IMG/VR virus record: IMGVR_UViG_3300049795_000023
Coordinates: 1 to 57,828 of that record
Direction: 5' to 3' (one strand)
Source of the DNA: a virus
Lineage: Duplodnaviria; Caudoviricetes
Length of the DNA: 57,828 nucleotides
Part shown: positions 1 through 57,828 of the stretch, in pieces
How positions within the stretch are numbered: position 1 is the first letter of the stretch
Layout of the letters: every line of letters starts with the position of its first letter
Position numbers and translations under genes: made by a program
Notes under the pieces: generated by a model
Told to the model about the DNA's origin: nothing
Seen by the model: the letters and a program-made list of their open reading frames with translations, nothing else
The model's database searches: none

Positions 1-162
1 CAGCGCCGGGCGCCAGCTGGCTGGAGTTCAGCGCCGGGCGCCAGCAGGACAGCGCCGGGCGCCAGCTGGCTGGAGTTCAGCGCCGGGCGCCAGCAGGACA
101 GCGCCGGGCGCCAGCTGGCTGGAGTTCAGCGCCGGGCGCCAGCTGGCTGGAGTTCAGCGCCG
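1..162. repeat. GC-rich tandem repeat of 28-bp unit A (CAGCGCCGGGCGCCAGCTGGCTGGAGTT) and 21-bp unit B (CAGCGCCGGGCGCCAGCAGGA); order A-B-A-B-A-A-partial
   Basis: Read directly; continues the array at 57625-57828 across the contig junction. Confidence 0.97.
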
Positions 163-206
163 GTGGGCAGGCGAATGAAAGTGAGCGCTCTTTAACCAAA
201 AATCCC

Positions 207-229
207 GCATTATGAAAATTTCATAATGC
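207..229. promoter_or_regulatory. 23-bp palindrome, operator-like
   Basis: GCATTATGAAA-A-TTTCATAATGC, perfect 11-bp arms in an AT-rich non-coding region. Confidence 0.55.
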
Positions 230-575
230 AAAATTATCATTTACCTGATTTCTAACGGCCTGATTTCTCGTTTAGATGCGTTCGTCTGGCCAGGTCGCTG
301 CGCCGAGCGAGAGTTAAACGAAAAATCACGATCTAAACGAAAATTCATATCGCTATAAATCTGAAAAGCGATCCTGTTCAAAATTTTTGAAATCTTCTAG
401 CGCTTAATCTAAAATTCGCCCTGTCATAAATTTCACAATGAAAACGCACAGACATCTAAACGAAAAATCACTAGGCTAAACAAATAATCATGTGTGATTT
501 TTCGTTTGCAATGTAGATTTTTAAGCCGTATCACGCTAAACTTCAAGACACCACTCTTCAACGAAGGAACCAATC

Positions 576-953
576 GTGGACATTAACGAGGAAATGCAGG
601 CGGGCATGCAGAAGCTGATAGCCGACTACCCGGTCGACGCTGTGATGTCGGTGTCAATGGTGAACCTGGTCGTTCAGACAAGCATGCGATTCGCAAAGGA
701 TGTTGGTGACCCCACCCTGATCAGCGCAACGCTGACGGCACATCATCACGTCATAAGCAACGCCATCACAAACGCAAGTCTGCACGGGTGTTCTCCAGAC
801 CTATACACCAAGTGCTTCGCTGCGTTCGTCAAGTACAAAGAGTCAATTCAATTTCTGTCACAAGTACCAGACGATTGTGATGTTCACGCAGAGCTGATGA
901 AGCACGCGTCAAGGTTCGGCAATGCAGGCAAGCCCTCATCGGGACAGGTGTAG
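576..953 (+). CDS. hypothetical protein (125 aa)
   Basis: GTG start preceded by AAGGA RBS; no recognisable motif. Confidence 0.65.
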   Translation: MDINEEMQAGMQKLIADYPVDAVMSVSMVNLVVQTSMRFAKDVGDPTLISATLTAHHHVISNAITNASLHGCSPDLYTKCFAAFVKYKESIQFLSQVPDDCDVHAELMKHASRFGNAGKPSSGQV

Positions 954-1087
954 TTCGAGCAGGCCGGATGCTTGCATCTTGGCCAGGGTTGGGCCCGGCA
1001 AGCGCTGTACACCACCGGCGCTCATAGGCAAAAGACACCGGGCCTGAGCCGGTCACCGAGCGCAGCAGAGCACCACGAAAAGCAGGT

Positions 1088-1170
1088 CTAAACGAAAATA
1101 TCAAGCTAAACGAAAAGATCAAGCTAAACGAAAAGATCAAGCTAAACGAAAAGATCAAGCTAAACGAAAA
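1088..1170. repeat. 18-bp tandem repeat CTAAACGAAAAGATCAAG, about 4.6 copies (iteron-like)
   Basis: Read directly; core CTAAACGAAAA also dispersed at ~260-510. Confidence 0.95.
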
Positions 1171-1174
1171 CTTA

Positions 1175-1771
1175 CTACCAAGCCGGCCGTTTGCCACGAA
1201 CGACCGGCTTTTTAACTTTCAGTCCTGAATTTCCGTTAAGACCCCGGGTTTCCTGGGTGGGTTTTCCTGGGGACTTTTGAATGGTAGATTCAGGGGGTGG
1301 GTTTTCCTGGGGACTTCCATTTGAAATTTCGTCATAGCCAGCCTCATCTTCAAACGTCATTGGCAGCATTCCCATCTTTTCAGCCCGTTTCTGGAGCTTG
1401 TATACGTGTGTCTGTGCCATTCCAGATATCCTACCCACCTCTACCCTACCCCAGCCTTCTTTCAGCATGCCCACGATCATCCTGTCACGTCTGTCATTCT
1501 CTCGCTGGATGTTCATCCCGATCCAAACCCGCCGAACGCTGCCTTTATCTCCCGTTTGGAATGTTCCCAAAGCTTCATGTCTATCCATCCATTTGACCAG
1601 GTGGGCCGCCGCCGGCATTCCGATGATTTGCGCAATAGGGTGGGTTTCGTGTATGACTTCTGGTATGAACAATCGAGCGCCTCCAAACCAATCAACTAGG
1701 CTGTTTGTGGCTGTGTATCCGATCTCATTGGCTAATTCTTCCAAAAGACCATATTTTAAACGAGAACTCAT
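1175..1771 (-). CDS. Mor/C-like transcription activator (putative late-gene activator)
   Basis: LEELANEIG...LVDWFGGARLFIP pattern typical of Mu Mor/C family, RDRMI plus C-terminal HTH; GGAG RBS. Confidence 0.7.
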   Translation of the reverse strand: MSSRLKYGLLEELANEIGYTATNSLVDWFGGARLFIPEVIHETHPIAQIIGMPAAAHLVKWMDRHEALGTFQTGDKGSVRRVWIGMNIQRENDRRDRMIVGMLKEGWGRVEVGRISGMAQTHVYKLQKRAEKMGMLPMTFEDEAGYDEISNGSPQENPPPESTIQKSPGKPTQETRGLNGNSGLKVKKPVVRGKRPAW

Positions 1772-1793
1772 GTTTTGATCTCCTACATTCGTT

Positions 1794-1908
1794 TCTAGAA
1801 TTGCTGACGCATCTGACGCATTTTCGCCTTTTTCCCTTTAGCATCGACGCGTATTAGCTTCCAAACTTAAAAACCCCATATTGCGTCAGATGCGTCAGCA
1901 ATTCTAGA
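1794..1908. repeat. Perfect 27-bp inverted repeat (1794-1820 / 1882-1908) with internal CTGACGCA direct repeats; candidate replication origin
   Basis: TCTAGAATTGCTGACGCATCTGACGCA and its exact reverse complement, just downstream of the primase-helicase gene. Confidence 0.85.
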
Positions 1909-1984
1909 TCCGTCAATGTAATACATAGGAACTTTAAGGGTTATCCCTACCTAAATTAAAATCACTGCGCTATCGCTAAATGAC

Positions 1985-4555
1985 TCAATCAAAAGCGTCA
2001 ATGACTGATTTTTCCGTTTGACCACCATCGCGTAAACGGATACCTCTACGCAAACGAGTACCGTCACTGTCTCTAGCTGCAGGGAAGCGACTGTCTAATT
2101 TTCGGCTTAGGGAAGTGGCGTTCTTTATGTAGGTTAACAGCCCGCGTTCCTTAGCGAAAAATTCCCATGATTTCCACAGATTGTTTGATCTTTCCATATA
2201 GCCTTCCCCAACGTCACAGCACTCATCCAGCCATTCAGCAAGCAGGTCCATGTCTGACCGATAGGCTTCACGAGCAGCCTTAACGCAGGATGGCTGGGCC
2301 AGGCCCTGGCCAAAGTAAAGCATCGCCCCCTCTACGCACCAGGCTAGGACCCCTTCAAGCTCTCCTGCAAGCTTTGATTCACGATCTGGATCTTTTGCAA
2401 TCCATATGTCGGATTCAAAGTTCCTCAAGAAGGGAATCAGCGTCAAGCGCCGCCATATGCCGGTGTCCGATCCCTTGACGATTGGCTTGTGATTTGTGGG
2501 TAAGAAAACGACCCATGACGGCATGATCTCGATCGACGCCAGCGCGTGCACCCCGCGGGCCGTGATCGCATCGCCCCCGGACATGCTCTTCACAGCCCCT
2601 TCCCGCAATTCGCCGTTCTCATCCGGCTCGTTCACATAGACCATGCGCGCTCCCTTGAGCCTGACCAGGTCTTCCCTTGGGCCACCGGCCGACGCCCCCA
2701 TCTTGCTATCGGCGACAAACGTACCGGCCTCCGCCGCCCGGGCGTAGCTCCCGAACATCCGGCGAATGATCCCAAGCACCGTGCTCTTTCCGTTCGATCC
2801 ATTGCCGTGCGGAATCACCATCATGTCGAGCGTCGGATCGCCCATTGCGGTGTAGCCGATCAGCCTCTGGAAGAAGTCCACCAGCTCCATGTCATTTGAG
2901 AAAACATCCAGTAGCGTCTGCTTCCACAGCTTCGCCTCAGCGGCAGCCCCTGGCCGGTAATTGGTGCTGCAGCATTTCGTAATTCGCAGACTCGGGTCGG
3001 GTACACGCAGCTCGCCAGTACGCAGATCCACCACGCCGTTTTGCACACAGAGCAGGCCGGGTTTCTGATCGAGATTTTCCGCAGGCACCATGACCCTGGG
3101 GTCCGATACGGCCAGGGCGATCATGTTGTGCACCATGCGTACCTGCTGACACAACGCGCAGAACTCAAAGAACGCTCCCGCGTCCCGGTGCTGCCCGGCT
3201 TCTTTCGGCAATTCGCGAATTGTCTCCTTCGCGTACCACTCGATCTCAACGCGCGTGGTAGCTCGCCAATACACCCCCGTCCAGACATGCCATTGCGCCA
3301 TCTCGGGTACATACATCAAGGTGCTACCCCACTGGTCAAGCATCCTCTCCATCATCCCGAATTCGGTCAGTGGCCTGGCCATCCGCACGACGGGGATGTG
3401 AACTTCAGGCGGCGCAATCAGCTTGCGGATCTGCCCGAGCGGAAGCTTGATATTCAGATTCCAGAATCGGTCTTTAAGATCGGCGGCGAGCGCTTCACGC
3501 TCGATGTCGGTCAGCCGATCGTCGCGCGCTATCTCTGCGCAGACCTTCTCACGTAATTCGAAATCATCGACAGCAGCGACGACACGCGCTTTCCACTCGC
3601 GCAGTCCTTCATAACGTGCAGCAACCTGAGCGACCTTACCATGCTTGAGCAAATAAGCTGCAGTGATCGGGCGACCGCGGAAGCGCCCGAAGCCGGACCA
3701 TTTGGTATCGACAACATCGTCTCCAACATACGCATTTGACTTGCCATCTGGGCCAGTCGTATACCGCTTGGACCATTCGCGCCAGATTTCAAGAGATGCC
3801 GCACTTCCCCCGAACTCGTGATGTAGTGCCTGACCTGCCCAAATCCACTCTTGATAGGAGCAGTTCGGGTCCATCGCCCCGAGCATCGCGGTTGCTTGTT
3901 CAATTGATAGACCGATGGGAGGCGAAGCGATCCAGTTTTCGTCGTTTGCGGAACTGCCGCCCGTGGACGAGCCCTGGCCAAAGTAGTTTTCATAAAGTCG
4001 CCTGATCGTGTCGTTTAGAGGTGCTACCTGTCGGTCCCAGCCCCAGGCCGACCAGCCGGGCAGCACGTTGCCGGTGACGGTCAGGTATCCGCTGCCATGG
4101 AAGACCTCCAGCGATACCTCGGCCTTGATGTCCTTGCGGTCGGGCAGCGACCCCAGGAAGAAGGCCCGCACCCCGCTGCCGCTGGGCGAGAACTCAGCGT
4201 AGGTGCCTTGCAGCACGCCCAGTACCCGCGGATCGACGACGCCGTCAAGCACGCAATCATCGAAATCGAGCCCGACGATTCCATTGCTGGCGATCATGGC
4301 CAGGCCAACGCCGGTGTACTTGTTCCGGCTCGATACCACAGCGCAGGCGCGGTCCAGGCTTACCAATGAGCCCAGGTCTTCAGGCGTGCCCTGGCCGCCT
4401 TCGCGCACTTTGCCAGAAGCGTAATAAGGGATCTTGGGGGGCTTGCGGCCGGGTTCTGCTGGCATCAATCGCCAGACCAGCCAGGTGGGTAGTTTGGCCA
4501 GGGCCTGCGGCAGCGCAGGGGCGTGGAATGAATGGTTAAGTGGAATTCCGCTCAC
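1985..4555 (-). CDS. DNA primase/helicase (AEP-like N-terminus, PriCT-2, D5/P4-type SF3 helicase)
   Basis: GLDFDDC and EFSPSGSG primase motifs, YQEWIWAGQALH (PriCT-2), Walker A GNGSNGKST, PTNHKP and WRRL; start moved to GTG 4555 after a GGAG RBS (ORF track gives 4603). Confidence 0.92.
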   Translation of the reverse strand: MSGIPLNHSFHAPALPQALAKLPTWLVWRLMPAEPGRKPPKIPYYASGKVREGGQGTPEDLGSLVSLDRACAVVSSRNKYTGVGLAMIASNGIVGLDFDDCVLDGVVDPRVLGVLQGTYAEFSPSGSGVRAFFLGSLPDRKDIKAEVSLEVFHGSGYLTVTGNVLPGWSAWGWDRQVAPLNDTIRRLYENYFGQGSSTGGSSANDENWIASPPIGLSIEQATAMLGAMDPNCSYQEWIWAGQALHHEFGGSAASLEIWREWSKRYTTGPDGKSNAYVGDDVVDTKWSGFGRFRGRPITAAYLLKHGKVAQVAARYEGLREWKARVVAAVDDFELREKVCAEIARDDRLTDIEREALAADLKDRFWNLNIKLPLGQIRKLIAPPEVHIPVVRMARPLTEFGMMERMLDQWGSTLMYVPEMAQWHVWTGVYWRATTRVEIEWYAKETIRELPKEAGQHRDAGAFFEFCALCQQVRMVHNMIALAVSDPRVMVPAENLDQKPGLLCVQNGVVDLRTGELRVPDPSLRITKCCSTNYRPGAAAEAKLWKQTLLDVFSNDMELVDFFQRLIGYTAMGDPTLDMMVIPHGNGSNGKSTVLGIIRRMFGSYARAAEAGTFVADSKMGASAGGPREDLVRLKGARMVYVNEPDENGELREGAVKSMSGGDAITARGVHALASIEIMPSWVVFLPTNHKPIVKGSDTGIWRRLTLIPFLRNFESDIWIAKDPDRESKLAGELEGVLAWCVEGAMLYFGQGLAQPSCVKAAREAYRSDMDLLAEWLDECCDVGEGYMERSNNLWKSWEFFAKERGLLTYIKNATSLSRKLDSRFPAARDSDGTRLRRGIRLRDGGQTEKSVIDAFD

Positions 4556-4559
4556 GGTG

Positions 4560-5060
4560 TCAGCTCCCGATCGACGAATTAGCTCCTTTGTCGTCACGAT
4601 CATCTACAAGCGCACCCGCAAGATCTGGCAATTTCAATTGTTCATCGACATGATATTTGTCCCTGCGGCCGCGCGCCCACGTCAGCGGCTCATAACGCCA
4701 GGATCTCGGATTCCACCGTTTAGGCAGCCGGGTGCACGGCACCATTGCGCCTTCGTACACGCTGCCGGCGACACCGATCTGCATGAACGCGACGGGGTCG
4801 CCCGGATCACGCTTGCGGTCCCGGATCTGTTTTGACGCTTCCGAAGACAATTTCGGATCGAGAGCACAAGCCTGTGCCCAGCGGAGCAGCTTGGCCACAG
4901 CGCTCGAAGCAAGATCATCAGGGCCTAGGCCACCTAGCCCTACTGACACCAGCGCATTGTCAACGGCATCCCGCCATGCGTCGTCGGGACAATTTGAGTT
5001 CTGCGCAGTCGGGCGCTGGGCGCGGATGCGTTTCTGGTCTGTACACATGGCAGTAGTCAA
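4560..5060 (-). CDS. hypothetical protein
   Basis: Co-oriented ORF abutting the primase start; start uncertain. Confidence 0.6.
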   Translation of the reverse strand: MTTAMCTDQKRIRAQRPTAQNSNCPDDAWRDAVDNALVSVGLGGLGPDDLASSAVAKLLRWAQACALDPKLSSEASKQIRDRKRDPGDPVAFMQIGVAGSVYEGAMVPCTRLPKRWNPRSWRYEPLTWARGRRDKYHVDEQLKLPDLAGALVDDRDDKGANSSIGS

Positions 5061-5225
5061 TCGTCTAAGTGGTTGGTCCGTATAGACTATCAGGAACTAG
5101 GGGAGGCGCTGCGAACTTTCTTACAGCGCACCCCTTGAGTCTTGTGCTATTCACGCGCGGGCGTGTACACATGCACATACGCGCACCGGCGCGCGCCTAC
5201 GTTCCAGTATGCAAATACGGAACGC

Positions 5226-5257
5226 CAAAAGAAAAGCGCCCGACGAATCGGGCGCTT
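5226..5257 (-). terminator. Rho-independent terminator
   Basis: Minus strand AAGCGCCCGA-TTCG-TCGGGCGCTT followed by TTCTTTT. Confidence 0.85.
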
Positions 5258-5425
5258 CCTCTTCAGAATTCCGCTTTCGCGAGGGGTCTGTCGCCACCCC
5301 TTCCTTCACGCCGGCATCATCGGCTTGCTAGAGCGAGCCTGTTCACCTACCCACTACTACCCAACACCACTACCGTAACAGACCGGCCTAGCTGCGAACG
5401 CGCAGGCGTGAAGCACCGCCTAAGG
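5258..5425 (-). ncRNA. candidate structured RNA
   Basis: 9-bp closing stem, several internal hairpins, GCGA and GAAA tetraloops, ending in a terminator; no covariation evidence available. Confidence 0.4.
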
Positions 5426-5426
5426 C

Positions 5427-6071
5427 TCAGGCTGTGTTGCGCCCGTCGTTGCCAGCGCCACTATCACCGCCAACCACACTACCGGCGCTAAAAGCACCGC
5501 CAGTAAGGTCAACATCAGCACCAGCCGACCCGAGCGCCCCTTCCCAGGGAGTCGGCGTAGCGGCGGGCGCTGCGCTTTCGGTGTTTCCAGTCGTGTCAGA
5601 AGCCGGGGCAGCAGGTACGCCTCCAAGCTCACCCTGGCCAGGTTGCGGCGCCGGTGCGTCGTCGTTCAGATCGTCGACTTCCTGCAGCTTGTTCAGGGCG
5701 CCCTGCAACTGGCCGCCGGCCGTGCTCAGCGTCTCACGCATGGTCTGGATGCTCCTGCCATGCGCGTTGATGGCCTGAACGATGTCGCTGGGAATCGCAT
5801 CGCCGGACTGACTGATCTTGTCCTTGATGATTCGCACTTCTTCGTAGACCTTGCTCAGCTGGCTGCCCATGCTGCCGATCGTCGTGCCCATCGTATTCAG
5901 CACTGTGTTTGCGTCTTCCAGCAGTGCGTTTTGATCTGCCAACTTCTGTTTCGTGTCGTCGAGTTCACTCAAGATTTTCTCCAGTAAGGGTTTTAGGCGT
6001 TTCAAGGTACCGGCGCCCCCGAAGTTGAAAACAGCATCGCCGGCAATCTCAAATTTAACGGTGTCACTCAT
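5427..6071 (-). CDS. coiled-coil protein with disordered acidic Gly/Ala tail
   Basis: Heptad-rich helix then low-complexity tail; ATG 6071 has GGAG RBS. Confidence 0.75.
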   Translation of the reverse strand: MSDTVKFEIAGDAVFNFGGAGTLKRLKPLLEKILSELDDTKQKLADQNALLEDANTVLNTMGTTIGSMGSQLSKVYEEVRIIKDKISQSGDAIPSDIVQAINAHGRSIQTMRETLSTAGGQLQGALNKLQEVDDLNDDAPAPQPGQGELGGVPAAPASDTTGNTESAAPAATPTPWEGALGSAGADVDLTGGAFSAGSVVGGDSGAGNDGRNTA

Positions 6072-6144
6072 GGTACAGAACTCCGGGGTAGATGGCGGCA
6101 CGTAGTGTGCCACAGCCTGCTGAATCTGGGGTATCAAATTCGCT

Positions 6145-6528
6145 TTACGCAGCGAACGTCCCGGGTAGAGGCGCGCGGTAGTTGTTACCGATTACAGTTT
6201 CGTTCGTATTGCGAACCGTCAGGCATTCGCGACAGAAATAGCGATCGAAGTAGACCCGCTCCTTCGCGCTGCTACCTGGCACGTCGTGGCCATCCTTGTA
6301 ATAGCGTCCCTGCCAGGCCCACATATGGCCGAAATTGCCAACAGGACCGCAGTGCTCGACTTCCGGCATAACCGCAATCGCATAGTCGTAGAAGCCAACT
6401 TCGTTATCGTGCTGTTTCAATTCGATAAGCAGCGCAGCGTTTTCGCTATTCTGCATGGCATCTGTTACTGCAGCCCGGAACTCGATCCAGCAGGCCGCTT
6501 GTTGAGTAGACAAAATAGTGTGTTTCAT
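6145..6528 (-). CDS. hypothetical protein (Cys/His, possible Zn-binding)
   Basis: ATGA-coupled to upstream gene; C...H and CREC residues. Confidence 0.7.
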   Translation of the reverse strand: MKHTILSTQQAACWIEFRAAVTDAMQNSENAALLIELKQHDNEVGFYDYAIAVMPEVEHCGPVGNFGHMWAWQGRYYKDGHDVPGSSAKERVYFDRYFCRECLTVRNTNETVIGNNYRAPLPGTFAA

Positions 6529-6893
6529 GCCATCTCTCCACCCAACCACTCGCCCATGTCAAAGACAAACCAGACTTTCGATTCGTCCGGTGTCATCACG
6601 CTGCAGACGAACTCGCCAGCATCGTCAGGAAGCGTTTCGCCTACGCCAGCCATCCACAAATAGCGCGTGCAAATCGGAGCACTCGGATCGACGCTGGCCC
6701 ACAGGTAAAGACTGCCGCGCAGAACGCCAATTCCGAGGATCTTTGCGCCTTTCTGAATCCTGATTTCAGGGTCTTCGCGAAACCAGAATTCAACCTGCTT
6801 GATGCAACGCACGTTGCTTGGTGGTATCAGGAACGGCTCAGCCGCGTCTGACAGCTGCCCAGGATCAAAAAGAGAATCTACATTATCGGGCAT
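6525..6893 (-). CDS. conserved small phage beta-protein of unknown function
   Basis: LYLWASVDP...GVGETLP...VWFVF pattern common in phage hypothetical proteins. Confidence 0.7.
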   Translation of the reverse strand: MPDNVDSLFDPGQLSDAAEPFLIPPSNVRCIKQVEFWFREDPEIRIQKGAKILGIGVLRGSLYLWASVDPSAPICTRYLWMAGVGETLPDDAGEFVCSVMTPDESKVWFVFDMGEWLGGEMA

Positions 6894-6894
6894 T

Positions 6895-7158
6895 TCATGT
6901 TCCTTTCGGTGATGCGATCATCGCGATTTGACGCGCGCTGATGAGTGGTAGCCGCCCTCCTGTCTCATCGTGCATTATTCGGAATGCGTCCTCCATCTGG
7001 AAGGCACGGCGCGCGGACGGGCAGCCTCGATAGCTGCTAGCGATCTGGTAGAGGTAGGTGGGAGTTTTGCAGCCAATCAGCTCGGCTGCACGCTTACGCT
7101 CCGCGGTGCTGGCCAGGCGCAGCCAGTCAGCAAGCGGATTGTGATGTTCGGCTGCCAC
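6895..7158 (-). CDS. Cro-like HTH DNA-binding protein
   Basis: AAELIGCKTPTYLYQIASSYR helix-turn-helix pattern, 87 aa. Confidence 0.65.
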   Translation of the reverse strand: MAAEHHNPLADWLRLASTAERKRAAELIGCKTPTYLYQIASSYRGCPSARRAFQMEDAFRIMHDETGGRLPLISARQIAMIASPKGT

Positions 7159-7173
7159 GCTCAGAGCACCAGT

Positions 7174-7518
7174 TCAATGCGGGACATCTCCCGCTCCAGG
7201 TACGTTGAGCCCGACCGCACGCAGCAAAGCCTCACCTGCTGAATTGATGGATGCGCTGTCCTGTATCATTCTTTTCAGAAAATACATGGCCGCGTGATCT
7301 TCATAAGCACCCAGTTCTGTCATGGCGCCAACGCCTGCCTTGAAGCCTGCGAAGAACACTGCAGCAGCGATTGCCTTTTCGCGGTCGGGGAGCTGTTCAA
7401 TGCCGACGCCTTCGCTGTAAGTTTTCCAGCGAGATGCGATGCTATCGAACTCGGGAGACGGGGTCTTGGCCGCAGCGTCAGCCGGTGAGGTAGGCTGCTT
7501 TTTCGTTTCGTCGTTCAT
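7174..7518 (-). CDS. hypothetical protein
   Basis: GGAG RBS before ATG 7518 (ORF track extends to 7677). Confidence 0.65.
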   Translation of the reverse strand: MNDETKKQPTSPADAAAKTPSPEFDSIASRWKTYSEGVGIEQLPDREKAIAAAVFFAGFKAGVGAMTELGAYEDHAAMYFLKRMIQDSASINSAGEALLRAVGLNVPGAGDVPH

Positions 7519-7697
7519 GATTACTTTCTCCAATTGATTACTTGTGCAAGCTGCTCGACCGCAGCTTGCGCATCCATTTTCTGAATCGTCGCAGTCGACA
7601 CCTTCTATCATGTCGTCCTGCGCCCGGTACTGCATGTCACGCTCTTGAGACATGATTTCTAGCCCCTGGTCAAGCATCGGGCGTCAGGCGTCAAACA

Positions 7698-8540
7698 TCA
7701 GGCGTCTGGCATGAGGTGTTCAAAACGGCCGTCGTAGAAGTCGTCATGAGACATAGCCCAAACCTGGCCACTGCCCTCGGATCTGTAAATGACGACCGAC
7801 TTCTTCTCGTCAGCGGGGTACTTGGCCAGGGTCATGTACACGAAGGTTTTGCCGGTATCGCGATGCCTGAACCTGGCACAGCGGTTAGGTGCAGCACTCT
7901 CAAGCGCGGCGCCAAGCTTTCGCAGCGCCGGTAAGCGCTCCTCCGGCTTATCCCTCGCCCACAGTACGACGCGTTCTGCAAATTTGAAAACGCCGATGTC
8001 GGACAGACCTACTTTGTTGTAATACTGGTAGATAGCTTCGGCAAGAAAGCCTTCTGCTTCGCTGCGGAGTGCTGGGAACCAGTCATTAGGGTCGCCATCG
8101 TCCTCGCCATGAGTCTTGAGTTCGGTCACGCCGACAGTTGGCACATCTGCTGGGCGCCAAATGAAGCCGCAGCGAGTGCACAAATGGCTCGTGTGCAGCC
8201 TGAAATCCGCGTCGTCAATGTGCTGGATGTAGCACATCGGACAATGCAGAATCATCGGTATGGACTCGATGATGTCCTTCGTCAGGTCAACATCGACCGG
8301 CGCCACAGCAGTTGGGGCTTCGTTAACGCTGCGCCACGTCTGCAAGGCGCGCAACACGCCGCGATCGAACGCATTGCGTGTACCGAAATCTGCTGCGGAC
8401 TCGACGAAGCGCTCAACGCTGTTGATATGTCCCTGTTCCATCAGGCTTTTTGCCCAGTCGTACCCGGCTCGTTCCTCCTGACGCTTGTAGCGTTCGTCCC
8501 ACTCACCGTACCAGCGTTTCAGCAATTCAAACATGATCAA
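7698..8540 (-). CDS. multi-module hypothetical protein (Zn-ribbon plus DUF1653-like C-terminus)
   Basis: HCPMC...HLCTRC; RFRH...VIYRS...VWAM..DDF.DGRF. Confidence 0.7.
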   Translation of the reverse strand: MIMFELLKRWYGEWDERYKRQEERAGYDWAKSLMEQGHINSVERFVESAADFGTRNAFDRGVLRALQTWRSVNEAPTAVAPVDVDLTKDIIESIPMILHCPMCYIQHIDDADFRLHTSHLCTRCGFIWRPADVPTVGVTELKTHGEDDGDPNDWFPALRSEAEGFLAEAIYQYYNKVGLSDIGVFKFAERVVLWARDKPEERLPALRKLGAALESAAPNRCARFRHRDTGKTFVYMTLAKYPADEKKSVVIYRSEGSGQVWAMSHDDFYDGRFEHLMPDA

Positions 8541-9238
8541 CCGCCTTTCATGCCGGATTTGATGGCCTCTTCAATGCTGCTTCCTCTGTACCATCCTCCT
8601 CCGACACTGACGAAACACTCATGGGTAGCATCGTCTTGAGAAAGGCTTACCGTCTTGTAAGTGCCGTCCCGAGTCGAGCCGCACTGCTCGATCAGCCAGT
8701 CAAACATGGCTACCTTCTCTTTGCACTTCGTTAATTCCGCGCTGTCTTCTTTGACCAATTCCGACATTGTTAAAATTGTCTTTTTGTGATCTTCAACCAA
8801 TTTCGCCAAAGCGTCACAATTCCGTTCCAGAAACTCATTCCTGTCAGACAGCGTATCGCAACGCTTGTTGGCCGCGTCACGCTGCTTCAGCGCCGAACGC
8901 ACCATTGCGCTGTTAGCAGACGGCGCGTCAGGCGGCAGCGACTTCGTGATGTGCGTCCACATGTCTGCTGCTGTGATGTCGATTCCACGATCAATCGCCC
9001 GCGTCAGTTCCAGTGCGGTAGTCATGACGTTGATTTCCAGCAGAGGGTCTGTACTGGTGGTTTCGCCGCGAGTTACGACCTTACCCTCCGCGTCGTAAGC
9101 TGCAAAGACAATAACGTCTTTGCGATCGGACGCTCGAACCTGGTCAACTGTCGCAAGGATGCTGCGGACGCCTGCAACGTGCCTCACGGTAGGCTCGATG
9201 CCTGCCGCTTCCATGATGGATTCAATATCGAGTTTCAT
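8537..9238 (-). CDS. hypothetical protein with coiled coil
   Basis: ATGA-coupled within the operon. Confidence 0.7.
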   Translation of the reverse strand: MKLDIESIMEAAGIEPTVRHVAGVRSILATVDQVRASDRKDVIVFAAYDAEGKVVTRGETTSTDPLLEINVMTTALELTRAIDRGIDITAADMWTHITKSLPPDAPSANSAMVRSALKQRDAANKRCDTLSDRNEFLERNCDALAKLVEDHKKTILTMSELVKEDSAELTKCKEKVAMFDWLIEQCGSTRDGTYKTVSLSQDDATHECFVSVGGGWYRGSSIEEAIKSGMKGG

Positions 9239-9239
9239 G

Positions 9240-9656
9240 TCAAGCCTTCCAGCTTAAATTGAGATTTCCAAAAACAACGTCAAAGCCGTGACTGACTAGC
9301 ACACCGGATTCGACGGACCAGGGCCATATTTGGCCAAAGACGGGTACACCTGCTTCGCGCAGCTCCTGCAGGACGTAAAGACCTTTGCGAAAGTCGTTGC
9401 GTGACCATTGGAAAACGTCAAGGCTGACATGCTTGTCAAAGCTGGCCAGGTCAACGCTTCGTAAGTCGTGCCAGGTGAAAGTGCACGTGCCCCACAAGGC
9501 ATCCTGCTGCATCTCCAGCACGCCTGACGTAACGGCCCACGGCCACCCGTCGCCAATCACGGGCACGCCAAGATCACGCAACCTGCGCAGCACGACGAAA
9601 CCCTGATCAATCTCACGCCCAACGAAATCAGAAATCTTGAATGTAATTTGTTTCAT
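9240..9656 (-). CDS. hypothetical protein with two tandem copies of one domain
   Basis: VLRRLRDLGVPVIG..WPWAVTSGVL repeated as VLQELREAGVPVFG..WPWSVESGVL; ATGA-coupled start at 9656. Confidence 0.75.
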   Translation of the reverse strand: MKQITFKISDFVGREIDQGFVVLRRLRDLGVPVIGDGWPWAVTSGVLEMQQDALWGTCTFTWHDLRSVDLASFDKHVSLDVFQWSRNDFRKGLYVLQELREAGVPVFGQIWPWSVESGVLVSHGFDVVFGNLNLSWKA

Positions 9657-9928
9657 GATTCTGGAATCAATAGCCAAACCAGCATAACCACCCAGGATGC
9701 CATTAGTGTGTATTCTCCAGGCTCGTCTAGGCCGAACGAGAAGCACACAAGGAACAAGACCAGGTAAGGCAAATAGTCTTTGAGCATGGCTTGCAAAATC
9801 CTATAACCAGCGGCCTGAACGGCCAGTGCCAAAAAGACGCCAACCAGCGCACACGACCTCGCGGTTTCGTCCTGGACTAGCAGGAGGCTCGCGCCAATTG
9901 CTACTATGTGAAGCAGCCAGAGGCTCAC
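9653..9928 (-). CDS. small membrane protein (3-4 hydrophobic segments)
   Basis: Hydrophobic stretches; GAGG RBS; coupled to neighbours. Confidence 0.7.
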   Translation of the reverse strand: MSLWLLHIVAIGASLLLVQDETARSCALVGVFLALAVQAAGYRILQAMLKDYLPYLVLFLVCFSFGLDEPGEYTLMASWVVMLVWLLIPES

Positions 9929-10281
9929 TACCTCACCTCTTTGACCAGGTTGAGATGCATCGGGTCAGACGACACGATGTAAGCCCTGCTCATCATGATT
10001 TTGAAACGGAACGGGGCCGGCTGTGGAATTTGCTCGACAAGGTCCTCGAACGCGTAGACGCTATTCTGGATACGCTTGGCCAGGTCCACACCCACATACC
10101 ATACGTAATTGTCAACCACGAAGTACCGGTCGGTAGTCATCACCATCCGTCGCAGCAGACGCATGCGCAGGATCGCCTCCCGGATCTCGATGATTTCGTC
10201 AATTGCCTTTTCTCGTGGGCTCTGCACAGCAAGCTCGCAGCTCGCCTCTCCTGAGAACTGTTGGCCGTCGTCCTTTGGCAT
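9928..10281 (-). CDS. hypothetical protein
   Basis: First gene of the leftward operon. Confidence 0.65.
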   Translation of the reverse strand: MPKDDGQQFSGEASCELAVQSPREKAIDEIIEIREAILRMRLLRRMVMTTDRYFVVDNYVWYVGVDLAKRIQNSVYAFEDLVEQIPQPAPFRFKIMMSRAYIVSSDPMHLNLVKEVR

Positions 10282-10311
10282 GATTACACTTCCGATCGCA
10301 GTGTTTAGGTG

Positions 10312-10410
10312 ATTGCATTGTTAGCTAAAGCGAACTGAAGTGCAAGGGGTCATAAAAACAAAATTAGCTATAAAAATTCTGGACAGATCAATTCGATTTT
10401 TGCTAGAGTC
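10312..10410. promoter_or_regulatory. divergent sigma70-like promoter pair
   Basis: Minus: TTGCAC-N17-AACAAT; plus: TGGACA-N18-TAGAGT; AT-rich gap where gene orientation switches. Confidence 0.5.
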
Positions 10411-10463
10411 CGATCCGCCGACAGAGATTGTCGGATTCACAACCACTCACGAGGCAAACCCGA

Positions 10464-10871
10464 ATGTCTACGCAACTTTTGATCACGATTCCCGACCTGG
10501 CAACCCTGGGCAAGGTCGCACAAGCCCTGGCCGCACTTGGCGTGCTGGGAAACGTTCCCGGGTCTGCAGGATCGACGGCACAGAATGTCGCTTCTACGCA
10601 TACTGCGCAGGTGGCCCAGCAGGTCGCTGCGCCCGCGCCGGCCCCCGATCCGTTCGCAGCTCAGGTGCAGCAGCAAGCACCGCTGACCTGGGAGCAGTTC
10701 ATGACCAGGGCGCAGGCCTGGACGAAGATTGGCAACAATGCCGCTGAATTCGTCCCGAAGATGAACGCCTTCGGCGCCGCGAACCAGGTGGCACTGCCGA
10801 ACGTCCCTGCAATGCAGCCGATGGGGCCGCAGAAGTGGGCCGAATTCCTGGCCATGCTGCCAGGGGCCTGA
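10464..10871 (+). CDS. Ala/Gln-rich hypothetical protein preceding the DUF2800/DUF2815 pair
   Basis: GAGG RBS before ATG 10464; position typical of this module. Confidence 0.75.
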   Translation: MSTQLLITIPDLATLGKVAQALAALGVLGNVPGSAGSTAQNVASTHTAQVAQQVAAPAPAPDPFAAQVQQQAPLTWEQFMTRAQAWTKIGNNAAEFVPKMNAFGAANQVALPNVPAMQPMGPQKWAEFLAMLPGA

Positions 10872-10926
10872 GCAACCCCTGCTGCGCGCCGGCATAGATC
10901 CCTGACAATTCAGAAAGGCCGATATC

Positions 10927-11175
10927 ATGGCGAAGTCACGATTCACAACCTGGTTCAAACCGAATGAGCCGCCTGTCGTGTCAGGGGTCTTCCAGCGCGA
11001 GATGGAAGATGGCCAGCGCGTCTACAACTACTTCGATCCCACAGGGACTGACGGATGGTTTACGTCCGGGCACAACGCAAAGGCTGCGCTCGAGCAGTAC
11101 AACAGGTTCAAGACCCCATCGGCGCACCAGAAAAAGGGCTTTGTCTGGCGCGGTTGCACTGACGCGAAAGGCTAA
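10927..11175 (+). CDS. hypothetical protein
   Basis: WF...PPVVSGVF...WRG pattern seen in small phage proteins; AAGG RBS. Confidence 0.75.
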   Translation: MAKSRFTTWFKPNEPPVVSGVFQREMEDGQRVYNYFDPTGTDGWFTSGHNAKAALEQYNRFKTPSAHQKKGFVWRGCTDAKG

Positions 11176-11178
11176 GCT

Positions 11179-12528
11179 GTGGCCGGTGCTCATGCGAAGC
11201 GTTCACCGAGCGGCTCGCCCGCTTGGACGCTGTGTCTCGCGAAGCTGAATCGGGAAGCTGGAATTCCCGATCTCAGAGACAAGTCAGAAGCCGAAAAAGG
11301 CACGATCTGCCACGACATCAGTGCCCGGGTCTTGCAGGGCGAATCGTGGGCGATCGAAGCCACGCTGGGTAAGAACGCCCTGGTAAACGATGCGACCGGC
11401 GATGTCCTCTACCGCATGCCCTCCGCCGGCACTGTAGACGGCCACACGGTAGACCAGAACATCGTCAACTCGGCCAGGGCCTACACGGGCTTCGTGCAGC
11501 AGCTGGCCATCGGCGGGGAACTTGCGATCGAGCAGCCTGTACCCATCGACCACATCACCGGCGAGAAGGGCGCGAAGGGAACCTCGGATGCAATCATCCT
11601 GTTTCCCGAACGCGCTCCGGGTACGGGGGCGGAAGTTTGCGTCGTCGATCTGAAGTCAGGCCGTGAGCCGGTGTTCGCAAAGACAGCAATTGACGAAGCC
11701 CTGGCCGCAGTCACCGGCCAGGTTGTCGGTTCATGGATGCCAAATACTCAGCTGGTGATGTACGCATCCGGCAGCGTCATCAAGCACATGCTGTGGCACA
11801 ACATCAAGCGCGTGCGCCTGATCATTGTTCAGCCGCCGCTCGATCACGTTGACGAAGTTGTTTTGACAATTGACGAATTCGTCTGGTGGGTCGATTGGAT
11901 CAGACAGCGGGCAGAACTCAGCAAAGACCCGAAGGCACCGGCAACGCCAGGCGAGAAGCAGTGCAAATACTGCAGGTTCGCGGTTAACTGTCCAGAGCTT
12001 AAGGAATTCTCGATCGCAACGGCGCTCGCTAATTTCGACAGCCCTGGCCAAACACCAGTCGTGCGTGCAGTCAGCTCCGCCGAAATGCCGAAGATCTACG
12101 GCGTGCTGGACCTGATCGAAGGATGGTGCCAGAGCATGCGTCACCGCATGTTCATGGAGCTGAACAGCGGCACGCTGGATGAACGCTCGGGTTGGAAGCT
12201 GGTTCGCGGCCGGCTTGGCAATCGTTACTGGACAGACGAAGAACGGGCTAAGGCGCTGATGGAGCAAGCCGGCACGGCGCACGCGCTGATGTACGGGCCG
12301 CCGCAGCTGATCTCTCCTACCACGGCAGACGGAAATTTTGCAAAGACGAATCCGAAATTGTGGGAGAATTTGAAAGCGATAGTGGACCGCGCTGACGGTA
12401 AGCTCACCGTCGCCCCGGTCAGCGATGAACGTCCTGCAGTCCGGCCGGCGCACGACGCAATTTCGGCATTTGACTTGCCGGCAAACCCGCCTGCCGGTGC
12501 AGCCATCGACATAACCGGCTTTTTCTAA
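11179..12528 (+). CDS. DUF2800-family PD-(D/E)xK (Cas4-like) nuclease
   Basis: HAKRSPSGS.AW..C, GTICH, GTSD, DLKSG, QLVMYA, CKYCR.AVNC. Confidence 0.88.
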   Translation: MAGAHAKRSPSGSPAWTLCLAKLNREAGIPDLRDKSEAEKGTICHDISARVLQGESWAIEATLGKNALVNDATGDVLYRMPSAGTVDGHTVDQNIVNSARAYTGFVQQLAIGGELAIEQPVPIDHITGEKGAKGTSDAIILFPERAPGTGAEVCVVDLKSGREPVFAKTAIDEALAAVTGQVVGSWMPNTQLVMYASGSVIKHMLWHNIKRVRLIIVQPPLDHVDEVVLTIDEFVWWVDWIRQRAELSKDPKAPATPGEKQCKYCRFAVNCPELKEFSIATALANFDSPGQTPVVRAVSSAEMPKIYGVLDLIEGWCQSMRHRMFMELNSGTLDERSGWKLVRGRLGNRYWTDEERAKALMEQAGTAHALMYGPPQLISPTTADGNFAKTNPKLWENLKAIVDRADGKLTVAPVSDERPAVRPAHDAISAFDLPANPPAGAAIDITGFF

Positions 12529-12542
12529 TTGGAGATTTCACC

Positions 12543-13286
12543 ATGCTTGTTGTCCTTAAAATCGTTCGCATTGCCTTTCCTGAAATCTACGTCGCGAAGC
12601 CATTCGGCGGCACAGGGGCTTCGCGATGCTCCGCGATGTTCCTGATGGACCCGGCCACGCCACACGGTGCTGCCAACATCTCACAAATGCAAAAGGCAAT
12701 CGTGCAGGTGGCAACCGACAAGTGGAAGGACAAAGCCCGGGACATGGTTCGGTCTTTCGCTGCGAAGGCGGAACTTTGCCTGCACGAAGGCAACGAGAAG
12801 TCTGAATACGAAGGCTTTGCCGGCATGAAGTTCGTCAGTGCGAGCAACGATCAGCCGCCTGTCGTCGTTGACGAAAACAAGCGCATCCTGACACCGCAGA
12901 ATCATCAAAACAAGATCTACAGCGGCTGCTACGTGAATGCTCAGGTTGACGTGTGGGCACAGGACAACCAGTACGGCAAGAAGATCAACGCCAAGTTGAT
13001 TGCAGTTCAGTATCAAGGCCAGGGTGTTGCGTTCAGCGGTGGCGCCGGTTATGACGATTCGCTTTTCACAGCCGCCGACCCGAGTGCTGGTGCCACGGGT
13101 AGCGACTTCTTTGGCCAAGGTGGTGGCGATCCGTTTGCAGGGCTGTCATCACAGCCTGCGAACAACTCGATGGCCGGAATGTTCGGCGGCAACGCAGACC
13201 CGTTTGCATCGCCTGCGCCGGCAGTGAGTGCTGATAGTTTTTTCGGGGCACCTGCTTCGACGAACCCAGGCAACATGCCCTGGTAA
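12543..13286 (+). CDS. DUF2815-family ssDNA-binding protein
   Basis: RIAFP, IYSGCYVNA, N.YGKKINA.L.AVQ...G.AFSGG, then acidic/aromatic tail. Confidence 0.88.
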   Translation: MLVVLKIVRIAFPEIYVAKPFGGTGASRCSAMFLMDPATPHGAANISQMQKAIVQVATDKWKDKARDMVRSFAAKAELCLHEGNEKSEYEGFAGMKFVSASNDQPPVVVDENKRILTPQNHQNKIYSGCYVNAQVDVWAQDNQYGKKINAKLIAVQYQGQGVAFSGGAGYDDSLFTAADPSAGATGSDFFGQGGGDPFAGLSSQPANNSMAGMFGGNADPFASPAPAVSADSFFGAPASTNPGNMPW

Positions 13287-13299
13287 CCCCCTGGTCGAC

Positions 13300-13455
13300 G
13301 CTGACCTGGCTTTTCATTGACGAATCAGAAGTACCGTTTTGAGGTTGGCGCAGTAAAAGCCGTGCAAAGTTCTGGCTGATTCAGCGGCTAGAACGTACCT
13401 ACGGGCCATTGATAAAATCCTCTGGCTCTGAGCGGACCGCACTATGTAGGAACCG
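13300..13455 (+). ncRNA. candidate structured RNA or structured UTR
   Basis: Three consecutive stem domains in a ~240-bp intergenic gap. Confidence 0.3.
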
Positions 13456-13527
13456 ATGCACGCCGCGTTGCAATTGCAAAAACATACGCACTGCGCTAAC
13501 CTTTCTTTTTCACGTAGGAGTCGCGAA

Positions 13528-13725
13528 ATGATGGAATTCAGCAAGATCAAAGTAGGGGCCACGTACAGCTACAGGCTGCCGCGCGGCCGTGAGCAGGCGT
13601 CCCCGCGCTGCAAGGTCATGAACGTTGAGCCCGAGCGCAAGGGCGGCCCGATGGTCACGGTTTACGACAAGGAACTGGACCGTGTTGTTCAAGTACGTCC
13701 GGCCATGCTGTCGCCCGCCGGCTGA
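13528..13725 (+). CDS. small SH3/KOW-like hypothetical protein
   Basis: AGGAG RBS; 65 aa beta-rich, IKVG.TY start. Confidence 0.7.
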   Translation: MMEFSKIKVGATYSYRLPRGREQASPRCKVMNVEPERKGGPMVTVYDKELDRVVQVRPAMLSPAG

Positions 13726-13743
13726 CACGCTTCAACCCTGCAG

Positions 13744-13783
13744 CGCCCCGATCGGCATTTACTGATCGGGGCGTTTCTATTTC
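13744..13783 (+). terminator. Rho-independent terminator
   Basis: CGCCCCGATCGG...CTGATCGGGGCG then TTTCTATTT. Confidence 0.75.
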
Positions 13784-13794
13784 TGGATGGCAAG

Positions 13795-15675
13795 ATGATA
13801 ACGAATCGACCGAAGGCGACGTTTGACATTGAGTGCTTTTCCGATTACTTCCTGGCGATGTTCGAGCGCATCGACACGCGTGAACGCCGCTGGTTCGATG
13901 CCTACCCGGGCAAGTCCCTGGACACGCGGGGAATCATTGCGTGCATGCAGAGCCTGCAGCTCATCACGTTCAACGGCCGGAACTACGACATTCCAATGGC
14001 GCTGTTTGCGCACCGCTTCGGCGCCGACTGCACACGACTGAAAGCCCTGTCGCACGAAATTATCAAGGGTGAAGACGGCAAGGGGTCGCGCGGCTGGCAG
14101 ATTCTCAAGAAGTACCAGATCCAGGAACCCGAGTGGCTCGACCACATCGACCTGCAGGAAATCATGCCTGGCATGGTGAGCCTGAAGATCTACGGTGGGC
14201 GCATGCACTGCCGCAAGCTACAGGATCTGCCTTATCACTTTGACGCTTCAATCCTGCCCGAGCAGCGCCAGACGGTCATTGAGTATTGTGGAAACGACCA
14301 AGATCTGACGAATGCCTCGGCCAGGAAGTTCGCTCCGCATTTGAAATTGCGGACTGAGATGTCTGCGCAGTACGGGTCTGATCTACGCAGCAAGTCAGAT
14401 GCGCAGATAGCAGAAGCGGTCATCCGCTCCGAGCTGCAGAAGGTCATGCATGGCCGATACATTGAAAAGCCAGGCGTTGTGCCTGGCTTTTTCAAGTACC
14501 GCGCGCCCGACTTCCTGGCCAACGCAACCGGTGCTGCCGCAGAAGCTGTGCAGCTAGCGTGTCAAGCCGAGTTCGAGATTCAGGCAAGCGGCAAGGTCAA
14601 GATGCCGGAAGAATTGGATAAACGAGAAATAAGAATTGGCCAGGGGATCTACCGCATGGGCATCGGCGGACTGCACAGCAGCGAAAGCAGTCAAGCTTAT
14701 GTAGTAGATAGGGACTGGATGATCTGCGATATCGACGTGAAGTCGTTCTATCCTGCAATCATAATTATCACAAGGCTGTTTCCAAAACACATAGGCGACG
14801 TGTTCCTGGTTGTCTTCACCGAGATTTTCAAAACTAGACTTGACGCTAAGGAGCGTGCTAAGTACAACAAGATTCAGAAACAGATTGCAGAGACTCTTAA
14901 GATTGTGCTTAACGGGTCTTTTGGCAAATTTGGAAACGCATACTCCATGCTGTTTTCCCCTGAGCTGCTGATCGCAGTCACAGTCACCGGCCAGCTGGTG
15001 CTGCTGATGTTGATCGCTGCGATTGAAGCCTGGTCACCCGACATGCATGTAATTTCGGCAAACACCGATGGCATCGTCGTGCGATGCAGGCGTCATGCAT
15101 ACGACACGTTAAGGCTTTGCGTTACAACCTGGGAGCGCCGCACCGGGTTCGAGATGGAAGAGACTCGCTATCAGGGGATCTACAGCCGCGATGTAAACAA
15201 TTACATTGCCATCAAATCCGAAGACTACGGCGTCAAGCTCAAGGGCGCCTACGCGCCGCCCGAGCCGGTGGCGTCCTCCTGGCCAAGTCCACACAATCAA
15301 ATCTGCATAACCGCGGTCACCGAGATGCTGCGCTGGGGTATGCCGATTGAACGCACCATCCGCGAATGCAAAGACATCCGTCAGTTCGTCGAAGTCCGCG
15401 GTGTCAAGGGTGGATCGACATGGTGCGGCGAATACCTGGGCAAAGCTGTGCGCTGGATCAAGGCCAGGGGCGGCGCCCCGATCATGACCTTGAACACCAC
15501 CGTAAAGGGAAATCACACTCAGGTTGCCGGAACTGAAAGCTGCAGACCTTTGATGGAACTACCGGATGAAATTCCGTTTGACCTGGATCACGACGCGTAC
15601 ATCCGAGACGCGTACGAAATTTTAAGAGACATCGGGGTTAACCCGACTGGAATTCCTCGTTTAGCCGAACGATGA
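13795..15675 (+). CDS. DNA polymerase, family-B-like, with 3'-5' exonuclease
   Basis: Exo I FDIEC, Exo II FNGRNYD, Exo III YCGND; pol motifs DVKSFYP, KIVLNGSFG, NTDG. Confidence 0.9.
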   Translation: MITNRPKATFDIECFSDYFLAMFERIDTRERRWFDAYPGKSLDTRGIIACMQSLQLITFNGRNYDIPMALFAHRFGADCTRLKALSHEIIKGEDGKGSRGWQILKKYQIQEPEWLDHIDLQEIMPGMVSLKIYGGRMHCRKLQDLPYHFDASILPEQRQTVIEYCGNDQDLTNASARKFAPHLKLRTEMSAQYGSDLRSKSDAQIAEAVIRSELQKVMHGRYIEKPGVVPGFFKYRAPDFLANATGAAAEAVQLACQAEFEIQASGKVKMPEELDKREIRIGQGIYRMGIGGLHSSESSQAYVVDRDWMICDIDVKSFYPAIIIITRLFPKHIGDVFLVVFTEIFKTRLDAKERAKYNKIQKQIAETLKIVLNGSFGKFGNAYSMLFSPELLIAVTVTGQLVLLMLIAAIEAWSPDMHVISANTDGIVVRCRRHAYDTLRLCVTTWERRTGFEMEETRYQGIYSRDVNNYIAIKSEDYGVKLKGAYAPPEPVASSWPSPHNQICITAVTEMLRWGMPIERTIRECKDIRQFVEVRGVKGGSTWCGEYLGKAVRWIKARGGAPIMTLNTTVKGNHTQVAGTESCRPLMELPDEIPFDLDHDAYIRDAYEILRDIGVNPTGIPRLAER

Positions 15676-15945
15676 TTGACTACATGCACACACGAACCAG
15701 CACCTAGTGATGACGATTTCATTTTGTTTTGCGTTCGGCTTTTGTTCCAGTGGCTTTTTAATTCGCGTGCGGCAAGACCCGCAATTCAAATACATGGCAA
15801 CTGCTGCAGGGGGAATTGCAGCCTCGCAACCCGCCCACCGGCCGGCGCAAAAGCCGTCGTCCTATGGCTAGCGTCGATGTCGACTTCAAGTCAATGTGAC
15901 GATACTCGCGGCGCCAGGTGGCGCTGCTACTTTCGGGAATTGAAA

Positions 15946-16488
15946 ATGACAGCCAGCCGCAAGATCAAGAACGAATTCGGATTGACGCAACGGCAAATGG
16001 AAATCGTAAGACGTGTCGCTGACGGCTATTCAAACAAAGAAATCGCGCGCGACTTCAACATAAGCGAGGCCACAGTCTTGTGCCACGTCAACTCTGCAAA
16101 GCGCATATTGAGAATTAAAAGCCGCGTTCTACTGGCTGTCTGGGTAGTTAGAAACAAGCTGGACGAAGCGCCGGCCGCGGCAACGCAAGTCACAGTGATA
16201 CCTAAAAGTCCCGAACATCGTTCCCGTGAAATGTTCGAGACTCGCCTGTTGGAATTGCAGAAGGCCGGCAACTCATGCTTACGGATTCAGTCAGTGATGA
16301 GCTTGCTTGCTCTCTGCGACAGCATCGTATCGAGAGAAGTGTATAAAAGTCCCGAACAACATTCCCGCGAACTGTTTGAAGCCCGTCTGTTGGAATTACA
16401 GAAGGCCGGTGAGTCATGCTTGAGGATTCAGTCACTGACGAGCTTGCTTGATCTATGCGACAGGATCACATCAAGAGAAGGTTCATGA
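15946..16488 (+). CDS. LuxR/GerE-type HTH regulator with duplicated C-terminal module
   Basis: LTQRQMEIVRRVADGYSNKEIARDFNISEATV..H; start moved to ATG 15946. Confidence 0.85.
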   Translation: MTASRKIKNEFGLTQRQMEIVRRVADGYSNKEIARDFNISEATVLCHVNSAKRILRIKSRVLLAVWVVRNKLDEAPAAATQVTVIPKSPEHRSREMFETRLLELQKAGNSCLRIQSVMSLLALCDSIVSREVYKSPEQHSRELFEARLLELQKAGESCLRIQSLTSLLDLCDRITSREGS

Positions 16489-16589
16489 AGCGCTACGCAA
16501 TCGCAACGCTTGTCTTTTTCGCATTCCTCGTAGCCGTGAAGATCCTCGGGGAAGCCATTTACGTAATTACCGTAGGCATTGCACCATGA
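16485..16589 (+). CDS. 34-aa membrane peptide (not in ORF track)
   Basis: MKRYAIATLVFFAFLVAVKILGEAIYVITVGIAP; ATGA overlap at both ends. Confidence 0.65.
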   Translation: MKRYAIATLVFFAFLVAVKILGEAIYVITVGIAP

Positions 16590-17191
16590 ACAGCGTTGAC
16601 CACCTATTCAGCGCCGGCCTGATTGCGCCGACTCAGTTCCCGGATGTAATGCTCGATCTGGAAACGATGGGCACGGCGCCAAATTCCCCCATTATCGCGA
16701 TCGGGGCGGTCACGTTCAGCGAAGAGCTTGAGCAGCTGGGCGAGTTCTTCTACCGCAACGTGAATTTACAATCATCAGTTGACCAGGGGGCCGTGATCGA
16801 CGCCGACACCGTCCAATGGTGGATGCAACAGAGCGAAGCGGCTCGTGCGCGGCTGATGAAGGACCGGGTTCACATCACGCAGGCGTTAAGCGAGTTCAAG
16901 ACCTGGTGCGAGAAGTACGCCGGCAACGTCAAGGCTGTGAAGATCTACGGCTGCGACCCGTCGTTTGACAACACCATATTGCGCGAGCACTACCGGCGCG
17001 CAGGCATCGTTCCGCCGTGGCTACACACCGGCAACCGCTGTTTCAGAACGCTGAAGGGTCGGCATCCGATGCAGGAATGGGTGAGCGATCCGGCAAACCA
17101 TGTCGGAACCTACCACAACGCGACTGACGATTGCGTTTTTCAAATTCACTATTTGTTTGCCATCAACCGCAAGCTTGGGCGAAAAGCATGA
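16586..17191 (+). CDS. DEDDh 3'-5' exonuclease (phage exoVIII/RNase T-like)
   Basis: VMLDLETMG, SFDNTIL, RCFRT, HNATDD. Confidence 0.88.
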   Translation: MNSVDHLFSAGLIAPTQFPDVMLDLETMGTAPNSPIIAIGAVTFSEELEQLGEFFYRNVNLQSSVDQGAVIDADTVQWWMQQSEAARARLMKDRVHITQALSEFKTWCEKYAGNVKAVKIYGCDPSFDNTILREHYRRAGIVPPWLHTGNRCFRTLKGRHPMQEWVSDPANHVGTYHNATDDCVFQIHYLFAINRKLGRKA

Positions 17192-17760
17192 GCAACGCGA
17201 TACCCGTGGAACCATGGATGAGCAGTTATGGTGTCCGCATCGGACGTGACAACGCCAACTGCATCGACTTGGTTTTCACGAAGGTCGGTCAGCACGAATA
17301 CCAGCTTTACCACAACGAAGCGGAATACCTGCGCGATCTTCTTATCGCTGCACTTCCGGCGCCACTTCCGGATGCCTGGCAGGAGCGACAGATGGTCAGA
17401 CCTGGGGAGTGGACGCCGTGGTATGGGTGCCCCGACAGGATGCTCCGCATGCCACGTTCGCAGGATGTCGGCGGGATTCCGTTCGAGTGGCGCCCGCTGT
17501 ACACCGCTAAGCCGCCACCGCGACAGCTGCTGTCCGACAGCGAGCAGGCTTGGCTAATGACTAATCCATACGCGCTGCGTCTGCTTATGGACCGCGAAGA
17601 CTCTCAGTTCACCGAGGCTGAAGCTGTAGCAGAGCCGGGCATATGTCCTAACTGGCCTACTGCCCGCTGGACTGCGTTGCGCGAACGGGGCCGTAGCATC
17701 ATGGCCGAGGATCTTGAAATATGGTCCGATGAGCTGCTGCGTGCATTCGGATTCAAATAA
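17188..17760 (+). CDS. hypothetical protein
   Basis: ATGA-coupled start at 17188. Confidence 0.7.
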   Translation: MSNAIPVEPWMSSYGVRIGRDNANCIDLVFTKVGQHEYQLYHNEAEYLRDLLIAALPAPLPDAWQERQMVRPGEWTPWYGCPDRMLRMPRSQDVGGIPFEWRPLYTAKPPPRQLLSDSEQAWLMTNPYALRLLMDREDSQFTEAEAVAEPGICPNWPTARWTALRERGRSIMAEDLEIWSDELLRAFGFK

Positions 17761-17780
17761 TTACCGCGCAAGGATGTAAC

Positions 17781-18410
17781 ATGAATAATCAATCAGACAA
17801 CGAATCCGCAGCAACGCTAAGCGAGGAAGACATTTACTTCCTCATCGGCGCAGCGCATGGCCCCTACCTGGCTGTGTGGACCAGGCTGCCGGCAACGTTG
17901 CTTAAGCTAGCGGGAAAGATGGCCGAACACGTCGGCAACCCTGGCCTGGCCAGGCGCTGCAACGAGCTGCGATTGGCACTCGAATTTGAGCCGGTAACGC
18001 TCGATTCTGAAAAGCACGATCCGCTGAACCAGACGCCTCAGGCCACGCTGGAATCCTTGCTGACATGGCTGCCGCGGGCAATCATCTACGGTGGAGAAGT
18101 CAGGATCGACGGCGTTTACCACTGCCACACCAGCGATCCGCTGGTGCCGCTGTCGGCTGTGCGAAAGACGTTTGAAGCGTTGGAGGCACAGCGCACGCCG
18201 GTCGACCCCGAGCTGGAGGAGGCCAGGGTGGGTACCCTGAACTATCGCGGCAATACGGTTTCCTATATGTATGACCGGGCACGTTGCTACAACGACACGC
18301 TAAGCGAAGTCTGGAGCGTCTTGACCAGGCACGGCTTTCCTGTAGATGGCAATAGCAGTGTCGTCGACGCTGTCGACGCTGCGCTAACCGCATTAAAGGT
18401 TATGAAATGA
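17781..18410 (+). CDS. hypothetical protein
   Basis: AAGGA RBS; operonic. Confidence 0.7.
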   Translation: MNNQSDNESAATLSEEDIYFLIGAAHGPYLAVWTRLPATLLKLAGKMAEHVGNPGLARRCNELRLALEFEPVTLDSEKHDPLNQTPQATLESLLTWLPRAIIYGGEVRIDGVYHCHTSDPLVPLSAVRKTFEALEAQRTPVDPELEEARVGTLNYRGNTVSYMYDRARCYNDTLSEVWSVLTRHGFPVDGNSSVVDAVDAALTALKVMK

Positions 18411-18652
18411 ACGCAGATATTAAGCTGATTTCAGAAATGTGGAACTGGCCGACCAGTAGCCTGCAGTTGCTTGCTGCCAAGTCAAATAGGAAGCCTGAAG
18501 CCGGCACGTGGACGCTGACTTCACCGAGCGGAATTAGCTTCACAGGTGACGCGCCCATCATATGCATGCGCAAGGAAATAAATTCCCGCGTAAGGCACGA
18601 TGTAGCCCTGGCCAGGGTCATCCTTGGCGTTCGGGGAGAAGATCTGAAATGA
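18407..18652 (+). CDS. hypothetical protein
   Basis: ATGA-coupled. Confidence 0.65.
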   Translation: MNADIKLISEMWNWPTSSLQLLAAKSNRKPEAGTWTLTSPSGISFTGDAPIICMRKEINSRVRHDVALARVILGVRGEDLK

Positions 18653-19107
18653 GCGACCTTCTTTCCAAAATCTACGCAGCCCAGCGCGATGCTGCTGAGC
18701 GTGCAGTCATCGAGCATTTGGAATCGACCATATGGAAGGAGCCTAACGTCGAAGCACTTAGGCCGAAAGCAAAATTCATGAACCCCATCAGTCGTGATCT
18801 CCGCCACTGCCCACCTGGCCAGTGGAAAGTCGTCCGCGTAAACGGCGTGATAGAAGTACACCTAAGCAAGCCGACGATGGCTGCCGTGCAGGATGTACTA
18901 GACACTTCTCGTCTGGAAAAAATAGGCTTTCTGAATACTTCTACCGGCGAGCACCTAGGGATTCTGATGCTCGCAGACTACCTCGGCTTTAACGAACGCC
19001 TACCTTTCAACAAGCTTGCTAGCGAAGCATATCGAGCGCAAGTTGATGACAAATATGCGTCAATTTACGGCGACGTAGCAATAGTCAACGACGCGGATTT
19101 CAAATAG
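18649..19107 (+). CDS. hypothetical protein
   Basis: ATGA-coupled start at 18649. Confidence 0.65.
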   Translation: MSDLLSKIYAAQRDAAERAVIEHLESTIWKEPNVEALRPKAKFMNPISRDLRHCPPGQWKVVRVNGVIEVHLSKPTMAAVQDVLDTSRLEKIGFLNTSTGEHLGILMLADYLGFNERLPFNKLASEAYRAQVDDKYASIYGDVAIVNDADFK

Positions 19108-19122
19108 ACAGGAACTGGACAC

Positions 19123-19395
19123 ATGACGGCCCGTCCTTTAACAAATAACGAATGGGCCAACATTGTCGAGATGGCCCGCCTAGCCTGTGAGAATCGTAGA
19201 AAAGGCAAAGCTCTGCAGGCGGTCGGTTTAAACGAATCCGCGAAACGCTGTTTCCTAATCGCCAAGACGATGGAACGCCAAATCATTCAGGAAGGATGCG
19301 ACCATGACACCGGAAGGCAAAGTACGAGAATTCCTAAAAAGGCGAGTCGAAGAGCTAGGCGGCGAGATTCGCGCGATTCGCTACATCGGCCGTAG
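19123..19395 (+). CDS. hypothetical protein
   Basis: AGGA RBS; 3' end overlaps the VRR-NUC gene. Confidence 0.5.
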   Translation: MTARPLTNNEWANIVEMARLACENRRKGKALQAVGLNESAKRCFLIAKTMERQIIQEGCDHDTGRQSTRIPKKASRRARRRDSRDSLHRP

Positions 19396-19630
19396 TCACT
19401 GCCCCGATGTAAAGGTCATGTTCCCGCCGATGAGCCGCGGTGCCAACCTGGCCAGCAGCACTAGGATTGACTCTGGCTTAGGCTGGCAGTGCGAGGTGGA
19501 AACGAAAGCCCCGGGCAAGCGGCCGCGTCCTGGCCAGGCTCGCGAGCACGTAAGGTTGCGCATGTGCGGTGTCGACGTTCGGGTTTGCGCAACGATCGAG
19601 CAGGTTGACGCTGAGTTTCCGCTGAAATGA
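19304..19630 (+). CDS. VRR-NUC domain nuclease (resolvase-like)
   Basis: EGKV..., PD, VETKAPG, Q..EH..LR..G..V.V. Confidence 0.85.
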   Translation: MTPEGKVREFLKRRVEELGGEIRAIRYIGRSHCPDVKVMFPPMSRGANLASSTRIDSGLGWQCEVETKAPGKRPRPGQAREHVRLRMCGVDVRVCATIEQVDAEFPLK

Positions 19631-19884
19631 GCACGCAGATCGACTTCAGCAAGCCTCATCCGCGCACTGTGCTATGGATCAAGCAAAGCTCGCGCTGCAA
19701 CAAATGCATTTTTCAATTCAGCCCTGCTGCCGCTTATGACTACACCGGTCTGCGATGCAAGGCAACGAGAACCGAAGGCGCTGCGCGCGAAGGTGGTAAG
19801 TACGCTTACTGCATTGACGCTCGCGAGCCTGGTCAACCCTGCGGCCCGAAGGCTGCCCTTTTCCTACCGAAAGTGGAATCGTGA
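19627..19884 (+). CDS. small Cys-rich hypothetical protein
   Basis: CNKC...C...C...CGP; ATGA-coupled. Confidence 0.65.
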   Translation: MSTQIDFSKPHPRTVLWIKQSSRCNKCIFQFSPAAAYDYTGLRCKATRTEGAAREGGKYAYCIDAREPGQPCGPKAALFLPKVES

Positions 19885-20090
19885 ACGAAGTCGAAGAAGC
19901 AATTCGCTGGCTGAGTGACGAGACACGGGCAGAGCATGCCGAATGCAAGTTTGTGGCAAATCTGATTTTTGCAGAACTTCATCGTCTGCGCAGTGGGTAC
20001 CAGCGTCTTTACGATTCGTCGGACAAGGAAATGCGCGATGGAGACTTAGCGCGAGACATTGCTAAAGCGATGTTGAATCTACCCACTTAG
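19881..20090 (+). CDS. hypothetical protein
   Basis: GTGA-coupled. Confidence 0.6.
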   Translation: MNEVEEAIRWLSDETRAEHAECKFVANLIFAELHRLRSGYQRLYDSSDKEMRDGDLARDIAKAMLNLPT

Positions 20091-20101
20091 GAATTAAAAT
20101 C

Positions 20102-20707
20102 ATGAACTTCAAAGAGTACTACCCGCTGGCCTTGCGTACCTGCAAGATGTTCCCAACTCTCGAACAGAACCTGCGCCATGCCGTCATGGGCATGATTACA
20201 GAAGCCGGCGAGATGATGACGGGCATCAAGCGATGGGAAATCTACAACAAAGAGTTAGATGCTGCGATGCGCTCAGACTTGCTCGAAGAACTCGGCGACT
20301 TTCAGTGGTATGTCCCGGTGGCCATGATGGCTATCGGACGCACCGAACTTCCAGAAGTGCCGCAAATCATGCTCGATGCCCATAGAAGCCGGCTGCACAA
20401 CGCGGGTGACTACGTCATCGCTCTAAATGGGCTGACGAGTGCCGTATCCATCACGCTGTTCACAACGGAACAAGGCGATGTGCCAACGCCGGGCAAGCTT
20501 ACCTACAATTCGATAAATAAAATCGTGGCTGCATGCGTGATGATGAACGATTCAATCGAAAGCCTGGCCGAACAGCTGTGCACGACCGGCGACGAAGTCA
20601 GGCGACTCAATATCGAAAAGCTTCGCAAACGCTTTCCAGTCGCATACACTGACGAAGCAGCAGAAGCGCGGGCAGACAAAGGCGGTCTTGACGCGCGTCA
20701 CTCCTGA
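20102..20707 (+). CDS. MazG-like nucleotide pyrophosphohydrolase
   Basis: EAGE...EELGD..WY and NIEKLRKRFP motifs. Confidence 0.85.
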   Translation: MNFKEYYPLALRTCKMFPTLEQNLRHAVMGMITEAGEMMTGIKRWEIYNKELDAAMRSDLLEELGDFQWYVPVAMMAIGRTELPEVPQIMLDAHRSRLHNAGDYVIALNGLTSAVSITLFTTEQGDVPTPGKLTYNSINKIVAACVMMNDSIESLAEQLCTTGDEVRRLNIEKLRKRFPVAYTDEAAEARADKGGLDARHS

Positions 20708-20743
20708 CACCTAAACGCCAACTCTCTCGAAAGGAGAATTTCA

Positions 20744-21148
20744 ATGTCCTCAGTCCCAGTGAACATGATCAACATCGTGCAGATTCAGGCTGCACTGCTG
20801 GTCCCAGTAAATGCAAATTTCATTTCCGAAAAGCTTGGCTTCAAGCCCGCACGCACGGACAAGCGCGCGATGTTCTGGAACGCGTCCGAGTACCCGAAGA
20901 TGTGCGATGCCCTGGTGCGCTGGATCGAACATCAGAAGCGCATGGACCCGACGAAGCTGACCGGCGAGCGGCCGAAAAGTGCAGAACCGGAAGTGAAAGC
21001 AGGCAACGGCGCTGCGCCAGAGCAAGCCCAACCCTTCGTCGGCCAGGTATCGAATCCCTTCGGCGCGGCCGCAGATCCTTTCGGCGCAGCACCGGACCCT
21101 TTCGCAGCGGCGCCGGCAGCACCCGACCTGTCAAACCTTTTCGGCTAG
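20744..21148 (+). CDS. hypothetical protein with NPF/DPF-repeat tail
   Basis: AGGAG RBS; NPFGAAADPFGAAPDPFA. Confidence 0.8.
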   Translation: MSSVPVNMINIVQIQAALLVPVNANFISEKLGFKPARTDKRAMFWNASEYPKMCDALVRWIEHQKRMDPTKLTGERPKSAEPEVKAGNGAAPEQAQPFVGQVSNPFGAAADPFGAAPDPFAAAPAAPDLSNLFG

Positions 21149-21156
21149 AACCGGCG

Positions 21157-21801
21157 ATGTCGGACGCCGAAGAACTCCAGCCACCGGAGCTTAAGCAGGT
21201 GGCAGTCGTCAACCAGGACAGTCTTCGGGCTGTGCTGCGTGAATACGCGATCGACTCGCGGTCCGGCGATACGGCAAGCTACCGCGAAACCGCTGAGATG
21301 AGCATTGAACAGCTCGTTGAAACTTCGTTCGCGCATATGTGGGCGAAGTTTGAAGCGGCAGGGCTTGTTGTAAAGTTGCAAAGCATCGTTGACGACGGGA
21401 CGGCTGTGCCTGGCGAACTCGACGAAGCCATGAATCAAGAATTCGTCGCTATCCGGCCAGGGCGTGACGTACTTCTGGCAAGTGAGGATATTGCTGCCGG
21501 TCAGTTGTGCGTGCTCGATCTAGGTTTGCAAATTCGAGTAGCTACAGATGAGGAAGTCGCTGCCGCCAAGAACGAAATAGCCGAAGGCGAAGACTTGCAG
21601 GAAGAGGTAGGACTGCGGGACGCGCCTGAAGCCGAGGAAGCTGTGTCGGGAGACATGCCGCAATTCGACGCGCCCACGCCAAAAATAGGCGATATGCCAA
21701 ACCCCGTCGACACCGAAAGCAGGACGGCTGAGCCAGAGCTGACGCCGGAAACCACGACGCTCAGTTCACCGGACGTGCTTGCGCTATTCGGACTGACTTG
21801 A
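21157..21801 (+). CDS. acidic hypothetical protein
   Basis: ATG 21157 right after the upstream stop (ORF track extension overlaps previous gene). Confidence 0.7.
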   Translation: MSDAEELQPPELKQVAVVNQDSLRAVLREYAIDSRSGDTASYRETAEMSIEQLVETSFAHMWAKFEAAGLVVKLQSIVDDGTAVPGELDEAMNQEFVAIRPGRDVLLASEDIAAGQLCVLDLGLQIRVATDEEVAAAKNEIAEGEDLQEEVGLRDAPEAEEAVSGDMPQFDAPTPKIGDMPNPVDTESRTAEPELTPETTTLSSPDVLALFGLT

Positions 21802-21805
21802 CCAG

Positions 21806-21835
21806 GTAGGGCGGCAGGTGCGCCCTACCATTTTC
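21806..21835 (+). terminator. hairpin, possible terminator
   Basis: GGTAGGGCG-N7-CGCCCTACC then ATTTT. Confidence 0.55.
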
Positions 21836-21846
21836 ACAATTGCAAA

Positions 21847-23304
21847 ATGGCCCTACCTGTACTGAACCCCCGCACCTATCAAGCCGCCCTGCGCAATTTT
21901 GCGCTGGACAATCGACGCTGCAACTGGTGGGCCGGCACGGGCACAGGCAAGACAGTTGCCGGGCTGCTGACCTACGACCTTCTGCGCACGTTCGGTGAAG
22001 GTGACCGCATCCTGATTGTCACAACGAAGAACGTGGCCACTCTGGTCTGGCCGCGCGAAGTGTTGCGCTGGGAGAACTTCGAGCGCTACAGCGTAGCCGT
22101 CTGCGTTGGGCCACTCAAGGATCGCTTGGCTGCCCTGGCCAAAATGGCAGAAATCACAACTGTCAATTTTGAAAATCTACCTTGGCTAATCGACACTGTC
22201 GGCATTGACACTTGGCCGTGGCGCATTGTCATCGCTGACGAATCCACTGAGCTGCGAGGCCTGCGTATCGACATGCGCCGGTCTTCCAAGGGAAACGAAT
22301 ATCTGCGCAAGGCCGGCGGCAGCGCGCGGGCCATGAAGATTGCACGCGTTGCACACAAGAAGGTTGTCTGGTGGATCAACGCCACCGGCGAGCCTGCACC
22401 GAACGGCTTGATCGACCTCTGGGGGCAATGCTGGTTCATTGACGCAGGAGGCGCACTGGGCAGCCACTTCAGCGCATTTGAAGCACGCTGGTTCCAGAAC
22501 ATCCGAATTGGTAGTGATGCCTGGGACGTTCGCCTTGTGCCAACGCAGTGGGCTGACGCACAGATCAAGGAGGCAATCCGCCCCTACACCATGACGGTCG
22601 ACGCGCGAGATTACTTCGACCTGGCGACAGACCTGGTCAACACGATCAAGGTGCCGCTGCCGGACTCGGCTAAGGATGCGTATCGTGAAATGGAAAAGGA
22701 CATGTTCGCGGTTGTGAAAACGCTCGCAAGCGAAGTTGAAATTGAAGTATTCGCAGCTGGCGCCAAGAGCATGAAATTAAGGCAGTTCGCATCGGGCGCG
22801 GCATACCTGAAGGTGGGTGAGCCTGAATGGGTGCTGGTGCATGACAACAAGCTCGAAGCCGTGAAGGACATCGTTAACGAACTTGGCGGCCGGCCTGTGA
22901 TCATTGCCTACGAATTCCGCAGCGATCTGGAACGACTGCAGAAGGCTTTCCCGAAGTCGGTTCACTTCGACGGCAATTCGCTAACCCTGGCCAGGTTCTG
23001 CCGTGGTGAGATTGGCCAGCTGCTGTGCCATCCGAAGTCTGCTGCCCACGGGATCGACGGCATGCAGGAGGTTTGCCAAGACGTGATCTGGTTTTCGATG
23101 ACGTGGCGGCTAGATCTATTTCGGCAATTGAATGAACGCATAGGCGCCATGCGCCAATTCTCAGCAGGCTTCGGTAATACGCGACAAACTAGAATTCACC
23201 TACTGGTCGCTGAAGGAACGCTGGAAGAAGAAATGGTAGAGCGAGTCGAGAACAAAGGCAGCGTCAACGATGCGCTAAAAATAGCGATGAAGCGAAGGGG
23301 TTGA
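21847..23304 (+). CDS. SNF2-family helicase
   Basis: GTGTGKT, IADES, ATGEP.PN...DLWGQ, HPKSAAHG, Q.NERI. Confidence 0.9.
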   Translation: MALPVLNPRTYQAALRNFALDNRRCNWWAGTGTGKTVAGLLTYDLLRTFGEGDRILIVTTKNVATLVWPREVLRWENFERYSVAVCVGPLKDRLAALAKMAEITTVNFENLPWLIDTVGIDTWPWRIVIADESTELRGLRIDMRRSSKGNEYLRKAGGSARAMKIARVAHKKVVWWINATGEPAPNGLIDLWGQCWFIDAGGALGSHFSAFEARWFQNIRIGSDAWDVRLVPTQWADAQIKEAIRPYTMTVDARDYFDLATDLVNTIKVPLPDSAKDAYREMEKDMFAVVKTLASEVEIEVFAAGAKSMKLRQFASGAAYLKVGEPEWVLVHDNKLEAVKDIVNELGGRPVIIAYEFRSDLERLQKAFPKSVHFDGNSLTLARFCRGEIGQLLCHPKSAAHGIDGMQEVCQDVIWFSMTWRLDLFRQLNERIGAMRQFSAGFGNTRQTRIHLLVAEGTLEEEMVERVENKGSVNDALKIAMKRRG

Positions 23305-23534
23305 TCGTGAGCCGAGTCTTCTCTGCCAAGCTAGTGCGCTACCTAAGCGTGCCTCCGCGTCCGCTGACTGTAAAGGCAATCGCGATTGATCTCGACGTAC
23401 CTGAAAGCTCAATTCGCGAATGGCTTTACGAATTCCAGCGAGCCGAGCTGGTGAACATCGTCGGGCGTGTACACCGGCCACCTGGCCAGGGGCGGGGGCT
23501 TAGCGCTTCGGCTCTCTGGCAGTGGCGTAGCTGA
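23301..23534 (+). CDS. small winged-HTH protein
   Basis: LTVKAIAIDLDVPESSIREWL. Confidence 0.65.
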   Translation: MIVSRVFSAKLVRYLSVPPRPLTVKAIAIDLDVPESSIREWLYEFQRAELVNIVGRVHRPPGQGRGLSASALWQWRS

Positions 23535-23538
23535 AACG

Positions 23539-23572
23539 AAAAAAGCCACCAGCGTCAGCGGGTGGCTTTTTC
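23539..23572. terminator. bidirectional terminator between convergent replication and late operons
   Basis: GAAAAAAGCCACC...GGTGGCTTTTTC. Confidence 0.85.
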
Positions 23573-23638
23573 AGGTCTTGACCAGGGAGTGCCAAGACCT
23601 GCTGCGTCCGAAGACACAGCGCGCGCAGTCTAGCACAG

Positions 23639-23980
23639 TTACTTCGTTGCTTCCGTCCTGGTAGGTTTGATTAGCCTGCTGCACGTAGCGCTAACCGGAA
23701 CCCATGCCGCGGTGCCGTCTGGAAGCTGCGTGCACTGGAACGTGCGGCTTCCGACCAGGGGCGTGACGCGGTCGTATACCGTAGCCTGTGCGCCGAATAG
23801 TCCTGCCGGCAGGATTTGATTGGCAGTAGGCGTACACCAGCCGCCGCGGAAGTCGCTCGCGGCTTTGTACCATTTGCCACCCGGCCCCGAGGCCTTGCAA
23901 TCCATCTTTGGGGCAGCCAACGCAGCAGCGCCGAACAGCGCCGCGCAAACCGCAATCACAGATACCTTAAAGCTTTCCAC
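23639..23980 (-). CDS. exported protein with signal peptide and four Cys
   Basis: GGAG RBS, GTG start; hydrophobic leader ending AALA-A; 4 Cys in the mature part. Confidence 0.75.
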   Translation of the reverse strand: MESFKVSVIAVCAALFGAAALAAPKMDCKASGPGGKWYKAASDFRGGWCTPTANQILPAGLFGAQATVYDRVTPLVGSRTFQCTQLPDGTAAWVPVSATCSRLIKPTRTEATK

Positions 23981-23993
23981 AATTATCTCCTTT

Positions 23994-24341
23994 TCAATAT
24001 CGACTTTCCAAAAGCACGCGTTCGTGCTTACGACGTTCAACCCAAATCGGTAACGGTAAAATCATATTGCTGAATCTTGAATCCTTTGTCTGGTCGGTGT
24101 ACTCAATGCGCCCATCGCGTATGGAGTACACACACTTGTGATGGTCCTTGTCAATGCTTGGCGCAATGCTGGGTAGATAAGGATGATGATTCCAGACCCA
24201 GACTGCGCCGCGTATGTCAGGCTTCTCAACAGCTATTTCGTGGACGGCGCCGCACGACGGGCACCAGTGTGCAATGACCTCGCCGCGCAGCGACCCGAGC
24301 GGGCTCACCTCGTACAGCGATGGAGAGATGAGCTTGCCCAT
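23994..24341 (-). CDS. DUF6527-like Zn-binding protein
   Basis: HWCPSCG..H, W.WN, PSIAPSI, C...IRDGRIEY. Confidence 0.65.
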   Translation of the reverse strand: MGKLISPSLYEVSPLGSLRGEVIAHWCPSCGAVHEIAVEKPDIRGAVWVWNHHPYLPSIAPSIDKDHHKCVYSIRDGRIEYTDQTKDSRFSNMILPLPIWVERRKHERVLLESRY

Positions 24342-24486
24342 GGTGTTCTAGCGATACAGATTGCGAATTCGTTGCCAGTCAGCGTCTTCGCGCTTGCGAA
24401 TATGCGCGTCTCGCTGGCAGCTACTCGCACGGGCAGCAGCAACTAGCATCGGATTGCAGCCTGACCACATCGTCTTTATTTTACGT

Positions 24487-25035
24487 TTACGCATTGTCAT
24501 TTTGTGGCCCGCCAGACTGCGAAAAGATTGATCCCCCTGCGCCGATGTAGGCAGCGATGGAACTGCGCAGCTGCATCGTCGGCTGTCCCGTTGTGGCACC
24601 AGGCAGGCTGGCCCAGATCGGGCGCAGCTTGATGATGGCCAACTCGATATTGCCGGCGACGATGTCGCTTACCGCTTTCTTCTCCAGGATCAGCGCGACA
24701 GCCATCAGATCCTGAGTCTCAGGTGAGAAATCAGAAAAGCCGTACTGCTTGACCAGGGCGCGGTAGGTAGTATTGGTGATCTGGTATGCGCCGGCCGCGG
24801 TCGTGAAGTCAAGCTTGCCATTGCGCACAAACTGGCCGTCGTAGCGCTCGTATGTCTTGACATTCGGATGATCCGCGAAGCTCTCGAACAGCAAGGGCTT
24901 CGCTGCGGTCGAACCGAACAGCCACTGGTAGGCCTCAGGCATCACGCTCGATTCGCCGTAGCGAATCATGATCAGCGCTGCCTTGATGTTGGGTTCAGCA
25001 GCGATTGCTTTCAGTCTTTGCATTTGCGTTGGCAT
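24487..25035 (-). CDS. endolysin, lambda R-like lytic transglycosylase
   Basis: IRYGES catalytic Glu, FADHP, TAAGAYQ, DFSPETQD, IWASLPG. Confidence 0.92.
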   Translation of the reverse strand: MPTQMQRLKAIAAEPNIKAALIMIRYGESSVMPEAYQWLFGSTAAKPLLFESFADHPNVKTYERYDGQFVRNGKLDFTTAAGAYQITNTTYRALVKQYGFSDFSPETQDLMAVALILEKKAVSDIVAGNIELAIIKLRPIWASLPGATTGQPTMQLRSSIAAYIGAGGSIFSQSGGPQNDNA

Positions 25036-25050
25036 GTCAATCCTTAATTG

Positions 25051-25272
25051 TCAGATGTCGATAAGAACAACCGTCAGGGCTGGGGCTTGCCCTTCAATCA
25101 AGCCGTTGCGCACGAAGACTTCCTGGCCAACAGTCGCTTGTCCCCTGGCCTGGATCTGTCCGCCGCCAGGCAATTCGATAAGCCAGCTATCCCCGGCCAG
25201 GGAAGCGACGACTTCGCCTACTTCCAGGGGTGGATCTGACAGCAGGCCGCGCAAGGCTTTATAGCTGTTCAT
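25051..25272 (-). CDS. small tail-associated OB-fold-like protein
   Basis: IELPGGGQIQARG...GQEVFVRNG.IEG; ATGA-coupled start at 25272. Confidence 0.7.
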   Translation of the reverse strand: MNSYKALRGLLSDPPLEVGEVVASLAGDSWLIELPGGGQIQARGQATVGQEVFVRNGLIEGQAPALTVVLIDI

Positions 25273-26063
25273 AGTCCGCACCCGAATGATGAGCCGCAGC
25301 CCTGGTCAGATGGCAATTCTGCTTCGTGATTTTTACCATATTGTGCCCACATCATGACACCGTAGATACCCATTGCATCGAATCGCTTTGGACGGAACAT
25401 CGGCTTTCCGATTTCAACTTCGAGCGAACTGACTTTGCTAATGTCTGTCACAGTGAGTCGCTTGAAATCGTCACGATTCGCGTTTACGCATGGGCTACAT
25501 TCACTGCTGCGATGGGGTAAAACTTCAAAGCCTGCTCTATCTAACAAGCCGTCGCGTAAATCGTCGTCGTGCAGATAAAGCGGATGCCATACCTTTCGAT
25601 CCCCGTGCACTTCGCTGCGCTCGATAAACTCGGGTGTATCGCGCCTAGCAATGCTTTCGGCTCGACGCTTGCCGATAAGCACTGTTGCTTGTCGCTGCGG
25701 ATCGACGTTATCAATCCAATTCAGGAACGGCACGATTTTCAGATGCGTGGTACAAAATTGCATGCCGTTGCCTGGAAATCCCTTCTTGAGCCTAACCAGG
25801 TCGCTCATACCCATTGAAGGGATCTCTACTGTCTCGAATCCGCAACGCTCAGCGAATGCGGAAACCGTTTTGATTCTGCTGTCCCAACCGGGCGCGGACC
25901 ATCCTGTGTTGCAGTAGGCGACAACAACCGGCGAAGTAAACGCTAGAGCGTTCTCGAACGCCCACTGAATGAGTGCTGTTGAGTCGTTTCCGGCTGACGA
26001 CGAAATCACAAACCGCGGCCCAGCCCATGGCTTCAGTTCTTGAAACAGCAAATCGAGGTTCAC
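25269..26063 (-). CDS. PAPS reductase-domain (CysH/DndC-like) protein
   Basis: PP-loop variant SSAGNDS, NTGW, FCTTHLK, GKRRAES, CSPC, C-terminal C...CG. Confidence 0.85.
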   Translation of the reverse strand: MNLDLLFQELKPWAGPRFVISSSAGNDSTALIQWAFENALAFTSPVVVAYCNTGWSAPGWDSRIKTVSAFAERCGFETVEIPSMGMSDLVRLKKGFPGNGMQFCTTHLKIVPFLNWIDNVDPQRQATVLIGKRRAESIARRDTPEFIERSEVHGDRKVWHPLYLHDDDLRDGLLDRAGFEVLPHRSSECSPCVNANRDDFKRLTVTDISKVSSLEVEIGKPMFRPKRFDAMGIYGVMMWAQYGKNHEAELPSDQGCGSSFGCGL

Positions 26064-26173
26064 GATTTCTCCTTACGATCACGAAAGATCCAATCAATGA
26101 TCCACCAATCGATCGCTCCACCTACAAGAACGGCCACGATCGTGAAGAACGCAGACAAGTCGCCATCGGTCAT
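26060..26173 (-). CDS. 37-aa single-TM peptide (not in ORF track)
   Basis: MTDGDLSAFFTIVAVLVGGAIDWWIIDWIFRDRKEKS; ATGA and GTGA overlaps with both neighbours. Confidence 0.65.
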   Translation of the reverse strand: MTDGDLSAFFTIVAVLVGGAIDWWIIDWIFRDRKEKS

Positions 26174-28059
26174 TCGTGTGTCTCCAGCACGAGAGTTTGC
26201 CAGACATTATCCAAGCCTTGTGCCTCGACGCCCACGCTGCGCACCAGGCCCAGGCGAGAAGTCACGCCCTCAACGTAGGAAACGAAACTGCCAGGCTTGA
26301 TGATCCCGGTTTCAGGCAGCACCGGCATGCGCAGCGTGTAGGGTGCCTGCCGGCCCGTGTCGCCGAGGATGGCCAGGCCACGCTGGCGCGCAACGACTTC
26401 GTCGGTGATGAGCGCGTCGACCGCCATGGGCGCCACGAGCGAGCCGTCGCTGCCGTCCTTCGTGATGCGCCCGAGAACGCCCTGCGTGACGCCGCTGACG
26501 TACACCCGATTGAATTCCTGTTTCGTCGTCCATCCGACCGTTTCGCCAACCGCGATGTCCGCGGGGATCGAGTAGTCGGGTACCACCTCTGCGGCCCAGT
26601 TCCACGGTGCTATTGGATAACGCGGAAGTATTCGCAGCGTCATGTCGGTGTCGTGTGGTTGTACGTAGCCACCGGCCGCCGCCGCAATGCGCGTTACCGC
26701 ATCCATGTAGCTGCCGCGGGAATTCCACACGCCGGCCGGCACCGCCCAATCTTCCATTCTGAAATCCAGATCCCAGCCCAGGGGGACGCCGTTGAAAGTC
26801 AACGCGTCTTCCATCAGTTGCTGCGCGGTGCGCTCGAACTCATTGGTAAATGTCAAAACCGGTGACCAGCGGTCGGCCAGGTAGGCATTCTTCCCGCGCC
26901 CGGTAACCGATAGACGAACCTGGCCAAACGACCTGTCGCGCTGAACGTCCTCAGCTAGCACACGGTACGCGTGCCCGTTGATCGTGGCTTCCAACTCCAC
27001 CGGCACGCCGTCGCTGTACTGCAGGTCGCTGAACGCCGACGAGTGCACGCTTGCCCGGAAGCCCCAGGTCCAAGAGTCCATGTCGAGCGTCAACGACATC
27101 CCGAAGCAGGTGATGGGAAGGTTGCCGTCGACTTTGCGTAAATCAAGGGTGTTGATCACGATGTATGCCTGTTTAACTGGAACAACAATTGTCCCGCTAG
27201 GTGGTTGCGCCGGGTGACGCTCGCAGTAGAACACCAGCTGCGTCGTGCCGGCCGGATCTTTGAATGTCAGCGCAACTGCGTCTGCCGGCGGCGGGATGTA
27301 GCAGCGATCATCTTCTGGCTGTGGCACAACCGGAAGTGCAATGCCCGCGGGCGGCGGGATACCGTCTTGATATTTGACGTAGGTCCACAGCTCCAGCGGC
27401 AGCGCAATGCCCCATCCGCCATCAAACGTACTGATGAGGCGAATGGCGTCCTGGTAGCGTCCTGTGGCCCATGCCCCGATGTAATTGAGCATGTCGGCGT
27501 AGCGCCCGACGACTTCGCCCACTGTCGGCAGTAAACAATCCTGGTAGCGCCCGGCGACCTGGTCATACACCGGCAGCCCGTCTTGATAGCGAGCAGTCAT
27601 CTCACCGTCGACGAAGATGCCATCTTGGTAATTGACGATAAGGTCGCTACCCCGGCTCAAGCCGTCTTGATGCGCTGCGATTGCCTCGCCGTCCAAACGC
27701 AAACTATCCTGATGTTTGGCTGCGAATGATTCCTGCATTGACAGCCCGTCTTGGTACAGGCCGTCAAAGCTCGCAAAATCACTCAGGCAATCTTGAAATT
27801 TAGAACTGACCTCTTCGGCCAGGGGGCGGTCGACGTTGATGTCAAACGTCGCTTCCGCACTAAAGCCTGGCAGCGGGACGGCAGCTGCCAGATCAGCGTC
27901 GTAGTTGATGCTGACAACCGCAGCGAACGCCGGCAGTGGAAGCGTCCCCAGCAAGACGGCTTCGTAGTCGGTCGGTTCGTGGGCTTCACCGAAGACGAGG
28001 CGGAGTGCAGACCCATCCGTCGACGCCGGCTGCTGGAAGACAAGACGGAAGATTGTCAT
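26170..28059 (-). CDS. tail tip/hub protein with 14-aa YQDG repeats
   Basis: Position in tail module; about 11 periodic repeats; C-terminal hub-like domain. Confidence 0.75.
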   Translation of the reverse strand: MTIFRLVFQQPASTDGSALRLVFGEAHEPTDYEAVLLGTLPLPAFAAVVSINYDADLAAAVPLPGFSAEATFDINVDRPLAEEVSSKFQDCLSDFASFDGLYQDGLSMQESFAAKHQDSLRLDGEAIAAHQDGLSRGSDLIVNYQDGIFVDGEMTARYQDGLPVYDQVAGRYQDCLLPTVGEVVGRYADMLNYIGAWATGRYQDAIRLISTFDGGWGIALPLELWTYVKYQDGIPPPAGIALPVVPQPEDDRCYIPPPADAVALTFKDPAGTTQLVFYCERHPAQPPSGTIVVPVKQAYIVINTLDLRKVDGNLPITCFGMSLTLDMDSWTWGFRASVHSSAFSDLQYSDGVPVELEATINGHAYRVLAEDVQRDRSFGQVRLSVTGRGKNAYLADRWSPVLTFTNEFERTAQQLMEDALTFNGVPLGWDLDFRMEDWAVPAGVWNSRGSYMDAVTRIAAAAGGYVQPHDTDMTLRILPRYPIAPWNWAAEVVPDYSIPADIAVGETVGWTTKQEFNRVYVSGVTQGVLGRITKDGSDGSLVAPMAVDALITDEVVARQRGLAILGDTGRQAPYTLRMPVLPETGIIKPGSFVSYVEGVTSRLGLVRSVGVEAQGLDNVWQTLVLETHE

Positions 28060-28060
28060 T

Positions 28061-28468
28061 TCAGAATTGGAATCTAGCAGATGTCAGACTTACCAGGCCG
28101 CCCGCAAAGATAGGGTCGCCGTCTGAAACTGACAGCTTCACCGCGCCGGTGCCGTCCGCGCCGCTTGCGTCAAAATCGACAAACGCCTGCGAGTTGCCAT
28201 CGAAGAGTAGCGCCCACTGCGGGACACCTGAAGCCAGCACCATGGACGATGCGCCAGCGGTAACCAGATCGAGAGCTACATCACCTTCGTCAATGGTGCC
28301 CGCCGGATCGTCAAGCGTGAAGACCACCAACGCAGTGGACGCCCCCAGGTTGTTGCGCGTGCCGGTATAGACGACAAGCACCGGCGCATCGCTTCCATCC
28401 TGCATCTTGGCCAGGAGTCCTTCGAGCAAGCCGATCTTGGCCAAGCTTGTGAAATGTGAATCAGCCAT
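28061..28468 (-). CDS. small virion structural (fibre subunit-like) protein
   Basis: Beta-rich 135 aa, VYTGT...LVVFTL...G...WA; tail-module position. Confidence 0.65.
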   Translation of the reverse strand: MADSHFTSLAKIGLLEGLLAKMQDGSDAPVLVVYTGTRNNLGASTALVVFTLDDPAGTIDEGDVALDLVTAGASSMVLASGVPQWALLFDGNSQAFVDFDASGADGTGAVKLSVSDGDPIFAGGLVSLTSARFQF

Positions 28469-28469
28469 G

Positions 28470-28859
28470 TCACATCACCTCTGGGACAACGCCGTCCGCA
28501 ATTACCGCGCGGAACGTCGGCACGGTGTTGTAAAACGCAATGACGACGTATTTGCGGGTCGCATCAATGTACGTGAATTCCCATTCGCCATCAGCATCGC
28601 TGGTAACCATGTCGATGGCAATCATGGTTAGCTGATCTATCAGGTAGACCCGTCGATCGGCAATCGGCAAATCTGGAAAGCCATCTACCTCAGTCGTGCC
28701 GCTTATCTTGCCTTGTCCCTTGAAATTTATATTTCTGAAAACGGTGATGAAGCGATCCCCTACCCGCTCTAACTCGACCCGAGTTGGCTTGGCCAGGGTT
28801 GGGGTGATCTGTATAGAAGGCTGGAAGACCTCCAGCACAGCGGCAACGACATCAGCCAT
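28470..28859 (-). CDS. tail-associated small beta-sandwich protein
   Basis: ISGT...RRVYL...SDADGEWEF...YVVIA...AVIAD. Confidence 0.65.
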   Translation of the reverse strand: MADVVAAVLEVFQPSIQITPTLAKPTRVELERVGDRFITVFRNINFKGQGKISGTTEVDGFPDLPIADRRVYLIDQLTMIAIDMVTSDADGEWEFTYIDATRKYVVIAFYNTVPTFRAVIADGVVPEVM

Positions 28860-28863
28860 GGCA

Positions 28864-30075
28864 TCAAGCCCACGGGCCGGTGAAGTCGATCGCGCCGCAC
28901 GCCGAACTCGGCAGCCCGAGTATTACCAGCTTGCGCCCGGTGAGCCCCACCGTGGAACTGACCTTGTCCTTGTGGGCAAGCCCGCCGGCTATCGGGCCGT
29001 TATGCGGAATGAAATAGATGCCGCGCAGCGAGCCGCGCCATGCGCCGATCGACACGCTGGTCATGTCAGCTACCATTATCGGAGACACAACCAGAGCGTT
29101 GTCTGCCGGATTCGGATATGTCAAGGCAAGAGTGCCATTCGGCGTACCGCTCATGCCGCTATTCGTCGGGTCGGATATGGGGCTGCTGGCATGGCGAGTC
29201 GATTTGATGGCTGACCCTACTCCTGAAATTGCTCGCGGTAGGTAGAACCCGTCAGCCAATGTGCTGTTGGCATTGCTGCAACTGAAAAATACATCGTAGG
29301 TGCTTGCGCCACTGCCGCCCGTTGCTGCAGTAGAACTCGAATAGTTGATGAACGCGCAGTAGGCGTCTGAGGATTTTCGCGAAGCAAAATCGCCAAAGCC
29401 TACCGTCAAGCCGGTAGTCAATGCTGCATTCGTCGGAGTCATCCACAGGTAGAACGTCTTGTCGTCGCCGACGAGTACCCATTGCCGCGCAGTTGAATCT
29501 GCCGTCGACGACTTCGGCCAGTAGCCTCCGCCACTGAGTTGAGCAGCAGTCGGAAACGGGCCGCTTCCCGTATTGATGTCCGTCATTGCCTCGTAGCCGA
29601 CGACACGTGCACTTGTCGTGCCGGTGTCGTCGACGCGCAGAATCATTCCGCTGGCCAGGCCGTTTGATGACTTGTAGGCGACAACGTTGGTACCGGCCGT
29701 GACTGGCGCGTTATTCCATCCAAGCGGCGCGAACTTCGCAGTGATTGTGCCGCCTGCAGTCTGATTTGAAATTCCCGTGGCATCGAATGTGAACACGTTG
29801 GCGCTGGGCACGGTCAGCACCTTGACTTCACCATTGATGCTTCCGCCGCTGACGGTTGCGCCCGCAATCAGCGCGATCGAATCGACCTCGAACGGATGCC
29901 CGGCGCTGCGCGTTGCGGTTGCGATGCCGCCGCTGATGACAAGTGAATCCAGCGTCACCGATCCGAAGCCGTCTGTCAGCACGGCATTCAACAGCGACAC
30001 CATGGCACCAGCCTGGCCAGACAGCGCAGGCGCACCCGTCAGCGCGCTGTGCAGATACTTAACGACGTTGCTCAT
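28864..30075 (-). CDS. tail fibre/receptor-binding-like protein
   Basis: Gly/Ser/Thr-rich 403 aa, GAPALSGQAG..LL.AVL.DGFG N-terminus; position. Confidence 0.7.
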   Translation of the reverse strand: MSNVVKYLHSALTGAPALSGQAGAMVSLLNAVLTDGFGSVTLDSLVISGGIATATRSAGHPFEVDSIALIAGATVSGGSINGEVKVLTVPSANVFTFDATGISNQTAGGTITAKFAPLGWNNAPVTAGTNVVAYKSSNGLASGMILRVDDTGTTSARVVGYEAMTDINTGSGPFPTAAQLSGGGYWPKSSTADSTARQWVLVGDDKTFYLWMTPTNAALTTGLTVGFGDFASRKSSDAYCAFINYSSSTAATGGSGASTYDVFFSCSNANSTLADGFYLPRAISGVGSAIKSTRHASSPISDPTNSGMSGTPNGTLALTYPNPADNALVVSPIMVADMTSVSIGAWRGSLRGIYFIPHNGPIAGGLAHKDKVSSTVGLTGRKLVILGLPSSACGAIDFTGPWA

Positions 30076-30105
30076 TTCAAGTTTCCTCTTTGTTAATCGT
30101 CAAAT

Positions 30106-33100
30106 TCAGATCGGATTGTCGACGCTACCGCGGGCCAGGATTACAAACTTGTCGTCTGTCACCGTTGCCGCTCCCTGCTGCACAGTCTGCAGTACCCACG
30201 CCGGGTAGTAGCCGCCCACTGTGTTGAAGCGGAACACGTTGCCGGTGGCCCAGCCCAGGCCCCAGCCTTCGCTTGGGATTTCAAAATAAGGCTCACCGCT
30301 CGCAGGATTCAGCGGAGCGCAGTCGTCGGAGGTGTTGCCTACTGCGATAACGCCGACGTGTTCACCGATCACCTGGAAGGCGCTCGTGTTCGTGAACTTG
30401 ACCGCCCAGCGCTCAGTCAAGCAGCCCTTGTTTGTCACGACAATTGGATAAGCCGCGTTGTTGAACGTACCGGGCGCAGGATCTCCCTGCTGAACATTGC
30501 TCCAAGATGGGTGGAACGTCGCTTCATCAAACACAATCGACACGCGGGCCTTGATGTCTCCCATGATCAGCGCACTCGACACGTAGGTATCGTCGATTGG
30601 GTAATCGTGGCTGACTGCGGACGTGAGCTTCAGCGAACCGTCGATCAGGGCTTCGGCAATCTGCCGCATGTCTTCAATGCGATGCTCGACGTGTACCGGC
30701 TGGGAGTAGCCTGTGACATCCGTGAATGTCAGAACGCCGGTGTTCAGATTGACCGTGTAGCCGGCCGAGATGACGACACCGTTATTGCCGATGAGACGTG
30801 CGCGTGACAGCCGCTCGCGGCCGCAATTGACTGTGCCCCCGTTGGTTGCTGTGGCCGGCGAAGTGCTTTGCGTGTTACCAATGACGACGAACTTACCTGG
30901 CCGGAATATGGGCACGCGGCCATCCTGCGGCAGCCGCACAGGATCGAGCCCAAGGATCTCAGCGTCCAACGGCAAGTAGAAATATGCCACCGCGTTGTAG
31001 CGCATCGTTTCTGGATCAATTGGATGAGGTTTCCAGATCTTGCTATCCGACACGCGGATGTCATCTACGTTGTACCACCACTGCGTTTTTTCTTCGGCAG
31101 TCAATCCTGAATCAAGCACGTAAGAGCCGAACTGCACTTCGACCAGACCGCTTTGATAGTCGATCTTGCCGTGAATGAAATCTCCGGCCAGGTTTCCGTC
31201 ATTGTCTGATGTGCCGATCAACTGCTGGCCACTCACGTCCAAGACGCTGAACACCAGGCCGCTAGGCTGCAGCGGTGCAAGGATCGCATTGAATGTGATG
31301 TTCGCAATGTGCTCGCGCGGCTTACGCGTCCACAGACTGTTGAGCGTAAGCGCTGACGCCGGGCCGTCGACAACGTAGTAAGCCATCTTCGCCGTGCCGG
31401 CTGTGTAATCCATCGAGCCACAGCCAATTCCAGGATCGAAATTTGTACGGTTGATGTAGATCGTACCCTCGAAGTCGTCGTACACGTTGTTCATCCAGGT
31501 GAAGCGAACGCTTCCAGGCACGACCGTATCGGATGTGTACGGGCACAGATCCAGCACGACACCCGGTGGCTGATAAGTCATCGTGTGCGAAGTAGCACTC
31601 GGGCTGCCCGTTTGGTAGCGCACGACCAGGGAGTCTTCGCCGAAGGTTTCCTTGCAAGTGGCGTTGTTGAATTCACCACCCTTCGCTGTCGCGCTGCCCC
31701 CGCCACCACTGGCCGCAGTAGTGCTTGCACCACCACCTGCAGTCGTTGTAGCTTGGCCAGTTTCGTTCATTGACTCGAACTCTTTGGCTTCTTCGTAATT
31801 AGACTCGTATGCCTTTTCGGAATAGTCGTTGCGTACCTTCAGCGTGAAAGTCTTGTCGCCGTAAAGGATTTCGCCGAACGTGCCAAACCAGCTGCCGTCA
31901 CCATCGTCGGTTATCTGGTGCGCGACAGTTACGGAATTCTTCGCCGTCTGTGATGACGACGTACTGTAAGTCGCGCCCTGCGACGTGCTTGCACTGCCTG
32001 TGCCACTGGTGCTGCTGCTGGTTGTCGTTGTGACGGGTGCCTTGGTCGTCACCGCGTACTCGATACCTGTTGGCATGTTCCATGACGGCGACGAGGTTCC
32101 GGTGGCTGCATACATGCTGTAGCTGTCCGGGTAGGTAACGCTGCTGGCCACTACCGACGATTGCTCTTTCGGCATGTTGTAGGCTGCAGCGACCTCGGGC
32201 GTATACGAACGGTAATTCTTCGTCGTGTCCACCATGGCAGTCGTCGTCGCAGTCGTGTTGCTGCTTGACGAATTCGTCATGCTGGATTTGTTCGTGCTTC
32301 CCGATGCCGATGTTGCGCCGCTGCTAATCGACGTTTCACGCACTGTCAACCATTCGGCGCGCAGCGTGCCGGCAACCGGGACCGCATCAAGTTCAATGTT
32401 TATCGTGCCGGTGCTATCAGGGCTTAACCCAGTGAACGATTGTTCCTCCATCGTCTTGTAGTTATAGGTGATCGAGAACTCTCCGCCGGCATCAATCATG
32501 CTGTTAGGCACAATTGTCAAAATGCCTGTCTGATAGACGATAGAGCCCGTGGCGTCCCCTGTCAGCTTGCCGGTGCCGTTGTCGCTCGCGTTGACGACAT
32601 CCCCTGCAGATGTCCATTCGATCGCCAGACTACTCGGAACAATATTGTCGTGATCTAGATCGAATGTATAACTTGGCTTGCGAAAGTCGGCCAGCTGTCC
32701 TTGACGGTTCGTATACGCAGTGTTCGGACCGAAGTAGATGATGACTGCGGAACGATCGTCAGGCATGGCGCCAAGCGTCACCTGAATACTGCCGGTGGTG
32801 TAGTTGATGGTGCCGCTACCGCTGCCTGTTAGCGCGCCTTCGCCGTCATCGGTCACGACGTAGTTGCTCCCCTGTGCCCGGAAGTGCACAAAGACCGAGC
32901 CCGGCGCAGGAAGCGGGCTGAGAATCGAAACGTAATTGAATGAACGATTCTCCTGGCCAATCTTTACCCGTTGCGAAAATGTCGAGCCGCCTACTTCGAC
33001 TTCGCGCGGGGACAGTGCTAGCGTTTGAGAAAACTGTGCAGACGGCCGGCGATCAAGTAGTGCAGTTTCCGTTCGCGAGCTTGGGACCAGGGGGACAAAG

Positions 33101-33858
33101 ATGTCTTCGACCTTGATTGCAAATTCACCAAGATCTATTTCCTGAGACAGCTTTACCGTACCGTGATAGTCGGCTGCGTCCGCGACAATCGTGTCTCTGA
33201 CAATTGTCTGAGTGCCGCCTCGCGTGAACGAGCGATTAGCAGCCGTACCAGGAAAGTCGAAACTCAGCGGGCTGCTGATGTCGAGCGTGACGATGTTGGC
33301 TTGATAATCATGATCGTCGTTGTAGGTGAAGGTGCGTTCCTCTACCGTTACGTCAATGACGCGCACGTATTGTTCCTTCTGATCCCCTTCGCCCTCATGC
33401 CAACGCAGGCAGAGCGTGCGGCCGATGGGTGGGATGCTGGCATTCAGGCGTTGAAACAGCTGGATCGAGCGCTGCCCGGCAATGTGATTTTCATAGAGAA
33501 AGCCTGGCCATTCATTGGCCGCGTTGAGATACGCTTCGACGCGGCTCGTCGCTTCTGCGCGCGTGTCGAAGATATCTCCGGTCGTGAAAAGTGTATTGCT
33601 GACCAGGGGGTCTGCCGGTGGAATGGCAATTATCAAATTACTTCCGGCGTATTTGTCCGTATCATCCGTCTGCACTGCGACGAAGATCTTTCGTGCCTTG
33701 ACCTGGCCGCCGGCGCGGGCCAGCTCGCTGATGTCGTCGAATATTTCGTTGCTGACAGCGCTCACAATGACATCGCTAGATGGCGGACCCCCGCCCTCAG
33801 GAACGTCATCCATGACCGACGACTTAATCAGTTTTACGTCGCCTTGTAGAATTGCCAT
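30106..33858 (-). CDS. large tail tip structural protein (1250 aa)
   Basis: Repeated D.G.G.LTG..G.INY.TG beta motifs; position downstream of tape measure. Confidence 0.8.
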   Translation of the reverse strand: MAILQGDVKLIKSSVMDDVPEGGGPPSSDVIVSAVSNEIFDDISELARAGGQVKARKIFVAVQTDDTDKYAGSNLIIAIPPADPLVSNTLFTTGDIFDTRAEATSRVEAYLNAANEWPGFLYENHIAGQRSIQLFQRLNASIPPIGRTLCLRWHEGEGDQKEQYVRVIDVTVEERTFTYNDDHDYQANIVTLDISSPLSFDFPGTAANRSFTRGGTQTIVRDTIVADAADYHGTVKLSQEIDLGEFAIKVEDIFVPLVPSSRTETALLDRRPSAQFSQTLALSPREVEVGGSTFSQRVKIGQENRSFNYVSILSPLPAPGSVFVHFRAQGSNYVVTDDGEGALTGSGSGTINYTTGSIQVTLGAMPDDRSAVIIYFGPNTAYTNRQGQLADFRKPSYTFDLDHDNIVPSSLAIEWTSAGDVVNASDNGTGKLTGDATGSIVYQTGILTIVPNSMIDAGGEFSITYNYKTMEEQSFTGLSPDSTGTINIELDAVPVAGTLRAEWLTVRETSISSGATSASGSTNKSSMTNSSSSNTTATTTAMVDTTKNYRSYTPEVAAAYNMPKEQSSVVASSVTYPDSYSMYAATGTSSPSWNMPTGIEYAVTTKAPVTTTTSSSTSGTGSASTSQGATYSTSSSQTAKNSVTVAHQITDDGDGSWFGTFGEILYGDKTFTLKVRNDYSEKAYESNYEEAKEFESMNETGQATTTAGGGASTTAASGGGGSATAKGGEFNNATCKETFGEDSLVVRYQTGSPSATSHTMTYQPPGVVLDLCPYTSDTVVPGSVRFTWMNNVYDDFEGTIYINRTNFDPGIGCGSMDYTAGTAKMAYYVVDGPASALTLNSLWTRKPREHIANITFNAILAPLQPSGLVFSVLDVSGQQLIGTSDNDGNLAGDFIHGKIDYQSGLVEVQFGSYVLDSGLTAEEKTQWWYNVDDIRVSDSKIWKPHPIDPETMRYNAVAYFYLPLDAEILGLDPVRLPQDGRVPIFRPGKFVVIGNTQSTSPATATNGGTVNCGRERLSRARLIGNNGVVISAGYTVNLNTGVLTFTDVTGYSQPVHVEHRIEDMRQIAEALIDGSLKLTSAVSHDYPIDDTYVSSALIMGDIKARVSIVFDEATFHPSWSNVQQGDPAPGTFNNAAYPIVVTNKGCLTERWAVKFTNTSAFQVIGEHVGVIAVGNTSDDCAPLNPASGEPYFEIPSEGWGLGWATGNVFRFNTVGGYYPAWVLQTVQQGAATVTDDKFVILARGSVDNPI

Positions 33859-34268
33859 TATTCAATCTCCTGCAAACGGATTGTGACCAGATAGAAGTCA
33901 GTTGTTTCGACATCATCGGCGCGGTAGAAAACAACCGGGACCGCTTCGACGCCCGGACCGTCTTGATGGCGGAACATCACGTTTTTCGTGACGCCGCCAA
34001 TGCTCAAGCTCATCACTCTGCCGGCCACGTTAGCCCAGCTGCGCAGCACGGCCAGGGTTGCGCCCGACATCCACGCACTGCTTTCGTCGGGTGGATGTAG
34101 CGTGATTGGCTGCCCCAGCAGCATCTGGCCGGTCTGCACGATCAGCGCGCCGGTGATGCTGCGCTGCGCGGTCTGAATGACGGCTTGCCAGCTGTGCTCT
34201 TCGCTCCATTGCATGTCCGGGTGCAGCACACACGGGGTGCTGTCGTAGGTGAGCGTGATTCCTGGCAT
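33858..34268 (-). CDS. distal tail-like protein
   Basis: Immediately follows the tape measure; W.EE..W..V.Q...RSITGAL. Confidence 0.7.
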   Translation of the reverse strand: MPGITLTYDSTPCVLHPDMQWSEEHSWQAVIQTAQRSITGALIVQTGQMLLGQPITLHPPDESSAWMSGATLAVLRSWANVAGRVMSLSIGGVTKNVMFRHQDGPGVEAVPVVFYRADDVETTDFYLVTIRLQEIE

Positions 34269-37200
34269 TTAAGAAGCTCCTGCGCGTGAGGCTGCGTTTG
34301 CGATGTTTCTGACCGTCGATTCCAGCGCGCGTAGATCGGCCAGGGAGGCTACATTGATGCGCGACGACTGCCCGTCGATGACGATCGTCGTGCTGTAGCT
34401 TAAGGCCGCCGCCCGTGCGCCGGCAGACGATCCCCCTACGGTAGCACCACCTGTCGCTGCGCTGCCTGACGTTGCGCCAGCGCCCCCCGTATCTACGGTG
34501 CTGCCGCCCAGCGCTGCACCGGATGTAGCGCCTGTGTCTGCAACCGCGCCAGTATCGGTGGCAGATCCGGTCGAATCATGCCCGATGTGAACCTTGTCGC
34601 CTGTCTGCGTTTTGAATTTCAATTCGCCGTTATCGACATCGAGTGTCAAACCTAGCTGACTGGCGAAAGAGCGAAGTTCAGATGTTGGCTGGCCGTTGTT
34701 TGCGGCAAATACCAATTGCGCGTACTTGGCAAAAGCAGCTTGCTTTATCGCCATTGACGCGCTTGAATTCAGGATTGAAGTGAATGCAGTCCTGGCCGCG
34801 TTCGCATTGCTGTCGATCGTGCTTGGCGAATCGAGCCCCAACACCTCGTAGGGATCTGTGGGAGGAGGCGGCGCAGGTGACGCAGGCGGAGTTGACGGAC
34901 GAACCCCAGCACCGCCGGAACCGAACACGCTCCCCAGTCCGCCCGTATTGCTCGTGTCGCCGGCGGACCTGCCACCGCCTACCGACCCGCCACTCTTGCG
35001 AAGCCAGTAGCCGACACCAGGGACGTTGTAATTGGATTTAGCTGTCGAGCGACTGTTAGCAGCATCTGAAACAAACTCCCAGTCCCCCGACGAATCTGGC
35101 GGTTGAAGCTGCGAACCTGCCGTGATGCGTTGCCCATTGCTGTCAGTCGCGAAGCCTTGCTTGTCGTAGGTTGCGCCGCCGACTGTGCTTCGGACCTTCG
35201 CATTCTGTTCGGTGATGCCGTCCAGCTTGGAAAAGTTGTTGCCCGCAGAACCTGGCGCAGAGCTGGCTATCAGTTGCTTGCGCCTAAGCGCGTCAATTTC
35301 TGCGTCGATGCCCTTGATTCCCTCCCTGCGCTGTCCGTTCTCAAGCCTCATCGCATCTGCATTAAGCTCGCGCAATTTCAATTCGTCTTGCTTTGCCTGC
35401 GTCAGCGGCCCCGTCGCCTCGTATTCGGCACGCGTCTTCTCAGTCTGTTCGACGTACTGCGCGATCTGCCTGTCCTTGCTCGCGATGCTTTCTAGTTGAA
35501 TCTTCTGCTCAAGCTGGCGGATTGTTATCGCAGAGGAAAGCGCGTCGACCTCGTTGCCGGTCGCCTTCGCAATAGCTTCGCTGGTTTTCGCTTTCGCAAT
35601 CGAAATATCAACTGTCGCGGTGCTAACCTTGTTCGATGCAACTTCAATTTCGGTTTTGCGCGATATAGCTGCAATTGCGTCTTTATAGGCATCTTGTTCC
35701 AGTATCAATGCACGTGATGCTGCAGCAACTCCCTTTGCATAATCTTCCTGGCTTATCCGGCCGGCAACAAGTAGCTTTGTCAATTCTGAAATCGTTATGC
35801 GCGCCTTATCTCCAGCCGCCTTGAACTCATCCAGCCTGGACGCGTTGTCACGATAGACTTCGGCAGCCAGCTTGCGAGCTTCCATTTCAAGCCTGGCCGA
35901 CTCTGCTGACGCCTTGTCTTTCGCGACAAGCTCTTCTGTCTTGGCGATTTGCAGGTCTAACTTGGCAACCGCCTTGGTTCGCTCGCCGTTAACATCGCCC
36001 ATGCTGATAATCAAGAACTGCATTTGATTGCGTTCGGAAATCATCGAATCGACTTGCTTCTGGCGCGTTGCCGCCAAGTCAGCTTCAGCGGCCATCGTCA
36101 GGCGAGAAGCTTCAGTCAGCCCCTGGAGAATTGATTCCTGATTTGTCGAAACCTTATTCAGTTCTTCGATTGACTTGACCTGCTGCTTCACCGCTTCCGT
36201 GTGCAGCTCTGCAGTCTTGACCTGTGCATCAAGAATGACATTTGCCTTGTCATATGCAAGGCCTAATTGAATCCATTTATTGCCGGCGCCACTCGCTTGT
36301 GTGCCGGCAGATTCAGTCGCAGCTCCGACTTTTGTCTGAGCGGTTGCGTTGCTTGTCGCGGCACCGGCGGCAGACGTATGAGCAGCCGCATTGGCCTTGA
36401 CCCCGTCTACTGCACCCGCATGAGCTTCGCCGGCTGACTCCGCCGCTGCGCCTGACTTGACCAGGGTCGTCGTTGTCTTTGCGGCAGCTGTGCCTAGGCT
36501 CTCAAGACTTTTGCCCGTCTCTCCAGACGCGAGCGTTATCGCGTTGTATGAATCGACATTGCGCGAAGTCGCCTCGCCAAGCTTGTTCCAACGGGCCTCG
36601 CTGCGCTTTGTATAATCTGCTTCTATGTCGTTGGCTTGTTTCAGAGCTTCACGCAGATTCAGGTCTATCATCCCAGCAATGAGCGTTGCTGCCTGTCGTA
36701 TACGCGTGGTCAGACCATCGAACGTACTGCCAATTACAAAACCAATTGTAGACAGTATCTGGCTGACACCTAGCAACACGACTTTAAGCGTGTCCCACGC
36801 GCCAGTGTCTGCGACTTGCGTAGAGACATCTGCAATTGAATTCTTCAGATTGGCCCAGATCTGCGACATCGTCGACGCAGCTTCGCCTGTCTTGTCGAAT
36901 GCATTCGCCATTGCCGGAAGCAGATCGCTGGCCAGCAACTTACCTTCGCTAGTCAGCTTCAACAGGTCCTGCAGCGTGATCCCGAGTGCATCGGCAGCGC
37001 GCTTCAGCGCACCGGGCAGTGCATCGCCCAGCTGGTTTTTCAATTCCTCAAGCTGGACGGTGCCCTTCGACGCGATCTGTCCGAATGCGTTGAGGATGTT
37101 GCTGACCTTGTCGGTCGACAGACCCAGCCTGGACGCTTCGTTTGCAACGCCTTTGAACAGATCGTTCGTCAGCTGCAGCCCGTATCCGCTCGTATGCATT

Positions 37201-38840
37201 GCAGCTGTAAATTTAACAAACTCGCCGGATATCCCACTAACCTCAAGGCCAGCTGCTTTAGCCGTCGCGTTAAGAAATTTGATTTGCGAAGCCGCAGTGC
37301 CTGCATCCTTGTAAATCGCATTTAAGCCGCGCGACAGATTCTCAGCCTGAATGTTGGCTTTCAGGAATTGCTGGCCAAGCTCCTGGATCGCCTGGACCAG
37401 GACGAAGCCTGCGGCAAACTGCCCGAACGTGCTTTTCATCAGGCCGGCTGCGCGGTCCATCAGCGTCAGCTGACCGGTTGCTTCGCGCAGCTGCAGCTCA
37501 AGCTGCTGGATCTTCCTGTTACCGTCGTCAAACGCCTGGGTAAGCTGCTTACCTGTCAATTCGCTGTTGGTTCGCAGAAACTGCATTGCCTCGCGAACGA
37601 GGGCGATTTCAGAACGCAGATCATTCGCCGCCTTCACCCCCGTCCTGGAAAACGCGTCCTGCAGCCTGTCGGCCAGGGTTTGCGCTTCCGCTCGCGCCTT
37701 CTTGATGTTGTCGGTGATTTGATCGAGTGCGTAGACCTGCTTCTGCGCTGCGGCCGCAGCCTGGTCCGCGGACAGCTTCTCTGCAGCACCGGCGCGCTGC
37801 GCGGCACTGATCCGCGCATCAGCTGCCGCCTTCGCCATGGCCACAGCTTTCGCATTTGCCGTTGCGACATAGTTGGCCAACGCCGTACGCTGTCCTAGTT
37901 CTTGCTCTGTGGCCAGCTTTTCGGCAAGCGCACGTTGCTCGATGATTTCCTGCAGCACACGCTCATTTGCCACTTCGTCATTTGTGGCTTTTGTGCGGGC
38001 TTCCGCCGCAGCCCTGGCCTGAGCCACTGCACGCTCATTGGCTGCGGCAACTTTCTCGGCCAGGGTTTGCGCCTGCGTCTGCGCGGCAATGAAACCGTTC
38101 ACAGCCTCGCGCGCATCATCCAGGGATGCGGCGACATGCTGTTCAGCCTGCGCAAGCGTGTTGGCTTCAACGCCCAGTTGCGCCATCGTGGCCTTAGCGC
38201 CATCGAGCGCGGTCTTCTGCGTAGTCAGGTTGCTGCTGAACTGCGAAGCCTTGGCATTGGCGTCGTTGTATGCGCCGGCCGCATCCTTTAGCTTTGCATT
38301 CGACTCAGCGAGCGCCGCGTTTGCAGCCTTGCTGGCGCGGACTTGCTCATCCCGCAGATTGCGCTCATTGGCAATCTTTGCGTTTAGTTCGTCTAATTTG
38401 TCGTTATAGGCCTGCGTTCCCTTCGTCAAGCCAGCTTGTTCTGATTTAAGCAAGCGCAGCTGCGCTTGTGTTTTGTCGATTGATTCCTTAGTTTCATTTA
38501 AGGCGTTCTTCGCCTTCTTCTGAGATTCGGCAAACTGATTTGTCTCATCGGCTTGCTTGTCGTAAGCAGCCTTCAGCTCAGCGACGACGGCTGCCTGCGA
38601 TTGGAGCGCTGCGGTAGCTTGCGTGACCTCACCGTCAAGCTCTTTGAATGTCTGCAATGCTCCTGACTGTTTTCCTAGATCCCGCAAGGACTCGGACAGC
38701 TGCAGGATTTCAGGCGATGCGGCGCCGCCTTCTTTTGCTAATGCGTGCAATGCATCTGCAATTACCTTGACTTGCTCGCCACCGGAAGCGGCAATCTTCA
38801 AATTTAGAGCTACGTCTTTGACATTGTCTGATGTTGCCAT
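34269..38840 (-). CDS. tail tape measure protein
   Basis: 1523 aa Ala-rich helical; QIASKGTVQLEELKNQLGDALPGA tape-measure motif. Confidence 0.93.
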   Translation of the reverse strand: MATSDNVKDVALNLKIAASGGEQVKVIADALHALAKEGGAASPEILQLSESLRDLGKQSGALQTFKELDGEVTQATAALQSQAAVVAELKAAYDKQADETNQFAESQKKAKNALNETKESIDKTQAQLRLLKSEQAGLTKGTQAYNDKLDELNAKIANERNLRDEQVRASKAANAALAESNAKLKDAAGAYNDANAKASQFSSNLTTQKTALDGAKATMAQLGVEANTLAQAEQHVAASLDDAREAVNGFIAAQTQAQTLAEKVAAANERAVAQARAAAEARTKATNDEVANERVLQEIIEQRALAEKLATEQELGQRTALANYVATANAKAVAMAKAAADARISAAQRAGAAEKLSADQAAAAAQKQVYALDQITDNIKKARAEAQTLADRLQDAFSRTGVKAANDLRSEIALVREAMQFLRTNSELTGKQLTQAFDDGNRKIQQLELQLREATGQLTLMDRAAGLMKSTFGQFAAGFVLVQAIQELGQQFLKANIQAENLSRGLNAIYKDAGTAASQIKFLNATAKAAGLEVSGISGEFVKFTAAMHTSGYGLQLTNDLFKGVANEASRLGLSTDKVSNILNAFGQIASKGTVQLEELKNQLGDALPGALKRAADALGITLQDLLKLTSEGKLLASDLLPAMANAFDKTGEAASTMSQIWANLKNSIADVSTQVADTGAWDTLKVVLLGVSQILSTIGFVIGSTFDGLTTRIRQAATLIAGMIDLNLREALKQANDIEADYTKRSEARWNKLGEATSRNVDSYNAITLASGETGKSLESLGTAAAKTTTTLVKSGAAAESAGEAHAGAVDGVKANAAAHTSAAGAATSNATAQTKVGAATESAGTQASGAGNKWIQLGLAYDKANVILDAQVKTAELHTEAVKQQVKSIEELNKVSTNQESILQGLTEASRLTMAAEADLAATRQKQVDSMISERNQMQFLIISMGDVNGERTKAVAKLDLQIAKTEELVAKDKASAESARLEMEARKLAAEVYRDNASRLDEFKAAGDKARITISELTKLLVAGRISQEDYAKGVAAASRALILEQDAYKDAIAAISRKTEIEVASNKVSTATVDISIAKAKTSEAIAKATGNEVDALSSAITIRQLEQKIQLESIASKDRQIAQYVEQTEKTRAEYEATGPLTQAKQDELKLRELNADAMRLENGQRREGIKGIDAEIDALRRKQLIASSAPGSAGNNFSKLDGITEQNAKVRSTVGGATYDKQGFATDSNGQRITAGSQLQPPDSSGDWEFVSDAANSRSTAKSNYNVPGVGYWLRKSGGSVGGGRSAGDTSNTGGLGSVFGSGGAGVRPSTPPASPAPPPPTDPYEVLGLDSPSTIDSNANAARTAFTSILNSSASMAIKQAAFAKYAQLVFAANNGQPTSELRSFASQLGLTLDVDNGELKFKTQTGDKVHIGHDSTGSATDTGAVADTGATSGAALGGSTVDTGGAGATSGSAATGGATVGGSSAGARAAALSYSTTIVIDGQSSRINVASLADLRALESTVRNIANAASRAGAS

Positions 38841-38862
38841 TTAGAACCTCGACCGCCTGAAT

Positions 38863-38896
38863 GAAAAACGGGATCAGAGTTGCCGCTGATCCCGTG
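38863..38896 (-). terminator. terminator after major tail gene
   Basis: Minus strand ACGGGATCAG...CTGATCCCGT then TTTT. Confidence 0.7.
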
Positions 38897-38936
38897 AAAG
38901 CAGGGGATCACCCCGCTTGTATCGAAGCTACCTTGA

Positions 38937-39713
38937 TCAAGTAGTCCGAAGCACGACTTCAAACGGGTTGTCCTTGCCCACAGGGGTCTTCATGTCGCCG
39001 TTCAACGTGACCTTGTTGAAATCGTCGGCCAGGAAGTCAAAAGCCCCGGACGATGTCAGGATCGCTTCCCACACGTTGACCGTCACCGGTAGCTGATCGA
39101 CTTGGTTGATGCCATCGAAATAGAAGGCTGCCCGGACCTGCGCGTTCGTCGAGCCCTTGATCTTGACCCCGCTCGACACGGCATAGGTGTAGCTGGCGTG
39201 CAGCGTGATCGGCGAGCCGCCTGGCACTACATCGCCGCCGGGCAGCAGCTTGATCCAGCCAAGTTCAGCATTCACCTGGTAGTCTTCACCCTCGACGTAG
39301 GTTGTCGCGTTCGTGACATCCTTGATAACGACCGACGTGGTCTTGAAGTGAGCGAGTGGATACCACGAGTCGACGCTTGCATTGGCCGGAATCGTGACAC
39401 TCTCTGGCGAGCCTGAAGACACCGTGCCGGCCGACTGCGTTTCGGCTGCTTCCGTGCCGAGGAACGCGAGTACCAATGCTTCCTTGTCGATACGGACAAA
39501 TTCGCAGGAGAAAGTTGGCGGCTGAGCAATAGCCACCGCTTCGACCGTCTGCCCGTAAGTCGTCTTGCCCTTGGATGACAGACGCTTCAAATCTGACGAC
39601 GTTGTCAGCTCGAACTTGTTGGCCAGGTAGGGCCCCTTCATAGACTGCTGGACAGAGCCAACATATCGCGCGACGTAAAGATCACCTGCGCCTATAAAAC
39701 CTTGTGCAGCCAT
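38937..39713 (-). CDS. major tail (tube) protein
   Basis: FIGAGDLY start, YVEGEDY.V....G.I, FDFLADDF; position. Confidence 0.8.
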   Translation of the reverse strand: MAAQGFIGAGDLYVARYVGSVQQSMKGPYLANKFELTTSSDLKRLSSKGKTTYGQTVEAVAIAQPPTFSCEFVRIDKEALVLAFLGTEAAETQSAGTVSSGSPESVTIPANASVDSWYPLAHFKTTSVVIKDVTNATTYVEGEDYQVNAELGWIKLLPGGDVVPGGSPITLHASYTYAVSSGVKIKGSTNAQVRAAFYFDGINQVDQLPVTVNVWEAILTSSGAFDFLADDFNKVTLNGDMKTPVGKDNPFEVVLRTT

Positions 39714-39741
39714 TGCTATTGCTCCAATTTAAGATTGCCAA

Positions 39742-40191
39742 TTAAGGCGCCGAGAGAGTTTCAGTGTATTCGACACTGAAAAGCACAATTGCAGAAACGA
39801 CCGTGCTGCCGTCTAGCCGGACACCGATTGAGCGGCCGCGGTATGTGAGATTCCTGAAGTTCTTCGGGAATGTTAGATCCCTAAGGAAGATCGCCCGTTT
39901 GATATCTGAAATTATCTTGTGCGCGGTGTCGTTCGGGTTGTTGATGTCTTCGGCTTCCATGAAGCCTTCGACGCCGTAATACTGTTCAATGATCACCTCA
40001 TATTCGCGCTTTGTCTGGTCCTTCGGCTTGTCTTCGCCCTCGAAGATGACGCAGCACGGTATGGCGTCCAGCGCCACATCACGCCGGCCGCGCATCACGT
40101 TCGCGCCAATCGACGTTTCATACGAGCCGCCACCATTGATTGCGCTCAGGCGTTCGGTGAAGAACTCGGCCAGGGCTGACGCTGTGCTCAT
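39742..40191 (-). CDS. tail terminator-like protein
   Basis: 149 aa between gpZ-like and tube genes. Confidence 0.65.
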   Translation of the reverse strand: MSTASALAEFFTERLSAINGGGSYETSIGANVMRGRRDVALDAIPCCVIFEGEDKPKDQTKREYEVIIEQYYGVEGFMEAEDINNPNDTAHKIISDIKRAIFLRDLTFPKNFRNLTYRGRSIGVRLDGSTVVSAIVLFSVEYTETLSAP

Positions 40192-40889
40192 TTCAAAACC
40201 CGATCGACTTCAGAATTCAGATCAGCTGCAAATTTGGAATCTAGTTCCAACAGCGCACGCGCGGCCAGGACGCCAAGATTGTGGCGGAACAGCTGCAGCA
40301 CGGACGGGCCGTACAGCGCCGCGCCGAGACGCCCCTTGCCTTTGACGCTTCGATTGATCTTCACGGGCAGCAGGCGGCCCCGTACCGGAATCAGCGTTGC
40401 GTAGGTATTGGCAGTGGGGAAGCTGGTCCGCACTCCGCGCTTCACCGATGCGCTGAAGCCTGCGAACTTCTCACCGGCAGGAATTCCGCGTTTGGAGTCG
40501 CCCTTGCGTAAGGTCCAGAGCGGCCATGGGCCAATGGGCACTCCGAGTGCCGCGATGCGCTCATTGCTCCAGTTGACCGGCCGGGTTTCGACCTTGACGC
40601 CGTAGCTGGCCAGGGTGGTCCCGCGCGAGTCGTGCTTAGCCGCGACGATGGAACCTTGTGGGCGGGCCGAATCATTCGCGGAATTAATACGAAGGCGCTG
40701 GCGCACATCGGCCTCGCTCATATTAATTCCGCCAATCATCAGGTCGATTGCCTGGGGGTATATGCTTTCCAAAGTACTGTTGATGGACTTTAGCGCTGTC
40801 TGCGCGACGACTTCGCCGGTGAGCTTGCGCACTGCAGCTGCCGCCAATTCCAGCGCTTTGAAATTGCTTTCGACTGAAATTGACGGCAT
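40188..40889 (-). CDS. minor tail/neck protein, gpZ-like
   Basis: Basic protein with LYGPSV.QLF motif. Confidence 0.7.
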   Translation of the reverse strand: MPSISVESNFKALELAAAAVRKLTGEVVAQTALKSINSTLESIYPQAIDLMIGGINMSEADVRQRLRINSANDSARPQGSIVAAKHDSRGTTLASYGVKVETRPVNWSNERIAALGVPIGPWPLWTLRKGDSKRGIPAGEKFAGFSASVKRGVRTSFPTANTYATLIPVRGRLLPVKINRSVKGKGRLGAALYGPSVLQLFRHNLGVLAARALLELDSKFAADLNSEVDRVLK

Positions 40890-40890
40890 G

Positions 40891-41208
40891 TCAGGCTTTC
40901 ACCAATACCCAGTGCTGAGAGAATCCGCTGTCGCTCACTTTGGCGTCTAGCGTGTAGCTGGTACCGCCAGTGAGAACGTCGTCGACCAGCGCGCCGCCGA
41001 TCACGAGCGCATCGCCGTCCTGTGGCGCATCGGTAGCGTTGATCACGACTTCGGTTCGCAGGCCAACGACCTGGCCATACTCGCCGATGATCTCGACGCC
41101 CTCGATCACGTGCGCAGTGATTTCCTCGCCGCGCAGAAAAACGCCATGGCCGGCGGACCGGCCCAGGACAGTTTTCGTTGCACCGGCGAGAATGCTGGCC
41201 CAGGACAT
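40891..41208 (-). CDS. head-tail joining protein (gpFII-like)
   Basis: 105 aa directly after the capsid gene. Confidence 0.65.
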   Translation of the reverse strand: MSWASILAGATKTVLGRSAGHGVFLRGEEITAHVIEGVEIIGEYGQVVGLRTEVVINATDAPQDGDALVIGGALVDDVLTGGTSYTLDAKVSDSGFSQHWVLVKA

Positions 41209-41210
41209 GA

Positions 41211-42224
41211 TCAGGTCAGCGTCAATTTCACAACCGCATCAGGCTGTGTGTTGACGATCAGCGGATTGGATTGCGACTCGATTTCGACGCCCTTGTCGAA
41301 ACGCTCGCGTTCCATCTTCGCGTAGTACGGCAGCCCCATGGTGTTGACCGTTTCCATGTAGTCGGCCGGCGCGAACTTCGAGATGAACAGACCCGGGACG
41401 CCTTCCGGCACCAGGTAGGCGCAGTTCGTTTCGATCATCGCAGTGCCGTTGATGTTGCCGCGGTACTCCTCCCACCAGATATCCCCGTAGTAGAAGCCGC
41501 CCGGCCCTTTCTGGCTGGCCCCAAGATCCGTGCGCAGCCAGGCACCACCCTGGAATTGCTCGTAGGTCTTCTTGACATCGGCATTGCCGATAAATGCGTC
41601 GAAGAAGCCGGACGAACAGATTGCCCTCAGGCTGGTATACGGCTTGGCACCTAGCTTGGCTTCGACCAGGCGCCGCGCCGCAGTACACATGCTGCGCACG
41701 TCGGTCGTGGTCTGGTCCAGCTCCATCGAAAAGACTTGCTGGGTGTAGCCGAACAGCGTGAAGAAGTCCCACAGAACATCCGTGCCGTTGGCATCGTAGA
41801 CGATGCCCTTCATCGCGCCAACGCGCTGGACTTCCAACGTGATGTCAAGATCTTGGCGCAGGACATTCAGCTTTTCCTGCACCAGACTTTGTGCAGTCAT
41901 CAGCTCGTTCATCGTGCCGAATGCGCGCACGTTCTGCACTTCGTCTGCGTTGACGTGCGCACGCTGCGGCAAGTGCACCGCCGCGATCGGAAACATTGTT
42001 CCCTTGGTGACGCTCTTGGGCGTGGCCGGCGCGCCGCGAGGCATTGACGGGACCAGCGCAAGCGTCATGCCCTTGCGCTCAATCATGGTCGTTGTCGTGG
42101 TCATGCCGCTCGACTGGAACCAGCCGAGTTGAGCCAGGCGCGACGGGATGTAGGGGGCGTCGTTGATCGCAGCGGTGAGGCCGGACAGCGCGAACGCGTC
42201 GTTATTGAAAATGTCGAAATTCAC
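41211..42224 (-). CDS. major capsid protein, lambda gpE family
   Basis: DAFALSGLTAAIN, ADEVQNVRAFG, FAPADYMETVNT.GLPYYA, QSNPL. Confidence 0.93.
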   Translation of the reverse strand: MNFDIFNNDAFALSGLTAAINDAPYIPSRLAQLGWFQSSGMTTTTTMIERKGMTLALVPSMPRGAPATPKSVTKGTMFPIAAVHLPQRAHVNADEVQNVRAFGTMNELMTAQSLVQEKLNVLRQDLDITLEVQRVGAMKGIVYDANGTDVLWDFFTLFGYTQQVFSMELDQTTTDVRSMCTAARRLVEAKLGAKPYTSLRAICSSGFFDAFIGNADVKKTYEQFQGGAWLRTDLGASQKGPGGFYYGDIWWEEYRGNINGTAMIETNCAYLVPEGVPGLFISKFAPADYMETVNTMGLPYYAKMERERFDKGVEIESQSNPLIVNTQPDAVVKLTLT

Positions 42225-42261
42225 GGCGTTGTGCTCCTGATTTGGTTGAATGCCGCGACGA

Positions 42262-42609
42262 TCACGGACGGCAGATGATGCCCAGAGCCAGCAAGTCGGC
42301 TCGACCGTTAGCGTCCAAACCAGTGAGCAGCGAAGTCATTACCTCGCAGTCCCGGGCCAGGTAGGTGACGGCCTGGTCAGAAGCCGAATCCGGCGCCCGG
42401 CCGTAGAGGATGCCGATCGCAACCCCCGTGCCGTCGACGGCCGCATCGCTGTACGCCAGCAACTTGCCGCCGCTGGTTAGCTTGCCCAGGACTGTGCCTG
42501 GTACCAGCGCGGCCGCAGCCGCCGCCAGCGTACCCTTCTCGCGCGAGCGCTGGCCGCGAGCTTCGGACAAAATGAATTCTCCGACGCGCTTACCTTCTGT
42601 GAGTGACAT
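42262..42609 (-). CDS. head decoration protein (gpD-like)
   Basis: EFILSEA.G.RSRE, GTVLG, DGT..A.GIL, L.ALGII. Confidence 0.88.
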   Translation of the reverse strand: MSLTEGKRVGEFILSEARGQRSREKGTLAAAAAALVPGTVLGKLTSGGKLLAYSDAAVDGTGVAIGILYGRAPDSASDQAVTYLARDCEVMTSLLTGLDANGRADLLALGIICRP

Positions 42610-42647
42610 TTCGTGTTTACTCCGGTTTGGTTTTCAATACTGTCGGC

Positions 42648-43691
42648 TTAAGTCTTCGTCGCCGAGCGGTTGCCGTTGAAGTTGTCGTAGATCTTGCGCA
42701 GGTCGACATTTGCCCAGCCGCCCCCGCTCGAACGCTGCTGCTTGCCGGCGGCCTGCGCCTGCAGATTGGTTTGCTGCGACGTGTCGGTGTCCTCGTCGGC
42801 CTTCGCCAGCGCTGCCTTGATGTCGGCCTTCACATCAGCGACAGCCTTTCCCGAGCGGATGTAGGCGCTGGCCTTGTCGGGCATCTTGGCCAGGGTACAG
42901 AAAGCCTTGATTTCCTTCGCGCTGTTGATCGCCGTTTTGGCTTCGTCCACGGTCGCGCAATTCATGGCGATGAACGGGGCGTATTCCTCGACGCCGGCAG
43001 CTTTTGCGATGGCGGACACTTCTTCAGCGAATGCAGTCACGGTCTTAACTCCTTCGGGGGTTGGTTCGGCAGGCTTTGCCGCGGATGCCTTGAACATCTG
43101 CCGGACCTTGTCCGGCAGGTTGTCGAGCGCAAAGCAGGCCGTCACCTTGGCTTCGTCGGTGACCTTCGTCGCGAAGCCGAGATTCAGCGCTTCGGCTGCG
43201 GTCATGTAGGTTTCGGCGCTCATCAGCTTTTTCACATCGGCTTCGGATTTGCCGGTGCGCGCCATGTAGGTTGCGGTGATTGATGCGTCCATCTTCTTCA
43301 GGACTTCGATCACATCGGCCAACTCTGCGGCATTTCCGAAAACGCCAGCTGACGCGTTGTGAATCATCATCATCGAATTGACCGGCATCGAAATCGTCTT
43401 GCCGACCATGGCGATAACTGAGGCCATTGACGCGGCGATGCCCATCACCGTTACGTCAATTTCCAGGCCCGAATGCTTGAGTGCGTTGAAGATGGCAAAC
43501 CCATCAAAGACTGAGCCGCCTGGCGAATTGAGCATCAGCCTTGCCTTCTTGGCAGCGCCCTTCTTCGCTTCGAGTTCCGTGATGAAGTCTTTTGCTGTGA
43601 CGCCCCAGAAGCCAATTTCATCGTAAATGGCTAGATCAACGATCGGTTCGTCATTGACCTTCTTCGCTTCGATCGTGTACCAAGAGGACAT
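42648..43691 (-). CDS. ClpP-like prohead protease with scaffold-like C-terminus
   Basis: IYDEIG, NSPGGSV, AASMASVI, MMIHN, ETYMTA.EA. Confidence 0.92.
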   Translation of the reverse strand: MSSWYTIEAKKVNDEPIVDLAIYDEIGFWGVTAKDFITELEAKKGAAKKARLMLNSPGGSVFDGFAIFNALKHSGLEIDVTVMGIAASMASVIAMVGKTISMPVNSMMMIHNASAGVFGNAAELADVIEVLKKMDASITATYMARTGKSEADVKKLMSAETYMTAAEALNLGFATKVTDEAKVTACFALDNLPDKVRQMFKASAAKPAEPTPEGVKTVTAFAEEVSAIAKAAGVEEYAPFIAMNCATVDEAKTAINSAKEIKAFCTLAKMPDKASAYIRSGKAVADVKADIKAALAKADEDTDTSQQTNLQAQAAGKQQRSSGGGWANVDLRKIYDNFNGNRSATKT

Positions 43692-43716
43692 GAGAAGTTA
43701 CCTCGATTTAGTTGAA

Positions 43717-43756
43717 AGTTTAGACCGGTGATTACTGGAATTGCGGTCAGTTACTA
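43717..43756 (-). promoter_or_regulatory. putative activator-dependent late promoter
   Basis: TAGTAACTGACCGC-N20-TAAACT; same geometry as 51269-51308. Confidence 0.7.
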
Positions 43757-44215
43757 GCCTACATGTTTTCCTTCATCCTGAATGTCTCCAAAGTCTGTAG
43801 GTATGCCTGCGTCGTTAAGCGTTCTTTCGATTAGGTTTTGTCGAGAATTCATCATCGCCAGTCTTTTCAATGTATGAATTTCACGTTCTGTGCAGTCCCG
43901 TTGCTGCTGTTCAACGCGTTTTAGTTGCTCTCGCAGGAACTCGCGCATTTCGTCTTGAGCGCCATCCAGCTTGTGCTGCAAACGCAAATACAGTCGCGTT
44001 CCTACGCCACCGATTACCGCCAGCGCGATGGCCAGCACCAGGCCGAACATGGCCAGGGTATTGCCCATAAGACTTGGGATCGCCGTATCCAGGTGCTGGT
44101 ATACGTATAGAAGACTCAAGCTGGCCAGCCCAGCTGCGATGCCGATCAAGACTCTTGACCAGGTCAATTGTTTGAGAATTGCCCATCCACGATCTGTATC
44201 CATGTCCATGCTCAT
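43754..44215 (-). CDS. two-TM membrane protein with coiled-coil tail, holin candidate
   Basis: Two hydrophobic helices plus charged C-terminus; several in-frame Met at the start. Confidence 0.5.
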   Translation of the reverse strand: MSMDMDTDRGWAILKQLTWSRVLIGIAAGLASLSLLYVYQHLDTAIPSLMGNTLAMFGLVLAIALAVIGGVGTRLYLRLQHKLDGAQDEMREFLREQLKRVEQQQRDCTEREIHTLKRLAMMNSRQNLIERTLNDAGIPTDFGDIQDEGKHVG

Positions 44216-44225
44216 GATTTACCGT

Positions 44226-44420
44226 TTAGCGAAGTAGAAAAATCAAGACTTCTTCATCGTCGCGCGTCCTGCGCTGCACCCGCTGCTTTGTGCCATGACG
44301 CTGGTATGCACCGTCCGCCCCGCCACCCGCAACGCTAGCTGCGTCGTTCGGCAGAACGTCGCGAAACTGGCGCAGCGCGAATTGACGCTGCCCAAACTGC
44401 CGTTGACCGAATTGCCTCAT
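44226..44420 (-). CDS. 64-aa protein with RQF pentapeptide repeats
   Basis: ATGA-coupled; RQFGQRQFGQRQFALRQF...DDEEVLIFLLR. Confidence 0.7.
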   Translation of the reverse strand: MRQFGQRQFGQRQFALRQFRDVLPNDAASVAGGGADGAYQRHGTKQRVQRRTRDDEEVLIFLLR

Positions 44421-45688
44421 GAGCCATCGAGCGTGGCGCTTTGGCGATTACCACTGCTGTCGAAGGTTGTGAGCACCCGGTACTTCGAGCCGTCAACAGA
44501 CTTGAAGCCTTCCGTTGCGCTGCCGGCGCCCGTCGTGCGCCCGGTCGTAGCTGCAAGGATGATTCGCAAGACATCGGCAAACGCGTGTCCACCTTCGAGC
44601 GTCCGCGTCATCAGCTCGTCGACAATTTCGCCAGCTGTCGGGCAATCACCGCCACCGGCCGAAGCGCTAATTCTGAAGTCCTGACTGATATCGCGCACGA
44701 CTGCAGCGCTTATGGCAAAGCCCTGTGTGCTGTCAAAGCTGACGGCGTTATACAGCGCAAAATCCTGGCCAATGTCGATCTGGACGCCCGTTTGCAGCGC
44801 GAAGCCCTGAGCACAATCGACGCCGACCGCGTTGTAAACCGCGAAGTCCTGAGTGCAGTCGACGCTAAGCGTGGCGCGTACCGCGAAATCTTGGGCAAGG
44901 TCGACGCTTACTGAGCCGGTGGCGTCAATGTCGAAGTCTTGCGCAGCGTCGAGCGTTACGGCATTCAGCACGGCAAAGCTACCGCTCACATCTGCCGTTA
45001 CTGAAGTGTAGACCGCGAAATCCTGAGCCACGTCAACGGCTACTGCGCTAAGCACTGCAAAGCTGCCGCTCACATCAACTGTTACTGACGTGTAGACTGC
45101 AAATCCTTGCGTCACGTCGACGTTAACTGCATTTTGAACCGCGAATCCCTGCACGGCATCGACCGTCACAGCATTCTGAACAGCGAACCCCTGAACGGCA
45201 TCGACCGTCACAGCGTTCTGCGCTGCAAAGCTGCCGCTCACATCGACCGTTACTGATGTGTAGACTGCAAAGCTGCCGCTCACATCGACTGTTACTGAGT
45301 TGTAGACTGTAAAGCCCTGAACTATGTCAACGAAAATATCGCCGACGACAAATTCAACAGTCAGCGCGCCCAGATTCGTGACGATGGGGACCGCGGGGTC
45401 GTATTCCCACAGATCGCCGACAAGGTAGTAAGTGCCGTCTGCTCCGGGCGTATAAACCAGCGTCAGGTCTTCTGCGACCTCGACCGTCCCGGAACTTGGC
45501 CAGGACGTTATTTCAAATCTATATTCCTTGGCTGCATCTGCCGGCAAGGACAGGCTTGCGTAGACGAATGACGGATTGATGCCGCCGCCCCCGGCAGCTA
45601 TCGCATCACCGCGAACGCCAAAACCGTCGTAAAGAGATACGACGGTTTTGCCCGAAATCAGGCTGAGGATGTCGACGCGAAATGTCAC
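44417..45688 (-). CDS. structural protein with about 16 x 14-aa repeats
   Basis: VDxxQxFAVxxxVT repeats. Confidence 0.8.
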   Translation of the reverse strand: MTFRVDILSLISGKTVVSLYDGFGVRGDAIAAGGGGINPSFVYASLSLPADAAKEYRFEITSWPSSGTVEVAEDLTLVYTPGADGTYYLVGDLWEYDPAVPIVTNLGALTVEFVVGDIFVDIVQGFTVYNSVTVDVSGSFAVYTSVTVDVSGSFAAQNAVTVDAVQGFAVQNAVTVDAVQGFAVQNAVNVDVTQGFAVYTSVTVDVSGSFAVLSAVAVDVAQDFAVYTSVTADVSGSFAVLNAVTLDAAQDFDIDATGSVSVDLAQDFAVRATLSVDCTQDFAVYNAVGVDCAQGFALQTGVQIDIGQDFALYNAVSFDSTQGFAISAAVVRDISQDFRISASAGGGDCPTAGEIVDELMTRTLEGGHAFADVLRIILAATTGRTTGAGSATEGFKSVDGSKYRVLTTFDSSGNRQSATLDGS

Positions 45689-45996
45689 GTTGCTGTCAGC
45701 CTGAAATTACCACGCGGGCCTGACCCGAGCCGGATGAAGCCTTCGTAAGTCGTGCCGGGAACTAGCGAAGGACTGACCAGGGCCAGGTCTGCGCCGCTGT
45801 CTGTCGTGCCGGACAGCGTGAAGAGGTAGGTTGCCCCGGTCGTGTCGAAGACATGCACCACCAGAGCCTGTGAAGTCTGAGCAGTCGCGTTGTTCAGCAC
45901 GAAATCTGTAAATGTCAAAGTACCAGCCTTGCGGCTTGGCGGAAACCGCGCAACGACCCGCGCGGGCCAGTAGGGGACGCTGCGAAACAACGGCAT
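45685..45996 (-). CDS. small beta-rich hypothetical (structural) protein
   Basis: Coupled within the cluster. Confidence 0.65.
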   Translation of the reverse strand: MPLFRSVPYWPARVVARFPPSRKAGTLTFTDFVLNNATAQTSQALVVHVFDTTGATYLFTLSGTTDSGADLALVSPSLVPGTTYEGFIRLGSGPRGNFRLTAT

Positions 45997-45999
45997 GGC

Positions 46000-46464
46000 T
46001 TAACGCTCAAGCACGTAGATCGTCGCGCTGTAGGTGAGCGAATCTGACGGCGCTGTCAGCTTGCCGACGATCGTAGTGTTGCCCTGGTTCGCCTTCGGCC
46101 GGCAGATTTCAGGAAACCACTGGATATAGCCGGCGCGCACATTGAAGACGTGTTCCGTGAGCGCAACCAGTGTGCCAGAGCTGGCCTGGGTCGTATTCGC
46201 AACCTCAGCCGTAAACCCAGCGGCAGCGTCGTTCGGTTCCATCGGAATAGGCGTGGGGCCAGACCCGCCCGAACCGCTGGTGGCATTGCCGCGCCCGATG
46301 CTCAGGCGAATCTGTTCGTCCTGAGCATCGCCGCTGTCTGATGTCTGACCAATCTCGAAGCCAATGATCTCGATGGGTTTGTCGTCAGCCGGTGTCAGCT
46401 CGAACAGATCAACTGCGGCGGTGACCGCTACGGCTTGCAGGACGACGGTGTAAACGCGTGGCAT
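46000..46464 (-). CDS. beta-rich hypothetical (structural) protein
   Basis: GAAGGGG RBS before ATG 46464. Confidence 0.7.
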   Translation of the reverse strand: MPRVYTVVLQAVAVTAAVDLFELTPADDKPIEIIGFEIGQTSDSGDAQDEQIRLSIGRGNATSGSGGSGPTPIPMEPNDAAAGFTAEVANTTQASSGTLVALTEHVFNVRAGYIQWFPEICRPKANQGNTTIVGKLTAPSDSLTYSATIYVLER

Positions 46465-46475
46465 GAAATACCCCT

Positions 46476-47174
46476 TCAGTGATTGAGAATTGAAAACGGA
46501 AATTTGCAACGTAGAGCATCTGACGGCGTAGACGCACTCGCAGGATTGATGGCAAAGCCAACTAGTGTCGCCTGCGTGTTGCCGTTAGTAAATGTTACGC
46601 TCAAGTCATTTGCGTTTACTTTATAGAAATGCAGCAAGTCGCGTGATGAAGCTGACGAACGGGCGGCGAAATCGACTTCTGGCGAAACTGACGCTGTTAG
46701 TTGGCCATCTCCGTAAACGCCAGCGCCGCCGACAAGAATGCCACCTGCAGGACATGCAAGCGTCACTGACATGGGCGAAAACTGATTGCTGTCCGCAGAT
46801 GTCACTGGCGTTGTGTCTGGCGTCGTTTGATCGACGTTTTCAGCACAGAACGCCATGAATTTTGCACCCCAGCCAGTCCAAGCCGAAACCGAAACTTGCA
46901 GAGTGCGTGTGCCAGGCGATGGTGCCAATATCCTGTACACATAGGTGTTTGTGTTTTGAGCAAATGACGAATTGCGTACCGCAGTCATCGGTACACCGTC
47001 TAATGTCGGTGTATTCCATGTCCCGTCATCTCCTCCACCGAATAAACCGACGAGTAGATATATTGCTAGATTGGAACCAGAACTAACAACGACTGACAAA
47101 TCCTGACTCAGTGGACTCGGACCTACAGCGCCGACGTATTCGACAATGCTACCGGATTGAATTGTGACTGACAT
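46476..47174 (-). CDS. beta-sandwich/lectin-like hypothetical protein
   Basis: AAGGA RBS; Ser/Thr/Val-rich; DGVPMT..., YRILAPS.GT. Confidence 0.7.
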   Translation of the reverse strand: MSVTIQSGSIVEYVGAVGPSPLSQDLSVVVSSGSNLAIYLLVGLFGGGDDGTWNTPTLDGVPMTAVRNSSFAQNTNTYVYRILAPSPGTRTLQVSVSAWTGWGAKFMAFCAENVDQTTPDTTPVTSADSNQFSPMSVTLACPAGGILVGGAGVYGDGQLTASVSPEVDFAARSSASSRDLLHFYKVNANDLSVTFTNGNTQATLVGFAINPASASTPSDALRCKFPFSILNH

Positions 47175-47209
47175 ATCGTCCTTTAATTGTGACGCAGCTC
47201 GACAGCCAT

Positions 47210-47392
47210 CTACGGCGCTGCGCGCCCGACATACAGGACGACACCGCTGGACGTATGAAAACTAACATTCACTGGCACTTTGTTGTAAACCGCAAAGTTC
47301 TGTGTAATGTCGACCGTCAACGATGCCGGCACATTTAACTTAGCGGAATCGCCAATTGGAACAGAAGCTAGAGGATAGTTGCCGAGTAACAT
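47210..47392 (-). CDS. 60-aa adaptor-like protein with one 14-aa repeat
   Basis: MLLGNYPLASVPIG...VDITQNFAVYNKV. Confidence 0.65.
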   Translation of the reverse strand: MLLGNYPLASVPIGDSAKLNVPASLTVDITQNFAVYNKVPVNVSFHTSSGVVLYVGRAAP

Positions 47393-47393
47393 A

Positions 47394-48431
47394 TCAGTTA
47401 CTCAACATGATCTGCCAGTTGCTATTATCGGACTGAAGCAGCGCCCACTTGCCAGCAGTCGCCGCCAGGATGGCAGTTCCTGCTGAGCCTCCAGCCTGCG
47501 GAACAACGTTGCTCGATGCCGAAACCACGAGCTGAGCCTGATGATTCTTGATGAACAACCAACGACCAGGGTAGCTCGCTGCCGCCGGCAATGTGGCAGT
47601 GCAAGTAGAGCCTGACTTGTTGTTGATGATTGAAGTTTCGGTGGCGACCACGGTGAAGTCGGCCGTCTTCGTGACTGGGACACCCGTGCCGAGTGCACTG
47701 CCGGTGAGCTGGCCGAGCGCAGCCACCTCTGTGTCGCTTATCGTAAGCGACTGCACTCTGGTCGTAGAGCCAATGGGCGTAGTGCCGATACGAGCCTGGC
47801 AACCCGTAGCAGTGTCAGTCCAATTCTCACTCGCATTGAACGAAAACGCGCCGGCATTGCCGCTGTAGACAGTCGCTTTGTAGCCGGAAGCGAGGAATGA
47901 GAAAAACGATGCACCGGTGACGATTGCGCTTTTCGAGGCATTGGTTCCGTTCGCCCGGCGCATCACCACCTGAGGGGTAGTCGCAAAGGAATCAATTCCA
48001 ATTCCGCTGGCAACGCCGTCCGCTCCGCCCACCTGGATGCGCTGCACAGGTGACCACGCTGGCAAGTCGACAGCGTTGCCGTTGCAGACGATCGTAGAGG
48101 GCGTTGCGGCAGCGACCTTGGCTGCGGTTACCGCGAGCCCTACGCGCTTGGTGCCGGCTGCAAATGAGACTGCAGCGCCAGCATTGGAGCTGGCGTGCAC
48201 CGTTGTCCGGGTGAAGACGCCTCCTGTGCCCCACGTACCAATTCCAGTTTCCCAGGCGCCAGTCGGGACGCCTGACGCGTCGACCTCTTCGGCATAGTAG
48301 TAGGCTGTATCGCCGTTTGCGCACACTGAGGCGAATGTGCGAAAGCCCACCACCGCACCGGCCAGCGTCAATGCGCCGGTGCCGGTGGTGGTTGTCGTCT
48401 CCAGGACGCGGTCAGCGACAATTTCAGTCAT
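47394..48431 (-). CDS. fibre-like protein
   Basis: ADRVLETTTTTGTG..TL.GA N-domain, WETGIGT, C-terminal LPAAA...LQSD..NWQIM domain seen in phage fibres. Confidence 0.75.
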   Translation of the reverse strand: MTEIVADRVLETTTTTGTGALTLAGAVVGFRTFASVCANGDTAYYYAEEVDASGVPTGAWETGIGTWGTGGVFTRTTVHASSNAGAAVSFAAGTKRVGLAVTAAKVAAATPSTIVCNGNAVDLPAWSPVQRIQVGGADGVASGIGIDSFATTPQVVMRRANGTNASKSAIVTGASFFSFLASGYKATVYSGNAGAFSFNASENWTDTATGCQARIGTTPIGSTTRVQSLTISDTEVAALGQLTGSALGTGVPVTKTADFTVVATETSIINNKSGSTCTATLPAAASYPGRWLFIKNHQAQLVVSASSNVVPQAGGSAGTAILAATAGKWALLQSDNSNWQIMLSN

Positions 48432-48443
48432 GGCGCCGCCGGC

Positions 48444-48941
48444 TTACAGCGTGTCGAACTTGAATCGGATTGACCAGGGGTTTGACGCTCCCGCGGCCGC
48501 CGACGCGTTGATGATCCGCTTGAACCAGAATGCCTTCGCCTGGCCAGGGGGGATATCCGCGCCCAACGCCACCGAAGCGCCCTCGCTGGCACCAGCTGAG
48601 AACGTCACGCCGGACGGCGCTGTATTCTCGTTGGCGATTGCGGTTTCGTTGGCGTTGACCGCGGCCGCGCCCCAGCCGAACTCAATTGACGAATCCGAAG
48701 CAGGCGTGTCTGAAAGAACCCAGGCCTTTGGTGACAGCATCGACAGCGTTGCATGGGCGTTGTGCACGTAGACGCAGCGGTATTCCGTGTCGCCGGCAAG
48801 CGCTTCCGCGCTGGAAACCGTGTCGAAGATGTTCCCCGACAGCACGGTCGACGACTTGGCGCCGCCAATCGACGCATCCTTGTCGGTGTTGCTCGATCCG
48901 CCGCTTAGACGGATCTCGATATCGCCAGATACGATTGACAT
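48444..48941 (-). CDS. structural protein paralogous to the N-domain of the 1250-aa tail protein
   Basis: I.SGDI.I..S...GG...NIFD.VS...A.AG...YR..YV vs I.QGDV.L..S...GGG...NEIFDDIS..ARAGG...RKIFV. Confidence 0.75.
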   Translation of the reverse strand: MSIVSGDIEIRLSGGSSNTDKDASIGGAKSSTVLSGNIFDTVSSAEALAGDTEYRCVYVHNAHATLSMLSPKAWVLSDTPASDSSIEFGWGAAAVNANETAIANENTAPSGVTFSAGASEGASVALGADIPPGQAKAFWFKRIINASAAAGASNPWSIRFKFDTL

Positions 48942-48949
48942 GACAGTCC

Positions 48950-51004
48950 TTATTGAATAGTGGTTTCAACGGCAGTGGATTTGATGATGTTTCCGTAAAC
49001 GTCTCGCTCAACCGTGGTTTCTGTCTGACGGTTAGGCAATTCGACGACGACATCGGGCGGCTGCACGGTATTGTTGACGATGACTTCCGGCGCCGGCAGG
49101 TTGTTCACGACAACCTCAGTCGGCTTGACATCGTTTGTCACCTCGACCTTGACTTCCGGCGCCGGCAGGTTGTTCACGACAACCTCAGTCGGCTCGACAT
49201 CGTTTGTCACCTCGACCTTGACTTCCGGCGCCGGTAGGTTGTTGTGCACGTTGAACACCGGCGCTGCGAGCGGCTCGGGCTTGTTCGCCGTCATCAGCGC
49301 TGCCGTGCCGGCGAACAGCTTTGCGACCAGATCGACAACGTCAATTTCATTCTTCCAAGCTGGCTTGTCGCTCTTGACCGGCTTCTTTTGGCCAGGGTCG
49401 GGCTTGCCGGTCTTCGGATCAACTTGAAGCGGGTCGGGCGGCCCCAGGCCGAACGCGTCTTCGCGTTCCTTGTCTTCCTTGCGCTCTTCGTCGACTGTTA
49501 CGGCGTCTTCTCCGCGCTCCGCGATGACGGATTGCCGCGAACGGAAGCCAGCATCGACTTCCATCTGTCGGCCTTGAATGTCCTGGAACGGGTGAATGTC
49601 TGGCCAGGCATCCGTTGCCCATTCGCAATTCTGCCAATCCTTGGCGTCTTCCAGCGGAATGACATCGTACGCAACGCCGACCGCGACCCATGCGTCACGC
49701 ACCTTCTGGCAGAACTGTGGAATTAGAATCAACCATTGGCGTTGCTCGCAGAAACGGCGCCATTCGTTGATGATGATCCGCAGCGTCCGGTCGGATATGT
49801 TGACCAGGTCACCGCTGAAAATCTCATTCGGCAGGTTGCGCCCGGCGGCAAGCGCCATGTTTTCGGTTCTGACGTATTCGCTGTAGGTCGTGCCGGCTTC
49901 CGGCGGATTGCTCCACGTCATATCCTCGTTAGGCCCCAGCACATTCAGCGCGCCTGGTTCCATCGCAATGCTCGCCGTGCCGTCCGTGTTCATATTGAGT
50001 GGCATGCCAGTCAGCGGGTCGTGCGTTGGCGACATGGCTGTACCGGTCGTCTGCTTGATAAAGCCAACCAGCAGATTCGCGAGCTTTTGACGTTCCAGGA
50101 CTGAGCCGCGGTAGTCAAGCATCTCGCGCATGTAGGTTAAGACAGGCGCAGCATCGGGAACGCCGCGAATCTGCCCCGCGCGCAGCGGCTCATACAGGTG
50201 ACACACGTCACTAGCCGGTATGCGCACCAGATCGCTCATGTTGACCGACGCTGTAACGCCGTCAGTGGGGTGTTCTTTGTAGAAATAGTAGGCAACGCGG
50301 CGCCCGCGTTTGTCGAATTCGATCCCCTGACGCACCCTGTTGCCGACCATCGCTTGCGGCCAGTAGTCAGAATCCAGCTCGACAGGACAGTAATCGCTTT
50401 CCAGAATCTGCAATTGCAGTGGGATCTTCATCCCAAACGAGTCGTCCCGATAGCGAAATCGGATGAACGCCTCGCCAGAAACCATCCATTCCAAGGTAGA
50501 CAGCAATTCCAGCCCATAGAAGTCCAGAACACAGTCGGCGTCAGCCTGCTTGCACCACTCGATCCACTCTTCGACCTGACGAGCACGTTTCTCTTTGGCC
50601 AGGCCTCGCTTTGGACGCGGCATGATCCCCACGCCGATGAGCGCCGATCCCCAGCGCCGATCTGCCGCACTGCTGCCCCAGTCGTTGCGCGAGGCATCGC
50701 GCGACCGGTCCTGCAGCTTCTGTAAACCCATCGTCGCGACGTTGGGACCGGACCGCGGCGGGTTCCAACCCCTCAACCTGCGTCCGTTGCCTGCCCCATC
50801 GTAGCGGTTGACCGCCGAAACCAGCCCGTTTTCTGAAACATCAAAACCCTGAGCAGTTTTTTCTTTTGACGGTGCTGATTTCGGCGATGACTTTGACGGC
50901 TTGCTACGCGGTTGCTGCGCTTGTGAAGACTGTGAATCGCCGAAAAGATGCCTGACGCTCTTCTCGGCCAGGGGCGGCCGGCCGGGCTTTCGTCCGCCAG
51001 CCAT
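48950..51004 (-). CDS. portal protein, lambda gpB family, with C-terminal repeat extension
   Basis: RSRDASRND, LDFYGL, GIEFD..GRRVAY, R.GQIRGVP, IAERGED; TGATG overlap with gpW. Confidence 0.92.
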   Translation of the reverse strand: MAGGRKPGRPPLAEKSVRHLFGDSQSSQAQQPRSKPSKSSPKSAPSKEKTAQGFDVSENGLVSAVNRYDGAGNGRRLRGWNPPRSGPNVATMGLQKLQDRSRDASRNDWGSSAADRRWGSALIGVGIMPRPKRGLAKEKRARQVEEWIEWCKQADADCVLDFYGLELLSTLEWMVSGEAFIRFRYRDDSFGMKIPLQLQILESDYCPVELDSDYWPQAMVGNRVRQGIEFDKRGRRVAYYFYKEHPTDGVTASVNMSDLVRIPASDVCHLYEPLRAGQIRGVPDAAPVLTYMREMLDYRGSVLERQKLANLLVGFIKQTTGTAMSPTHDPLTGMPLNMNTDGTASIAMEPGALNVLGPNEDMTWSNPPEAGTTYSEYVRTENMALAAGRNLPNEIFSGDLVNISDRTLRIIINEWRRFCEQRQWLILIPQFCQKVRDAWVAVGVAYDVIPLEDAKDWQNCEWATDAWPDIHPFQDIQGRQMEVDAGFRSRQSVIAERGEDAVTVDEERKEDKEREDAFGLGPPDPLQVDPKTGKPDPGQKKPVKSDKPAWKNEIDVVDLVAKLFAGTAALMTANKPEPLAAPVFNVHNNLPAPEVKVEVTNDVEPTEVVVNNLPAPEVKVEVTNDVKPTEVVVNNLPAPEVIVNNTVQPPDVVVELPNRQTETTVERDVYGNIIKSTAVETTIQ
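49081..49243. repeat. 69-bp in-frame tandem repeat (about 2.4 copies) in the portal 3' end
   Basis: Encodes NNLPAPEVKVEVTNDVxPTEVVV. Confidence 0.92.
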
Positions 51005-51234
51005 CACCTGCACCCTGAATCATCGAACCCACGACCGCCGAAATACGCCCTGAACGTGCGAATCGGTGGCGTTGTACCTTCGGCTACCGCCAGCTCATCC
51101 ATGATGATCTGGCGAGCCGTCTTAAGCTCTTCCATGGAGCGGTAACTTACGCTCTGATTGCCAATTGTGACTTGCTTTGCCCCGCTGGCAATGGCTTCGT
51201 TCACATTTATCAGGTCTTGCGTGGTAAATGCCAT
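51004..51234 (-). CDS. gpW-like head-tail joining protein
   Basis: AIASG...V......V.YRSMEEL..A. Confidence 0.85.
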   Translation of the reverse strand: MAFTTQDLINVNEAIASGAKQVTIGNQSVSYRSMEELKTARQIIMDELAVAEGTTPPIRTFRAYFGGRGFDDSGCR

Positions 51235-51268
51235 GCGAATTTCCAAAAATGCCGAAGATTTCGCACAG

Positions 51269-51308
51269 ATTCTAGGGAGCTAGCTCTAAATTTCGCGGTC
51301 AGCCACTA
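51269..51308 (-). promoter_or_regulatory. putative activator-dependent late promoter
   Basis: TAGTGGCTGACCGC-N20-TAGAAT. Confidence 0.7.
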
Positions 51309-51342
51309 CGCAAAAATCACCCTTAATTTTCAAAATTGGTCG

Positions 51343-53520
51343 TTAATTGTTCATGTAATTCGACCTTACGACGCGTCTGGCAGGGGCCGGTTTAGGCGTT
51401 GCCGGGGTGATTTGCCTGTTTTTCCAGTCGATCCGCGTGTTTTCCTGCAATTCGCGCCGAATGTCGGACGTTACGCAGTCGCTGTTGTCTGGCATTGGCT
51501 CTGCCCAGCTCGGGGGATTTAGCCAGGAGATGTGATCGACCCCCAGGCGCAGGCAGCATGCCCTGATGTAGACCGAGCAGTCAAACGCCTCGTTGCGCGC
51601 TCGAATCTGCACCCATGTACCATTTTCCTGGCGTATTTCCGATCCAAATTCATCGAGCATGGACTGCGTCATCCAGGCTGGAATATGGATGTAGCCTGGC
51701 CCGGGTGTCGGTCGCTTCAATCCCTTGTCTACAGCGTCCTTTAGCTTGTTTGAATTCAACCTGAACAGCTGGATGTCTCCTACTTCCTTGCCAGAGCGCC
51801 CACCAACCCATGTTTCAACAATCATGGCCATGACTGAATCTGATTTTTTACCTTCACCTTTGACCAGGATGAAGCGATCCCCAAAGCCTTCGGCGCGCGC
51901 CCGGCGCGACCAGTCGTATGCTTTGTCCGTCACCCCGTCTTCGCCGCCCGAGTCGACCGCAGTCATGCGCACGCGCAGCTCAATCCCTTCACACTGAGTG
52001 CGGTAGGTAGCCCGCAAGACCTTTTCCGTAATCAAATCCCAGTCTTCTGCGTAGCGGGCAGGGTCTAACGGCGCTTTTGGACCGTCCGGACCCTCAGTGC
52101 CCTCGCGCATTGACTCACGAATTGAAAAACGATCAATTGGCCACTGTTCCAGATAAGGCCCAACTGCGTGCACCTGCACCACAAAATGAGGGTTTCGGCC
52201 GCCCTGAATGTCCACAGCAGCTGCAATAAATCGCGTTTCTTCCGGGCAAACGTAGCGAATCAGGCCAGGTTCCTTGCGCTGCGCAGGGTCTAACGCAGTG
52301 CGTTTGGCCTCCAGCAGCCGGCGGCTCATGTAGCAAGCCCCCTGGTCAACGTTCGTCGTGGTTTTCAGCTGCGTTTCCTCGCCGGTGACCGCGTAATGAC
52401 GCAAGGCGTTAAGGTGCTTCTCCAGCAATGACGCCCAGGACTGGTATGCCGCTGCAATACCGCCAAGCCAGAACGTTGCCGATGCGGATTCACGTGGCGT
52501 GCCGATAAGCTCGTCTCTGCACGTCAGTATGTGACCTTCGCGCAGCCACCGGCCGCGTAAATTCATTTCGTATTTGGCTTTCGGTCCGATTTGACAGCGG
52601 TTGTGCGGGCAGATAATGCGATTGTGTTCCTGCACAATCGTGTAAATGTTCGCATCTCGAATTGTCTCGATCAGAACGTCGTCAGGCGGCAGCTCGAACA
52701 GACTCAAATCTGGTTTTGGCTCGAACCAGTAGCCGCAAAGCGGGCATTTCCAGTACCAACGACGCCTGTCACCGGCGTTATACAGCCCGATGATCCCCGT
52801 CACGTTGGGGCCTTCGTGCGCACCGCTGGGAATAAAATTCGGGTCTGTGATTTCTCCGCCCGGCGATGATTCGGCCAGGGCCATACCTCTGGATTTGTAG
52901 GTCTGCGTCCGCTTCAACAGCAGGTTGAACAGCGGGCCTTCGCCGTCAACGTCTTCTCGATTCACGATCCGATCCAGATCGGTTACCGCGCCATAGCGGA
53001 AGCTGGAGGATGACAAATTGGCGATTGTTGGCCAGCCAATCTTTAGCAATGTCCCGTTGCGGAACACCTTGTCATAAACGTTGTCGGCATGCTTCGACGG
53101 CGTCAGCTCTGCCTTCAGGTTGTCCGACGCGAGTGCTCTCTTTATGTCTGACTTCGAGAAGTCGCGAGCTTTCACCTCAGTCATTTGCACAATCAACATA
53201 TCGCCCGGGTCACTGGTCACTGCGTGCGTAAGCAGCCCCAGCAATAGCGCCGCGGATTTGCCTGTGCGTGCCGGCCCGACGAATATTTCAGACTCGTGTC
53301 GGCGAGACATCAGCACGTCCATCGGCTCGACCATGTAAGGCGTGCGGCTTGAATCCCAGAATCCGGCTACTTGGCCAGGGGAACTGAAATACAAATTCTG
53401 CGCCGCACTCTGTGACACCGTCAGCCGCTTTGACGGCAGCATGGCCTTCCAGCCAAACGCCACATCATGTGCAGCTCGACGCCCATGGTCAACATCGTCA
53501 ATCATCGAATCCGAGTTCAT
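51343..53520 (-). CDS. terL: terminase large subunit, lambda gpA family
   Basis: TPYMVEPMD, Walker A ARTGKS, GDRRRWYWKCPLC, AAVDIQ, VDSGG, RNEAFDC.VY. Confidence 0.93.
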   Translation of the reverse strand: MNSDSMIDDVDHGRRAAHDVAFGWKAMLPSKRLTVSQSAAQNLYFSSPGQVAGFWDSSRTPYMVEPMDVLMSRRHESEIFVGPARTGKSAALLLGLLTHAVTSDPGDMLIVQMTEVKARDFSKSDIKRALASDNLKAELTPSKHADNVYDKVFRNGTLLKIGWPTIANLSSSSFRYGAVTDLDRIVNREDVDGEGPLFNLLLKRTQTYKSRGMALAESSPGGEITDPNFIPSGAHEGPNVTGIIGLYNAGDRRRWYWKCPLCGYWFEPKPDLSLFELPPDDVLIETIRDANIYTIVQEHNRIICPHNRCQIGPKAKYEMNLRGRWLREGHILTCRDELIGTPRESASATFWLGGIAAAYQSWASLLEKHLNALRHYAVTGEETQLKTTTNVDQGACYMSRRLLEAKRTALDPAQRKEPGLIRYVCPEETRFIAAAVDIQGGRNPHFVVQVHAVGPYLEQWPIDRFSIRESMREGTEGPDGPKAPLDPARYAEDWDLITEKVLRATYRTQCEGIELRVRMTAVDSGGEDGVTDKAYDWSRRARAEGFGDRFILVKGEGKKSDSVMAMIVETWVGGRSGKEVGDIQLFRLNSNKLKDAVDKGLKRPTPGPGYIHIPAWMTQSMLDEFGSEIRQENGTWVQIRARNEAFDCSVYIRACCLRLGVDHISWLNPPSWAEPMPDNSDCVTSDIRRELQENTRIDWKNRQITPATPKPAPARRVVRSNYMNN

Positions 53521-54023
53521 GGCTGCGCTTCCTCATCTTCGCCTTCCAGGAACATGTCTCGGAGCTTGTTTGCGAGGTTCTGCTTTGCCGAATCAATGAA
53601 CGCGCGAATCCCTTCGACCAGGTCAAGGTCGAGCCCAAACTTGGCTTCCAGTTCGTCTGGGATTGCATCTAGCGACTGCGAACACATGGCAAACGCCCGC
53701 GTTGATTTGAGCTGCACGTCTTCACGGTAGACCAGGCGACCGGCCATCACGCCGGTATCCATCTCAGCCTTTTCGGCAGCTGCTGTTTCCCTGCGCGCCC
53801 GTCCTTTCTCGTACTTCTGGTATTCCGTATACCCCAGGTCGGACAGTTCGTCGTAGGACTTTTCAGAGCGCTTCTTCCTTGCGCCCGCACGCGATTTTTT
53901 ACCGCTGCTTCCCATTGCGATGAGCTGGTCTGCAGGGCTGTTGAACAGCATTTCTGGATGCTGTAGCGCCGGATTGAATATCGAATCAAGGTTGTTCATA
54001 TAAAGGCCACTGGTTGTGTCCAT
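53517..54023 (-). CDS. terS: terminase small subunit
   Basis: ATGA-coupled to TerL; RARRE...AE.AE......G.LV and LDAIPD.L pattern; start may be 53999. Confidence 0.8.
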   Translation of the reverse strand: MDTTSGLYMNNLDSIFNPALQHPEMLFNSPADQLIAMGSSGKKSRAGARKKRSEKSYDELSDLGYTEYQKYEKGRARRETAAAEKAEMDTGVMAGRLVYREDVQLKSTRAFAMCSQSLDAIPDELEAKFGLDLDLVEGIRAFIDSAKQNLANKLRDMFLEGEDEEAQP

Positions 54024-54144
54024 AGGATTGGCGCATTTTATTGGTGTTTGGAATTAGTGGAAACCCTTATTTTGGCCAGGGTCGATTTCGTTTTCAGTCC
54101 AAAAATAAGCATCTGAATGAAAATCACATAAATTTGCGTTTAAA

Positions 54145-54187
54145 GCGCTCTCCGTTACCCGCATGAAAAGCATTCATACAGGGTCCC
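54145..54187 (-). other. candidate cos packaging site (cosQ/cosN-like)
   Basis: Minus strand GGGACCC-N18-GCGGGTAACGGAGAGCGC about 120 bp upstream of terS, resembling lambda cosQ GGGTCCT followed by GC-rich cosN. Confidence 0.55.
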
Positions 54188-54398
54188 CTGGGGTAAACCA
54201 CTATTTACTAATCTAATGGATCAGAAACGAATGTGATAGATCAGATCTGATTCAAAAACATTCAAATTCTGATCGCAAATTTCAAAAAGCCATTCGCGAA
54301 GATCTGAACGTTGCTCTAAACCATATTCCTATATGAATCGCATAGATCAAGAATCAACCGAGAAGTTCAAAGCATCATGAAAACCATTCATGATGAAG

Positions 54399-54530
54399 CA
54401 CCCACCACCATGCACCCACCACCATGCACCCACCACCATGCACCCACCACCATGCACCCACCACCATGCACCCACCACCATGCACCCACCACCATGCACC
54501 CACCACCATGCACCCACCACCATGCACCCA
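54399..54530. repeat. 14-bp tandem repeat CACCCACCACCATG x9.4
   Basis: Nine identical units plus a partial. Confidence 0.98.
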
Positions 54531-54626
54531 GCTCGGCCATACCTATGAAGTGTGGAGAATTCCACTTGCGAGACAATTCCAATTTGGATTAGAATTGCTC
54601 ATCGCAAACCACTGAGACACCCCACC

Positions 54627-54836
54627 ATGGCCCTAATCCTCAATCTGACGAAGACAGCCGATCACGCAGTACGTTATGCGTCGACCATCTCCAAGCTGTC
54701 CACATTGCGCCGCACTGCACCAGTCCAGATGCATGCAGCTGTCGAGCAAGCACTGATTGCCCGTTTGCAAGATGATGCTTTGCGCGATGAACGCGAGCGT
54801 AAAGGCTGGGGCGTCCTCCACCCCCTTGATATTTGA
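54627..54836 (+). CDS. small early hypothetical protein
   Basis: ATG 54627, 69 aa. Confidence 0.6.
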   Translation: MALILNLTKTADHAVRYASTISKLSTLRRTAPVQMHAAVEQALIARLQDDALRDERERKGWGVLHPLDI

Positions 54837-54840
54837 AGCA

Positions 54841-54908
54841 AACCTAGGGTTCACCCGGGATACGAATTAAGAATTAACAATTCATAATTGACTCACGCAA
54901 ACAGGAGC
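54841..54908 (+). promoter_or_regulatory. early promoter/RBS cassette copy 1
   Basis: AACCTAGGGTTCACCCGGGATACGAATT...CATAATTGACT...AAACAGGAGC. Confidence 0.75.
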
Positions 54909-54915
54909 AAGCAAC

Positions 54916-55092
54916 ATGCCGACAGACTACACCGCCGCTTCGATTAGCCGTTACCTTAGCATCCTGCAGCGGAGCCGCATCCGGTACGCCGCCGCCCTTG
55001 AAACGAATGACACGAACGTGATGCTTGCCCAAAATTGCAAAATCAAAACGTGCCTTTTGCTACTGGAAGAACTGGGTGTCTGTCCACTCTAA
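54916..55092 (+). CDS. 58-aa hypothetical protein (not in ORF track)
   Basis: AGGAG RBS; follows cassette 1. Confidence 0.7.
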   Translation: MPTDYTAASISRYLSILQRSRIRYAAALETNDTNVMLAQNCKIKTCLLLLEELGVCPL

Positions 55093-55104
55093 TGTTGAGC
55101 CCAG

Positions 55105-55172
55105 AACCTAGGGTTCACCCGGGATACGAATTTAGAATTGTCGATCAATAATTGACTTATCGAAACAGGAGC
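55105..55172 (+). promoter_or_regulatory. early promoter/RBS cassette copy 2
   Basis: 28 bp identical to copy 1, then AATAATTGACT...AAACAGGAGC. Confidence 0.75.
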
Positions 55173-55179
55173 CACCACC

Positions 55180-55320
55180 ATGATCCGTCTTATCGTACTA
55201 ATCGCAGTAGTTGCAGCAGCTACCATCATCTGTCTTGACTACGCAACTGATGTGCAAGCTAACGCTTCCCGCACAACAGCATCTGCACTTAGCACTCGCA
55301 TGAATCAGGCCGGACTCTAA
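55180..55320 (+). CDS. 46-aa membrane-anchored peptide (not in ORF track)
   Basis: AGGAG RBS; MIRLIVLIAVVAAATIICL. Confidence 0.7.
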   Translation: MIRLIVLIAVVAAATIICLDYATDVQANASRTTASALSTRMNQAGL

Positions 55321-55415
55321 TCGTCAGATCCTACTGGCTTGCGCAACAAGCGTAAGCCAGTGCGATTTCCGCACACTGCCGCTCACATTGAGCGAAACAA
55401 TTAGGATTGACGAAA

Positions 55416-56489
55416 ATGGCACACGAACTAACGACCCGCGCAAATGGTCAGACCGAAATGGCCTTTGTTGGTGAGACACCCTGGCACGGCCTAGGCCAGC
55501 GGGTAACGCAAGGCGCGACAATCGAAGTCTGGGCACGCGAAGCCGGTCTGGACTGGACTGCCAAGCGCAGTGCAGTGCAATACCCGTTCGGCGACACAAT
55601 GCGCGAATTCGGTGACAAGCACGTGATTTATCGCTCTGACACCGGCGCCCCGCTCGCTACGGTATCGAAGGACTACAAACTGGTCCAGCCCCTGGAAGTC
55701 CTTGAATTCTTTCGCGATCTGACTGAAGCCGGTGACTGGCATATCCACACGGCTGGCACGATGCAAGGTGGTCGCCGCCTTTGGGCCTTAGCTTCAAATC
55801 ACACTGAAGGCTTAGTCGCCCCCGGCGATCGAGTGCGTGGCAATCTCCTACTCGCTACGTCCCTGGATGGGACAATGCGCACAATGGCCGCAATGACTAG
55901 CATAAGGGTCGTATGCGCTAACACGATGCGCACGGCATTTGCCGATGTAGGCGCATCTTCCACCGGCAAAGTTGCGAAAGGCACGAAAGGTGCCATCAGC
56001 GTATCGCATCGCTCAGAATTTGACGCGGCGAGCGTAAAGGAGCATCTAGGCGTAGCGCGTCAGTCCTTTGACCAGTTCATGAATCAGGCCCGCGAAATGG
56101 CTAATTCGGGAATCAGCAAGGCCGATGCCGTGGGAGTGCTTCGCGAGCTATTCGGCCAGCCGAAGCCGGTGGTTTCGAGTGTCGCGCCCGCACCTGCCCC
56201 ACAAATGTCTGACGCTTCAATTTTGGACATGGTACTTTCACAGCCGGTGGGGGAGCAACGCGAACACCGTAACATCCCAAAGGTCATGTCCCTTTTTGAG
56301 GGCGCAGGCCGTGGCGCAGATCATCCGGGTGCAGCAGGTACCAAATGGGGCTTGTTCAACGCTGTAACCGAATTCATCGACCATTCGGCAAGCCGCACGC
56401 AAGACACTAGGCTTACCTCGGCTTGGTTTGGCCAGGGGCACGAGCTAAAGGTTAAGGCACTCGAATTGCTTACGGTGGGAGCGCGTTGA
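55416..56489 (+). CDS. DUF932-family phage/plasmid protein
   Basis: MAHE..., ETPWHGLG, AGLDW, TAGT..GGR..WAL, LLATS.DG, IRVVCANT, TKWGLFNAVTE..DH, SAWFG.G. Confidence 0.9.
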   Translation: MAHELTTRANGQTEMAFVGETPWHGLGQRVTQGATIEVWAREAGLDWTAKRSAVQYPFGDTMREFGDKHVIYRSDTGAPLATVSKDYKLVQPLEVLEFFRDLTEAGDWHIHTAGTMQGGRRLWALASNHTEGLVAPGDRVRGNLLLATSLDGTMRTMAAMTSIRVVCANTMRTAFADVGASSTGKVAKGTKGAISVSHRSEFDAASVKEHLGVARQSFDQFMNQAREMANSGISKADAVGVLRELFGQPKPVVSSVAPAPAPQMSDASILDMVLSQPVGEQREHRNIPKVMSLFEGAGRGADHPGAAGTKWGLFNAVTEFIDHSASRTQDTRLTSAWFGQGHELKVKALELLTVGAR

Positions 56490-56803
56490 TCATGGCCTAT
56501 CTAGATAGCCGCGCGGTAGTCATCGTCAAATGGGTGTCAGCGACAAATACAAAGCCGAATCGTTATTCGGTGAAGATCCCACAGATACTGGATTCCACAA
56601 AGCTGTATTCGGCCGAAAGGCTGATGAATGATCCATTGGCACCAGAAAGCTTGCTGCACAGAGCGCAGTATTTCGCAGAATTGCGTATCAAGGAATTAGG
56701 ACTTCGCTGGACAATTGCAGCGCACACTACAGCACGGGGCAATTCGACAGATGGCATCCCAGTGGTAGGCTTTTCTACAGCATGCTCTCAGGTAACGACA
56801 TAA
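56486..56803 (+). CDS. hypothetical protein
   Basis: Operonic; I.VKW..ATNTKP.RY pattern. Confidence 0.65.
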   Translation: MIMAYLDSRAVVIVKWVSATNTKPNRYSVKIPQILDSTKLYSAERLMNDPLAPESLLHRAQYFAELRIKELGLRWTIAAHTTARGNSTDGIPVVGFSTACSQVTT

Positions 56804-56815
56804 TCTCGAAAGCCG

Positions 56816-57058
56816 ATGATGACGAATAAGCACGCACAGCAGATCGCCGATGACTCGCAAGTATTGTTGACCCAGGAACGCATATACGCATGCGCAGTAA
56901 GCCGCACAGCTTACTATCCGGCAATCAATGCAGACTTCAGCGCGTCCGGGTGTATCGACGCGCCCTCGTGGCTACCTAATGGCAATTTCGGCGCATGGCC
57001 TCACACTGGCATGCAGGTAGTGTGTAGAGACGAACTGCAAGGGGCCAACAATGCATAA
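56816..57058 (+). CDS. hypothetical protein
   Basis: Operonic. Confidence 0.55.
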   Translation: MMTNKHAQQIADDSQVLLTQERIYACAVSRTAYYPAINADFSASGCIDAPSWLPNGNFGAWPHTGMQVVCRDELQGANNA

Positions 57059-57221
57059 ATTCGCAAGGCCGATCAAATGGCGCGTAAGCTGGCAAGCTCA
57101 TGCGGACGGTACACCGGCCGGTCACTCGGACTTCGTACAGCGGCATAGTGCACGCGGCTTTTTGATGATTCGCAAAGCTAGCGGCTTCGTTTGCGAAATT
57201 ACACCTATCTGGGGCAATTGA
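57051..57221 (+). CDS. 56-aa hypothetical protein (not in ORF track)
   Basis: AAGGGG RBS; fills the gap between neighbours. Confidence 0.5.
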   Translation: MHKFARPIKWRVSWQAHADGTPAGHSDFVQRHSARGFLMIRKASGFVCEITPIWGN

Positions 57222-57222
57222 A

Positions 57223-57435
57223 ATGAACAAACTGCAAAATTGGAAAGTAAGCGTCAAAATAGCAGACGGCGATTGCACGTCAATCGAACCTGTAGCCGCT
57301 CGCAGTGCAGCGGGGGCCATCGCAAAGATTGCAGCAAGCCTAAGCGATGCCGAAGGCGCAGTAAGCGTATCTGCAACGCCAATTAAGCCGCTATCGCCGA
57401 ACTCATGGACTCGCCGAAGGCTGGCATCAAAATAG
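57223..57435 (+). CDS. hypothetical protein
   Basis: Last ORF before the terminators. Confidence 0.55.
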   Translation: MNKLQNWKVSVKIADGDCTSIEPVAARSAAGAIAKIAASLSDAEGAVSVSATPIKPLSPNSWTRRRLASK

Positions 57436-57443
57436 CCCAAGAC

Positions 57444-57486
57444 CAAAAAGCAAAATGCCCGACTAGTTCGGGCTTTTTGCTTTTTG
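57444..57486 (+). terminator. Rho-independent terminator
   Basis: CAAAAAGCAAAATGCCCGA-CTAGT-TCGGGCTTTTTGCTTTTTG. Confidence 0.8.
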
Positions 57487-57565
57487 TGGTCACGAAACGA
57501 CAATTGCCGATAGACACCTGACCGTCTGATTTTGCCGATGCGCTAGCCGCGCACCGAACTCGCCT

Positions 57566-57624
57566 AGGGGCTTCAGCTCCTCGCATTCCACCGGATGTGA
57601 GGAGCTGAAGCCCCTTTTGCTTTT
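57566..57624 (+). terminator. long hairpin terminator abutting the tandem array
   Basis: AGGGGCTTCAGCTCCTCGCAT...ATGTGAGGAGCTGAAGCCCCT then TTTGCTTTT. Confidence 0.8.
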
Positions 57625-57828
57625 CAGCGCCGGGCGCCAGCTGGCTGGAGTTCAGCGCCGGGCGCCAGCTGGCTGGAGTTCAGCGCCGGGCGCCAGCAGG
57701 ACAGCGCCGGGCGCCAGCTGGCTGGAGTTCAGCGCCGGGCGCCAGCAGGACAGCGCCGGGCGCCAGCTGGCTGGAGTTCAGCGCCGGGCGCCAGCAGGAC
57801 AGCGCCGGGCGCCAGCTGGCTGGAGTTC
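57625..57828. repeat. tandem repeat A-A-B-A-B-A-B-A; last 127 bp duplicate positions 1-127
   Basis: Read directly. Confidence 0.97.

What the first reader, a model, noticed from the sequence alone, without database searches (positions are those of the whole stretch)
44226..48941. Second, head- or neck-linked appendage module between portal and protease that mirrors the tail-tip module
Established: in lambda-type heads portal and protease genes are adjacent. Seen: eight tightly coupled structural-looking genes intervene. The 165-aa protein aligns by eye with the N-domain of the 1250-aa tail protein. A 345-aa fibre-like protein is followed by a 60-aa protein carrying exactly one copy (VDITQNFAVYNKV) of the 14-aa repeat present about 16 times in the 423-aa protein. 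Three beta-rich proteins and a 64-aa RQF-repeat protein complete the set. Inference: an undescribed modular filament in which the repeat protein is a ruler donating strands to many copies of the 165-aa subunit. The single-repeat protein would cap it and attach adhesins, with anchoring at the portal vertex or capsid.
Basis: partly seen in the sequence, partly recalled or inferred. Interest (0 to 1): 0.8.

Follow-up and report, generated by a model that had tools for sequence, protein, structure and literature searches.

The report
Rope-and-bead fibre genes beside the portal
A phage carries, between its portal and protease genes, the parts of a beads-on-a-string fibre, a kind of appendage seen only recently by cryo-EM in a few other phages, here built from a much more widespread and so far unnamed protein family.

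Summary
Nine tightly packed minus-strand ORFs lie between a lambda-family portal and a ClpP-type protease. The 423-aa protein has 16 tandem 14-aa units, and the 60-aa protein carries one clean unit.

Two copies of the 165-aa protein are predicted to dock on two consecutive repeats by strand pairing (ipSAE 0.76; best of 3 controls 0.02).

Independent support comes from relatives. In 10 of 12 IMG/VR loci, and in Vibrio phages KVP40 and EniLVp02, a homologue of the 165-aa protein lies beside a 14-aa-repeat "rope". That rope is fused to a neck part: a head-tail adaptor, a GP4 gp77-like collar domain, or the tail-sheath stabiliser gp15.

It is not undescribed. Rope-and-bead fibres are known from GP4, Bas63/Sf14, VP1 and A1002. 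The bead family here (phrog_13135; 3068 cluster representatives) shows no sequence relation to GP4 gp80.

The anchor in this phage is not identified. The region looks like two joined cassettes (165-345-60 and 232-169-103-423).

The "mirror" of the tail tip is partly real. The 1250-aa protein shares the first ~58 residues with the bead, and the 629-aa tail protein has its own 14-aa repeats.

Verdict: new variant of a known kind.

The parts
48444..48941 (-). g165, the proposed bead subunit: a 165-aa beta-sandwich of family phrog_13135
   Evidence: PHROG E 2.3e-21. 1527 relatives of about 165 aa in the 90%-clustered collection. 3068 representatives at E<=1e-3 in the 50%-clustered library. AF2 model pLDDT 88.6. 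Predicted to bind the repeats of g423.
47394..48431 (-). g345, a fibre or adhesin with a conserved N-terminal domain of about 110 aa and a variable remainder
   Evidence: A like N-domain stands in the gene after the g165 homologue in L004-L008, L012 and L014 (alignment). tblastn also finds it in L005, L010, L011 and L014. No Pfam or PHROG family.
47210..47392 (-). g60, a mini-rope: the N-terminal leader typical of ropes plus one clean 14-aa unit
   Evidence: BLASTP to the g423 repeats E 2.4e-7. By eye its leader resembles the N-termini of the ropes in L004, L005, L013 and L014. GC3 is 0.54. It may be a working cap or adaptor, or the remnant of a rope gene's 5' end.
46476..47174 (-). g232, a beta-rich protein of unknown role
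   Evidence: Weak match to phrog_553 'minor tail protein', E 1.5e-5. A relative lies upstream of the g169 homologue in L145 (phmmer 3.9e-6). GC3 is 0.44, the lowest in the operon.
46000..46467 (-). g169 (155 aa from its 15th codon), a single jelly-roll protein of a second widespread family
   Evidence: 497 relatives of about 155 aa. AF2 pLDDT 88.4. Jelly-roll matches, best Z 9.3; phage cement proteins at Z 6.6-7.2. 0 of 80 loci holding it also hold g165.
45685..45996 (-). g103, a short protein with an Arg/Pro/aromatic N-terminal leader
   Evidence: The gene right after g169 homologues begins with a like leader: strict pattern in 5 of 75 loci, looser forms by eye in many more. In L135 one 551-aa protein joins this leader, repeats and a C-terminal domain like that of g423 (phmmer 6e-10).
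44417..45688 (-). g423, the rope: an N-terminal domain (aa 1-119), 16 units of 14 aa (aa 120-343) and a C-terminal domain (aa 344-423)
   Evidence: One full-length relative, 48% identical, has 15 units. The repeats match the ropes next to g165 homologues in other loci. No Pfam or PHROG family.
44660..45331 (-). The 16 tandem 14-aa units within g423, with shared motif D-hydrophobic-x-x-x-aromatic
   Evidence: Register printed. Consensus unit. Residues 148-203 were used as the partner.
44226..44420 (-). g64, an ORF with RQF repeats; coding status uncertain
   Evidence: Translation. No family. Nothing shows that it belongs to the fibre.
43754..44215 (-). g153, a predicted membrane protein; membership in the module uncertain
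   Evidence: Only weak matches to transmembrane families.
33685..33858 (-). First 58 residues of the 1250-aa tail protein, related to the N-terminus of g165
   Evidence: hhalign of A1 against A2: probability 79%, E 1.6e-5. The KVP40 bead against phrog_6128: E 5.2e-5.
27355..27804 (-). About 8-9 units of 14 aa in the N-terminal part of the 629-aa tail protein: a possible second rope at the tail tip
   Evidence: Lag-14 identity 0.33. Register printed. The rope of KVP40 gp15 matches this protein's family, phrog_6079, at E 4.7e-8.

Best explanation
The region encodes a beads-on-a-string fibre. The 423-aa protein is a rope. Each of its 16 units of 14 aa lies as a beta strand in the groove between the first and the last strand of one copy of the 165-aa beta-sandwich. 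Up to 16 beads would then be threaded per rope, and the number of repeats would set the length of the filament (inferred).

The 345-aa protein is the exchangeable adhesin. The 60-aa protein, which has a rope leader and one unit, may tie the adhesin to a bead (inferred, untested).

By analogy with relatives, the filament most likely hangs at the head-tail junction as a whisker. The anchor in this phage is not identified.

The jelly-roll g169, with g232 and g103, belongs to a second mobile cassette that has been joined to the first. The slot between portal and protease is a swap site for fibre genes in this phage lineage.
For: COMPLEX PREDICTION. Two g165 copies with g423 residues 148-203 gave ipSAE 0.71, 0.76 and 0.76, against 0.02 for the best of 3 controls. 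That mark was reached by 58 of 80 solved complexes and 2 of 110 mismatched pairs. Partner pLDDT was at least 52, and the runs agreed in at least 42% of contacts. Copy 1 pairs residues 157-161 with rope 174-178. Copy 2 pairs 159-161 with rope 160-163, exactly one unit away. Residues 8 and 10 of the first strand also touch the rope.

CO-OCCURRENCE IN UNCULTURED PHAGES. Of 12 IMG/VR loci with a g165 homologue, 10 have a 14-aa-repeat protein downstream. The other two, L003 and L012, end before one could appear.

ROPES JOINED TO NECK PARTS.
- In L004 and L007 the rope is the N-terminal extension of a head-tail adaptor (phrog_442, E 3.5e-17 and 1.1e-16). L005 looks alike by eye.
- In L009 and L014 the rope precedes a GP4 gp77-type domain (Pfam PF23148, E 7.9e-17 and 5.2e-9).
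- In KVP40 and EniLVp02 the tail-sheath stabiliser gp15 carries about 14 and about 11 C-terminal 14-aa units. The very next gene is the g165 homologue.

FUSED FORM. One of 7 fused forms read (P0345) has a 14-periodic leader joined to a g165 domain.

FOLD. 27 of the 50 listed rows in the second-look fold comparison are chaperone-usher pilins, which take a donor strand (Z 5.8-7.2).

PUBLISHED PRECEDENT. Rope-and-bead fibres with this logic are described in passages read.

SWAP SITE. The relatives ACF1 and PCA1 carry other fibre genes in the same slot.
Against: - Binding is predicted, not measured.
- The partner's own confidence is modest (pLDDT 53-69).
- The alignment behind the rope had only 2 rows.
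- g165 shows no sequence relation to the known bead GP4 gp80 (hhalign probability 0.5%).
- No phage whisker chain is among the 50 rows listed in each of three fold searches. The best Z of 7.7 is within the range common for unrelated sandwiches.
- g423 has neither an adaptor domain nor a gp77-like domain, so a neck position here rests on analogy.
- In this phage g165 and g423 are separated by five genes.
- A related 14-aa repeat stands at the end of a gpJ-like tail protein in Aeromonas phage BUCT551, with no g165 homologue found in that phage group. Such repeats can therefore exist without this bead.
- No virion proteomics or micrograph exists for this uncultured phage.
Confidence: 0.55

Rival explanations
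1. The rope-and-bead filament is real but hangs on the tail, as a side fibre or at the tail tip, and not at the neck or capsid.
For: - The first ~58 residues of g165 resemble the start of the 1250-aa tail protein.
- The 629-aa tail protein has 14-aa units of a family that also matches the KVP40 gp15 rope.
- g232 weakly matches a minor tail protein family.
- Genes in the same slot of ACF1 and PCA1 are annotated as tail fibre or tail protein.
- In A1002 the chain-like fibres run along the tail.
Against: - In every relative where the rope is fused to something recognisable, that part sits at the head-tail junction: adaptor, gp77-like collar domain, or gp15.
- The cassette sits inside head gene modules in three lineages.
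Confidence: 0.2
2. g423 is an ordinary self-standing fibre shaft, for example a trimeric beta-spiral. g165 is then only a small adaptor or assembly factor and does not bind every repeat.
For: - The 14-aa unit has alternating hydrophobic residues with a Gly/Gln turn. This resembles fibre-shaft repeats (a recalled pattern, not tested).
- BUCT551 has about 18 such units at the end of its gpJ-like protein, without a g165 homologue.
Against: - The complex prediction places two beads on consecutive units at a 14-residue offset, with controls at 0.00-0.02.
- In L004, L005 and L007 the repeats are an extension of a 12-fold adaptor, and in KVP40 of a 6-fold gp15. This fits a single-chain rope better than a trimer.
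- Solved ropes work this way.
Confidence: 0.15
3. The region is a recombination scar. Pieces of two fibre cassettes were joined, g60 being the orphaned 5' end of a rope gene and g103/g423 a split gene. Part of the set no longer works.
For: - g60 has a rope leader plus one unit and then stops.
- In L135 a single protein holds what g103 and g423 hold between them.
- GC3 of g60 (0.54) and g232 (0.44) lies below that of neighbours (0.62-0.80).
- The g169 family never travels with g165 elsewhere (0 of 80 loci).
Against: - All ORFs are intact and translationally coupled.
- A 48%-identical full-length relative of g423 keeps the same three-part build.
- A 96-97% identical copy of g165 and of g169 exists elsewhere.
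Confidence: 0.1

Closest known systems
Ralstonia podophage GP4 Fiber-1: bead gp80, rope gp79, fibre-tail adaptor gp77. Zheng et al. 2023 J Mol Biol is not held; it is known here only through PMC13730344 and PMC12609058.
   Same: A rope threads small beta-sandwich beads. The bead gene stands just before the rope gene. The gp77 domain (PF23148) is the C-terminal anchor of the ropes in L009 and L014.
   Different: GP4 beads are phrog_240 and are unrelated in sequence to g165. They bind as dimers, five per rope. The GP4 rope units are about 20 aa by eye, against 14 aa here. GP4 is a podophage.
Collar-whisker complex of myophages Bas63 and Sf14 (PMC12609058, passages read)
   Same: The rope is an extension of a neck-bound collar protein. 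Beads sit 'on a string', and the rope completes their incomplete sandwiches. The position is at the head-tail junction. This matches the rope-anchor fusions in L004, L005, L007, L009, L014 and KVP40.
   Different: Bas63 has two whisker dimers per rope. Here there are 16 units with one monomer predicted per unit. The whisker has an N-terminal helix, which the g165 model lacks.
Chain-like fibre of Pseudomonas podophage A1002: nozzle-rope gp39 with gp40 and gp41 (PMC13730344, sections 9 and 11 read)
   Same: A long rope with many sites (11 dimers). An Ig-like domain ends the rope and an anchor domain sits at the other end, like the three-part build of g423. Beads are 147-171 aa.
   Different: The A1002 rope is part of the nozzle and the fibre wraps the tail. 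It uses two bead proteins.
Bead-chain neck fibres of Anabaena myophage A-1(L) (PMC10966104, passages read)
   Same: A neck-anchored filament of about 16 beads, about 100 nm long. It is encoded away from the other tail genes.
   Different: The beads are trimers joined head to tail, without a rope.
Chaperone-usher pili (FimA, PapA, CfaB): donor-strand complementation
   Same: The g165 model resembles these pilins more often than anything else (27 of 50 rows, Z 5.8-7.2). The predicted strand lies between the first and last strands, as a donor strand does (the pilin geometry is recalled).
   Different: All strands here come from one separate rope rather than from the next subunit. There is no usher or chaperone. 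The Z values are middling, so this is an analogy and not membership.

Membership tests
Rope-and-bead phage fibres (GP4 Fiber-1, Bas63/Sf14 whiskers, VP1, A1002) | A rope: a polypeptide stretch with tandem docking sites | tested here: met
   16 units of 14 aa in g423.
Rope-and-bead phage fibres (GP4 Fiber-1, Bas63/Sf14 whiskers, VP1, A1002) | A small beta-sandwich bead (140-171 aa in the solved cases) encoded with the rope | tested here: met
   g165 is 165 aa and all-beta. Its family lies next to ropes in 10 of 12 IMG/VR loci and in KVP40 and EniLVp02. In this window five genes separate the two.
Rope-and-bead phage fibres (GP4 Fiber-1, Bas63/Sf14 whiskers, VP1, A1002) | The rope strand augments or completes the bead's sheet | tested here: met
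   By prediction only: ipSAE 0.76 against a best control of 0.02, with strand 157-161 pairing with the rope. No experiment.
Rope-and-bead phage fibres (GP4 Fiber-1, Bas63/Sf14 whiskers, VP1, A1002) | The bead is homologous to GP4 gp80 and the Bas63 whisker | tested here: not met
   hhalign of the g165 family against the gp80 family: probability 0.5%. The two are different PHROGs, 13135 and 240. The fold comparison is inconclusive.
Rope-and-bead phage fibres (GP4 Fiber-1, Bas63/Sf14 whiskers, VP1, A1002) | The rope is anchored to the neck or tail through a collar domain, or as an extension of a neck protein | tested here: inconclusive
   Met in relatives. The end domains of g423 match no family, so the anchor here is unknown.
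Chaperone-usher pilins | An Ig-like fold lacking its last strand, which is supplied in trans | tested here: inconclusive
   Z 5.8-7.2 over 104-122 residues for 27 of 50 rows. This is within the range that unrelated sandwiches reach.
Lambda-type head module | Lambda-family portal, ClpP-type protease, gpD-like decoration protein and gpE-like capsid protein, in that order | tested here: met
   Pfam PF05136, PF00574, PF02924 and PF03864. The portal-protease adjacency is broken by the insert, as it is in ACF1 and PCA1.
Trimeric beta-spiral fibre shafts (adenovirus fibre type) | A repeat of about 15 aa with a set hydrophobic pattern, forming a homotrimer | not tested
   The pattern likeness is recalled only. 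No trimer prediction was run because the single complex job went to the bead-rope test.

The most novel reading that the evidence does not exclude
A very large protein family without a name (phrog_13135) would be a pilin-like bead that threads onto 14-aa-repeat ropes. It would build whiskers of programmable length at the head-tail junction in siphoviruses and in T4-like Vibrio phages such as KVP40. The same rope-and-domain principle would be used a second time in one virion, at the tail tip, between the rope of the 629-aa protein and the bead-like start of the 1250-aa protein.
Probability: 0.35. Interest if true: 0.75.

Novelty: new variant of a known kind. Interest (0 to 1): 0.62.

Why it matters
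Rope-and-bead fibres are known from only a handful of cryo-EM structures published from 2023 to 2026.

If this reading is right, the principle is far more common than those cases suggest. It would give a first function to a family with thousands of members. It would explain the unexplained C-terminal extension of gp15 in KVP40-like phages. It would also offer a simple ruler: repeat number should equal bead number and set filament length, which can be tested in a cultured phage.

The work also marks the portal-protease gap of this phage lineage as a swap site for adhesin genes. That bears on predicting host range from phage genomes.

Tried and rejected
SEARCHES THAT FOUND NOTHING USEFUL
- DNA search of the region against cultured phages: no match.
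- g423 against IMG/VR by patterns and against phages by tblastn: none. The word-based protein search found only one relative.
- PDB sequence searches with the g165 profile, g345, g423, g232, g169 and g135: nothing below E 0.2.
- ESM Atlas look-ups for g423 and for its C-terminal domain: only unnamed phage clusters.
- Earlier findings of this scan: none.
- Portal relatives in IMG/VR are only about 34% identical and gave no usable synteny.

FOLD AND PROFILE COMPARISONS
- For g165, no match at E<=0.001 in Foldseek 'pdb'. Best Z was 7.7 in both VIA searches. No GP4, Bas63 or other phage whisker chain is among the 50 rows listed in each. BFVD gave one uncharacterised siphovirus protein (E 8.8e-8).
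- hhalign of the GP4 gp80 family against g165, g135 and g169: probabilities 0.5%, 0.2% and 0.2%.

IMPRESSIONS NOT BORNE OUT
- A by-eye likeness between g232 and the N-terminal parts of the fused proteins P0255 and P0327 was not confirmed by BLASTP at E 0.01.
- A strict pattern for the g103 leader fits only 5 of 75 downstream genes. Looser forms are an impression only.

LITERATURE LIMITS
- The GP4 structure paper is not held. What is said about GP4 comes second-hand from two later papers.
- No supplements were read. They may hold repeat sequences of the solved ropes that would allow a direct comparison.
- Four literature searches found no paper on the g165 family, on a 14-aa rope, or on the KVP40 gp15 extension. 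This covers the held library only.

Full report
WHAT IS THERE

The window is a complete virus record with direct terminal repeats. Its late genes run on the minus strand in this order:
- small and large terminase and a gpW-like 80-aa protein;
- a lambda-family portal at 48950-51013;
- nine ORFs;
- a ClpP-type protease-scaffold at 42648-43691, a gpD-like decoration protein and a gpE-like capsid protein;
- the tail genes of a siphovirus.

The nine ORFs encode 165, 345, 60, 232, 169, 103, 423, 64 and 153 aa. The gaps between them run from -34 to +35 nt.

The 423-aa protein has 16 units of 14 aa in residues 120-343. The 60-aa protein holds one clean unit.

THE SLOT

The closest cultured relatives are the siphoviruses Acidovorax phage ACF1 and Curvibacter phage PCA1. 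Their backbone proteins are about 40-50% identical to those of the window (morphology from passages of PMC8851203 and PMC9763317).

Both relatives also carry six or seven genes between portal and protease. These are different genes from the ones here. ACF1 has a collagen-like tail-fibre protein there, and PCA1 has a gene annotated as tail fibre. The gap between portal and protease is thus a swap site for fibre genes in this lineage.

THE 165-AA PROTEIN

It belongs to phrog_13135, a family of unknown function. The family is very large:
- 1527 relatives of nearly constant length in the 90%-clustered collection;
- 3068 representatives at E<=1e-3 in the 50%-clustered library, 1998 at <=1e-10 and 347 at <=1e-30. 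Of the 150 best, 123 are no longer than 200 aa and 27 are longer.

The AF2 model is confident (pLDDT 88.6, pTM 0.85) and is an all-beta sandwich. No solved structure matches it clearly. Foldseek gives nothing at E<=0.001, and the best Z is 7.7. In the second-look comparison, 27 of the 50 listed rows are chaperone-usher pilins or pilin domains, at Z 5.8-7.2. These proteins accept a donor strand. I treat this as a lead and not as membership.

THE ROPE LINK

Twelve IMG/VR loci hold a homologue that is 50-58% identical to the 165-aa protein.

In ten of them a protein with 14-aa periodicity follows within a few kilobases. Seven of these ropes (L004, L005, L006, L007, L009, L013, L014) show lag 14 as their best lag, with identity 0.29-0.55. 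L008, L010 and L011 are counted from tblastn hits to the repeats. The other two loci, L003 and L012, end too early to tell.

The ropes begin with a short Gly/Pro-rich leader like that of the 60-aa protein, judged by eye. They end in recognisable anchors:
- In L004 and L007 the anchor is a head-tail adaptor (phrog_442, E 3.5e-17 and 1.1e-16). L005 is alike by eye.
- In L009 and L014 it is the Pfam domain named after the GP4 fibre-tail adaptor gp77 (E 7.9e-17 and 5.2e-9).

In KVP40-like Vibrio phages the homologue (33% identical, E 5e-13) sits between gp15 and gp16. KVP40 gp15 is 450 aa. Its Pfam gp15 domain ends at residue 232. The rest is about 14 units of 14 aa, with lag-14 identity 0.36.

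A second Straboviridae phage, EniLVp02, has about 11 such units on its 385-aa gp15, again followed directly by the homologue.

The units of all three groups share an Asp, a hydrophobic residue and, five positions after the Asp, an aromatic residue.

One of seven fused proteins I read (P0345) has a 14-periodic leader joined to a g165 domain.

THE DIRECT TEST

I gave the one complex job to two copies of the 165-aa protein plus four units of the rope (residues 148-203).
- The score was 0.71, 0.76 and 0.76 in three runs, against 0.00, 0.02 and 0.01 for the three controls.
- The tool's mark was reached by 58 of 80 solved complexes and by 2 of 110 mismatched pairs. These counts hold only roughly, because my own alignments were used.
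- Partner pLDDT was at least 52, and the runs agreed in at least 42% of contacts.
- The last strand of copy 1 (157-161) pairs with rope residues 174-178. That of copy 2 (159-161) pairs with rope residues 160-163, one unit away. Residues 8 and 10 of the first strand also touch the rope.

It is a prediction, not a measurement.

WHAT IS ALREADY KNOWN

The architecture is already in print.
- In podophage GP4, five dimers of gp80 are strung on a separate rope protein, and gp77 is a collar on the adaptor.
- In A1002, eleven dimers form augmented sheets with a rope that ends in an Ig-like domain (PMC13730344, sections 9 and 11 and passages).
- In myophage Bas63, whisker dimers sit 'such as beads on a string' on the N-terminal rope of a neck collar protein. 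The rope completes their incomplete sandwiches (PMC12609058, passages).
- A-1(L) has neck fibres of about 16 beads without a rope (PMC10966104, passages).

The present system differs from these in four respects:
- Its bead is unrelated in sequence to GP4 gp80 (hhalign probability 0.5%; phrog_240 against phrog_13135).
- Its unit is 14 aa, with one monomer predicted per unit rather than a dimer per site.
- It has 16 units.
- It occurs in siphoviruses and T4-like myoviruses.

TWO CASSETTES, NOT ONE

The 169-aa ORF (155 aa from its 15th codon) is a second abundant family, with 497 relatives. Its model is a jelly roll (pLDDT 88.4; best Z 9.3; phage cement proteins at Z 6.6-7.2).

None of 80 loci holding it has the 165-aa protein within 6 kb. 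Its homologues are followed at once by a gene of very variable length. In several loci that gene begins with an Arg/Pro/aromatic leader like that of the 103-aa protein (strict pattern in 5 of 75).
- In L135 such a gene ends in a domain like the C-terminus of the 423-aa protein (phmmer 6e-10).
- In L183 it holds like repeats (4.2e-6).
- In L145 a relative of the 232-aa protein stands upstream (3.9e-6).

I therefore read the region as cassette 1 (165, 345, 60) joined to cassette 2 (232, 169, 103, 423). The 423-aa protein carries repeats of the kind that accompany the 165-aa family.

THE TAIL-TIP MIRROR

The mirror is partly real. The first 58 residues of the 165-aa family align with the start of the 1250-aa protein's family (probability 79%, E 1.6e-5). 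Pairwise BLASTP does not show this.

The 629-aa tail protein has about 8-9 units of 14 aa. The rope of KVP40 gp15 matches that protein's family, phrog_6079, at E 4.7e-8. Whether these two tail parts touch was not tested.

WHAT REMAINS OPEN

- The anchor of the 423-aa protein in this phage.
- The roles of the 60-, 232-, 169- and 103-aa proteins.
- Whether the 64-aa ORF is a gene at all.
- Whether the 14-aa repeat can also stand alone. It may do so at the end of the gpJ-like protein of Aeromonas phage BUCT551, where no bead homologue was found.

Noticed in passing
window 27355-27804 (-), with L001 4594-5946: The 629-aa tail protein has about 8-9 units of 14 aa with a Tyr/His-Gln-Asp core. The rope on KVP40 gp15 matches this protein's family (phrog_6079, E 4.7e-8). 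A second rope may exist at the tail tip, next to the small proteins of 129 and 135 aa.
   Followed up: partly
L001 4594-6549 (KVP40); L214 2722-4399 (EniLVp02): The tail-sheath stabiliser gp15 of these Vibrio phages carries a C-terminal extension of about 14 and about 11 tandem 14-aa units. The next gene is the phrog_13135 protein. Four literature searches found no mention of this.
   Followed up: partly
window 49081-49243 (-): The C-terminal part of the portal protein holds 2.4 copies of a 69-bp (23-aa) tandem repeat, 97% matching. The portal is 687 aa, with a long tail beyond the Pfam domain.
   Followed up: no
L213 1116-5432 (Aeromonas phage BUCT551, Casjensviridae): The 1438-aa gpJ-like tail protein ends in about 18 tandem 14-aa units related to the ropes. 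A 453-aa protein follows it. No phrog_13135 homologue was found in Aeromonas phages.
   Followed up: partly
L133-L212: The 155-aa jelly-roll family of g169 is always followed, within about 30 nt, by a gene of 61 to 1586 aa. That gene often begins with an Arg-rich leader, which looks like another adaptor-plus-variable-fibre pair.
   Followed up: partly
proteins P0345 and P0389: P0345 joins a 14-periodic leader to a g165 domain in one chain. P0389 holds two g165 domains in tandem. Both are metagenomic gene calls, so merged genes cannot be ruled out.
   Followed up: partly
L117 208-3432 (Acidovorax phage ACF1): The large terminase gene of ACF1 is about 1074 codons long. It matches the window's terminase in two pieces, with about 940 nt between them, which suggests an inserted element such as an intein.
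   Followed up: no
window 46476-47392 (-): g232 and g60 have a lower third-position GC (0.44 and 0.54) than the surrounding late genes (0.62-0.80). This fits recent acquisition.
   Followed up: no

Follow-up and report, generated by a model that had tools for sequence, protein, structure and literature searches.

A short, perfectly repeated 14-bp unit (array A, minus strand, 54398 to 54530) was found close to the cos site of a soil phage, and with a probability of roughly 0.45 we take it to be a young non-coding minisatellite, seeded from the local start-codon context, in a slot that the clade conserves, with cos on one side and the first early promoter on the other. The window analysed here is the whole stretch of 57,828 bp, a complete IMG/VR virus record. 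Our reading builds on the anatomy of the array, its position relative to cos, the perfection of its copies and the unrelated arrays that fill the same slot in relatives; an origin by slippage and the lack of a sequence-specific function are what we would propose on that basis.

The PHROG scan revealed a siphovirus gene set with a lambda gpA-type large terminase subunit (TerL), a small terminase subunit (TerS), a lambda-type portal, protease, decoration and major head proteins and a tape measure, and a DNA polymerase and a primase-helicase were also encoded (PHROGs/Pfam). The TerL gene (51343 to 53520, minus strand) matched phrog_15 with an E value of 1.3e-174, and its product was 40-42% identical to TerL of lambdoid phages; the terS gene (53517 to 54023, minus strand) matched phrog_141 and phrog_57 with E values of about 1e-8 and gave a weak match to Pfam DUF1441. 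None of the 72 ORFs scanned matched an integrase family in PHROGs, and no tRNA gene was present in the window. The phage was found to encode a PD-(D/E)XK DUF2800 nuclease and an Enc34/gp2.5-type ssDNA-binding protein (PHROGs, Pfam). Searches of PHROGs and Pfam gave no Red-, RecET- or Gam-type family in the window phage, in agreement with an earlier note, made from the letters alone, that had recognised no Gam-like gene, though many small early ORFs matched nothing at all. By TerL, the nearest isolates were Curvibacter phage PCA1 (49.7% identity) and Acidovorax phage ACF1 (47.7%), and the nearest copies in bacterial genome records were those of Cupriavidus necator (56%), Glaciimonas soli (53%) and a Burkholderiaceae MAG (51%); judged from these TerL matches, the host probably belongs to the Burkholderiales.

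Tandem Repeats Finder described array A as 9.5 copies of period 14 with 100% matches, no indels and a score of 266, and a second repeat search of the window agreed with this result. On the plus strand the unit reads GCACCCACCACCAT, with 8 C, 4 A, 1 G and 1 T, and the minus strand consists of ATGGTGGTGGGTGC units, so that it contains nine GGTGGTGG octamers, one per 14 bp from 54402 to 54514, as the earlier note had described. Elsewhere in the window this octamer occurred on the minus strand at 55172, 31730 and 48347 and in two copies on the plus strand (3 minus : 2 plus). Head-to-tail short units, present in 9.5 copies at 100% identity, give the array the form of a minisatellite. The array is truly multi-copy, because in sequencing run X1, the likely source of the record, two short unitigs within it had depths of 189 and 156 vs 38.2 and 30.8 for the flanking contigs; this four- to sixfold excess fits roughly 6-9 copies, the exact number being uncertain in a short-read assembly, where contigs collapse within the array. 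Two units of the array gave no match in any other IMG/VR contig, and a 22-mer from it, allowing up to 2 mismatches, was absent from all 61 sampled Burkholderiales genomes.

The position of cos was obtained from the contig ends of relatives, which stopped 42-155 nt upstream of terS and ended in a common motif, G(C/A)GCAGAGGC(C/G)CG. This motif stood at the physical contig ends of six relatives (L013, L015, L016, L019, L028 and L032), and internal copies were found in eight. In the window it marks the cos core, or cleavage region, at 54145 to 54162 on the minus strand, with the terminase-side end beginning at about 54159. Contigs from two other runs (X2 and X4) both stopped exactly at 54159, within a base or so of the position homologous to the contig ends of relatives. 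Since the contig-end motif and the contig stops are independent data, the cos position predicted in the earlier note was confirmed. About 25 nt outside the cos core there is a conserved GGGGACCCT box (54180 to 54193, minus strand), which precedes the internal copies of the cos motif in relatives and can be called cosQ-like by its position only. It was exact in the window, PCA1, L011, L021, L092 and L093, with variant forms in L014 (GGGGGCCCCT), L020 (GGGCCCCT) and L091 (GGGGGGCCCC). With the cos end at 54159/54160, about 238 bp separate array A from the right end, the one that does not carry the terminase genes; by analogy with lambda, we presume this to be the first-entering end.

About 460 bp without a convincing gene separate the cos cut from the first early ORF at 54627. 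In order, this stretch contains the conserved box, then DNA rich in GATC with a palindrome of 12 bp at 54240, the second copy of a 16-nt element, array A and a promoter match. The 16-nt element CATGAAAAGCATTCAT, a repeat family recovered in the repeat search of the window, stands at the cos cut (54162 to 54177, plus strand), and its second copy, identical at 15/16 positions, was found 7 nt before array A (54376 to 54391, plus strand); these two copies are the only ones in the whole window. The candidate promoter P1, a sigma-70-like site by consensus match only (TTGCGA, 18-nt spacer, TAGAAT; 54566 to 54595, plus strand), has its -35 hexamer beginning 36 nt past the end of the array, and comparable promoter-like sites were seen 90-195 nt after the arrays of PCA1 and ACF1. 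The first early ORF (69 aa, 54627 to 54836, plus strand) gave no family match, and its start context, ACACCCCACCATG, was 85% identical to the array unit. Since the unit is 85-92% identical to the sequences around the start codons of both the 54627 and the 55180 gene, a local source for it exists, in line with an alternative that the earlier note itself had raised.

To see what relatives carry at the same place, we compared the nine lineages in which cos was located and the DNA on the right-end side was present. A perfect or near-perfect array stood 56-235 bp from cos on the right-end side in 6/9 lineages, with a different unit in each: 14 bp x 9.5 in the window, 6 bp x 6.2 in PCA1, where it reads (GCTGGT)n, 8 bp x 15.8 in L014, 21 bp x 16.7 in L020, 9 bp x 8.2 in L021/L022, together with a (TGC/TGG)n triplet tract, and 36 bp x at least 2.7 in L092. 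No cos-adjacent array was observed in the remaining three lineages (L011/G065, L091 and L093). The earlier note had suggested looking for equivalent arrays near cos in relatives; arrays were indeed present, but their units were unrelated. A k-mer search of seven clade units likewise returned nothing beyond shuffled sequences, the best 5-mer occurring in 3 arrays and being equalled in 220 of 2000 shuffles. In ACF1, an array of 9 bp x 19.4 with the unit GTGCAGGTG was found between TerL and the first early promoter. Neither the cos motif nor a TerS homologue was detected in the whole ACF1 record, which is probably a draft incomplete at the cos/terS piece, and because the record is without cos this array cannot be oriented relative to it. 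The TerL of L020 was closest to that of ACF1 (69% nucleotide identity over 95%), and the arrays of the two were unrelated. The accessible parts of the publications on PCA1 and ACF1 mention neither termini nor repeats.

A TerL screen returned 117 loci with a TerL match, of which 83 with at least 500 bp upstream were kept and 34 were dropped as too short; upstream arrays were found in 6 of the 83, namely five close relatives (TerL identity 47% or more) and one distant locus, L050. Further lineage-specific arrays were noticed at two other conserved intergenic places of the clade, one behind the early operon and the other a little downstream of the gene for the late activator, which indicates that the clade is array-prone in its non-coding DNA generally.

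In the DNA of bacteria and phages, minisatellites (VNTRs) are products of replication slippage, and their hallmark is copy-number polymorphism. Array A resembles them in its head-to-tail identical short units, its non-coding position and its quick replacement between relatives; unlike a purely neutral VNTR, it lies in a cos-adjacent slot that is filled in most members of the clade. We suggest that the array may have started when a local start-codon context of the CCACCACCATG type was duplicated, and may then have expanded by replication slippage or by unequal exchange between units, a mode that would keep the copies identical and would replace arrays quickly between lineages. It would then persist in the untranslated leader of roughly 460 bp, and any selected role would probably be tied to its repetitiveness or length rather than to a particular sequence. 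The reading as a minisatellite is favored by the 100% identical copies, by a period that is not a multiple of 3, by a spanning ORF that has neither a family nor a counterpart in PCA1 and by the local source, and it is further supported because unrelated arrays hold the slot in 6/9 lineages of an array-prone clade. That the arrays recur in one slot in 6/9 lineages of compact genomes at the same time argues for some selected role. Two observations on base composition and wording count against a plain minisatellite. The leaders of PCA1 and L021 were not G-rich outside the arrays on the G-rich strand of the array, so the G/T-richness of the arrays is not explained by local composition; and the PCA1 repeat (GCTGGT)n matches E. 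coli Chi at 7/8 positions on the same strand.

The latter brings us to the proposal of the earlier note that array A is a Chi-decoy array, which, attractive as it is, we consider doubtful. On a reading of this kind, host RecBCD or AddAB entering at the right end, open once terminase has cut cos or upon injection, would meet nine tandem GGTGGTGG within 370 bp on the minus strand; moving inward from the minus-strand 3' end, the enzyme would switch from degradation to RecA loading, so that the phage DNA would be spared or recombined, and the tandem copies would make up for imperfect recognition of single sites. The geometry of the proposal stood up well, for cos, the exposed right end and the active strand were all as claimed. 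In packaging of the lambda type, as set out in the available text of PMC12315714, terminase holds the end with the terminase genes and the other end is open to RecBCD, and for an enzyme coming in from the right end the active Chi is the one on the terminase-sense strand. That strand is the minus strand in the window, which is thus the Chi-active one, as the earlier note had stated, and the 3' side of GGTGGTGG in array A faces the cos end at 54159/54160. Array A accordingly has the position and the strand that Chi would require.

The octamer itself also has precedents. The part of PMC8022716 available to us gives the H. influenzae Chi as GNTGGTGG, of which GGTGGTGG is one form, in line with the earlier note; it is an established Chi, but from another bacterial class. 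The same source lists GGTGGTGG as a computational Chi candidate in some Enterobacterales, including Dickeya and Edwardsiella, and these hosts, like H. influenzae, are Gammaproteobacteria. Similarly, GCTGGCGC, which the earlier note had cited as the Chi of P. syringae, is so reported for strain Lz4W in the consulted portion of Pavankumar et al. (2018, PMC5959072); this octamer occurs nine times on the minus strand of a second array of the window (array B, see below) and 12 times in the L020 array.

A count in relatives was made with the Chi-family octamers of the list in the earlier note, which was thus fixed in advance, within 1 kb upstream of terS. The terminase-sense strand carried 12 GCTGGCGC in L020 and 6 GGTGGTGG in L021/L022, within about 430 bp of cos, and the other strand carried none; these ratios of 12:0 and 6:0 on the predicted strand speak against a minisatellite of indifferent sequence. 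No other locus of the 83 had more than 2. The chance that at least 2/9 arrays of relatives would hold such a word on the given strand was about 0.0055 under a simple null of random units drawn from three phage genomes of the clade, which is probably too generous because repeats with these octamers are common in viral DNA. Units of 6-14 bp, moreover, pack an octamer at near-maximal density.

Several results weaken the Chi proposal. Tandem repeats with GCTGGTGG or GCTGGCGC were found to be common in viral contigs, with at least 119 loci for each in IMG/VR. Among 80 loci examined for each motif, 53/57 arrays with GCTGGTGG and 59/63 with GCTGGCGC had a period divisible by 3; the triple-motif loci listed for either octamer were mostly triplet-period repeats far from a lambda-type TerL, which was present at one of the 80 GCTGGCGC loci (L255) and at none of the 80 GCTGGTGG loci. 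In L255, GCTGGCGC lay upstream of TerL on the wrong strand. Within the clade, the arrays of L014 and L092 contained no Chi-like word, and the G-rich strand of the ACF1 array was inverted relative to TerL. In the window phage, the octamers outside the arrays were not biased (GGTGGTGG 3:2; GCTGGCGC 3 minus, 4 plus), and no abundant strand-biased octamer was detected.

An E. coli-type octamer Chi needs a host RecBCD, and Chi is frequent in the host genome and often skewed to the leading strand. RecC (PF04257) was detected in only 19 of the 61 sampled Burkholderiales genomes; it was present in Paraburkholderia G003 and was not found in Cupriavidus G001 or Glaciimonas G002, the two named genomes with the closest TerL relatives, where AddB-like matches were obtained instead. 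In 800 kb of a RecC-positive Burkholderiales genome, which may not be that of the host, GGTGGTGG occurred once per 12 kb with a leading:lagging ratio of 41:24 and no Markov excess. In 880 kb of Glaciimonas, which again may not represent the host, the ratio was 48:19, about as base skews predict for a G/T-rich word by a hand estimate. Octamer statistics of these two sequences gave no Chi candidate, the top skewed octamers being a KOPS-like word and words of a roughly 36-nt repeat present in about 60 copies on one strand. The claim that GGTGGTGG acts as the host Chi is thus unsupported, the octamer showing no Chi-like statistics in these two Burkholderiales genomes. The other octamer, GCTGGCGC, is common in GC-rich DNA, ranking 80 by count in G028 with no skew. 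For Betaproteobacteria, the available text of Buton and Bobay (2021, PMC8022716) reports E. coli-like Chi candidates only in Paraburkholderia, as likely false positives, and the literature searched gave no Burkholderia Chi sequence.

The closest published counterpart is the class of lambdoid phages without a Rec module that cluster Chi in active orientation near the right end, comprising phage LLS and about 70 others as well as P. aeruginosa phage MD8 (Zheng, Casjens, Davidson, Amundsen and Smith, Genome Res 2025, PMC12315714, as far as its accessible text goes). One Pseudomonas phage described there has all of its 32 GCTGGCGC on a single strand. The window phage resembles this class in its lambda-type terminase and cos, with a terminase-held left end and an open right end, and in having Chi-type octamers in terminase sense near the right end. 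The LLS class, according to the same text, consists of phages that lack Rec genes and whose host Chi is known, with 8-32 sites dispersed over several kb, mostly within genes, whereas the window phage has one perfect non-coding tandem array and no enrichment elsewhere. It encodes its own PD-(D/E)XK nuclease and Enc34-type SSB, and the genome-wide terminase-sense Chi sites by which the LLS class is recognised were not found in it.

A broader version of the Chi proposal, which seems to us improbable, would have the clade of virulent cos-type Burkholderiales siphophages keep a protein-free guard a short way in from the end left exposed by terminase: a tandem array would pack the Chi-like word of the current host at maximal density on the 3'-ending strand, would switch off RecBCD or AddAB within a few hundred bases and would be rebuilt by slippage when the host changes. 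Because the guard array would be rebuilt at each host change, a conserved slot with unrelated sequences would be explained.

Array B (57625 to 57828, continuing at 1-163, minus strand), for which the earlier note had advanced the same Chi interpretation, is of a different build. It is made of alternating 21- and 28-bp units around the palindrome GCGCCGGGCGC and is preceded by two terminator-like hairpins (57460-57486 and 57568-57625). The minus strand of the window has 17 GCTGGCGC, 14 of them in array B; since a 127-bp duplication at the window ends lies inside this array, only nine are non-redundant, and the minus-strand octamers that the earlier note had placed there were recovered. Unlike the Chi of strain Lz4W, the octamer here flanks an 11-bp palindrome in 21/28-bp units behind two terminators. 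The relative G064 begins with arrays at the place equivalent to array B and shares with it the 12-mer GGCGCCAGCTGG, in opposite orientation relative to primase and TerL. From its sequence, array B fits better as a palindromic binding-site cluster, perhaps a replication origin, than as an oriented Chi array.

Binding of a protein has also to be weighed for array A. Its units could be lineage-specific targets of some rapidly evolving phage product, for instance TerS, an early regulator or the late activator, and would then organise the DNA beside cos or control P1; we regard this as unlikely. A slot that is kept while its sequence is lineage-specific is what would be expected of sites co-evolving with a protein, and TerS is indeed too divergent for the sequence retrieval of any relative, its query in IMG/VR having returned 6 pattern matches with none confirmed as a relative. 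The 16-nt element of the cos cut is repeated right beside array A and nowhere else in the genome, the array ends 36 nt upstream of the P1 -35 and the arrays at the two other conserved intergenic positions resemble binding-site clusters. However, at 6, 8 and 9 bp the units of some relatives are rather small for a protein to bind, the copies of array A are perfectly identical, its 14-bp period is out of helical phase and no binding protein for it was identified.

The cos of lambda comprises cosQ, cosN and cosB; cosB lies between cosN and Nu1, and its R sites bind gpNu1. As in lambda, repeated elements adjoin cos in the window phage, and beyond the cut there is a conserved box placed like cosQ. 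In lambda, though, the terminase-binding repeats stand between the cut and the small-terminase gene, whereas array A lies on the side of the cut opposite terS, 238 bp away, unlike repeats of the cosB type, which speaks against terminase binding. In phage T7, two series of short repeats, SRL and SRR, flank the terminal repeat and consist of imperfect heptamers. Array A is like them in being a short direct-repeat array within a few hundred bp of the first-entering end and upstream of early promoters; it differs in that T7 has terminal direct repeats and the window phage cos ends, and in that the T7 heptamers are imperfect and the units of array A perfect.

A structural role of array A appears highly unlikely. 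The minus strand might form a G-quadruplex (or the plus strand an i-motif), or a plus-sense transcript with 57% C and 7% G might serve as a Rho loading (rut) site. In agreement with this, the minus strand of array A gave 36 two-tetrad and 7 three-tetrad pattern matches and the plus strand none, and each unit has 8 C and 1 G in 14 bases. The minimum-free-energy fold calculated with ViennaRNA, with G-quadruplexes allowed, nevertheless contained none, the sole plus-strand promoter-like site lies downstream of the array, and neither G-runs nor C-richness was consistent across the arrays of relatives.

There is next to no likelihood that the array encodes a His/Pro/Thr-rich peptide whose frame varies with copy number: an ATG-started ORF of 71 aa (54377 to 54592, plus strand) does span it, each gain or loss of 14 bp would shift the frame and the period was a multiple of 3 in 5/7 clade arrays, but the unit has no stop in any of its six frames, which makes a spanning ORF automatic, and the ORF, which matched no PHROG or Pfam family, has no good ribosome-binding site before its ATG, lies upstream of the promoter-like site P1 and is unrelated to the ORF annotated over the PCA1 array, while the L014 unit, as read from the unit, has a stop in every early-sense frame. 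This ORF is thus probably not a gene.

If the Chi device proved true, it would extend the right-end Chi clusters described in 2025 in three respects: the sites would be packed compactly in tandem, the phages would have nuclease and SSB genes of their own, and the hosts would be Betaproteobacteria, where Chi sequences are unknown; the arrays could then reveal the Chi words of the hosts. On the reading as a minisatellite in a conserved slot, the stretch from cos to the first early promoter contains a hypervariable repeat in most members of the clade, which helps in the annotation of relatives. The cos of this little-studied phage group has now been placed to within a base or two, which is useful for the same purpose.

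Between cos, whose core lies at 54145-54162 with the cut at about 54159, and the 14-bp array at 54398-54530, a near-palindromic 16-nt element, CATGAAAA(G/C)CATTCAT, was observed in just two copies in the genome, 214 bp apart; one copy (54162-54177) is located at the cos cut and the other (54376-54391) 7 nt ahead of the array. The same interval carries six GATC sites within 130 bp (54219-54348), the highest GATC density of the window, and a perfect 12-bp palindrome, ATCAGATCTGAT, was found at 54240 inside this GATC-dense stretch.

The commonest octamer of the window was TGGCCAGG, with 56 occurrences on both strands summed versus about 4 expected under an order-2 model, and its copies (for example at 54073, 53372 and 56429) are spread over the whole window. 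Its density reached 0.97 per kb, whereas the two Burkholderiales genomes compared had only 0.03-0.06 per kb; it was also elevated in two relatives (0.41 per kb in G064 and 0.36 per kb in G066). Its flanks lack conservation, and the copies show no strand bias. On the bacterial side, a ~36-nt repeat was present about 60 times, always on the same strand, in the first 800 kb of G028:C1, from the Burkholderiales genome G028 used for the octamer statistics. The skewed octamers of this stretch mostly stem from that repeat, which may represent a large CRISPR array.

A 78-nt element was also present in two copies (54841-54918 and 55105-55182) with 83% identity, each preceding a small early gene. Both copies terminate with AGGAG and a start codon, and they are probably duplicated early promoter/leader cassettes.

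Immediately 3′ of the late-transcriptional-activator gene, a tandem array was observed in the window (1088-1170, 18 bp x 4.6), in the Curvibacter phage PCA1 (1512-1580 of L009, 26 bp x 2.7) and in the relative G065 (46297-46333, 13 bp x 2.7). The three arrays are mutually unrelated in sequence, and arrays at this place may be lineage-specific regulatory sites.

The record of the Acidovorax phage ACF1 (MZ547449.1), deposited as a 'complete genome', starts within a 9-bp x 19.4 array; neither a small-terminase homologue nor a cos motif was found in it, and about 1 kb is probably missing at the junction.

A second conserved array slot was the early-operon end, occupied in the window by array B (57625-57828 plus 1-163), in G064 at 1-198, in G065 at 45495-45586 and in the ACF1 record at 2934-3017. 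The 127-bp terminal repeat of the window record falls within array B, so that circular closure and copy number both depend on the repeat. Two hairpins resembling intrinsic terminators lie ahead of array B, one at 57460-57486 and the other at 57568-57625. The units of array B are built around the palindrome GCGCCGGGCGC, and the array is a candidate origin or operator cluster.
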